A stretch of 64,000 nt of DNA from Scyliorhinus canicula (lineage: Eukaryota). A program made the position numbers and the translations under genes. The stretch is from positions 156,045,155 to 156,109,154 of the forward strand of contig NC_052150.1 of the NCBI RefSeq assembly GCF_902713615.1. The letters run 5' to 3'. The notes beneath the pieces were generated by a model. That model saw only the letters and a list, made by a program, of their open reading frames with translations. It was not told where the DNA came from and did no database searches. Shown here piece by piece: positions 1-64,000 of this stretch. The number at the start of each line of letters is the position of its first letter. Positions within the stretch are counted from its first letter, which is position 1.

Positions 1-724
1 GGGACCCCATAGCAGGGTGTCCTCACATGGGGGGTTTGGGTAGTGCCCATGTGTGTGAGGGGGGGGGGGGGGTTGGGGGACCAACAAGCTCACTTAGATA
101 TCAGGGCACTCTTTCAAAATGGCGGCCCAATCTCTGAGTTCAGCTCCCCAGTGCTACAAAACATTCAGGGTGCGAGTCTCCGGAAAGAATTCTGAGTGTT
201 GGAGTGAGCGGGAATTACCGCGAGCTTCCCGGCGCTCGGCCCAGTGAGCCCGGTTACGCATTCAACGTTAATTGGCTGCAAATCAAGGCTCGTTTTTTAC
301 ACAGAGGGCTGTGGGTGCCTGGAACTCGCTGCCGGAGGAGGTGGTGGAAGCAGGGACTATAGTGACGGTTAAGGGGCGTCTTGACAAATACATGAATAAG
401 ATGGGAATAGAGGGATACGAACCCCGGAAGTGTAGAAGATTTTAGTTTAGGCCGGTGTGGTGATCCACCACTGTGTAATTGTGTGTGTGCATGTATTAGG
501 GGATGTACAGCAGTACCTGTTCTACAGGTTCGCGGGTAGCCCCTGCCGGCTAGCTCCGCCCACAGGGAGCCGTAAAAATATGTATGAGTTCTCCTGAGCT
601 GCCTTTTTACCAGCTGCAGTCGGAGGATAAACATCTAACTGTAATAAAGCCTCTCTTGTACCTATTCGAGTCTTTAAGTGCAATTGATAGCGCATCAATT
701 TATTACAGTTAGATTTTCCGCATC

Positions 725-3700
725 ATGAGCATCAGGATAAAACCAGATCGCCTGCAGCTGGATCCGCAATCGCCAAACGCCATAAAAGATTTTAATCACT
801 GACTGGCTTGCTTCGAGGCCTATATCACCTCAGCGGACCCCGCACCGACGGAAGCTCAGAAAATTCAACTTCTCTACTCAAGGTTGAGCTCCAGCGTGTT
901 CCCGCTCATACAGGACACGCCGAATTACGCACGCGCCATAGAACTCCTTAAAGAAAATTACGTCCAGAAGACGAACACTCTGTTTGCAAGGCATGTACTC
1001 GCCACTCGCGTACAACTACCTGGTGAGACGATTGAAGACTTCTGGCGGGTCCTTATCCCTCTAGTACGGGACTGTGACTGTCAGGCCGTCACGGCCACGG
1101 AACATTCCAATCTCCTCATGCGTGATGCATTCGTGACGGGAATTGCATCGGACCCCATCCGGCAACGACTGCTGGAAGGAGCCGTGCTCGACTTAACGGC
1201 GACAAAAACTTTAGCGCTCTCCATGACGGTCGCTTCTCGTAATGTACAGTTCTCGCGCGGCCCACCCATCCTACCCCTCGTGGACCCCACAACTGACCCC
1301 CCCCCCGACTGGGGCCGCTCCCGCACAATATGCCCGCACTGCTCGCCACACCACACACTCTGCGGCCAACAGAAGCACCCCCGCCAGCGCTGCCTAGCCC
1401 ATGCCACCACCTGTAAATCCTGTGGCAAGAAGGGCCACTTTGCGGCGGTGTGTCAGGCCCGCGCAGTTGCCGCTATCGCGCCCGACTTCTCTCCCTTCCC
1501 TCAGCCGATCACACAATGGGCGCCGCCATCCTCTGCTCCCGGGGCCACGTGTGACCAGTGGGCGCCACCATCTTCTCCCCCCAGGTCCACGTGCGGCCCA
1601 TGGGCGCCGCTCCCACAACGTACGCACCATGGGCGCCGCTATCTTCTCCCCCACAGGTACTTTGGACGCCGCCATTTCGTCCTCCCTCGGGACTGGACCG
1701 CTGGACCCGGGTTGCTGCCGTTCCTCCTTGGCCGATCGCCCGCTGCTTGCCTCCATGACGCTGGACCAGTCCCATCCTCACAACCTGGCTACTGCTTCGA
1801 CGACGGTGCTCATCAGAGGCCATGCGACCTCCTGCCTACTAGACTCCGGGAGCACCGATAGCTTCATCCACCCGGACACGGTAAGGCGCTGCACCCTTGT
1901 GTTCCATCCCGCCAACCAGCGGATCTCCCTGGCTTCCGGATCCCACTCTGTCCCGATCCGGGGTTTCTGTATGGTCAACCTCACCGTACAAGGCGTTGAA
2001 TTCAGCGGCTTCCACCTGTACGTTCTCCCCAACCTCTGTGCTACACTATTACTGGGCCTGGATTTCCAATGTAACCTCCAGAGTCTCACCCTCAAATTCG
2101 GCGGGCCCCTACCCCCACTCACCGTTTGCGGCCTCACGACCCTCAAGGTTGAGCCTCCCTCCCTCTTTGCCAATCTGGCCGCAGATTGCAAGCCCGTCGC
2201 CACCAGGAGCAGACGGTACAGCACCCAGGACAGGACCTTCATCAGGTCCGAAGTCCAGCGGCTGCTTCAGGAGGGTATTATTGAGGCCTGGAGAGCCCAA
2301 GTGATGGTGGTTAAAACTGGGGAGAAACACAGGATCGTCGTGGACTACAGTCAGACCATCAACCGGTACACGCAGCTCGACGCGTACCCCCTCCCTCGCA
2401 TATCTGATATGGTCAATCAGATTGCACAGTACCGGGTCTTCTTAACGATTGACCTTAAATTCGCATACCACCAGCTCCCCATCCGCAAATCGGACCGTCC
2501 ATACACTGCCTTCAAGGCAGACGGTAGCCTCTGTCAATTTCTTAGGGTTCCCTTCGGCGTCACTAACGGGGTCTCGGTATTCCAAAGTGAAATGGACCGA
2601 ATGGTTGACCGGTACAGACTGCGGGCCACGTTTCCGTACTTAGATACTGTCACCATCTGCGGCGATGACCAGCAGGACCACGACGCCTACCTTGCCAAAT
2701 TTCTCCACACCGCATCTCTCCTCAACCTCACTTATAACAAGGAGAAGTGCGTGTTCAGCACAAACCGCTTAGCCATCCTCGGCTACGTAGTCCGAAACAG
2801 AATCCTGGGGCCCGATCCCGACCGCATGCGCCCCCTCATAGAGCTTCCCCTTCCCCACTGCCCCAAGGTCCTCAAACGCTCCTGGGGTTCTTCTCCTACT
2901 AGCCCAGTGGGTCCCACAATACGCGGACAAGGCCCGCCCACTGATACAGTCTACTCAATTTCCCCTCACAGCCGAGGCACAACATGCCTTCACCCGTATT
3001 CGCTCAGACATTGCCAAGGCCGGGATGCAGGTGCAGTAGACGAGTCAATGCCCTTTCAAGTAGAGAGCGACGCTTCAGATGTCGCCTTTGCCGCCACTCT
3101 AAACCAGGCAGGCAGACCCGTGGCATTCTTTTCCCGCACCCTCCATGCCTCCAAAATTCGACATTCGTCTGTTGAAAAGGAGGCCCAGGCAATCGTTGAA
3201 GCGATGCGGCAGTGGAGGCATCACCTGACCGGCAGGAGATTCACTCTCCTCACTGACCAACGGTCGGTAGCCTTCATGTTTAACAACACACAGCGGGGCA
3301 AGATCAAAAACGATAAAATCTTGAGGTGGAGAATCGAGCTCTCCACCTATAATTACGAGATCTTATATCCCCCCGGCAAGCTCAACGGGCCCCCAGACGC
3401 CCTCTCCCGAGGTACATGTGCCAGCGCACAAGTGGACCAGCTCCGTGCCCTGCATGAGAGCCTTTGCCATCCGGGGGTCACTCGGTTGTACCACCTAGTC
3501 AAAGCCCGCAATCTGCCCTACTCCGTCGAGGAAGTACGGACAGTCACCAGAGACTGCCAGGTCTGTGTGGAGTGCAAGCCGCACTTCTACCGGCCAGACC
3601 GCGTGCGCCTGGTGAAAGCGTCACGCCCCTTTGAACGCCTCAGTGTGGATTTCAAAGGACCCCTCCCCTCCACCGACCACAACACGTATATCCTTAGTGT

Positions 3701-5165
3701 GGTCGGTGTATTCTCTAGGTTCCCATTCGCCATCCCAGATATTACGTCTGCCACCGTCATCAAGGCCCTCGATTCCATATTCACTCTGTTTGGTTTCCCC
3801 GACTATATCCACAGTAACAGGTCAACAGAATGTCGACAGTCACGAGCGATGAGCTGTGTCAGTTCCTGCTCAGCAGGGGTATCGCCTCCAGCAGGGCGAC
3901 CAGCTACAACCCCCGGGGAAACGGGCAGGTAGAGAGGGAGAACGGGACCATTTGGAGGGCCGTCCAGCTGGCCCTACGGTCCAGAAACCTCTCAGCCGCT
4001 CGTTGGCAGCTGGTCCTCCTGGATGCATTGCAGTCCATCCAGTCTCTACTGTGCACTACCACGAATAACACGCCCCATGAACGTGTTTTTACCTTCTCTA
4101 GGAAGTCTACATCCGGGGTGTTGCTCCCGACTTGGCTCACAGCTCCAGGGCCGGTCCTACTGCGTAGGCATGTCCGGCTCCACAAGGTGGACCCTTTGGT
4201 GGACAAGGTACGCCTGCTCCACGCAAACCCCCAGTATGCTTACGTGGAGTTCCCCGACGGCCGCCAGGATACGGTCTCGCTCAGGGACCTAGCTCCCTCG
4301 CAGGGCCGGCTCAAGGCACCGGCAACTCGGGCAGTCGCCCGGGGCGCCATGTGCTGGGGGGCGCCAGAGACTCGGGTCCCGCGCATGCGCAGTTGGGACG
4401 GTGCCAACCAGCGCATGCGCGGTGGCCGCCCTCCCCCAAGGCGCCCCCCCGCTCGGTCCGCTCCCCCCGCCCCCCCCCCCCCGGTCCTCCCCGCCCGCCC
4501 ACCCCCTCCCCTCGGGACCGCCCCCCCACCCCCCTCAGGATCGCCCCCCCCGCGGGTCCGCGCCTCCCCCCTCGGGTCCCCTCGGTCCCCCCCCGCCTCC
4601 CCTCGGTCCCCCCCGCCTCCCCTCGGGTCCGCCCCCCCTCCCCTCGGGTCCGCCCCCCCTCCCCTCGGGTCCGCCCCCCCATCTCGGCCCCGCCCCCGCC
4701 CCCCCCAGCTCCTCCCTCGCCCCCACCCCGGCCCCGCCCGCGGCCCCCGCCCCCTCGGCCCCCCGCCCCCCCCCCAGACCCCCTCAGCCCCCCCCCCCTC
4801 GATCCCCCAAGGGCGCCGAAGTTCAGCTTGCCCGGGGCGCCAGCAACACTAGGGCCGGCGCTGCTCCCTCGGGTGCCAATCCCACTCCCACACACTTCCC
4901 CGCCCACGCGCCACCCTCCCCTCCCCCGGCGCTCCCAGCATCAGCCCCACCAGGTCCATCCCTCCTTCCCCTGCCCACGCTAGAGGACATGGAAGATTTT
5001 GCCACACCCCCCGAGTCATCCAGCCACTGGCCAGCACCAACACTGCCAGCACCAACACCGCCAGCACCGACGCCGTCGACGCCAACACCGCCTGTACAGA
5101 CATCGCCACCACTGTTGCGTCGCTCCCAACGAACCGTCAGACCACCGGACAGACTTAACCTCTGA
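725..5165 (+). pseudogene. Gypsy gag-pol pseudogene
   Basis: ATG 725 with in-frame TGA at 800-802, several frameshifts and a hAT insertion; ends RRSQRTVRPPDRLNL-stop. Confidence 0.9.
4301..4863. mobile_element. Non-autonomous hAT element (Tip100/MER45-like termini) inserted in the Gypsy integrase tail
   Basis: TIR CAGGGCCGGC...GCCGGCGCTG; perfect 8-bp TSD CTCCCTCG (4293-4300, 4864-4871); internal C-rich tandem repeat CCCTCGGGTCCGCCC. Confidence 0.88.
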
Positions 5166-5599
5166 CGGGCACCGGGTTACAAGATGGACACTTAATTTTT
5201 TTTCCCTCCCCTCTGTAAATAATTCACGTATTCTGTATATAGTTCCACGTCACCCCCGCCGGACACATTTTTACCAGGGGGTGAATGTGGTGATCCACCA
5301 CTGTGTAATTGTGTGTGTGCCTGTATTAGGGGATGTACAGCAGTACCTGTATTACAGGTTCGCGGGTAGCCCCTGCCGGCTAGCTCCGCCCACAGGGAGC
5401 CGTATAAATATGTATGAGTTCTCCTGAGCTGCCATTCTACCAGCTGCAGTTGGAGGATAAACATCTAACTGTAATAAAGCCTCTCTTGTACCAATTCGAG
5501 TCTTTAAGTGCAATTGATAGCGCATCAACCGGCAGCATGGTCGCCGCAGGCTTGGAGGGCCGAAGGGCCTGATCCTGTGTTGTACTTTTCTTTGTTCTT

Positions 5600-8500
5600 C
5601 GTCAGCCGATTTGGCGGCACTGCGCCTGCCGACCCCTGACTAACAAAGTGGAGAAGCACTTAAGCTGCACTTACTCTGCCAACCCCAGCAGGCTCGCAAC
5701 ATTGGTGCTGAGGAGACCAGGCCCAAGATTCAGGGATGCTGACCTAGGGACGCTCCTCGATGCAGTGGGGGCCAGGAAGGATGTCCTGTTCCCCCAAGGG
5801 TCCTGGATGGTTAGCCATAGGGAAGTCAGTGCTGCCTGAGATGAGGTGGCGGCAGCTGTGAGCTCGGGGAATGTGACCAGGAGAACTGACCTACAGTGCC
5901 AAAATGAAAACAGCAACCTACACCTGACAGCAGGAGTGAGTAGACACCAATGCCTCTGGCCTACAGTGCCAAAATAAAGTCAACAACCGACACTGTGCAG
6001 CATGAGTGTGTGCACACCAATGCCCCGCCCCCCGGGACCTGTACACCCCCACAAGAATCCATCCCCCAAGTCTCCATGCGATCCCAACCCTCCCCTTCAA
6101 CCCCCCAACCATCCATTCACACACACCCTCCCACCACTGTGAACCACGCATTTGGCTAACGATGCCCTCTCTGTGTCTCCTCAGGAAAAGCTCGCCTACA
6201 ATCAGCGGGAAAGGGCCCAGACTGGTGGAGGGGTGCCGGATTTCGGAATCCTCACCTCCTTCGAGGAGCGTGCCCCAGAAGTGACTGGGGTGGCCGAGGA
6301 CAGGGCAGTCACCCACACGGAGGCTGGCGGATGCCGCCCTATTAAACATGAGTTGTTATTGCCTTACTGACTGACCCATTCCTCCCACTAACCACATGCC
6401 CATTCTCCTGCAGGTCCTCCAGCCATCGGTGACAGCCCAACCCAGGTAACACCCACTCCAGTCTCCCAGGAGACTAACTCAGAAGAGAGCGCCGAGCATG
6501 CCACCATTATAGTCGCAGTACAGCTTTCATCCCCGCCCTCCACCAGCACAGATACACCTCAGTGGGAAATGTTAGTGGGCAGGTTTCAGAGGCACAATAT
6601 GCCGAACACCACACTGCTGCTGATGCACATCAGATGAAGGCAGGAACTCCCTGGCTAGACAGCAGTCGGGGCTGCTGGGTCCCAAGATTCAGCTGGGTCC
6701 CAGCCTGGTGCTGAGCCTGTGGCACAGAAGTTCTCGGAGCTGTTGGAGACGATAGGGACCATCCGTCAGCGACACTCCAGCAGATCCATAGCCGATTGGA
6801 AGATCCCAAAGGCTACAGGCGCAGGAGATGGCGCTGGTAATGCATGGCACTGAGGCCAACACTGCTAGGATGGCTACTGCAGTGGAAAGCCTGTGCATGA
6901 CGTTAGCACCATTATTGAAGGTATCCAAGGAACTGCGCAGTCAGTGACGGCCATGGTCTCAGCAGACTGACTGTCTCACTGGGGGATGTCACCCAGTACC
7001 AGGCCGACCTTGATGAGGTTCTGCGGGACATGTCCCGCTCTCAATTCCGAATGGCCAAGGCACTGTAAAGCATGGCTCAGTCACTGAGGAGCATCACCGA
7101 GGGCATCGACATGATGGTGCAGACCATGGGAACCGCCAAGGCTGGCAGAGCCAGATGATGCAGGGGTAGACGGGGCTCGAACCAGCTGCCCTTCAATCCC
7201 AAGGTGAACCACAGGGCCCTATGGGCACCGAACGGGCGGAAAAGGGGCTGGGTGCCAACCTCGACCCGTCCATGGAGTGGCGATGGTGGCCACCAGCTCC
7301 CCCGAGTTCCACCCCTCTGAAGAGGTCGCACCTCATAGTCAGCACATGGCACAGGGCGGCATGGTTGTGCATGTGCCTTTGACAAGTGCGCCGGAGTCCT
7401 CCGGACTCAGAGCCCCCAGAGGACGTCCGTCAGGGGCATCTAAAGCCACGGGATGAGGTAAGCAGCTGGCTGCCTCCACCTCAGATATGCAGCCTGGGGA
7501 GACACCTAGACGTAGTGGGAGAGCAGACTTAGTGGTATGGCTAGGTACGCCAAGCACATCGAGAATCACTGAGGGCACCCGGGGAGGGTTTTGGGGAAGA
7601 GTGTAGGTTGGAGGTGAGGGGGATGAGAGTGGGGAGCGTGAGGGCGGCACCAAGTGGGGACTTGTCTTACAAATTAAACACCCTTACGCACAACCATTAT
7701 GGCGCCTCTGTCACTTTGATCCACAATGCGGGCTGACCTCTGAACCTTGGCCCATCTCTCCAGGCATCTCCCCCTCCCCTTGGAACCCACCCACCCTCCG
7801 GCCGTGGATATGTCCCTGGAGCTGTGTCCCATCCCCTGGTGTTCGGATGTTGGCTGCTGCGTGTGTGGTGTTGCCTCCTGCAGTGTTCATGCACAGTGTC
7901 CAGGCATCAAAGTGTGATTGGGATAGAAGGCAATGACTCCCACATGCTACATGGCCCGCCCATCTTCGGGAATTCACTTGGGATGTGTGACTTGCTCACG
8001 ATTGCCAATTCCCTGTCAGCAATAGCCTTCAGCCACACGCCCAGAGGCCTCAGCAGTCAGTGGGGGTTATGGGTGGTCATTGGGGCAGACCCCGTAACGG
8101 TTACACATAATCTATGAGTTGGCATAGCATGGTGGTGGAGCAAGCGATTGACCACCCCAGCTCCTCCCCCCACCCTCTTATGGTGGCCTACCCCTGTCGA
8201 GGGCCCCCCACCCCCTGCCGAGCACAGGGGCGTCAATCCCAGTGCCCCCGGGCTCTTTGCCTGTGTACAAAGGTGGCTACTTATCTCCTCGGCTCCACAC
8301 GGAAGCCCTTCCGCCAGGTTCACGTTTTTCAAAAGGAATACTAATCATCTCATAGTCAGCATACGGGACAGGCCGGCACAGCTGTGCATATGCCGTCGAC
8401 AAGCGCGCCGGAGTCCTCTGGTCTCAGAGCCCCCAGAGGACGCCTAATTGTATGGAAATTGGGTTTAAGTGGTGATAATTGGTTTCTCGCCACACTACGG

Positions 8501-8806
8501 CAAGATCCCGATTTCGCCTACGGAAGCGGGCCCGTTGTATTGCAAACTGTTTGGCACCTGTCGCGGTTCTCGTTTTTGGCCTCTCCCGCTATTCACCAGC
8601 CTCGTTTCGCTTGAACGAGAGCGTAACGAGGTCGGAGAGTCGCATCCACTAAGTGTGGTCTAAACAGGTGAGAAACTCCCCAGGGCCCAAAAATGTGAAT
8701 AAGTGTCATTGAACAGCGGTTGAGAACTCGCCGGCAGAACCGACGGCAAACTCCCTGAAAAAACTGCCACAAACGAACTTAGAACTTTTGGGGGAGAATT
8801 GCGCCC
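5600..8806 (+). mobile_element. PIF/Harbinger remnant with intron-containing Myb/SANT-like ORF; probably also includes 1-290 and extends left of the window
   Basis: PRFRDADLGTLLDAV...RRTDLQC (5720-5930); EKLAYNQRERAQTGGG after an acceptor near 6185; right TIR GGAGAATTGCGCCC ending 8806. Confidence 0.75.
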
Positions 8807-9099
8807 AAAGGATACTTGGCCTGTAGTCCATTTTGAAGGGTATTTGAAATTTAGTTTTTATTTCCTGTTACCTACTGCAAATTACCTACACGACAACAAC
8901 AAATGCACTTTAAAAATATTTCATTGGTGCAAAGTATTTTAAGGTATCCTGAAAATATGAAAACTATTACATTCATGCAAGTTATTTTTTCTATTTAAAA
9001 AAAAAAATTACATTTTGGTTCATCGTTAATTTATGCTTCTTCAGTCTGCTACGAGATCAAGGTTCCTGAAGTTCACTTGTCACAAGTAAGAGTTTGCTT

Positions 9100-9610
9100 G
9101 ATTAAAAGGGAGGTCTGTGACAAGGAGACATAAATTGAAAGTGTATGGTAGAAGGATTCAGAGGGGAGATGAGGAAAGGGGATGGATTCTCCATCGGCGG
9201 GATATTCCGTTTCGCCAGCAGCGCACTCACGGCCGCAGATTTCACGACGGGGTGAGGGTGCCCACAATGGGAAACCCCATTGGCTGGATGGCGGGACAGA
9301 AAATCCCGCTGCTGGCGGGGCACGCTGCACCAGAAAACGGGTGCGGCGGGATGGAGAGTCCCGCCCAAGATTTTTCACTCAGAGGGTGGTGGGTGTCTGG
9401 AACCCATTGCCTGAAATGGTGGTAGAGGCAGAAAACCTCATCTCATTTAAAAGATGCAAGGATGTGAACTTGAGATGCTGTAACGTGCAGGGCTACGGAT
9501 CAAATGATGGAAAGTGGGATTAGGCTTGTTGTCTCATATTTTTGGCCAGTGTGGACATGCTGGGCCTTCTTCTGTGCCACAAACCTTCTGGATTCTACTT
9601 TCTATGATTC
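9100..9610 (+). mobile_element. CR1 3' fragment interrupted by a MITE
   Basis: TRRHKLKV...FFTQRVVGVWNPLP motif followed by a CR1-type 3' UTR. Confidence 0.8.
9179..9366. mobile_element. Harbinger-type MITE (short family)
   Basis: TIRs GGGATGGATTCTCC...GGAGAGTCCCGCCC; 3-bp TSD AAG. Confidence 0.8.
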
Positions 9611-9802
9611 AAACCTGTCTTATAGGATTCTCTCAAGTTGTGTCCCTTTGAGAAGTTCAAACTTATGGTACATTTGAATTAAGTAAATTTGTAACCAGAA
9701 TCGACAAGAAACATAACAAATATTTTGACTTGCTCATTTAATGCCTTGGTAAGACTGTGTGGTAAAATTCAGCATTATCTTTAGCATGCAAGTTTACCTT
9801 AC

Positions 9803-9976
9803 CAATTTCTCCTTCTGCACCAATGACTTGATCTGTAAAAGGTGTTGAGATACTTTGTGATGATGTATCTGGTAAACTGGCGAGTATTCCCTGGAATATA
9901 CTGTCATCATCCCTCCTTAATCTTGACGTTCTTTTATGTAAATGCCATTCAGAATTTTTCTTATAGAGATTACCAT
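9803..9976 (-). CDS. Candidate internal exon of the unidentified minus-strand gene
   Basis: ttctgctttag| and |gtaagg; 174 nt, phase 1-1, open: DGNLYKKNSEWHLHKRTSRLRRDDDSIFQGILASLPDTSSQSISTPFTDQVIGAEGEI. Confidence 0.55.
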
Positions 9977-10204
9977 CTAAAGCAGAATTTATGGACAGAA
10001 TGATTCATTTAGCTTTCTCTTAAATTTAAAAAAATGAAAAGCTACTGAATGCAGCAAGTCGCATTGGAACACAAATGTATAATTCAGAAAAGATCAGCCA
10101 GCTTTTTAAATAGTAATGTAGACATTTAGTGGCCTATGGTATGCCATTGCCTGAGAAGTGGTATTCTGATTTATCAGATGGTAGGTGCCAGGCTGCCCAA
10201 ATAC

Positions 10205-10264
10205 CAGAGGAAAACCTGAACAATCTACCACCACGATTTGCGATTTGTATTTCATGAGAAGTAT
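10205..10264 (-). CDS. Candidate internal exon of the unidentified minus-strand gene
   Basis: Acceptor ttctttctcctgacctcag|, donor |gtattt; 60 nt, phase 1-1, open (DTSHEIQIANRGGRLFRFSS). Confidence 0.35.
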
Positions 10265-10996
10265 CTGAGGTCAGGAGAAAGAATTTCAAGCCACTTGTCA
10301 AGATTTTTTTTAAAGTAAACATTTATTTAAAAAAAAGAAAAAATGAAACTTTAAGACACAATACATTTACACAGTTAACATAACTTTTACAACCATTTCC
10401 CCAAATGACTTCTACTTAATTAACTCAGAGTTTAACATCCCTTTTAGGCAACAGTACTCATAGATTCTAATCTATAAAATTCCAGTAGTATTATCACAAA
10501 TCCACTGTTGCTATGGGGGAAATCTTACACAGGCTTTTCTCTCTCTCTTATCTGATGTTGAGAAGCTAAAACTTGTCTCAAAACTTTGCTGACACAAACA
10601 TTTTTCTCTGAGGGTGATGGCAGCTTATTTTCCACAGATCTGTTTCTAGAACACATTACTTCAGGATCTCATAACCACAAACCACATCTACCTGCAGTCA
10701 TCAACGTCGCTTTAAATGTTTTTAAATTTTTTTTTTACTCTTTCACCTTTAACGCCATTGTTTTACATTCCTTTTCTCAGAATGTACAGACTTTCATTGT
10801 ATTTTTTTATGCCCACCACTTTTGGATGAACATAAACTTAATACTTTGCTTTATTTAATTTACGATATCCTCCAATTGTACATGTTCCTTTTGAAATACA
10901 ATAGTTAACTTCATGCTCTTCACTTATCTTGCAAATCAAATTTCCATTCATGCAGCTCCATCTTAGACCTGCTCAATTTCCACTTCAAAACACTTG

Positions 10997-24420: not shown

Positions 24421-24967
24421 GGGACTTCATCAGTAAAAGATGAGAGTGACAATAAGTGGCCCACAAAAAGTTTTAAAATTGGTTTCAATGTAATTGTTAT
24501 GGAGCTTGTTACCTTCAGGCACACCGTGATCCAATTCTCTTTTTTCAGAAGTACTCAAAAAAATCATTAAAATGTAATTTTGATGAATGCTTTTCAACCA
24601 AAAATTGATGCCCAACAATTTAGTCAGCCTTTGTGATGAAATATTTGACTCGTTATACTCAAGGTATGTTTCCCAGGTTACATTCAGTTTTACATAACTT
24701 TCCTCATAGAATAACACAGAACTTGACAACACACGGGGCCCACCTTTATGTCGGTACAAAGGCAAAATATAGCGGAAATCTGAAATGAAAACAGAAAATG
24801 CTGGAAATACTCTGCAGGTTTATGTCGGTGTTTAAACTCCCCGCACTTTCTAATTCATGCATTATACCCTTTTCAACACTTGCTATAACAAATCTGCGAG
24901 AGGTGTGTCCGCACAGTAGCACAGCGCTGAAAGGTTAACACGAAAATGCTGACAGCGAACATCATAC

Positions 24968-25100
24968 CTGACACCTGAGAACAGAGGAGGGACACATAGG
25001 CGAGCGCCGCAACTATTATCACAACCGCTATTACATGTTTGAAAACTTTCTGACTGGTTACATTCTGCGACTTGGTTATAAATTTGAGCCACTCCCACAT
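24968..25100 (-). CDS. Putative first coding exon of an unidentified membrane/secreted protein gene
   Basis: aaaATG; MWEWLKFITKSQNVTSQKVFKHVIAVVIIVAALAYVSLLCSQVS has one hydrophobic stretch; donor CAG|gtatga, phase 1; non-repetitive GC-richer context. Confidence 0.55.
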
Positions 25101-25211
25101 TTTTCCAAGTAGGCAAGTCGCTTCATCCCGCCTGGCCCCGGCCTCGCTCCATTTCCAGCAGCTGCTGCTCCTCTTTAAAAAATAACATTCCTCAGAACGC
25201 TGGGTGGTTCG

Positions 25212-25224
25212 GTGTCCTAGCAAC
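25212..25224. promoter_or_regulatory. RFX X-box-like site GTGTCCTAGCAAC
   Basis: Good match to the RFX motif (CCTAGCAAC half-site) about 110 nt upstream of the 25100 ATG. Confidence 0.45.
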
Positions 25225-25515
25225 GCCTTCTGAGAATTCGGACGGCATTATCACTGCCAGCCACACTTTGTTCTCCCGCCAGGGCGAGACAGCATTGGGA
25301 GTGCAGGAGTAAGGCCATCATGGACCATCGTTTTCTGACTGACATCTCTTGTGGATTTGCTTTGTTCTGCAGTTTCATTCCAGTTATATCATAATATAAA
25401 GTGGATCAAATGACGTCTCTTCAAAATAAATACCCAAAAATCAACGTTATCCGCTATGCCCGCAAAATATTTTGCTCCAATCGGTTATTTTTTTATTTTC
25501 ACAGAAGTCTACACG

Positions 25516-25828
25516 GGCAGCACCAGTGGATAGCACTGTGGCTTCACAGCGCCAGGGTCCCATTCAGGGTTCGATTCCCTGCTGGGTCACTGTCTGTGCA
25601 GAGTCTGCACGTTCTCCCCGTGTCTACGTGGGTTTCCTCTGGTTCTCAGGTTTCCTCCCACAGTCCAAAGATGTGCAGGTTAGGTGGATTGGCCATGTTA
25701 AATTGCCCTTAGTGTCCAAAAAGGGTAGGAGGGGTTATCGGGTTATAGGGATAGGATGGAAGTGAGGGCTTAAGTGGGTCTGTGCAGACTTGATGGTCCG
25801 AATGGCCTCCGTCTGTACTTTATGTTCT
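25516..25828 (+). mobile_element. HE1-type SINE
   Basis: Head, core and CR1-like tail as in other copies. Confidence 0.9.
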
Positions 25829-27704
25829 AAATGCTAATGAGGTTCTATGGTCACTTTGTAAGGAACAATAGACTGGATGTTGTTATGCTTCCTATGGTTG
25901 TGGGGTGGAGTAATGAAACACAATAGCACAATCAATGTAATTTCATCCCAATTGCATTCATAAATGTCTCTGTTGCATAAACAGGTACTACAGTAATTCA
26001 AAATGCAGAAACCCAGGTGAAAAAATAAGAAATTATATATACATTACTGATGAATAAAATTAAATATCTTCATGTTTAGATATGCTACGCCCTGTACTTT
26101 CTTAAGCACTGTAACACTAAGCAAATCCAGCTTTGAACCATTCACAGAATAATTTGCCTTAATTCCTGTTAAACCTCAATGAATTTGGGGCTGTAACCCT
26201 CTATGATTAATACTAAATTCAGCTGTACTGTATCTTACATTTTATTAGCTATGCTGTCTGTATTTGTTTTATGGTTTAATTTTGTACGATTGTGTTACAT
26301 ACCCTCTATAATGAGCAAAGATACTGATCCACTAACTAAATTGTCATTTCTTAAATCCCTTTTCAGTAGTTATTTATAAAATGTCAATTCTGTAATTGCA
26401 TAGCTTCAATAAAAATGTTTTCCTAATCTTATATTCGCTTCCATCTCTACCTCTTCAAACCTACTTTTCAAGGAAATAAGTGCTTATACAAACAAGGTAA
26501 CTCACAAATGGGAATAACAAAGATCCATCATGAGTTATCAGATGGACAAAGCGGTGGAACACAGCCTATTCAGCAGGTTGCAGCGAAAATCAATTTCCAC
26601 TTCGCACAAATATACAGAACCATACAAACTTTTGAATTTGTTGTAAAGCAGCCTTTACAGCACCGTGTAGTCAAGTCACCATTCCTCGACAAAGGAAAAT
26701 TACACTTGTAAATTTCAGACTGCAAGGGACAAAATTAATCTCTGAATCGGAGCTGTTGAATTTAAGATAATGAGAAAGCAGATATACTATTGAGCAGTAA
26801 TGAATCATAAAAAATCCAATAATTCATACAGCATTGTAAGATGAACAGGCAAGTGTGAGAGGGACATCCAGAGGTATAAAGAATTGAAGCAAAGCAACTT
26901 ACAAAAAAAGGAGTTAATTCCTTGTATGAAGGCAATTGTGTAACTTGAGTGATGAAATTATGATAGCATTATGCAAATCTCCTCCACAAGTGAAACACAT
27001 TTTAATAAGATGTTTTTGCAAGGTTGGTTTGTAGGATATCAATGCAGAATCTATTGCATAAAATTAGATGTACAATTGGTTAACTGGACAAAAAATTATC
27101 GCTAAAGTTTATTTTATCCCAAATTACAAATTTGCAAATGCAGATTTGGAAAAGGCTCACATAAAATATCTGCATTGCATACAAGGAATTCAACTATACA
27201 CAATAATATGTCAACATACTTATGTATTGCACAATTTACTCTGCTTTAGAATACTTCATAGGACCAATTCAGAGAGATAGCGTTAAAGTAAATATAAATT
27301 ATATGTTTTAGAGAGCATTCAATCCCTAGGTGTGTTAGAAAAAAATAATACCAATAGGTTCATAAAGATAGAGTAAATCTAGACCAATGAATTAACTGCC
27401 AATAAATGTACAGACTGCATTACTACCTTGTAACTGAGATATTTTATGCAAAACAAATCGGTACTCATTAAATACTGTATTTAAGATTTGATTCTTAATG
27501 GCTGCTGGTAGCATGTGCAGCCACGTGATTAGAAATGCAACAGATTTTTATGCAAGTATAACTCGTGTATTGTAGAAATTTGAGGTATAAACATTTCTAA
27601 TATAGCTGCAACACTTTACTGAAAATGTTAAAATATATTTTACTATTTCAAACTTAAAAGAAACATTGGGCCCATCCTCAATATAAATGGAAAATTAGAG
27701 TTCA

Positions 27705-28160
27705 AAAACCCCAGAGTAATTCCTGAGATGGCAAGGTTGTCATACGAGGAGAGATTGGGTCGACTCGGCCTGTTTTCACTGGTTTAAAAGAATGAGAGGG
27801 GATGTCATTTAAACATATAACATTCTGACAGATACACTGGATGTAGGCATGTGCTTTCCTCTGGCTTGGGGGTTTATAACAAGGGGGTCACAGGATGCAG
27901 GTTAGTCCACTTTCAGGCTGACATGAGAAGAAACCGCTTCACAGAAGGTGGTGAACCTGTGGAATCCTTTACCACAAAAGGCTGTGGAGATCCAGTCACT
28001 GAATACATTTAAGAAGGAAATAGGTACATCTTTAGATTCCACAGGTGTCAAGGGATATGGGGAGAGCGCAAATGGCGTCGAGATAGATCAGCCATGATCA
28101 TACAGAATGGAGGAACAGACTAGAAGGGTCAAATTACCTACTCCTGCTCTGAGTTTCTAT
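27705..28160 (+). mobile_element. CR1 3' fragment downstream of the IFT57 stop
   Basis: SYEERL..LGLFSL...RGD motif and CR1-type 3' UTR. Confidence 0.8.
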
Positions 28161-28487
28161 GTGCCTTAACCCCTTTGATTATGAAGCACAAGATTCTCAT
28201 GATAAGTATTGTGGCATAATGCTCATACTATGTTTGAATGAAAGAAGCACTGGCACTACTTTAAATCAGTTTATCATCCATTTTTGCCATAAATGTGTGC
28301 CAACGTTTATTGTAATAACTCACAGAATGATCCAACTATTGATTTGCTGCTGTTGAAAAGTGTTCTAATAATCCAAATTTTTATTAAATGCTAATTTTTG
28401 ATTCCTCATTTAGATCACAAAAATTCAGTAATCTTTCAATAGGGAACTATTTGGTCAAGAATATATAATTTAAATACAATCATAGTG

Positions 28488-28666
28488 TCAATAACCACCT
28501 ATTGTGGTTTCGGGAATATTGGTAGCATGCATGTCTCTTGTCATGTTTGACTTCTCTTTGAGTTTGGCCTGTAGCAAGGTATGCTCCACAACTCCAATTC
28601 GAATATCCATTTGAGTTATCTCTTGCTTCAGTTTAGTCAATGCTTGTTTGATTTTCACTAATGGAG
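28488..28666 (-). CDS. IFT57: IFT57 exon 11 (terminal coding exon)
   Basis: APLVKIKQALTKLKQEITQMDIRIGVVEHTLLQAKLKEKSNMTRDMHATNIPETTIGGY-stop; minus-strand AATAAA near 28380 and 28306. Confidence 0.97.
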
Positions 28667-28814
28667 CTGAAAATAATAGTGACAATTAATATACTGAGTC
28701 AATCCATTTGACTTATAACTTCATGCAAGTATATAGTATAATATACATTACAATAAATTTCTTGTGCGCATTCAAATAAATGTCAACAGACTAAATGTTA
28801 TATAGCAGATGGCA

Positions 28815-29010
28815 TAAAAGCAAATTACTGCTGATGCTGGAATCTGAAACGAGAACAGAAAATGTTGGACAATCTCAGCAGGTCGAACAGCATCTGTGAA
28901 AGAAAAGCGAGCTAATGTTTTGAGTCTGGATGGTCTTGACAAAGGTCATCCAGACTCGAAACGTTACCTCCCTTTTTTCTCCACAGATACTGTCAGGCCT
29001 GCCGAAATAA
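28815..29010. repeat. Penelope-like fold-back repeat with a degenerate hammerhead-like core
   Basis: Inverted arms (cagcatctgtg...gtttTgagtctggatg / catccagactcgaaacgtt...cacagatactg); GAAACGTTA motif near 28958-28966. Confidence 0.6.
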
Positions 29011-29499
29011 GATAAGTTTGTCTATATGCGCTAGGAAGAATCCCCACATAAGGGGAAAATACACTAAAGAGCATTTGAAGATGATAATGGGATTGCAGAA
29101 AGGCAAATTGGTCAGAGTTGAACACTGAAGATCATTATCCTGTCTCAGGTTTTCTTGATTCATATGTCTGAGGAGAAATTAAGAGAAATTTCTCCAATAT
29201 TGAGTGCAGGAGCTATATCAGCTCTCTGTAAGAGCTATCCATTTAATTCCATTGAACAGCCATATCTATACCTTTGTTTTTTTTTCTTTCTCAAGTAACT
29301 ATTTTCTACACTTTTTGAAGATAATTACATTGGCTTTTACCTTTGTTTTTGTTAAATATTCCATGACATAACAGCCCCTTGAAAGGAACAAATTCTCCCT
29401 ACCTCTCCTCTCCTTTTGGTGATCACCTTAATTACATGTCCGTGAATTACTACAACTTTGATTTCATTTTAAAAGATTATCCTGCTGCCATTTACTCAC

Positions 29500-29566
29500 C
29501 TCCATCAGTCATGCTGCTTCCCTTTTCTTCCATATCTTGTTTCACCTTTTCCAACTCTTCACTTAT
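29500..29566 (-). CDS. IFT57: IFT57 exon 10
   Basis: ISEELEKVKQDMEEKGSSMTDG; |gtgagt donor; 67 nt. Confidence 0.97.
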
Positions 29567-30180
29567 CTTAAAGATTACACACAAAATATTTAAACGGTAC
29601 CTATGGAATGACCTTTAATAACCAAAATCTCTATTAATTTTCAAAATTATCAAAAGTAGTAAAAAATCCTGGTTAGTCTGGAATTAAAATCCTCAATTTT
29701 CTATACTTTTACCACCTTTATCTCCTTAAGGTAGCCATTCATGCATTCTTCATGTTATCATCATAACACCCATTCCTCACACATGAGCAACAAAGTGAAA
29801 AGCTATCAGCTAGTCCTTCATAAGAGACAACATAGCCAAACACAATCCGGTTGTCACTGTATTATCCCACATGTAGCCATTTTCCAACAGGTGATATGAC
29901 AGCCGGGATTTTCCAGCCCTGCCATACAGGACCCGCTGCGGGGTTCCAGTGGGCCAGTCAAAGGTTAGCTCCCGGGATGATCCTGGCACTTGGTGGGGAT
30001 GGAAAATACCAGCCTAGGTCATGATCAGGAGTTCAAAGTCCTATCTGATTTATTTTTTGCAATATAAGGACAGTGAGACAAACTTGTGATGTGCACACCA
30101 TTGGTCCTGTTGAGATAAGCAAGTTTAGGACAGATCAGGAACTAAAATTAGCACCTGGCTGTAATGCACAAAAACACATA

Positions 30181-31842
30181 GGCAAACTTTTTCCAGAAAA
30201 TAGCAAGTGTCAGATTCTCACTGAAAATTGGTGCATTTCTCCCCAGAAACACAGGCAACTTTTCACTCCAGATCTTCTGACACTGTCAAAAAAAAGCATT
30301 CTGCAGGGGTGGGGACTGAGTCAGCAAGCCCGGCTCCAGAGAGATCGGGGTACCTAAAGTTAATGTTCCCCCCCTCTCCAAACATTGACAGACAAGGGGA
30401 AACAACCCTTGCCCTCAAACACAGAAAGCCAACGTCCACCCCACATTCAATGGTTGGGTCAACCCCTTCTCCCAAACACCATGCAGGCATCAGGTGACCA
30501 GGCCCCCCTCCCCCATCCTTGCCAGGATGGGGGCACACCCCTCCCCTCCATGCTTAGTGCCCATGCCCCAACCACCATTCAGACACAACATCCCCCGCCC
30601 CAATATCACCTCTCCACATAATAGAAACAATCCCTGTGGGGTTCCCTGAAAGCCCCACCCCCTGGCAGTGCTGAGCTGGCACTGCCAGGGGGTTGTGCCA
30701 AGGCACTGCGCAGCCATGTACCTTCATGTCCCCAGCATGGTCATCACAACTGTTTTCAGTTTTCGAAAATCAGTAGTGATTCCCGCCGACGTACGTCACG
30801 CCAGCAGGGAGTGAACTGTGGGGGAGGTCTAATGATCCAAGAATGAATGGTGTTAAGCCATTGAATGATATTTAAATACATGGTATTCGGTTTTACACCA
30901 TTTTACATCACAATCGGAGAAGATTTCAAGCTAAGGTATCACCACTGTAAATCCCATTATGTCGCTCTCGTAATTTAGTGGTCACGACGAATGTGCAGTG
31001 AAAACCACAGTCACAGTGGACATGAGTTTCTGGGCCTATTCAATGTGCATGCAAATCCCGTTAAGGCCACCAAATATTGCTGGAGAGCCATAATGGGAAT
31101 TGCACCGGTGAGTTCTTGCTTTGAGATATTCCTCGCCACTCCCCGCCCCAACTGGTAATGTGATCAGGCTCATGCCCTGTTTGTGCATGAACCTGATTTA
31201 CATTAATTTAAAGAAATTTAAATGTCAATAATCAGCTTTATGCTGTACGTTCCAGCTCCACGTGATATTCTCTCGAGACTGCATGATTCGCTGGTTTTTG
31301 AAATCGAAAACCAGTCATGATGACCAAACCAGGGGCATGGAGATACCTGGAAGACCCGGGTTTGAGTGCAAAAGTTGGGTAGTGCCAGGGTGCACTTTGA
31401 GGGGGCAAACCCTTCTCCATTGGGTGAGGGGGCTTCCGTTTATGTGTGGTGGGGGTTGGGAGAGGGATGTGCACTGTAGAACATATGTTAGCGGATACGG
31501 AGTGCCCCCGATAACTGTGGTGGGGGGGGGGGGGGTTTGCCCTGAAGCTTGTGGGGGATGGGGCCCTCTATGACCATGTGGGATTTGGAGGGAGTTCATT
31601 GTTTTCGCTGATCGGGGTCCCCTTTAAAGATGGTGCCATGGCGCACCGATCTCTGTGTAGCTGGGCTTGCCGACTCTATGAGGCCTCCCATGCCAGAATG
31701 ACAGCGTTAAACACTGCCACCGATTTTTTTTCTGACAAAATTTCAAAAGATCTGGACAGAAAACCTGGCTGTGTTTCTGGAGAGAAAGACACCGGCTTTC
31801 AGTCAGAACCTGACACTGCCATCTTTTTTGAAAATTCCGTCC
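30181..31842. mobile_element. Degenerate non-autonomous Harbinger-type element
   Basis: Imperfect TIRs, internal inverted symmetry, flanks AAACAC...GTGTTT. Confidence 0.55.
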
Positions 31843-31988
31843 AGTGTGTTTTTTTAATTGAGGGAAGGGGACCTAAATAAGGTATTTTTAAATCAATGAA
31901 ACAATTAGGAATCGGTTTCTTAGAGGAGAATAATGTTTAGATCAAAATATAAGCTTGAAAATAATTTTTCAATTAACAGTAATTCTAC

Positions 31989-32051
31989 CTCAGACAGAAG
32001 TCTAGTCCGTTCTGTTACACCCCCGCTTCCTTGCTGGTATCGATCTTTGGC
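31989..32051 (-). CDS. IFT57: IFT57 exon 9
   Basis: AKDRYQQGSGGVTERTRLLSE; preceded by an 83-nt intron; 63 nt. Confidence 0.97.
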
Positions 32052-32134
32052 CTTCAACAAAAATAAACTGATTTACAAAATTATGTAGAATTAAGGTCAA
32101 GAACTGACACATTAAAAAGAACATTGCAGATTAC

Positions 32135-32266
32135 CTCATTCAATTGGCCTTGAGCAACACGGAAATCCTGAATCAAATTCTCTAACTGGTTGTTGACATA
32201 TTTCTCTCTACTGCTGACCTTTTCTAGTGTTCGACTAATCTCATCTTGAAGCTTGTCCAAATAACT
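32135..32266 (-). CDS. IFT57: IFT57 exon 8
   Basis: SYLDKLQDEISRTLEKVSSREKYVNNQLENLIQDFRVAQGQLNE; acag| and |gtaatc; 132 nt. Confidence 0.97.
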
Positions 32267-33975
32267 CTGTCAAAAAAAAAGAATTCGGTGAACATGACTC
32301 AGCTAGAGATTAAAAAAACCTTAAAAACGAATCAAGTGTAATACTAGTAAGCAAAAAATAATTTGAAAGAATCCACGCCTTGACTAAATTACTCGCTAGT
32401 AGGTGGCTGCAACACAAGTGCTTTTGTGTAAAACAGCTATCGACAAGTATTCTATTTATTCATTCAGTTACCTTATTTGTTTTACTCTAATTTGGGGAAA
32501 CAGTTTTACTTCATTTTCTGTCAAGTTTGAGAAACAATTATTTTCAAGAACTTGAATAGCTTTAATAAGCGAACACTATTTGCAAGTCTATAGATCTGAT
32601 AACCTGAGACCACAAAGAAGGGAGCCGAGTGTGTTTGAAAGTAACTTCATGTAAATAAATTATGAAGTTTAACAATAATAGTAACTCAGCCAAACAGTTG
32701 TAACAGTAATAACTATGAAAATAGAAGCTCTAGTAAAACAGGTCTTGCATGTAGGTCACCCTCTTACAGACTAAAAGAAGTCCACCCAAAGCCCGCACAT
32801 GCTCAGAACCTCAACAGACACCAGTAAAACAATTACATAGGAGAAAGGCTTACAAGAGCACGCTATGCTCAGAATAATACTGTAACAGTATAAAAATGCA
32901 CAGAAGTACAACTCAGTCCTTTTAGGAGGTCAGTCTTGTTAGGAGACGAGGAAAAATGAATAAGATGTTAAAAATTCAGCAAACGTTCACAAAAACGAGT
33001 CACAAAGGCAACCGATTAAATACATTTCTATTTGTTTGTTGTGCCTAAGTGGTCGATTACATTTGCTAGCATAAAAATAGTGACCTGGCTGTAAAGCGCT
33101 TTGGAACATTCTGAGAATGTGGTGCTGATAAAGACAAGTTGTTTATTTTTACTTCCAAAATCACTACTAAGTTTAACAAGTCCAAAATACATTGCTGCCA
33201 GTCTAGCCTGCTTCAAGAAAGTGAGGAATTCACCGGAAAGTAAGCATTTAAAATGCATTATTTATAGAAAACTGGATAACTAGCAGCAAGTTAAAAGGAT
33301 ATAAATTTAGCTGAGTGGTTCAAATGATCGAATGACTCAAAAATGAAGCTCATAAAATGAACTACAGTATCAGAAGTTGCAATGTCCCCACGCATATTCA
33401 TTTGCCGCATACCCTGCCATGTCACAGCTAAAATGACTGAGCTGCCACTAAAGACGGTCCGACCGCTTGTAACCAAATAATCTTTAATCAGGCCGAATGA
33501 TAAAGGGGGTGTTTCTTAGAGAACAACTCATCCTCATTCAGTTCAATATAAGGAGGTAACATTCTCCATGGAGACAGCTTGTCACATTGTCAGACTGGTC
33601 TGCTGATGAGTTGGGCAAGATGTCTCCTGTATATTACTGAAAAATTGCAGTTGTGACATTGCAAGGAGGACCTATGTTGCAATCCGGAACCTTATTTTAG
33701 GAGACTATACATTCGCCAGGATAGGTAGCCATTTATTGTACAGTTATAGTTCCTATTATTATTCCCTTTGTCTGCTTTAATTGTACATCAACTAATTTAG
33801 CATGGGAAGAATTTAACACAGGGACACAATATTCTCCAACTGTGTAACAGTTAGTTAGCACTGAGCTATACAATGTTTTAGATTCTTAACTTGAGCCTTG
33901 AAGTTTATTCAACAAAGCCATTTGTGATTTATGGATTCGGAACTTAGACATATTTGAGTTGGAATAAAGCCGTAC

Positions 33976-34047
33976 CTTCGTCTCTTTAAGAGACGTTTCA
34001 ATTCCCTCTTTATGCTGGTGCATTTGATCAACATGAATTCTCCAATC
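33976..34047 (-). CDS. IFT57: IFT57 exon 7
   Basis: DWRIHVDQMHQHKEGIETSLKETK; acag| and |gtacgg; 72 nt. Confidence 0.97.
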
Positions 34048-34270
34048 CTGTTAAAGCAAAGTAATTTATACAATTACATATAAAATTAAACTTGTATAAC
34101 ACACTATTTGATCTATTTAGAGAACAATAATGGATTGTTCCTAGCAGGAACCTAAAAGGATATAAAAATTAGTTTAAAAGATTCTGACAGAAACAGTGAT
34201 TCTCAAGTTACGAACAGCAAGAGGCCCCAGATTTAATTATTACCTTAAATTCATTTTCAGCATATTTCAT

Positions 34271-34432
34271 GGGCTGGATTTTCCGCCGGCGGGATGCTCA
34301 ATTTTGCCGTCAGCAAAAGCCGGCATGGGGCTGCCCCACAATGGGAAACCCCATTGACCAGCCTGAGTAACGGAGCATCCCGCCGGCGGAGTGAAACAGA
34401 AATGTGGCGGGGTGGGATGGACAATCCAGCTT
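34271..34432. mobile_element. Harbinger-type MITE
   Basis: Reverse-oriented relative of 23480-23650; TSD CAT/CGT. Confidence 0.85.
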
Positions 34433-34627
34433 CGTACTTTTACATATTGCATGAATTAATTTTAATTTTTTCCTTACATTGGCAAAGAACCTAACGTGTG
34501 ATTCATCAAATCATAAAATTTATTGATCACTCAAAAGTCTAACATCCAGATATATTATTGTTGTATAAACAATCCCAATTTTAGTTTATTTTTATCAAAG
34601 TAAAACATTAGCTTTTAAATAACATAC

Positions 34628-34750
34628 CTTGTTGTCAGTTCGGATAGTAACTTTAAGCTGTGGGAGAACGCGTTCTACTTCTAGATTCCACTCAGCAGCA
34701 TCTGTTGTTGATTCTAAAATCTCTTCTGGTTTTGTGGACTCCACCCCCTC
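34628..34750 (-). CDS. IFT57: IFT57 exon 6
   Basis: EGVESTKPEEILESTTDAAEWNLEVERVLPQLKVTIRTDNK; tttttag| and |gtatgt; 123 nt. Confidence 0.97.
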
Positions 34751-35259
34751 CTAAAAATTAAATATGTATTTTGATAAATGCAACAATAGAATTATTTTTC
34801 TCTACCTGGACTCTAAAGCATTAATGTGATATTCTGTGAAGATCTGAGAAAACAGTCCAAAGTGACATTCGGTTTGATCTTTGCTTCCTCTCTATGGGAT
34901 GGAAAGTGAATGGTCTCCAATGAATACTTCACCAAGTGGTAACTACTCATCGCATGGGAATGCAAACCCACACTCTAAAACATGGTGTTGGAGATTCACT
35001 GCATCGTACCACCAATTTAATATTATTTAACAATTTGTTGACCTGTTAACTACACAACCAAAACTGGCCCTATTATTAAGATTAACCCTTTGTTATGTCA
35101 GAAATCCATTGCTTAAAGTTGTTTCACTTAAAGTCACACTTTTCAGAACACAACTAAAACTTTCAGTAAGGATTTACTTAACTGGCTTGACAGTAAAATA
35201 TTTGTTTCTTCAATAGATAATGCCCCTTTACTAACTAATCTTTACTGAGGAAAACTCAC

Positions 35260-35334
35260 CATTTTCTTCCCCTGAGATTTCAAAACCTCCAGATCGAGGA
35301 AAGGCTCACCTTCTTCAAAATCCTCTGCTTCCTC
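35260..35334 (-). CDS. IFT57: IFT57 exon 5
   Basis: EEAEDFEEGEPFLDLEVLKSQGKKM; tttcag| and |gtgagt; 75 nt. Confidence 0.93.
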
Positions 35335-35429
35335 CTGAAAACCAATTTCAGGGAAAAAAATTAAATCAATAAAATGGGCTTTCAACATTCTGTCAAGTTC
35401 CTTATTTGAAGATTTTAAAAAGAATCCAA

Positions 35430-35655
35430 AAATCTCTACAGTGCAGAAGGCCATTTGGCCCATCAAATCTGCACCACCTCTTCAAAAGACCACCTAGGCC
35501 CAGTAACCCCACCAAACCTTTGGACACTTAAACATGGCCAATCCACCTAACCCATACAACTTTGGACTGTGGGAGGAAACCAGAACACCCGGAGGAAACC
35601 CAAGCAGTCACGGGGAGAATGCGCAATCTCTACACAGTCACCCAAGGTCAGAATC
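35430..35655 (-). mobile_element. HE1-type SINE (degenerate)
   Basis: Core and CR1-like tail recognisable. Confidence 0.8.
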
Positions 35656-35678
35656 GGACCGAGACACAAAAAGACCTG

Positions 35679-36337
35679 GGGCGCGATTCTCCAACCCCCA
35701 CGCCGGGTGGGAGAATCACGGGAGTGCCGGGCGAATCACGCCACGCCGCCCTGGAACCCCCACGTGATTCTCCCACCCACCCCCCCCCCCCCAAAATGGC
35801 GTGTTGCGTTTTGCAACAGGCCGCTCGGAGAATCGGCGACCGCCGATTCTCTGGCCCGGATGGGCTGAGCGGCCTGCCGAACCCGACCGGTTCACGCCGG
35901 CGCCAACCACACCTGGTCGCTGCTGGCGTGAACTTCGTGTGACCACTGCACGTGGAGCCTATGGGGGGGGCGGAGGGAGGATCGAGCACCACGGGCGTGC
36001 TCAGGAGGTGGCTGGCCCGCGATCAGTGCCCACCGATCGTCGGGCCGGTGCCTCTAAAAGACGCACTCTTTTCCCTCCGTCGCACCGCAAGATCAAGCCG
36101 CCATGTCTTGCGGGGCAGCGGAGGGGAAGACGGCAACCGCGCGCATGCGCGGGTGAAGTCACTTAGGCGCCGCAAGCGTCAAGGCCGGGCGCTTGAAATT
36201 CACGCCCCGCCGCTCCTAGCCCCCCCCCCCCCCCCATGGGAAATATGGGGTGAAGAGCGGCCTCCGACGCCGGAGTGAAACACTCCGGGTTTCACTCTGG
36301 CATCGGCTGGTTGTCTCCCTATGAGAGAATTTTGCCC
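35679..36337. mobile_element. CpG-rich Harbinger-type MITE (about 660 bp)
   Basis: TIR GGGCGCGATTCTCC; TSD CTG; homologous to 46611-47301. Confidence 0.88.
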
Positions 36338-36615
36338 CTGATTTTTAAGCAAACGTTGTTCAAAACAATTAAAATTGCTGGCATTGGGCCAAACATGTTA
36401 AAGCTAGAACTATCTTAGTTTTAAACAACCAATTAACATTGCACATATTTACAGAATTAAATATGATAGGGAACAATAAATGTTTTGTACTTCTACCGTG
36501 ATATTTTCCTCAGTAAGTCTTAATGAATTTGTAAAAAATGTTCTGCAAAAAACATTTCTTAGTTATTTAAGGTCACACAGAGGATTCCAATTTTCCTTGA
36601 AGAGCAACAGATGTT

Positions 36616-36807
36616 TTTTTTAAATTTAGAGTAGCCAATTTTTTTTTGCCAATTAAGGGGCAATTTAGCGTGGCCAATCCACCTAACCTGCACATCTTTG
36701 GGTTGTGGGGGTGAAACCCACACAGACACGGGGAGAATGTGCAAACTCCACACGGACAGTGACCTAGGGCCGGGATTCGAACCCGGATCCTCAGCGTTGA
36801 AGTCCCA
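36616..36807 (-). mobile_element. Short A-tailed SINE
   Basis: Same subfamily as 21400-21618; imperfect long TSD GAAGAGCAACRGA. Confidence 0.85.
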
Positions 36808-37562
36808 GAAGAGCAACGGAGTTTTTGGTTAGAATTCCCCCAAACCCCGGCCGCTGTGTTCAATATCCGGCATGGTGGGACCTTCAGAAATCGGTTTTGC
36901 AGTGTGAATTAGGAGCGGATCGTCCGCTGCTGCCCACCATGGAGTGAACCTCATTTGCATCCTGTTAATGGATACATGTGAAAGGCTCGCCCACCCATGT
37001 CCGGTTCTCCATGGTGCCAACACGAAAAACGCCAGCGTGAAACACAGTTGGAAGAACGTGGCATGCAGATATCGGGACTGTGCCTGGGGCTTCCTCTGGA
37101 GATCAGGATGCAGGTTGCCCGCAACCCTGGACCACCAGGGTTTGAGTTGCATCTGCAGGTGGACCTTCCAGATTAGGTTTCCTGGAGGGGGTCCATCTTC
37201 CATCCTCAGAATGTCTTCTGGTCACAGAGTGATCCCAGAGATCTATCTTCATTGCACATCTTTTCAATATTGCACCCGGTCATGGTGGCAGACTACATGT
37301 CATACAGGCCCGCCCGACAACAGAATTCAGCATGAAACAGACGGGTGCATAAATGAGGTTGCGTTTGGAAGAGTTGGCCTGTTTTCCCGTCAGCCGCCAC
37401 AGCGGGAAATACTCCACATTCCTGCACCCACAATTGAAAATGGAAGAACTCCACCCCAATGTTTCAGGTTGATAGCCTTACATCAGAAAGAGGAGACAGG
37501 AGAAAGAACAGGCCAAAAAGAGTGCAGACTCCATTCACCAAGCCCAGCCCCTGAAATAGCTT

Positions 37563-37688
37563 GGGCTGGATTCTTCCGCCCCGCCCGCCGCACCAATGCC
37601 ATGTGCGAGCCATGGACAATGGAGAAGTCCATGGACCTCGGGCGGGATTCTCCAGTCGCCGAGAGGATGTGGCCGGAGAATCCAGCCT
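37563..37688. mobile_element. Harbinger-type MITE
   Basis: GGGCTGGATTC...GAATCCAGCCT termini. Confidence 0.7.
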
Positions 37689-37689
37689 C

Positions 37690-39662
37690 TACTGAGAAAG
37701 GATCAGCATTCAAGAAACAGGTAAAGTTTGGGCTGTTGTACCCGGCCCGCCTCTGGGTCACACATGAGGAACAACATTTCTATTTAGAGTTGCCAGAGGA
37801 AGCGCTGGACTTCACGAAAAGGAAAGGACTGGTGTTGGACTGAGAACTTTGAATTTGGCTGTAGCGTTTATGTTTTGCAAAGAAAAAGTTTTTTGTTTCT
37901 TGTTTTTTTTCCCCCCGGACATTATTTGTAATGCCTGCTGTATGGATCTGGGACCAGCTGCAGAGCTGAGTGAGGTAAAAGTTTGTATTTGCACTGTTGG
38001 GGGATGTAGGTGTGTTTGTTCAGATGCTGGATCTTTTGCTTGACCTTTTCCTTTGTTCGAGTTCAACTAGGGTTTTTTTTTCATCTCTTCAGACAATTGT
38101 GTTGGGATTGTTTTTCATTTGAATATGCATGTATGAGTGGGGGGGGGGGGGGGGGGGGGGGGGGAAGGGACAATAGGTGGGAGACTGTCTGGCGCCAGGG
38201 GCGAGGGCTACCAAGCTAGCTGGATGGGCTAGCATACAAAAACGTTGTGGGGGGTGAACAGATGTTAGGCTTATCGAAGGGGTTAATTTATTTAGTGCTG
38301 CTACTAGGGAGGTGGGGGGGGGGGGGATGTTCTGCTGCTGAGGGAGGGACTGTTGCTAAGGGACAGAGAGAAGGTCGGGGGCGAAGGCTGCCTGGGGGCG
38401 GGCTAGTGGAAGCACGGGGCGTGGGCTGAGACTGGCCCAAGAGAGGGGATGGCTGATCGGCAGAGTGGAGGGTGGGGTGTGGGGGGGAGGGGTGATGAGC
38501 TCCCCAACTAGGGTCACCTGGAATGTAAGAGGGCTCAATGGGTCGGTCAAGAGGGCACGCGTGTTCGCGCATCTGAGGGGACTGAAGGTGGATGTGGTAA
38601 TGTTGCAGGCGACGGATCTTAAGAGTAGCTGATCAGATTAGGTTAAGGAAAAGTTGGGTCAGACGGTTTTCCACTCAGGACTGGACTCAAAGACCAGAGG
38701 GGTCGCGATCCTGATCAACAAGCGAGCCGTGTTTGAGGTGGGTAGAAAAAATTTCAGATGGGGGAGGCCGGTACATTTTGGTCAGTGGGAATTTGGAGGG
38801 GGTGCAGTTGGTATTAGTAAATGTATACGCACCAAACTGGGACGATGTAGAGTTTATAAAGAGGATGCTGGGGAAGATACCGGACCTGGATTCGCAAGAG
38901 CTGGTGGTGGGAGGGGAGTTCAATACAGTTATTGACCCTGGTTTAGACCGGTCAAGCTCAAAAACGGGCAGGGTGCCAGCAATGGCTACGGAGCTAAAAG
39001 GGTTCATGGAGGGTGGACCCATGGTGATTTGGGCAATCAAGAGTAAAGGAGTTCTCCTTCTACTCACAAGTGCATAAAGTGTACTCCCGGATCGATTTCT
39101 TCATTCTGAGTAGGGCTTTACTGACGGGGGTGGTTGACACGGGGTACTCTGCGATTACAATCTCAAACCATGCCCCGCACTGGGTTGACCTACAGGTTAG
39201 TAAAGACAGTAACCAGCGCTCGCACTGGAGATTAGACGTGGGGCTCTTAGCGAACAAGGTGTGCGGGCAGTTGAGGAAATGTATTCAGAATTACCTGGAG
39301 GTCAATGACACGGGGGAAATTTCAGCAGCGGTGGTCTGGGAGGCATTGAAGGCGGTGGTTAGAGGGGATACGGGCCCACAGGGAGAAGGTAGACAGAGCA
39401 GAGACGGACCGACTGGTAAAGGAGATACTACTGTTTGACAGGAGATATGCGGAGACCCCAGAGGCAGGGCTTCTAAGGGAACGGATGAGGCTACAGGCGA
39501 TGGAGCAGCTGAGAAAGGCAGGGGGGTGGGGGGGGGGGGGGGGGGTGCGTGTGTGTGTGTGATCTATGAGCACGGAGAGAAGGCCAGCAGAATGCTTGCA
39601 CAGCAGCTTAGAAAGAGGGAGGCAGCCAGGGAGATAGGGAAATTAAAGGATGGAGACGGGAA
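37690..39662 (+). mobile_element. Internal L1 fragment (ORF1 end, spacer, ORF2 endonuclease)
   Basis: KFGLLYPARLWV...PEEA; TWNVRGL, VNVYAPNWDD, YSRIDFF, SNHAP. Confidence 0.88.
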
Positions 39663-39819
39663 TTGGCCATAATAAAATTGCCTTTTGTGTCCAAAAAAAG
39701 GGGTTACTCGTATGGGGCTTGGATGGAGGTGTGGGTTTGTAGGGTTCTCTTTCCAAGGGCCGGTGCAGACCCGATGAGCCAAACAGCCTCCTTCTGCACT
39801 GTAAATTCTATGAAATTCT

Positions 39820-40075
39820 ATGTATCCTCTGACAATCCTCAACACTATCTGCCACTCCACCAACCTTGGTGTCATCAGTGAACTTACTAATCAGACCAGC
39901 TACATTTTCCTCCAAATCGTTTAAGTATGCTACAAACAACAGAAGTCCCAGCACAGATCCCTGTGGAACATCACAATCTTCCATTCAGAAAAACACCCTT
40001 CTACTACTACCCTGTGCCTTCTGTGACCGAGCCAATTCTGTATCCATCTAACCACCTCACCTCTGATCCCATGTG
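39820..40075 (-). mobile_element. CR1 RT fragment
   Basis: VPQGSVLG and ADDTK-like motifs on the minus strand. Confidence 0.75.
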
Positions 40076-40123
40076 GGGATCATCAGAATAATGAAAATTT
40101 TCAAATTATTTACTAGAACTTAC

Positions 40124-40214
40124 AATCAATTCGTCTTCCAGCTTGTTCAATGTCAACTCGGCATCATCCTCAATTAATGCTTCCTCTTCCATTTCCTCTG
40201 CTGGATACACAGGC
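40124..40214 (-). CDS. IFT57: IFT57 exon 4
   Basis: PVYPAEEMEEEALIEDDAELTLNKLEDELI; tttag| and |gtaagt; 91 nt. Confidence 0.96.
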
Positions 40215-40557
40215 CTAAATCGATACAGCTGTGATTAAAAACAGAACTCATTCCCAAGTATGTCACGCATACTATGCATTTAACCACAAAGGTATTACAT
40301 TATACTATTTTCAAACAGCATAACCAGTATCTCCCCATAATGAATGTTAGTTTTATCAATGTAAAATCTTATCAAAAATGTTTTGAAGAGTAACTTATTT
40401 CTGTTCTAAGAAAACTTGCAAATTGTACAGAAATTGTATTTTGATACTCAAGTGTCAGCTCTCTGAATTCTGAAAGATTTTTTCAACTTTCAAAATATTA
40501 GTCTTGAAATGGCATGACTGTGCTCCCAATGTGTAATCTTGTACAACACAAGGGCAA

Positions 40558-40844
40558 GATGTGGAGATGCAGGCGTTGGACTGGGGTGGGCACAATAAGA
40601 AGGGTGGGCACAGTAAGAAGTCTTCAACAGGTTAAAGTCCAACAGGTTTGTTTCGAATCACGCTCGGTGGTCGCATAACTATTTAGCATGTGGGAGTCCC
40701 GTTCGTTATCTGAATTAACCAAACAAATCACTCCACCAACTGAGAATGGCCATGCACCTGGTTAATTCTGATAACGAACGGGACTCCCACATGCTAAATA
40801 GTTACGTGACCCCCGAGCGTGATTTGAAACAAACCTGTAGGACT
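40558..40844 (-). mobile_element. Penelope-type fold-back insertion carrying a captured 18S rRNA piece
   Basis: Arms 40558-40661 and 40819-40844 match the 3' part of the repeats at 43025-43240 and 55535-55744. Confidence 0.8.
40662..40818. pseudogene. 18S rRNA fragment present twice in inverted orientation (40662-40758 minus; 40758-40818 plus)
   Basis: Matches conserved eukaryotic 18S GGTGCATGGCCGTTCTTAGTTGGTGGAGCGATTTGTCTGGTTAATTCCGATAACGAACGAGACTC...TAGTTACGCGACCCCCGAGC with scattered substitutions. Confidence 0.92.
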
Positions 40845-41346
40845 CCTCACTGTAACATAATGGTAGATCAAGGAAATGGCTGCTTTGTCCAGAGCACCAA
40901 AATTCTATGAAATATTATAATATGCACCTGGTTCACCACCTTCTATTTGGAAATATATTGAATACATTTATGCCAAATCAATGCACTTCCCCATTATAAA
41001 ATATATGCACATGAACTGCAACATGAGTACAACTCTAGGCACCTCATTGATGGAAGGTCCAGTATTAAAAGTTTTTCTCTCTTTCTGCTCTATCCCATCT
41101 TATTCCTTTTTGACTCCCCTTCCAAGACTATTCCCATGTCCCCATCTCTCTTATTGTACCCTTTTTATGGCTTAATTATTCACACTCTCCAAGACTGGTT
41201 GATCTGAAGATTTCTCTTGGCCCTGATTCTTAGCATGCATTTCCAGGAGAGAACAATTACTATGCAAAGGAAAACTAGATGCTCATTTAGTGGCAGTCTC
41301 CACGTTGCACAGAACTACACAAGTCAAACCTCCATCAAGTTCTTAC

Positions 41347-41465
41347 CTCTTCCAATTAAAGCCAGTATGCTTCAGAGCTTCTTCAGCTAAGCGATCCAGA
41401 ACATAACACACCTGCTCTCCATAACCTTGCTTCAGTTTGGAGGGAGGGAAATCTACTGAGCCACC
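41347..41465 (-). CDS. IFT57: IFT57 exon 3
   Basis: GGSVDFPPSKLKQGYGEQVCYVLDRLAEEALKHTGFNWK; ttttag| and |gtaaga; 119 nt. Confidence 0.97.
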
Positions 41466-43074
41466 CTAAAAGGTTTGAATAGAAGCACAGAAATTGATTA
41501 TAGCCTGCAGCTGTTAAAAGGCTACTGAAGAGTGCTGTGGGCCTTTCAACAGAAACATGCTGTTTTACGAACATATGTATTAACGAAGATCATTAGCTGC
41601 CATTATGAGGATTATAACCAGGATAATGAAAAATACTGTAATTTTACAACAAACCAATAACACATCAATGCTTGCTATGGATTGTTTAACCACAATCAGC
41701 AAAATTAACCAATTTTGTCGAATTAAATTTTGAAGCATCTTTTTGACATTAATGAAAAACAGTGAAAGAAATTCACAAAACAATTTCCATAATTTTAAAC
41801 ATTTATTAAAGTGAAAATCCTTTCAAAGCATAAAAATAGAAAATAACAAAAAATAGCAAAGGTGTCTTAGCTGGTGAGTAATAAGGCCATTGGCAGCAGA
41901 CTTTTCCAGCTTCAATGCTGGAAGTGTGATGTTAGATAATCTCACTCAGGGATTTGTAGAAGCACTTGAACTGATTTCAATGCTCTTGGGTTAAAGAATG
42001 TAAAAGCAGCAGGGTACATGATGCTGACTGCAAGGTGGATGTTAGGGGAGGGGATACAGGACTGTACTCAGCCAGAGCAGCTTCAATGGTTGAATAGCCT
42101 GTCAACACCTAATGCAAGTAATCAATACCACCAGGAGGTAGAGGATATGGGAGAAAACAGCAAAACATTTGTATGGACAACAGGATAAAAAGAACAAAAA
42201 GAAGTTCCCATTAATCAATTTGTGCTCTGCTACTAAGCAGATTTATCTGCAGTATATTACTTTCAGAAATGCACTCTGCTCAAGTTTGATTAAGGGAGCC
42301 AAATAAATTTGGATTTTAAGCAATGCCACATGTTTGGACAGAGGGCGGCAGGTTAATTTTGGATTACGAAACCTTTGTCAGAACACACTGCTGAAAGGAG
42401 TCTGTGCCCAGGATGTTGATCCATATCTCCCCACTCTTTGTGACAGTCACACCCTCTGTGTTGTCAGTATTTTCTTTCATTTCGAGTTTTACAGCACAGA
42501 AAGAGACCCTTTGTGTCTGCGCCAGCCATTAAGCACCTATCTATTCCAATCGCATTTTCCAGTAGTTGGTCCATTGCTGCTCATCCAAATGTTTCTTAAA
42601 TGTTGTGAGGGCTCACACCTCTACCACCCTTTTGGATAGTGAGCTCCAGATTCCCAACATCGTCTAGTTGAACATGTGTTTCCTCAAATCCCATCTAAAT
42701 CTCCTGTCCCTTACCTTAAATCTATGCACCCTGGTTATTGACCCCTCTGCTAAGGAGAAATGTTTCTCCTTATCTACGTCCCTCAGAATTTTGTACACCT
42801 CAATCAGGTTCTGCATCAATACAAACCCAGCCTAACCAGCCTCTCGATAGTTGAAACTTTCCAGCCCGGCAACATCCAGGTGAATCTCCTCTGCACCCTT
42901 TCTAGCGCAACCACATCCTTTCTACAGTGTGGCGCCCAGAACTATACACAGTGCTTTAGCTGTGGCCTAATGAACCTTTTATACAACTCCATCATAACAT
43001 CCCTGCTCTTGCCTTTATTAGCTGAGTAAAAAGTCTTACAACACCAGGTTAAAGTCCAACAGGTTTGTTTCGAA

Positions 43075-43111
43075 TCACTAGCTTTCGGAGCACTGCTCCT
43101 TCCTCAGGTGA
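43075..43111 (-). ncRNA. Minimal type I hammerhead ribozyme motif
   Basis: TCAC-CTGAGGA-AGGAGC AGT GCTCC-GAA-AGCT-A-GTGA: stem I, CUGANGA core, stem II, GAAA, palindromic stem III, NUH site. Confidence 0.75.
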
Positions 43112-43118
43112 ATCCGAT

Positions 43119-43155
43119 TCACCTGAGGAAGGAGCAGTGTTCCGAAAGCTAGTGA
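43119..43155 (+). ncRNA. Minimal type I hammerhead ribozyme motif (mirror copy)
   Basis: Same motif with one G-U wobble in stem II. Confidence 0.72.
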
Positions 43156-44564
43156 TTCAAAACAAACCTGTTGGACTTTAACCTGGTGTTTCAAGACTTC
43201 TTACTGTGCTCACCCCAGTCCAACACCAGCATCTCCACATCACCTCTATTAGCTACGGCATAGAATATAAGTAAGTAATGCATGTGCCTTCTTAACCACC
43301 TCATCTTCCAGTCTTGCTGCTTCAGGAATCTTTGGACATGCATCCCAAGGGTCCTCTGTACTTCCAAACATCCTGTCATTCATTTTGTAATATTTTGCCT
43401 CGTTATTCCTCCCAAAATACATCACCTCTCACTTTTCAGGGTTAAATTCCATTTACTGCTATTCTTCCTGTCTGATTAGCCACTCCATAATACTGTATCA
43501 TCCTGTAATCTAAGGCTTTCCTCATTGTTATTTATCACACCACCAATTTTCTGACCATACCTCCCATATTCATGCCAAGAAATTAATGTGCACTTCAAGC
43601 AGCAAAGAACCCAGCACTGATCCATATGCACAGGTCTCCAGTCATAAAATCAGACTCCGTAACGACCCTCTTATGGACTGACCTGATTAATACTACACTC
43701 CGGTGTGCTTCATCTGATGCCGGTGTCTATGTATTTACATTCTGTACCTTATGTTGCCCTATTATGTATTTTCTTTTCATGTTCTAAATTATCTGTTTGA
43801 GCTGCTTTCAGAAAAATATTTATCACTGTACCTCTGTACACGTGGCAGGAATCAAGTCCAATCCAAATCAACTTTCAACCATCATCCTATGCCTCCTGCC
43901 AAATTGGATCCAATTTGCCAAATTTTCCTGGATCCCATATGTTCTTACAAGTCTTTTTTCTACTTGACCAGTCTCCCACGTGGGACCTTGTCGAATGTCT
44001 TAGTGAAGTCCATGTAAATGTAAACTACATCAACTGCACTGCCCTCATCTACATACCGAGCTAACTCCTTGAGAAATTCAATAAAATTTGTTAGGCATGA
44101 CCTCCCTTTGACAAAGTCATGCTGACTTTCCTGGATTAATCCTTACCTCTCCAAGTGGAGATTAATTCTGTTCCTCAGAATTTTTTCCAATAATTTCTCT
44201 GCCACTGACGTTAGACCCACTGACCTGTAATTACATGTTTTTTTCCTATTTCCCTTCTTGAATAATGGTAACATTTTAGCTATCCTCTGGTGCTCTGGCA
44301 CCTCATCTGTGGCAGACCAGGTTTGAAAATTAGTATTAGATTCCCTGCAACCTCTTTACTTGTCTCATACAGCAACCTAGGATACATCTCATCTGGGCCT
44401 GGAGATTTATCCACTTTTAAGCCCGCTAAAACCACCAGCATCCCTTCCCTCTTGATGCTAAGCTGTTTAATTAAATCACAGTACCTCTCCTGCTTGCTAT
44501 ACCTACTGAATACCTTACTGTGTCATGAATATTCTGTGTTGCTATTATTTCTGCTTATTGCGAC

Positions 44565-44862
44565 AAAGTAGCACAGTGATTAGCACTGTTGCTTTACAGT
44601 GCCAGGGTCCCAGGTTTGATTCCTGGCTTGGGTCACTGTCTGTGTGGACTCTGCACGTTCTCCCTGTGTCTGCGTGGAGTTCCTCCGGGTGCTGCGGTTT
44701 CCTCCCACAAGCCCCGAAAGACGTGCTGTTAGGTAATTTGGACATTCTGAATTCTCCCTCTGTGTGAACAGGCACCGGAATGTGGCAACTGGAGGATTTT
44801 CACAGTAACTTCACTGCAGTGTTAATGTAAGCCTACTTGTGACAATCAAGATTATTATTATT
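44565..44862 (+). mobile_element. SINE with V-SINE-type core and a non-CR1 tail
   Basis: Tail ggaatgtggc...aagcctacttgtgacaa...(att)n shared with 53190-53290 and 56600-56685. Confidence 0.85.
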
Positions 44863-45494
44863 ACTCATGTCGCAATGCAAGATAACCTTCTAAACTGCCC
44901 CAATTTTCCATCATCTATTGAGACTAACACCCGTTCTCAAGTCATGTTTTCTAATTACAGTTTAATGTGACCACGATATTTGAATTAGTTAGATGACATG
45001 ATGACTACTGACAACCTTTTTTTTCCCCTTACCATATTCTACAAATATTTTGTTACTTTTCGGACAGTTGGCAGGGACAGGGATGGAGTCAGTACCTGGG
45101 GTGTGGAGTTTGGATCAGAGACCAAAGACAATGGCTTCAGGCTCCAATATTTAACCAGAAGAAATTTCTCCTCATCCAGCCTGATAAGCAGTGATATTTT
45201 CACAACAGTGGGGGAGTTGAGAGGGGCAGTGGTGAGGTGGAGCTGGGTGTTGTCAATTTACATGTGAAAACTATTATTGTGCTTTTGGATGTTGCCGAGG
45301 GGCAGCGTGGAGATGAGAAACAGTTCCATTAAAGAAGCTACGTACAAGTTGTTGTATTTAAAGAGAAAACTTTCTGCTGTTTGACATTCTTAGTACAACT
45401 GTAAATTTCACAAAATTAGCAACAGTAAGTCGAAACATATAAACTTTGAGTACTAAAGAGTCAATTTAAATATATGCTTGAATTCTACAGCCTC

Positions 45495-45668
45495 TCGCTG
45501 GGATTCTCTGGTCCCGCTGGCAGCACACCCCCTTCCACGGGTTTTCCGGCGGCATGGGGTGGCTTCATTGGGAAACCCCATTGACAGAGCCAGAAATAGT
45601 GAATTCTATTGGCAGTGAACGGCATGCTGCCAGGAAACATGCGGTTGGGAAGCCGGAGAAGCCTGCCC
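45495..45668. mobile_element. Degenerate Harbinger-type MITE
   Basis: gggattctc...ggagaagcctgccc termini; gggaaaccccattg core. Confidence 0.6.
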
Positions 45669-46079
45669 ATAAATTATGTTTTTTCAGAAACATTACTGCA
45701 AAAACAAAACACACATTCTGGTCACATCAACACAAGTTCGATCGAAAGCAAAGTCAAAAGTTACGCGAGTTTACAATGGTCCATTTATCATAGTAACACT
45801 ATTGATTATCAAAGAAAAGATTAATTTAGCTGTTCTGTAAAGGGACATTTTTTCCTTTTGACAGAAAATTGTAAAGACTTGGATAGTTCTAGACATTTAA
45901 TTACACATATATATATGCAGGAAGATCTAGAAAGTACATAAGAGGTAATGTTGAATAAAATTCAGCACTTTCTATGACAATATTTCCTTGCAAATTTGTT
46001 GTTTGTAAAGTGGGCGTAAAATTTTATTACAGCAAGCAGTGTTAAATTCATCATTGTGAGTTTAACTTCTAACACTTAC

Positions 46080-46242
46080 CAAAGCACGGAGTCCTGTCAG
46101 AATATTTGATATTGTTGCATTTGGATCATCATATTCTTGGGGCTGTTCAAAAACGCGTCCTGACTGGTTTAACAACCAAGCTGCCAGAGATGTAAACATG
46201 TAGAACTGCTCGCCAGGGTTTGTGGGGAGAGCAAAGTAGTGT
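46080..46242 (-). CDS. IFT57: IFT57 exon 2
   Basis: HYFALPTNPGEQFYMFTSLAAWLLNQSGRVFEQPQEYDDPNATISNILTGLRAL; acag| acceptor, |gtaagt donor; 163 nt. Confidence 0.97.
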
Positions 46243-46610
46243 CTGTTCAAATAAGTATTTAATAGATAACTAGAATATATCAACACAGGCTTATCAATTA
46301 TATTTAACATGACAACGCTTTAAGATCACAGGTGGCCCATATGCTCTATAATCTCCTCTGCCCTCCCCAGAACATTGAAAATTTGTTGGAGCTGATGCAA
46401 AGCTAATGAAAAGCAGAAATATGAAGCATTTCATTTGACGCTTTGGAAGCATCTGAGTATATTGCTGCAATGGTTTATTCCAAGGAGGTAGTACAGGGCT
46501 TAGGCTCCAGATCTGCTTTAGACAACATTCGAGGATAGGAGGAGCAGGGAATGCTGTCTGTGAGAACATAAAATATGGAATGTAGAATTGTAATAAGCCA
46601 CTGAAACACA

Positions 46611-47301
46611 GGGCGCGATTCTCCGTTCCCACGCCGGGTGGGAGAATCGCGGGAGGGCCGCTCTGGCACCCCCCGCGATTCTCCCACCCCCCACTAAATG
46701 GCGTGTCGCGTTTTGCGACACGCCGCTTGGAGAATCGCGGGCCGCCGTTTTTCACGGCGGCCCACGATTCTCCGACCCGGATGGGCCGAGCGGCCGGCCG
46801 TTCCCGACCGGTTCACGCCGGCGGCAACCACACCTGGTCGCTGCCGACGTGAACATGGCGCCAGCAGCTGTTTTGCAGCTTGTGGGGGGCGGAGAGGGGA
46901 GTGAGCAACACGACCGTGCTCGGGAGGGGACTGGCCCGCGATCGGTGCCCACCGATCGTTGGGCCGGCGTCTCAACAGGACGCACTCTTTCCCCTCCGCC
47001 GCCCCGCAAGATCAAGCCGCCACGTCTTGCGGAGCAGCGGAGGGGAAGACGGCAACCGCGCATGCGCGGGTTTGAGCCGTCATGACGTCAGCTGCGCATG
47101 CGCGGGTTGGAGCCGGCCAACCTGCACATGCGCGGCTGACGTCATTAGGCGCACCGGCCACGTCATTCTCGGCGCGCCGGGCCTTGACGCCAGCGCCCGC
47201 GTGGGGGAGGGGGGAAATAGGGAGCCAGGTGCTGCCTCCGACGCCGTCGTGAACCTCTCCGGGTTTCACGACGGCATCGGGCCTTGCGGAGAATTCCGCC
47301 C
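46611..47301. mobile_element. CpG-rich Harbinger-type MITE
   Basis: TIRs GGGCGCGATTCTCCG...CGGAGAATTCCGCCC; homologous to 35679-36337. Confidence 0.88.
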
Positions 47302-47309
47302 AAGATATT

Positions 47310-47810
47310 TGATCGAAGCTTCTGTCTTGACTCGTCTAGATAATCGCAAGAATACTAATGTCAATGGAAACAACAAATTTATAGTGTACAAAAAGAGACT
47401 GCTGACTGGTTAGTCAGTGGACTCAGGTCGGTAGAGGTGTTGTCATGGAGAATGCACCAGTTCACGGTGACTGACAGTTAACTGCCAAGCATTATTTGAA
47501 AATCTAAAGCAGGTAGCTTGATTCATTCCTCAGGGCAATGCCCTCACCAATCAGAGTCAGGTTGTCTGGTTTAAATTTTCAAACAATGCTTGGCAGTTAA
47601 CTGTCAGTTACCATTCACTGGAGCATTGTCCATGGCAACATCTTCATCAATCAGAGTCCACTTGCCAACCAATCAGCATTCCCTTTGTATACCGTATAAA
47701 GTTGTTGCTTCCCCTGACATTGATATTCTTGCAATTATCCCAACGAGTGTAAGATGAAAAGTTTCAACTAAATGTATTTTTTCAACAATACTCAAGATCT
47801 GTACTATAAA
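47310..47810. repeat. Old long fold-back repeat (Penelope-like)
   Basis: Imperfect inverted arms at about 47310-47525 and 47555-47770. Confidence 0.7.
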
Positions 47811-48239
47811 ACAACTAAAGAAAAAGAACAGAACGCTAATAATATTCTTATAGTAATATTATGACAGTTCAGTCCACACAAGGATAGCATTTAGTGGGCC
47901 ATTCAGTCCAGTGCACTTGTGACACTAGCTTTTCAACTGAAGCTAATTTGTTGAAATATAATTTATGTTCCATTACAAATATTAGCCAATTATTTTTAAG
48001 TTATGGTTTTATTGCTCAATCATTTGTCTATAATTCTCCCACTCCCCTATTATTTTACTGATAATTCCCATTGTTACTGATTTATGAACCACCACAAATA
48101 TTTTCACTATTTATCTTGACAACTTTGAAAATTTCCATTCGATTTTTTCGTTAACATTTCAATGATACCCACTTATTTTTCCAGAACTAGTCAGTTTTAA
48201 CTCAATGATGGGCGTTCATGTGCAAACCAGCAGATAGTC

Positions 48240-48950
48240 CTCTCAAGCTTCACTCGAGGCACCAGCAAATAATCCAGACTAAAACTTCAGTTAGGAGTGT
48301 TGCACTGCAGGTGATACCAAAGGAGACATTCAACCAAAAGACCTAGCTGTCCTTTTTTATGCAAAAAGATCCTCCCCACCATTCAAACAGCAGGCGAGTT
48401 CTCAAAGTTGCCCACATCTATCTCTCAACCCACAGGGTGAAGGCGTGGGCTTGGGTAGGGTGATCTTTCCAGGGGCCGCTGCAGACACAATAGGCCGGAT
48501 GGCTTCCTTCTGCACTATAAATTCTATGATGCTAACACGTAAAACAACTGTTCGGGTCATTTATTAAATAGCTATTTTAGAACAGTACAGCACAGAACAG
48601 GCCCTTCAGCCCTCGATGTTATACCGAGCAATGATCACCCTACTCAAACTCACGGATCCACCCTATACCCGTAACCCAACAACCCCCCCCTTAATCTTAC
48701 TTTTTAGGACACTACGGGCAATTTAGCATGGCCAATCCACCTAACCCCGCACATCTTTGGACTGTGGGAGGAAACCGGAGCACCCGGAGGAAACCCACGC
48801 ACACACGGGGAGGACGTGCAGACTCCACACAGACAGTGACCCAGCCGGGAATCGAACATGGGACCCTGGAGCTGTGAAGCATTGATGCTAACCACTATGC
48901 TACCATGCTGCTATTTGTGGAACTTTGCTGTGCACATATTGGCTCATGCA
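48240..48950 (+). mobile_element. Old DeuSINE-like remnant interrupted by younger SINEs
   Basis: gctatttgtggaactttgctgtgcacatattggct resembles the Deu domain; Deu-type tails also at about 8870-8985 and 33085-33150. Confidence 0.55.
48578..48909 (-). mobile_element. HE1-type SINE
   Basis: Full head, core and tail; flanked by GCTATTT. Confidence 0.92.
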
Positions 48951-49099
48951 TTCGTTTAGGGTAGGGTGATCTTTCCAGGGGCCGGTGCAGACACGATGGG
49001 CCGGATGCACTAGATTATGGCCCAAACGATATAGATCGCTTTCTTTTAACATTTAAAGATTCGATATGTGAGACTCCGAATGTTATGAGGACTTGGAGA

Positions 49100-49560
49100 C
49101 GAAGCAGGGCCAAAGGGGGAGCTTTCAGTGACTCCCTTCCCCCCTCCCTCCCCCTTGGGGGGGGGTCATGGTGCAGCTGCCTCCCCTCCCCAGAGCCGGC
49201 GCCCACCTCGACAGGGCTTTCATGTTGTTCCTCCGGATCAAATCCTCCTCGTAGTTCATCAGCTTAAGCTTGTCCAGCAGATCCTCCATGGTGACAAACA
49301 TTTGATAGGCGGCGCCCGGGCCGCGCTCGCCTTCATCACCTCGCCGCCCGTCGTCCGCCATCGGAGGAGCAGCCGCCGGTACCGGCTCAGGGCCCCGGCC
49401 CGCTCTGTTCATTCACCGCCCGCTCGGCTCGGCCCAGCCCGAGGACGGCCTGTGATGTAAAAATTAAACGGTTCAAGCGCCCGCCCGCCTGTCCAATTCA
49501 AAACTAACACTGCGTATCCAGGCAGTGAGAACAGCAGCGCGTGTGGTTGTCAAGGAGCCC
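49100..49560 (-). promoter_or_regulatory. IFT57 CpG-rich promoter/first-exon region with a degenerate RFX X-box-like site (49546-49559)
   Basis: High GC/CpG around exon 1; GTTGTCAAGGAGCC resembles an X-box, and IFT genes are established RFX targets. Confidence 0.5.
49207..49361 (-). CDS. IFT57: IFT57 exon 1 (coding part)
   Basis: MADDGRRGDEGERGPGAAYQMFVTMEDLLDKLKLMNYEEDLIRRNNMKALS matches the vertebrate IFT57/HIPPI N-terminus (ERGPGAAYxMF..MEDL..KLKL); donor AG|gtgggc; 155 nt, phase 2; CpG-rich. Confidence 0.93.
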
Positions 49561-49912
49561 TTGCAGGGGAGAGGATGCTGTGTATAGTCAGCTGCTGGCA
49601 ATGATCAACAACATAACCCAACAACTACGGAGACTTTCATGTAATAAAACATCACAAGGTGCTTCACAGGAAATTAAATATGAATATAATATCGAGTATA
49701 TAAAACGAAATGGGAGCAAAATGCTGCTGAAGCTGGGGATCTGGAATAAAGCAGAAAATGCTGGGGGCAAACTCAGCAGGAGTTGGCAGCATCTGTGGAG
49801 AGCTAACGTTTCCAGTTCAATTTGACTCTTACTCGAAACTCTTAAAATAAAATGATGCCCAGCCACATAAGGAAATATTATATCAGATGACCAAAAGCTC
49901 GGTCAAAAGGTG

Positions 49913-50529
49913 AGGCTGGATTTTCCGTTCTGGAGACTATGTCCCTACGCTGGCGAGGGGATGGTGAGGAAAACTGGCACAGAACGGCCACCGATTCCAT
50001 GTTTTGCTGGGGGCTAGCAGGGAGGCAGCGTAGAGCACCAGGCTCTAGCTGCCAATATGGCCTGGAGAATTGCCGGGTCCGTGGTCACGCATGCGATGGT
50101 GGCAGCCTTAAGCAGCCGCACCGTAATTCATGGCAGATGCTGCTCACGGACTCTGCCCACAAAGTAGTGCCCCTCCTTCGGCTGGCTCGCGTGCCCCGGA
50201 CCGCCCCAGCTTTGAATATGTCCACCCCTGTCCACAGATTGGCCATCCTCCGACTGTGGCACCGCTGGACTGAGTCCGCATCCACCATGCTGAGGATCCG
50301 ACGGGTGAGACCACACGTGCCCCACGCCGTCAGGAACTTGGCCGGTCGGGGATGGAGCATCGCAGGGCAGGCCTCCGCCAACGTACGGACGCCGTAGATA
50401 CAGTGTAGGGTGTACTTTTCGGGGGCAGAGCATCATGAACGTAGCACTGCCTCCGATTTTGGCGTCACGGGGATTCTCTGCCTCGTCGCCGAACGTGATT
50501 TCGCTGTCGGGGATTGGAGAATCCAGCCC
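49913..50529. mobile_element. Harbinger-type MITE
   Basis: AGGCTGGATTTTCC...GGAGAATCCAGCCC termini; TSD GTG. Confidence 0.82.
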
Positions 50530-50876
50530 GTGACTTTTAAGGAATGTCTCAAAGGAGGAAAAGGAGATGGAGAGTGGATTCGAGAGGGAATTCCTGAGCT
50601 TAGGCCTTGGCATCTGAAGGCATAGCCATGCACCAACAATGGAACAATTAAAATTGGGGATGCTCAAAGGAACAGTAGAGGAGCATAAGTATCTCAGAGT
50701 TGTAGCACCCTTCAGCACTTGTTACCAACAGTTAGAACCTACTGTATTACCAACATTTATATGTAACCCCACTATTTAAAAAGGGAGGGAGAGAAAAAAT
50801 GGAGAATTACACACAAGTTAGCCTGGCATCAGTAGTGGGGACAATGCTAGAGTCTACTATAAAAGACTGTGATAAC

Positions 50877-51108
50877 TGTGGTAGTCACCACTGATGTATT
50901 TTAGTGTATATATGGTTTTACGGTAAGGCCCCTGTACTACAGGTACGGGGTAGATCCCTGCCTGCTGGCTCCGTCCAGTAGGCGGAGTATAAATATGTGT
51001 GCTCTCCGTACACAGCCATTTCGTCAGCTGCTGTAGGAGGCCACACATCTCTGTAATAAAGCCTCGATTACATTCTACTCTCGTCTCGTCGTAATCGATA
51101 GTGCATCA
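50877..51108 (+). mobile_element. Solo LTR related to the 456-5527 element
   Basis: TGTGGT...GCATCA termini; TATAAATA and AATAAA; perfect TSD ATAAC. Confidence 0.93.
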
Positions 51109-51189
51109 ATAACACAATGTTTGGAAAACATTAATGGGATTGGACAAAGCCAGCTTGGATTATGAAAGGCAGTGCCCAACCATAAATAC

Positions 51190-52060
51190 TAAATCATCCC
51201 AATTTGGAGCGTGCACATTCACTAAAACCATCGGCTTTCCTTCTAGTGTCCCAGTGACTGTAACATACCTGATCTGCCACAACCTTACATGCCTGGAACC
51301 GGACTCTTTTATTAATTAAAATCACCCCAGGAACTACTATCAAAGTCCAAGTGGAACACTCGGCATACCCAGCCCTTCCAAAGCCTAGTGTGATGTTCAC
51401 CCTCAATTGAGTCTCCTGGAAAAGCATCACATCGACACTTAGATTCTTCAAATGAGAAGAAAAAACTCTTGCTCGATTCACTGGGCCCCCCCAAACCCCT
51501 AATGTTCCATGTGACTAGTCTGATCAGTCTCACCACCCTGCCTCCCTCGGGTCAGCCATTTCCACTGCGAGGGATTATCCCCTCCATCTTCCAAATCCCT
51601 AATACCAGGGCCCATCCAATTTGGTCACCAGCCCCACCCTTAATATGAGGCAAAGAAAAACCCTTGATCACCATGAGCAACCCAACCCCCCCCCCCCCTT
51701 TCCCTTCCCCTATTCCATAAATTCTTCAGCTACTTCCCCTCAAAGCACAATAGAATTCGGCCTTTTGGCTGATTCCTTGGCCACCAGTCAACCGCTCGAA
51801 TCGAGTCCCACCCATCTCTCGAGTGCCACAAAGTCTGAGTTCTCCTCTTTGAATACTAACACCAAATACAATGTTGCAACTTCTTGAATTTCTCATTCTC
51901 TCTGCTGCTTGACTTAAAGATACATGCCCACGAAGCAACCATGGAACAAAAATAATGGCAAAAATAAAGATAGGGGAAATAAGGAAACCAATGGGGAGGA
52001 CACTTACACCCCCCCCAAAGGAGTTACACCTCACTCCCCAACAGTCGCCATGCAGTGAAA
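51190..52060 (-). mobile_element. Old L1 fragment (spacer and endonuclease start)
   Basis: IRLVTWNIRGL, DVMLFQET, GVILINKRV. Confidence 0.75.
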
Positions 52061-52769
52061 TCTATTGGATTGCCCACCATGTTTCTTGCTTCCCCTGATG
52101 CATATATTATAAAGCCGGATGTGGAATTGGGTCCTTATGTGAGCATTAATTGACCACTTAATGTCCTTAATTGGACAAAGGATGGGTGGGTTCTGTGCCT
52201 TACCCACTCACCTTAATATGCGAGACCGGTTGGGAAGGTTCTAGGCATGTTACCCATTTTGTTTTACGTGCCTTCCTCCACCCCATCTTCAGATTTGTCA
52301 GTGGGGTACTATAAAATTCATTCCACAGTCTCTATTGTAAAGGCGGAAACATTGCAGGTAATTTTCACACAGTAAGTTCTTACTAATATTGAGATAAATG
52401 ACCAGATAATCCTTTTTAAAATAGCGGATCAAGTGTTGGTAAGGAAACCAGGAAAATTCCCATGCTCTTCATACAATTATGCAACCTAACCACAGTGAAA
52501 GGAACATCAATATAGCACAAAGTCAGGACAGTGCTTATATTGGAGTGGAACTTCCAGGCGATGGTCCAGGTCCTTATTCTAGATGGTAGAAATCGCAGTT
52601 TTGGAAGGTATTGCCTAAGGAGCCTTGGTGAGTTGCTGCAGTGCATCTTGTTGCTGGTACACACTGCTGCCACTGTTCGTCTATGGTGGTGGGAGTGAAT
52701 GTGGAAGGTGGCGGATTGGATGCTAATCAAGTGGACTGCTTTGTTCTGGATAGTGTTGAGCTTGGACGA

Positions 52770-54505
52770 AGAGACTTGGATGACGGGACCAATTGTGTCG
52801 TAGCTAAATCTGCCAATTACATCAACGTAGGAAATTAAGTTGTCAAGAAGAGGTGGAGAGTCTGCAAAGGGATATAGACAGGTTATGTAGTGGGCAAAAA
52901 TTTGACAGATGGAGTATACTATAGGAAAATGTGAAGTTCTTCATGTTAACCGGAAGAATAGAAAAGCAGTGTGCTGGTTAATTGGAGAAAGATTCTAGAA
53001 CTCAATGGTACAGATGCATCGGGGTGTCCTGGTACATGAATCACATAAAGTTAGTTTGCAGGTTCAACAAGTGATTAGGAAGGTAAATAGAATGTTTGCC
53101 AGAGGAATGGAATATAAAAGTAGGGAAAGTTTTTGCAGCTACACAAGACCTTGGTGAGACCACATCTAGAATACTCTTGTGCAGTTTTGAAATGAAAATG
53201 AAAATGAAAATCGCTTATTGTCACGAGTAGGCTTCAATGAAGTTATTGTGAAAAGCCCCTAGTCGCCACATTCCGGGGAGGCTGGTACGGGAATCGAACC
53301 GTGCTGCTGGCCTGCTTGGTCTGCTTTAAAAGCCAGCGATTTAGCCCAGTGAGCTAAACCAGCCCCTAGTGAGCTAAACCAGCCCCTAGGGAGCTAAACC
53401 AGCCCCTTTAGTTTCCTTATTTGAAAAAAAGAAAAAAGGCTACCATTTAAGACAGAGATGAAGATAATTTTTTCTCCTCAAAGGTCGTTAGTCTGTGGAA
53501 TTCTCTTTCCCAGAAAGTAGGTGCTTAAATTTATTGTAGGCGGGGTAGATAGTTTTTTGATAGACAACACAAGTCAAGGATTGGCAGGCTGATAGGAAGG
53601 TGGAACTGAACCCATGGCTAGAGAAACCATGATCATACTGAATGGTAGAGCACACTCAAACGGCCAAATGGCTTACTCTTGCTCCTAAGTATTAGACAAA
53701 CCGATTATTAGACAAACTAATGGGGCTAAAGGCAGGTACATCCCCTGGACCAAATGGCTTGTATCCTAGGATCCGAAAAAAAGTAGCTACAGAGATAGTG
53801 GATACATTGGTTGTAAATTTCCTAAAATCCTTGGATTCTGGAGAAGTACTGGAGGATCGAAAAACTGCCAATGTGACACCTCTTCAAAAAGGGAGGAGGC
53901 AAAAAGCGGGTATCTATAGGCTGATTTGCCTAACAACAATTGTTGGAAAAATGTTGGAATCAAGTATTAAGGAAGTAATAGCAGCACATTTGGAAAATTA
54001 TAATCTAACCAGGCAGAATCAGCATGGCTTCATGAAAGGCAAATCATGTCTGATTAATTCATTAGAGATTTTGATGAAGTCTCACCTAGGGTGGATAGAG
54101 GGGAACCATTCGATGTGTTGTATTTAGACTTCCAGAAGGTGTTCGCCAAGGTACCTCATAAAAGGTTAAGTCAAAAGATAAGAGCCTATGGTGTTGGAGG
54201 TAGTATATTGGCATGGATAGAGAATTGACTAATGGCAGGAAACAGCAAGTGGGGATAAAAAGGGTTCTTTTCAGGTTTGCGACCTGTGACCAGTGGGGTT
54301 CCACAGGGATCAGTGCTGGGACTGCAACTGTTGACAATATATATTAATGACTTGGAGGAACAAAGTAAATATTCTGTAACCAAATTTACAGATGACACAA
54401 AAATAAGGGGAAAGACAAGTTGCAAGAGGGATAAAGTTTTCAAAAAGATATTGATAGGTTTATTAAGTGGGAAAAAAGTTGGCAATGAAGTATAATGTGT
54501 GAAAG
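52770..54505 (+). mobile_element. Two tandem CR1 fragments (3' end to about 53690, RT fragment 53690-54505)
   Basis: SPGPNGLYPR, QHGFMKGKSCL, SGVPQGSVLG, KFTDDTK. Confidence 0.88.
53190..53406 (-). mobile_element. tRNA-derived SINE (different family) with triplicated 5' end
   Basis: Head GGGGCTGGTTTAGCTCAC, B box GGTTCGATTCC, (ttttca)n tail. Confidence 0.85.
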
Positions 54506-55200
54506 GTTGTCGTTTTTAGACCTTATATTGAATTTAGTTTTTAAAACTTTTGTTTTCCACTAAGTACTGAAGGGGTTAAAACACGTCTTTATTATTCTGT
54601 ATTACACATGCAAGCTGTTTAGGTGTAACTGCAGGAAGCATGCCCAAGCACACATTTCACTGGTGATGGGGCCGAGGGAGAATGGTCTTTCTCAAGAATA
54701 AAAAGGAATTAAGCATGATCTTTTCACCATTTTTGTAGTGGTGTCAAGTTATCTGGGGAATAGACATTATACTCCAGTGCTAAATATTGGGAGAAAGCAT
54801 ATATATGCCTTTAGACTGATTAGATGTTGTAATTAAATAGGCATACACCTGTGATAATTAGTTAGTCATGCTCATATACTATGCATGATGTAACCTTAAC
54901 AAACAAGTGATTGGTATATGTTAATTACTTGTAACGGAATCTGAAGTATAACTGTCTGTATAATTCTTGAATCTGGACTCTCTGGGATCCCAACTTGGAA
55001 TGCCATAAGGCCATGATACAGCATTGTCATAATTCTCAGGTGGGCCCATCCCTTCGAGGTCACACGGTCTAACTGTGTTTATCTGAGGGAACTTTGCAAA
55101 TTGGAACCTACTTTCAAATTTGCAGCTTCAAGCAAAATAAAACCAAACAAAACTTTTTTATCCTAACAGTACTTTGTGCACTTTGAGGTACGATGGGGTG

Positions 55201-55534
55201 GGGCACGCACAGTAACATAGTGGTTAGCACAGTTGCTTCACGGCTCCTGGGTCCCAGGTACGATTCCCAGCTTGAGTCACTGTCTGTACGGAGTTTGCAC
55301 ATTCTCCCCGTGTCTGCGTGGGTTTCTTCTGGGTGCTTCGGTTTCTTCCCACAATTCAAAGATGTGCAGGTTAGGTGGATTGGCCATGCTAAATTGCACT
55401 GTGTCCAAAAAGGTTGGTGGGGTTACTGGGTGATGGGGATAGGGTGGAGATGTGGGCTTAGGTAGGGTGCTCTTTCCAAGGGCCGGTGCAGACTCGATGG
55501 ACCGAATGGCCTCCTTCTGCTCTATAAATTCTAT
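55201..55534 (+). mobile_element. HE1-type SINE
   Basis: Head, core and CR1-like tail. Confidence 0.9.
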
Positions 55535-55744
55535 GTAAGAAGTCTTAAAGGTTAAAGTCCAACAGGTTTGTTTCAAACACTAGCTTTCCGAGCACTGCTC
55601 CTTCCACAGGTGACGGAGGAAGGAACCTGAGGAAGGAGTAGTGCTCCGAAAGCTGGTGTTTGAAACAAACCTGTTGGACTTTAACCTGATGTTGTAAGAC
55701 TTATTAATGTGCTCACCCCAGTCCAACGCCGGCATCTCCACATC
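55535..55744 (+). repeat. Penelope-type fold-back mini-element with hammerhead motif
   Basis: Same family as 43025-43240; CTGAGGA...GAAAGCT at about 55627-55654; inserted in the SINE tail with taaattctat duplicated. Confidence 0.82.
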
Positions 55745-56354
55745 GTAAATTCTATGATTCTCTGACCCTGCCAGACTTGGTTGGGTGGGTTGATTGGGGT
55801 GAAGGGACAAAAGGGGGGTAACACTGATTTACACACTTAACGTTTCAGGTCATACTTGGGTCTTGAGTAAAGGTGAATATAATTACAGCTTGGCATGACT
55901 GTCAGATTTGGACTCTTGAGAGTAAAATACAAACAGGTTTAATTATACCTCTTCACTGTGTGGGGAGGATTCAGCACAATGGTTGTTGCTGTGATACTAA
56001 AGTCCAACCTTCCCACTGCGGCTCGGCCTGTTCCAGACTTGCCGGTTCCTAAGCAACTGGGATTCCACAAGCGCTCTTTCCAGATTTTCCTTTCACCGGT
56101 TCACTCTGCCGTCCAAAACCCGAGAACAACCCCTTTCATTCCCGCAATAAAGGAAAATAATCTTTCTTCTGTTTTTGTTTCAATTGGCTCTTCTCCAGGC
56201 AGGCTATCCAGATACAAAGTTTACATTACAACGGTTTCCAAGGCCAGCCAGTAAGGAAGTGTGACCTAAAGAACGCAGACAGTCAGTTGGTTACAGTCTT
56301 TCTGCAAGTTTCTCCTCAGGCTCATCTTTGACTTCCAACCAGCGCAGTGGAGCA

Positions 56355-56505
56355 ATGGCCGAGGACGGGGAATGTCTCGCTGGGGACAAGCTTCGTCCCC
56401 CAGAGGACACGCCAGGAGACAACGAGTTAAATAAACCGCATTCGGCTAAACTTGACAGCGAGCTTTCACCTCCACTCATCTCCATCAACCGCAGTGGTGG
56501 TAAAG
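56355..56505 (+). CDS. Candidate first coding exon of an unidentified gene divergent from IFT57
   Basis: gcaATGG Kozak context; MAEDGECLAGDKLRPPEDTPGDNELNKPHSAKLDSELSPPLISINRSGGK; strong donor AAG|gtgagt; upstream acceptor tttctcctcag at 56319; non-repetitive CpG-containing island. Confidence 0.45.
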
Positions 56506-56949
56506 GTGAGTCCAGGCTCCTCATACCAATTGTTCATAGCCAGAGCGTTCACAAGATAGCGAACTTCCACAGTCACTGAAGCAGAAAACTTACCCAAGAC
56601 ATGACTAGGGGTACATTTTCATAGTAACTTAATTGCAGTGTTAATGTAAGCCTACTTGTAACACCAGTAAAGATTACTATTATTACAAGAAGAATCAGTT
56701 AACTGAAGTATTAAGTTATGGGTTTGGGAATAAAGAACAAAATCGTTTGTTTGTGGTGAAATATTCTTAAGATCCATGTGCATAGGGTAACAAAATGTTC
56801 AGGCCACCAGAATCTCAGAGGCTGAGAAACAGCCACCCAAAGTGTCCGCAGCATTCCCGGCAGCACTGCCAACAAAAAGGATCCATAACGGACAGTTTAA
56901 AATTCTGTTATCAAATTCTCCAACAGGTGGATTCACAACCATACCTGGG

Positions 56950-57183
56950 AGTTTTTTTTACACAGAGGGTAGTGGGTGCCTGGAACTCGCTGCTGGAGGA
57001 GGTGGTGGAAGCAGGAACGAGAGTGACATTTAAGGGGCATCTTGACAAATACATGAATAGGATGGGAATAGAGGGATACTGACCCAGGAAGTGTAGAAGA
57101 TTTTAGTTTAGACAGGCAGCATGGTTGGCACGGGCTTGGAGGGCCGAAGGGCCTGTTCCTGTGCTGTACTTTTTTGTTCTTTG
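56950..57183 (+). mobile_element. CR1 3' fragment
   Basis: Same family as the split copy at 291-455/5528-5600. Confidence 0.88.
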
Positions 57184-57395
57184 AGTTCATCTTGAAAACA
57201 ATCTACAGTGGAGATTTCACATTCAGCGGATAAAGCAAACAGGGTTCTAGAATTTCTTTTTTTTAAAAATAATATTTATTGAAAAATTTTGAATTTATAC
57301 AACATCAAACCATACTAAAATACAAACGATAACAGTAATGACAACAATCATGAACCTTCGCCCCTCCTCAATGAACAATGAACAACCCAACCCAA

Positions 57396-57738
57396 GGGCA
57401 GCACGGTAGCATGGTGGTTAGCATAAATGCTTCACAGCTCCAGGGTCCCAGGTTCGATTCCCGGCTGGGTCACTGTCTGTGCGGAGTCTGCACATCCTCC
57501 CCGTGTGTGCGTGGGTTTCCTCCAGGTGCTCCGGTTTCCTCCCACAGTCCAAAGATGTGCAGGTTAGGTGGATTGGCCAGGCTAAATTGCCCTTAGTGTC
57601 CTAAAAAATAAGGTTAATGGGGTTGTTGGGTTACTGGGATAGGTATACGTGGGCTTGAGTAGGGTGATCATTGCTCGGCACAACATCGAGGGCCGAAGGG
57701 CCTGTTCTGTGCTGTACTGTTCTAATTCTAATTCTAAT
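57396..57738 (+). mobile_element. HE1-type SINE
   Basis: Full head, core and (ttctaa)n tail. Confidence 0.92.
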
Positions 57739-57758
57739 TAACAACAACTTAAGTTAAC

Positions 57759-58709
57759 TGTTGCTCGTTTTACTGGAGTGTATTAACACGCCTCCGTTTA
57801 AAGGCCGTGTGCTTAACACTGCTATGGCTCTGTGTATGTAATTATGCTCAGGAGTCGCCAGGTGCCGTATTTAGACACCTCACAAGTATATCAAGGTCAG
57901 GTTCAAAGTAATAAATCTGTACACCGATTAGTAAGTCCAAACGATTGATATTTATTATGACAAATATAATAAATACACATGAATACGCTAAAGAGACTAA
58001 CTTACTTCTAATACTAAACAACTAAAATACTTATCTAGACAGGAACAGTCAAGGTCAGGGAGCAAGGCCTTCGTCCCGTTCTTGGTCTGCAACTCTCAGG
58101 TACTTAAAGTTGTCAGGGTCTAGCAAAGTCTGGATCACGTAGCGATCGTTGAATTGGCACTTACAGTTCGATGGCTGATGCTCAACGGCCGGTGCTGAAA
58201 CTGGAGTCAGGATGCGATGTAACAAGTCTGGGCCGGAGTCTGGAAGCAACAGACCGAACCATGTGCGGGGTCTATTCTTTTAGTCCCTAGAAGTCCGTGC
58301 CCCTTCGGGGCGGGTCTTTTACCTGCCATGTATCGATTGGGCCTTTCCCAATCGATATCTTCCAAACCCCCCAATCTGAGGGTCGTTTCTCGATGGGTGG
58401 GCTGTCCCTATGGTTCTTTGTGTTGGATACAGTGGTGCCGTTCTGTCTGGGCGTCTACTCAAAAGTATCCGTTCATACTTAAATGTTTCTATTGTGTGGG
58501 GTCTGGATCTGGATCACCTCATTACTATGTAGATCTTGTTGCCATTTACACCTTTGGCTGAGACTCTGCACCTGGCCACAAACTGGTTTCTGTACGTGCA
58601 GAATGCTAATTAGTCTTCTGCAAACTGCTTGTCCTTGCTAAGACTGTTTTTCCCTGCAGCCTTAGCAGTTCTCCATTTTGTAGCCCAGTGTCCATCTTAG
58701 GTGGCTACA
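57759..58709 (-). mobile_element. 951-bp solo LTR (Gypsy or ERV; unrelated to the 242-bp LTRs)
   Basis: TG...CA termini; 4-bp TSD TAAC; minus-strand AATAAA near 57951-57956; orientation inferred. Confidence 0.78.
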
Positions 58710-60059
58710 TAACACAGTGTTAAGTTACATAACCGTAGCGAAAAAAATATAGAAACTATAGTAAGGAACACCCCCCCCCCCCCCCCCCCCCCCCCCCGGG
58801 TTGCTGCTGCTATTGACCAAGATACCTATCTTTGAGCCAGGAAGTCCAGAAAAGGCTGCCACCGTTTATAGAACCCTTGTACTGATCCTCTCAGGGCAAA
58901 TTTGACCCTTTCCAACTTTATAAATCCCGCCATGTCATTGACCCAGGTCTCCACACTTGGGGGCCTCGCATCCTTCCACTGCAGCAAGATCCTCCGCCGG
59001 GCTACTAGGGACGCAAAGGCCGGGACACCGGCCTCTTTCGCCTCCTGCACTCCTGGCTCCACCACAACTCCGAAAATCGTGAGTCCCCACCCTGGTTTGA
59101 CCCTGGATCCAACCACCCTCGACACCGTCCTCCCCACCCCCTTCCAGAATTCTTCCAGTGCTGGGCATGCCCAGAACATATGGGCGTGGTTCGCAGGACT
59201 CCCCGAACACCTGGTGCACCTGTCCTCACCCCCAAAGAACCTACTCATCCTAGTCCCGGACATGTGGGCCCGGTGCAGCACCTTAAATTGGATGAGACTA
59301 AGCCTCGCACATGAAGAGGAAGAGTTGACTCTCTCCAAGGCATCCGCCCAAGTCCCGTCCTCTATCTGCTCCCCAAGTTCCCCCTTCCATTTAGCCTTCA
59401 GCTCCTCCACTGACGACTCCTCCACCTCCTGCATTACCTTATAGATGTCAGACACCTTCCCCTCTCTGACCCACACCCCCAAAAGCACTCTGTCCATCGT
59501 CCCCCGCGAGGGCAGCAGAGGGAATCCCTCTACCTGTCGCCTAGCAAACGCCTTTACCTGCAAGTATCTGAACATGTTCCCTTGGGGAAGCCCAAATTTA
59601 TCTTCCAGTTCCGCCAGGCCCTCAAACCTCCCGCCAATAAACAGGTCCCTCAATTTACTGATGCCCACCCTTTGCCACCCCCTAAATCCCCCATCCTTGT
59701 TCCCCGGGATGAACCGATGATTGCCACCCAGTGGAGCCTCCATCGAGCCCCCTGTTTCCCCCCTATGCCGTCTCCACTGTCCCCAGATTCTTAAGGTCGC
59801 CGCCACCACCGGGCTCGTGGTAAACCTCGTAGGGGAGAGCGGCAACGGCGCCGTTACCATGGCACCCAGGCTCGTACCGGTTCTAGAATTTCTGAGGAGG
59901 AATCTCTGATATTGCAACAAAAGTATCAGAGTTATAGCTTCCCAAACATTTGTTTGATTGATCGTGAGTATACAGGTTGTGTGTGGGATCCTTCAATGGT
60001 GAGGCATACAAAATACATGTTGCATGAACCATAAGCAACATTCCAGTTCAGAGCAGTAG

Positions 60060-60780
60060 ACCAGACTCTTCCAGCCTGCTGATCCTAGTGGATCTGGTTG
60101 TGGTCTAACTCCACTTTACTGTCTGCCCCCATAACCCTTGACTCCCTTGTCTGTCAAAAATCTGTCTTAGCCTTGATCCAGCCCCCATTACTTTCTGGGG
60201 AAGAGAATCCCACAGATTAACGACCACCTGAGAGAAAACATTTCTCCGCATATTCGTTTTAAAAGGGCGCCGTCTTACCATTAAACTGTGTCCCCTAGTT
60301 CTAGTCTTCCCAACAAGTGGGAACATCCTCCCAATATCCACCCTATCAAGTCTCCTCAGGTTCTTATCTGTTTCAATAAGATCGCCTCTCACTTTTCTAT
60401 ACTCCAATCGGTATAGGCCCAACCTGTTCAACCTTTCCTCACAAGGGAATCTCTTCACCCCAGGAATATATTGGTAAAATATTCTCTGGACCTCTTCTAA
60501 CTCAATTTTTCAAATAAGGAGACCAAAACTGGACAAAGTATCTCAAATAGGTCTCACCAAGGCCCTATGCCGCTGCAGTAAAACTTTTCTACATTTATAT
60601 TCCATTCCCCTGGCTAACATTCCATTGCTTTCCTAATCACTTGCTGTACCTGCATGCTAACTTGATATACCAGGACATCCAGATCCCTCTGTACCGCTGA
60701 TCTCTCTTTATTTAAATGGTATACTGCTTTTCAATTCTTCCTGCCAAAGTGGTCAAGTTCACATTTTCACACTTTCTCCC
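60060..60780 (-). mobile_element. CR1 3' fragment
   Basis: EERLNRLGLY.LE.R.VRGDLIE...TRTRGHSL...FSQVVVNLWDSLP. Confidence 0.88.
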
Positions 60781-61249
60781 ATTTCCCATACTGCATGAAT
60801 CAGTATGGGAAATACACCAGTGTTACATCCTTGATCACTGTGACGCCCCGCCACCTCTGCTGGGTCTGTCCTGCCGGTGAGACAGGACATACCCAGGAGT
60901 GGTGATAGTGCTGTCTAGGATATTGACTGTAAGGTATGATTCTGTGAGTATGACTATGTCAGGCTGTTGCATAATTAGTCTGTGAGACAGCTCTCCTAAC
61001 TTTGGCACACGCCCCCAGATGTTAGGAAGGAGGACTTTGCAGGGTTGGCAGGGCTGGGTTTGCGGTGCCTGGTTCGATGCTGGATAGCCTGTCTGGTTTC
61101 ATTCCTTTTTTGTGTTTTCTAGCAGTTGAATGCAACTGAGCGGCTTGCTAGGCCATTTCAGAGGGCATTTAAGAGTCAACCTCATTGCTGTGGGTCTGGA
61201 AATCTACCAAAGGAAATTGTCATAGCCCCAACAATTGAAATTGATCCAT

Positions 61250-63300
61250 CTTTAAATCATTCCATTTAAACATTTTCATTATCAGAACTACCATTTCAGT
61301 AAGTCATGGCTGGTTTAGCTAGTACCACCGACATAAATGTTGGTGGAATATGGATATTAGTCTGTGCCGTTGGCACAACTAAAGTAGAAGAGGCACAGCC
61401 ATTTAACATTCTAAGGCGATGGATATTCTGCTCCTCAGGCAGAAGCCCTGTCTCAAAGTGCTGTCAGGAACTCTTATTTGCTAACAGCTCTTTAAGCCCA
61501 GCAACACCAGTGGCAGTAGTAACCAGGACTGGCACCGCAAGCAGTCCCTATAGTTTTAAGTCAGGGCCAAGAAAATGTGGGGAATACCAGGTGAGGGAAG
61601 GTGAGGAGAGGGGTGGGATGGGGTTGGAAGGGAGCACCTGTGGTGGAAGACCTTGGGGACAGGTTACTCAATGTCAAGGAAGTAGAACTCCCCCACCCTT
61701 CCTGGTGAGGCTTGAGCAGGGTAACACGTTGTTTTGAAGGGCCCGCATGTAAAATCTGAGATGCACCACAAGTGGAAATCGGTTCCGCTCCCTCAATGTT
61801 CAGCTGATGTGCGACACACATTGTAGAGGTCATTGCCACCTACCCTGATAGCAGTCATGATACTGCATCAGTTCACTGTACCATCACCATTTGAACTACC
61901 ACAAATGGGTGGTCATCAAGTCACGAGGGCTCTGCATTGACCATCTGAATCATGTCTCCAGTGCACCACCCTCACATACACTTTGGCAACATGCATATGA
62001 CAAGAGCCATGCCGCCACACAAATGTAATTTAGCAGACCATTGGGGTGCTGAAACAACACTTGAGCTGCTTGGACTACTCCGGAGGAGTCCTGCAGTACT
62101 CTTAGAACATGTGTCAAGATGTTCTGCTGTATCCTGCAAATCCTTGTCATTATGAGGGCACCTCCTTTACCACCAAGTGTAAGAGCAGTTTGGGCGGAGA
62201 AATAGTAGGAGTTGGAAGAAGAGAGGAGACAACCAGGCAGCACCTTTCTGTCCGAGCTGTCTGTGATCAACTCATCTGTTTGCAATAGCAGTGAATACAA
62301 CTCCAATTCCCCATTCAGTAACTGACTCACACCTCACCTTCTCTTTGATACAGGATACTACAATCCTCTGGCCACATTTTAAAAATAAAATGACTATAAA
62401 TGCAAACATTCCAAACCAATTTTATCAATCAATCTGTCCCATATTCTATTCAAAAGTCAATTATTCACCCTTGGCATTCTCTTGAAGACTGTCGCCTGTA
62501 TTTCTTTGCTGATCCTAATATTCCTGTGCAATTCAACCCAGTGGTCGCACATGTCCGATCAATGCTGCTGATGTTTGGAGTTGAAGAGATTGCAAATGGC
62601 CTTGTGGGATTATCTCATGCAGCTCTTCCCTCAAAGGCTTGACTTTGGACTCCGGCACCTCTGCATGGGCAGCAGCAGTCTGGGCTGGCTGGGTTTCAGG
62701 CAATAGCACGGGCACAGATAGAAAGGCAGTAGTGGAAGGAGGAATATCATAATCTTCAAACTTATGGCAGTGTTGTCAGGGGCTGAAGTGAAGCTATGCA
62801 TGTGAAGTATGAGTTATGATTAATGGAGATTGTTGGTTGGTGGGTGAAGTGGGGGCTGTGAATTGAGCAGTTGTGTAATTTCAGTGTTACATTGGTGGGA
62901 TTATGGAAGTTGAAGATATAATCACTGCCCTTGATCACTTATGTGAGATTGATTAAACTTGATTGAACTGCATTCAGGTCTTCATAGCTGCATTGCTGGC
63001 ATTGACCATGATTGTTACTTGTTCCCACTCCCTTCACAGTACCTCTCTGGCGGGCCTGCTAGACCTTTATGGATAGAGAACTTCTCTCCTGTTTACCTCC
63101 TACATTAAGGCCTCCAATGTTGCTTTGGAGAACCTTGCAGCCCACCCTCTCCCCTCTTATTACCACAGTCACTCTAGTTGTAGGTTATGTACACTGTCCC
63201 AGAAATCTCAGCACTGGCTCTCATCAAAATGCACTTTTCCTTTAGGAGATGCAGGTTAGCTTGACCTCTTTCTGGCCTCTCACAATTTTTCGCCCCCTGC
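61250..63300 (-). mobile_element. Old Harbinger Myb/SANT ORF remnant
   Basis: Minus strand 63070-63143 reads AARFSKATLEALM*EVNRREVLYP; boundaries uncertain. Confidence 0.5.
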
Positions 63301-64000
63301 CCAGACATGCAGTCTTTCAACACTATGCTTTCTGTTGACTGCATGCTGCATGCTGACAGTAGGAGCAGCAGTTTTTGAGTTGCATTTGAAGCAACGGACA
63401 AAGGTTAATCATCCATCTTGATCTCTGTATCCAATTCTAGGCTTAATCAAATGCCACAACTTCATATTTCCTTATGGTCTGGTATGGTCTGGAAGAAGCT
63501 AACAGCAGGAAGTTCCCAGTTAAATAACATGGAGGGAGTGGGTGGTGTGAGTGAAGAGAAGTTAAATGAGATCACAAACAACAAGCAAGTTTCAGTGATT
63601 CACAAGCATTTAGCAGTGAGTTTCTGGGACAACTGCTGATGTAAATTGTTGATAAATAGTACAAATATAGTGATTTGATTCCCTATTTTTGAGCTGTATC
63701 GTGTAGATCAAAAGTTGCTTGGTAGTCCAGAACTTGAATATAGCCCATAATGTCTATCGTGGAAATTATAATAAAGACAAATTCTTTGAGGTTCAATTAA
63801 GGAAATTTATTTGACACAAATATTTGCAGAGAGGGGAGTGGTCTGGCTGCATAGCCATTCCACAGCACTCTGAGTTATACACTTGAAAACCATTATATTT
63901 ATCGTGTGAAATAAGCAACTTTGAAGAGATAAACTTTGGGAACATACGCAAGAGGAAATATGAATATTTTGGTTTAAAAACAATTTGAGTACACATTTTG

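Follow-up and report, generated by a model that had tools for sequence, protein, structure and literature searches.

LINE-1 is known to produce template-switch chimeras, in which U6, 5S and other small RNAs are fused to the 3′ parts of L1 or of mRNAs. Penelope-like elements (PLEs) are retroelements whose insertions carry an inverted 5′ copy and, optionally, a “tail” of 30–40 bp at one end (PMC8557442). PLE copies are expected to have target-site duplications (TSDs) of about 8–12 bp in AT-rich surroundings. In the PLE of Adineta vaga, the direct pLTR exceeds the inverted one by 37 bp, and the tail measures 31 bp (PMC3846280). The Anolis PLE has an internal RT start site on either side of the tail, nicks and extends both target strands with a preference for ATT, and starts reverse transcription 85–92 nt after the hammerhead cut (PMC11167929). 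PLEs carry a minimal hammerhead ribozyme (min-HHR), a motif whose typical features were listed by Cervera & de la Pena in 2014, and which is thought to act as a dimer (PMC4209133). In vitro, the PLE min-HHRs described so far are poor cleavers that depend on dimer formation or on a protein (PMC4209133, PMC11167929). The one biochemical study, on the Anolis PLE, saw no RNA-seq reads that ended at the cut site, and cleavage was dispensable for insertion in vitro (PMC11167929). On hammerhead-cut RNA of animal retrozymes, RtcB is an efficient ligase in vitro, joining 5′-OH to cyclic-phosphate ends (PMC7229834). The locus described here is a variation on these known things, namely PLE min-HHRs, inverted PLE insertions and chimeric retrocopies.

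Anatomy of the Chimeric Locus

On the minus strand of the window (the whole 64-kb stretch of DNA that was analysed), 97 nt of 18S rRNA (40758–40662) directly abut element sequence that begins with GTGATTCGAAAC and ends in CACATC (40661–40558), and the junction is C40662/G40661 without a gap. A second, inverted arm (40759–40844) consists of 60 nt of 18S and 26 nt of the element, with a junction identical to that of the direct arm. The two arms (40636–40721 and 40759–40844) are 86 nt each, are 93% complementary, and are separated by a 37-nt spacer. Read along the minus strand, the order is inverted arm (40844–40759), centre (40758–40722), direct arm (40721–40636), and tail to 40558. The parts are as follows:

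40819..40844, plus strand: element part of the inverted arm, 26 nt from the predicted cut onwards, GTGATTTGAAACAAACCTGTAGGACT
40759..40818, plus strand: 18S part of the inverted arm, repeating the last 60 nt (3′ side) of the 18S fragment and ending ...CCCCCGAGC at the junction with GTGATT
40722..40758, minus strand: palindrome centre, the 5′-most 37 nt of the 18S fragment, single-copy, GGTGCATGG...GATTTGTT
40662..40721, minus strand: 18S part of the direct arm, 60 nt, ending ...GCGACCACCGAGC; with 40722–40758 it makes up the 97-nt 18S fragment
40558..40661, minus strand: element tail, from G1.1 of the predicted hammerhead 3′ product (GTGATTCGAAAC...) to the family 3′ end CACATC

Six of the 86 arm positions are mismatched, and four or more of these are ancestral CpG sites that underwent transitions. 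Because the arms differ, and mostly at CpG sites, the palindrome is old and real, and is no assembly fold-back. It is flanked on either side by unrelated sequence. Compared with its siblings, described below, the chimera has a 4-nt deletion and an 18-nt tandem duplication (40619–40602 and 40601–40584) in its tail, and family homology in its inverted arm stops past 40844–40845, that is, at +26 relative to the predicted cut, as against +51 to +54 in the siblings. When the flanks were aligned without bias, the chimera showed no significant TSD, which leaves its outer limits uncertain. A hand alignment, which is not statistically secure, suggests for the inverted arm a 21-nt internal deletion and an end at CTCACTGT, followed by a 10-bp TSD that matches at 8 of 10 positions. 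As a separate observation, the 18-nt duplication (TTCTTACTGTGCCCACCC / TTCTTATTGTGCCCACCC, 40584–40619) occupies the position of the putative second RT start site, at which the inverted arms of the siblings stop.

The captured sequence is a fragment of 18S rRNA. The Rfam model SSU_rRNA_eukarya matches 40670–40755 on the minus strand from model position 1282 (46.7 bits, E 1.5e-10), a score just below the gathering score of 50 bits, as expected of a fragment. The alignment is solid for approximately the first 60 nt. The remaining 3′ 37 nt fall in a variable region that the model aligns poorly, and they match the mouse 18S qPCR primer/probe sequences aacgagactctggcatgctaact and ttacgcgacccccgagcgg (oligos from PMC3052383); the 18S comparison consists of the eukaryotic SSU model and these mouse oligos. 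According to the oligos, the 18S base that follows ...CCGAGC is a G, and G40661 may therefore derive from either partner. Different CpGs were lost in each arm, and comparing the arms restores the ancestral 18S stretch TTACGCGACCCCCGAGC. An earlier note on this DNA had proposed a 97-nt 18S fragment running straight into the element on the minus strand, an inverted copy with the same junction, and a 1-nt ambiguity in placing that junction; the coordinates, the strand, the repeated 60 + 26 nt, the SSU model match and the mouse oligos bear out each of these points.

The Repeat Family and Its Sibling Copies

The sequence GTGATTCGAAACAAACCTGTTGG is found four times in the window at up to 3 mismatches, with 0 expected from shuffles, at 40639–40661 (−), 40819–40841 (+), 43056–43078 (−) and 43152–43174 (+). 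Searches with BLAST and an nhmmer profile define a family of exactly three copies in the 64-kb window: the chimera, copy 2 (43024–43241) and copy 3 (55536–55744). Copies 2 and 3 are head-to-head palindromes with the following parts:

43116..43241, plus strand: direct unit of copy 2, 126 nt; minimal hammerhead 43116–43158, then a 90-nt post-cut tail ending CACATC
43024..43114, minus strand: inverted arm of copy 2, 91 nt; second intact hammerhead, predicted cut before 43078
43012..43023 (left, CCTTTATTAGCT) and 43243–43254 (right, CCTCTATTAGCT): TSD of copy 2, 12 bp with 1 mismatch
55620..55744, plus strand: direct unit of copy 3, decayed hammerhead (G at position 17); tail ends CACATC
55536..55613, minus strand: inverted arm of copy 3, outer end about 51 nt past the cut
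55525–55535 and 55746–55756: TSD of copy 3, TAAATTCTATG, 11 bp, perfect; score reached in 17 of 2000 shuffles

The palindromic arms of copy 2 span 95 nt at 93% complementarity around a centre of 1 nt. In both copies, the direct arm extends to CACATC, 89–90 nt past the predicted cut, and the inverted arm extends only 51–54 nt past it (about 54 nt in copy 2, where the last ~36 nt are missing). The direct arm is longer by 36–38 AC-rich nt, which form a “tail” on one side only. The palindrome tips (43116 and 55620) coincide with the 5′ edge of helix I of the hammerhead, 36 nt upstream of the cut. Both of these clear family targets are AT-rich and contain ATT. The earlier note had stated that Penelope insertions often carry an inverted terminal copy, in agreement with published descriptions (PMC8557442, PMC3846280).

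The assignment of this family to the Penelope type is a structural one, because no PLE ORF was found in the window: a scan of 8 of the 16 window ORFs of at least 180 aa against Pfam found no autonomous Penelope ORF (telomerase-like RT + GIY-YIG endonuclease), and yielded only Gypsy pol and LINE (APE + RT). Membership among the animal non-LTR retrozymes, which are characterized by tandem repeats that each contain a hammerhead, was rejected; the window holds three dispersed copies, all of them head-to-head, and no tandem head-to-tail copies. A search of a viral contig collection for family copies gave 0 matches. A metagenome scan with a family 17-mer returned 103 loci, all of which proved on BLAST to be chance matches; the best of these (L047) shares only 27 nt, in unrelated sequence.

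That the units of copies 2 and 3 both begin at this edge of helix I hints at an RNA whose 5′ end was fixed and may have been its transcription start. This putative 5′ end lies only ~126 nt upstream of the internal RT start, which would explain scattered, tiny “full-length” palindromes. Two other retroelements are present in the window. The first is the pol of a Gypsy-type LTR retrotransposon (884–5165, plus strand), an 843-aa ORF with protease, RT, RNase H and integrase domains. The other is a LINE remnant (15335–18882, minus strand) with ORFs matching Exo_endo_phos (APE) and RVT_1. Mobilisation of the element by this LINE is unlikely, as the LINE has no sequence in common with the Penelope-type tail.

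The Minimal Hammerhead and Its Predicted Cut

The direct unit of copy 2 contains, at 43116–43158, the hammerhead GATTCAC CTGAGGA A GGAGCAGTGTTCC GAAA GCTA/GTGATTC, and both arms of this copy conform to GATTCAC CTGAGGA A GGAGCAGTG(C/T)TCC GAAA GCTA GTGATTC. In the direct unit, GAAAGCTA (43144–43151) is followed by GTGATT from 43152, with the predicted cut between 43151 and 43152; the family sequence on the 3′ side of this cut is GTGATTCRAAACAAACC. Both arms have the CUGANGA and GAAA cores, with an A and not a G at H17. An extra nucleotide between A9 and G10.1 forms an A bulge, and the G10.1-C11.1 pair is present. Helix II consists of 5 bp (GGAGC/GCUCC), helix III is reduced to a palindromic AGCU, and helix I is formed across the cut site by GAUUCAC, which pairs with GUGAUUC at 6 of 7 positions.

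A descriptor was assembled from published min-HHR features (CUGANGA, the extra nucleotide between A9 and G10.1, G10.1-C11.1, GAAA, palindromic AGCU, H17 = A, and 6 of 7 pairs in helix I; PMC4209133). Its sole matches on both strands of the 64 kb are the two arms of copy 2, against a background of 0.03 matches per shuffle, and it places the cut before 43152 (+) and 43078 (−), directly 5′ of GTGATTC. The minimum free energy and centroid folds of the 43-nt motif both consist of helix I and helix II (−12.7 kcal/mol), with a weak z-score of −1.76. The hammerhead of copy 3 has decayed, one arm having G17 and the second arm the changes A6>T and C11.1>G, and its helix II is still paired; among the four arms, helix II pairing is kept through changes of C-G to U.G and of G-C to G.U. 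By these features, the motif of copy 2 is a predicted minimal type I hammerhead of the PLE type, and none of the features published for PLE min-HHRs is missing from it. The chimera is devoid of any ribozyme core, as expected for a 3′ cleavage product.

The Rfam hammerhead models gave no match, whether the gathering score was applied or the limit was relaxed to E ≤ 10, and none when given the 71-nt stretch alone, which is taken as a limit of models that expect the helix III that min-HHRs lack. Other structure searches returned look-alikes. The Rfam match to MIR1219 at 43074–43156 (+) (46.7–46.9 bits, E 8.7e-08) rewards only the perfect palindrome of copy 2, and this match and one to MIR946 are hairpin-type miRNA look-alikes that reflect the palindromes. 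Cofolding of two motifs with RNAcofold collapsed into a full duplex, and is uninformative on a dimeric ribozyme. Elsewhere in the window, a hairpin at 28886–28994 (−) (GTTTCGAGTCTGGATGACC ... CCATCCAGACTCAAAAC) is a weak miRNA-precursor look-alike (MIR6457, E 0.0015, far under the gathering score) and probably an interspersed repeat.

Coincidence of the Breakpoint with the Predicted Cut

The first family base in the chimera is G1.1, or U1.2 should the shared G belong to 18S, and everything upstream is 18S. A 5′ end made by self-cleavage directly explains this position. We favour, at a probability of about 0.62, the reading that the chimera is the retrotransposed product of a self-cleaved Penelope-type RNA that was joined to an 18S fragment before integration. 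The earlier note had placed the junction at the predicted cut, with GTGATT following the hammerhead core of a sister copy, and both the layout of copy 2 and the descriptor agree with this, given the 1-nt ambiguity. It had also proposed that the ribozyme cut in vivo and that its product was joined to rRNA. That part stands as the best reading of one locus with a predicted cut site, and the chimera would then be single-locus fossil evidence of ribozyme cutting in living cells.

The match could also be a coincidence, in which an RT switch, or a 5′ truncation with filler, occurred at an arbitrary position that happened to fall at the predicted cut, the ribozyme being uninvolved. There is a single locus to judge by, some post-hoc selection is possible, the element breakpoints of L1-type chimeras are generally known to be arbitrary, and PLE min-HHRs are weak in vitro. 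Against this, a random breakpoint in the 126-nt unit would come within 1 nt of the cut in only ~2 of 126 cases. Nor is the breakpoint the usual 5′ end of the family, because the tips of the two siblings lie 36 nt further upstream. Had RNA structure made the polymerase stop, one would look for the breakpoint at the 3′ foot of one of the two helices, I or II, and not at position 1.1. A coincidence thus appears unlikely, if still worth reckoning with.

A two-step origin would start from a copy with its 5′ end at the cut that inserted into an 18S gene, or from a chimeric master elsewhere, whose read-through RNA was retrotransposed in trans. Many identical chimeric RNAs would easily account for the same junction in both arms, and PLEs can mobilise unrelated sequence adjoining a pLTR (PMC3846280). 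However, two events are required instead of one, and an element 5′ end exactly at the cut is still needed. Furthermore, the 18S site CCCCGAGC/GGTCGG is GC-rich, in contrast to the AT-rich, ATT-containing targets of the two clear insertions of the family, and the Anolis PLE nicks at ATT (PMC11167929). These points make a two-step origin improbable. Palindromes are prone to mis-assembly (PMC8557442), and the locus might on that ground be regarded as an artefact, or as a DNA rearrangement in which repair or mis-assembly joined a Penelope fragment to an orphan piece of an 18S pseudogene before the palindrome formed. The differences between the arms at 6 of 86 positions, mostly CpG, speak against this, as does the presence of the same head-to-head form in two intact siblings with TSDs, which implies that the duplication arises during retrotransposition. 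Rearrangement or mis-assembly is accordingly very improbable.

Proposed Origin of the Chimera

According to the favoured reading, self-cleavage followed by joining, a Penelope-type terminal-repeat transcript would have been cut by its own minimal hammerhead at GAAAGCUA/GUGAUUC, leaving a ~90-nt 3′ product with a 5′-OH G. This new 5′ end would have been joined to an 18S fragment ending ...CCCCGAGC, either at the RNA stage, by an RtcB-type ligase acting on cyclic-phosphate and 5′-OH ends, or at the cDNA stage, by an end-to-end template jump of the RT. The PLE RT would have started at the internal AC-rich 3′ site of the family (CACATC) and proceeded through the tail and over the junction into 97 nt of 18S. 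Integration would have followed, with the usual head-to-head inverted duplication of the family.

The junction is older than the duplication, because both arms share it and siblings with TSDs show the same duplication; before duplication took place, either the RNA template or the first cDNA already contained it. The palindromes are unlikely to have arisen by intramolecular snap-back. In copy 2 the centre measures 1 nt, and at the fold-back point of the chimera the cDNA end (...CATGCACC) lacks complementarity to the site where copying resumes, without a loop or microhomology. Nor does snap-back account for the constant position at which the inverted arms end on their outer side. This fixed end would fit a second cDNA that initiates from a second RT start on the other target strand, as was observed in vitro for the Anolis PLE (PMC11167929). 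Two cDNAs from two fixed starts would be joined 3′ end to 3′ end, and the two arms of the chimera would be separate copies of one template. Under such a two-cDNA model, the junction would already have been in the RNA, and we lean towards a chimeric RNA that pre-existed reverse transcription.

A pre-formed chimeric RNA favours trans-ligation of the 5′-OH product to a cyclic-phosphate 18S end, and fits equally with transcription from an earlier chimeric DNA copy. If, on the other hand, the second arm copies the first cDNA, an RT jump is equally possible. Ligation and an end-to-end jump alike need an 18S piece that ends in ...GAGC(G). Ligation is put forward as a tentative proposal at somewhat short of even odds, a jump of the RT is rather doubtful, and inheritance of the junction from an rDNA insertion or a chimeric master is improbable.

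Implications

Only a cleaved RNA would be expected to leave behind an insertion whose element part begins exactly at the predicted cut and is fused to an unrelated host RNA. Should further junctions of this type turn up, they would demonstrate ribozyme action in vivo, would map the cut without biochemistry, and would reveal the fate of the 5′-OH product, that is, ligation in trans or a template jump. A census of junctions is applicable to any shark, fish or amphibian genome. One may further speculate that there is a recurrent, ribozyme-gated route, by which an RtcB-type ligase would join the 5′-OH ends of hammerhead-cut PLE RNA in trans to cyclic-phosphate fragments of host RNA, and the PLE RT, initiating at its internal site some 90 nt further downstream, would copy the hybrids into the genome. 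Such a general capture pathway is a hypothesis drawn from one chimeric locus among three window copies, and the odds are well against it. If it were true, the junctions would preserve, across the whole genome, fossil traces of PLE ribozymes at work in vivo.

Comparison with Known Systems

The chimera resembles LINE-1 chimeric retrocopies in that an abundant host non-coding RNA supplies the 5′ part and a retroelement the 3′ part, the whole being integrated as one copy. LINE-1 chimeras break at arbitrary points of the L1 sequence and keep the natural 3′ end of the host RNA, whereas here the element begins at a predicted ribozyme cut and the 18S end is internal; the machinery here is also PLE-type, and not that of L1. 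Like the animal non-LTR retrozymes (PMC7229834; bioRxiv 10.64898/2026.07.22.740005), the family consists of PLE-related, non-autonomous elements. Retrozyme monomers, however, are arranged in tandem and are self-joined by RtcB, whereas the window lacks tandem copies, and ligation as proposed here would be in trans, to a host RNA fragment.

The family resembles described PLE insertions (PMC3846280, PMC8557442, PMC11167929), with which it shares head-to-head palindromes, an inverted arm that is shorter by 36–38 nt, in copies 2 and 3 TSDs of 11–12 bp, AT-rich targets with ATT, and a 3′ end in an AC-rich stretch ~90 nt past the cut (85–92 nt in Anolis). It differs in that its units are only 126 nt long and non-coding, where the corresponding region of the Anolis element is the start of the ORF. 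With the min-HHRs found in PLE pseudo-LTRs (PMC4209133), it has the CUGANGA and GAAA cores in common, and no autonomous PLE with this repeat was seen in the 64-kb window. For the published PLE min-HHRs, cleavage in vivo is unproven, whereas here the element part of one insertion begins at the predicted cut.
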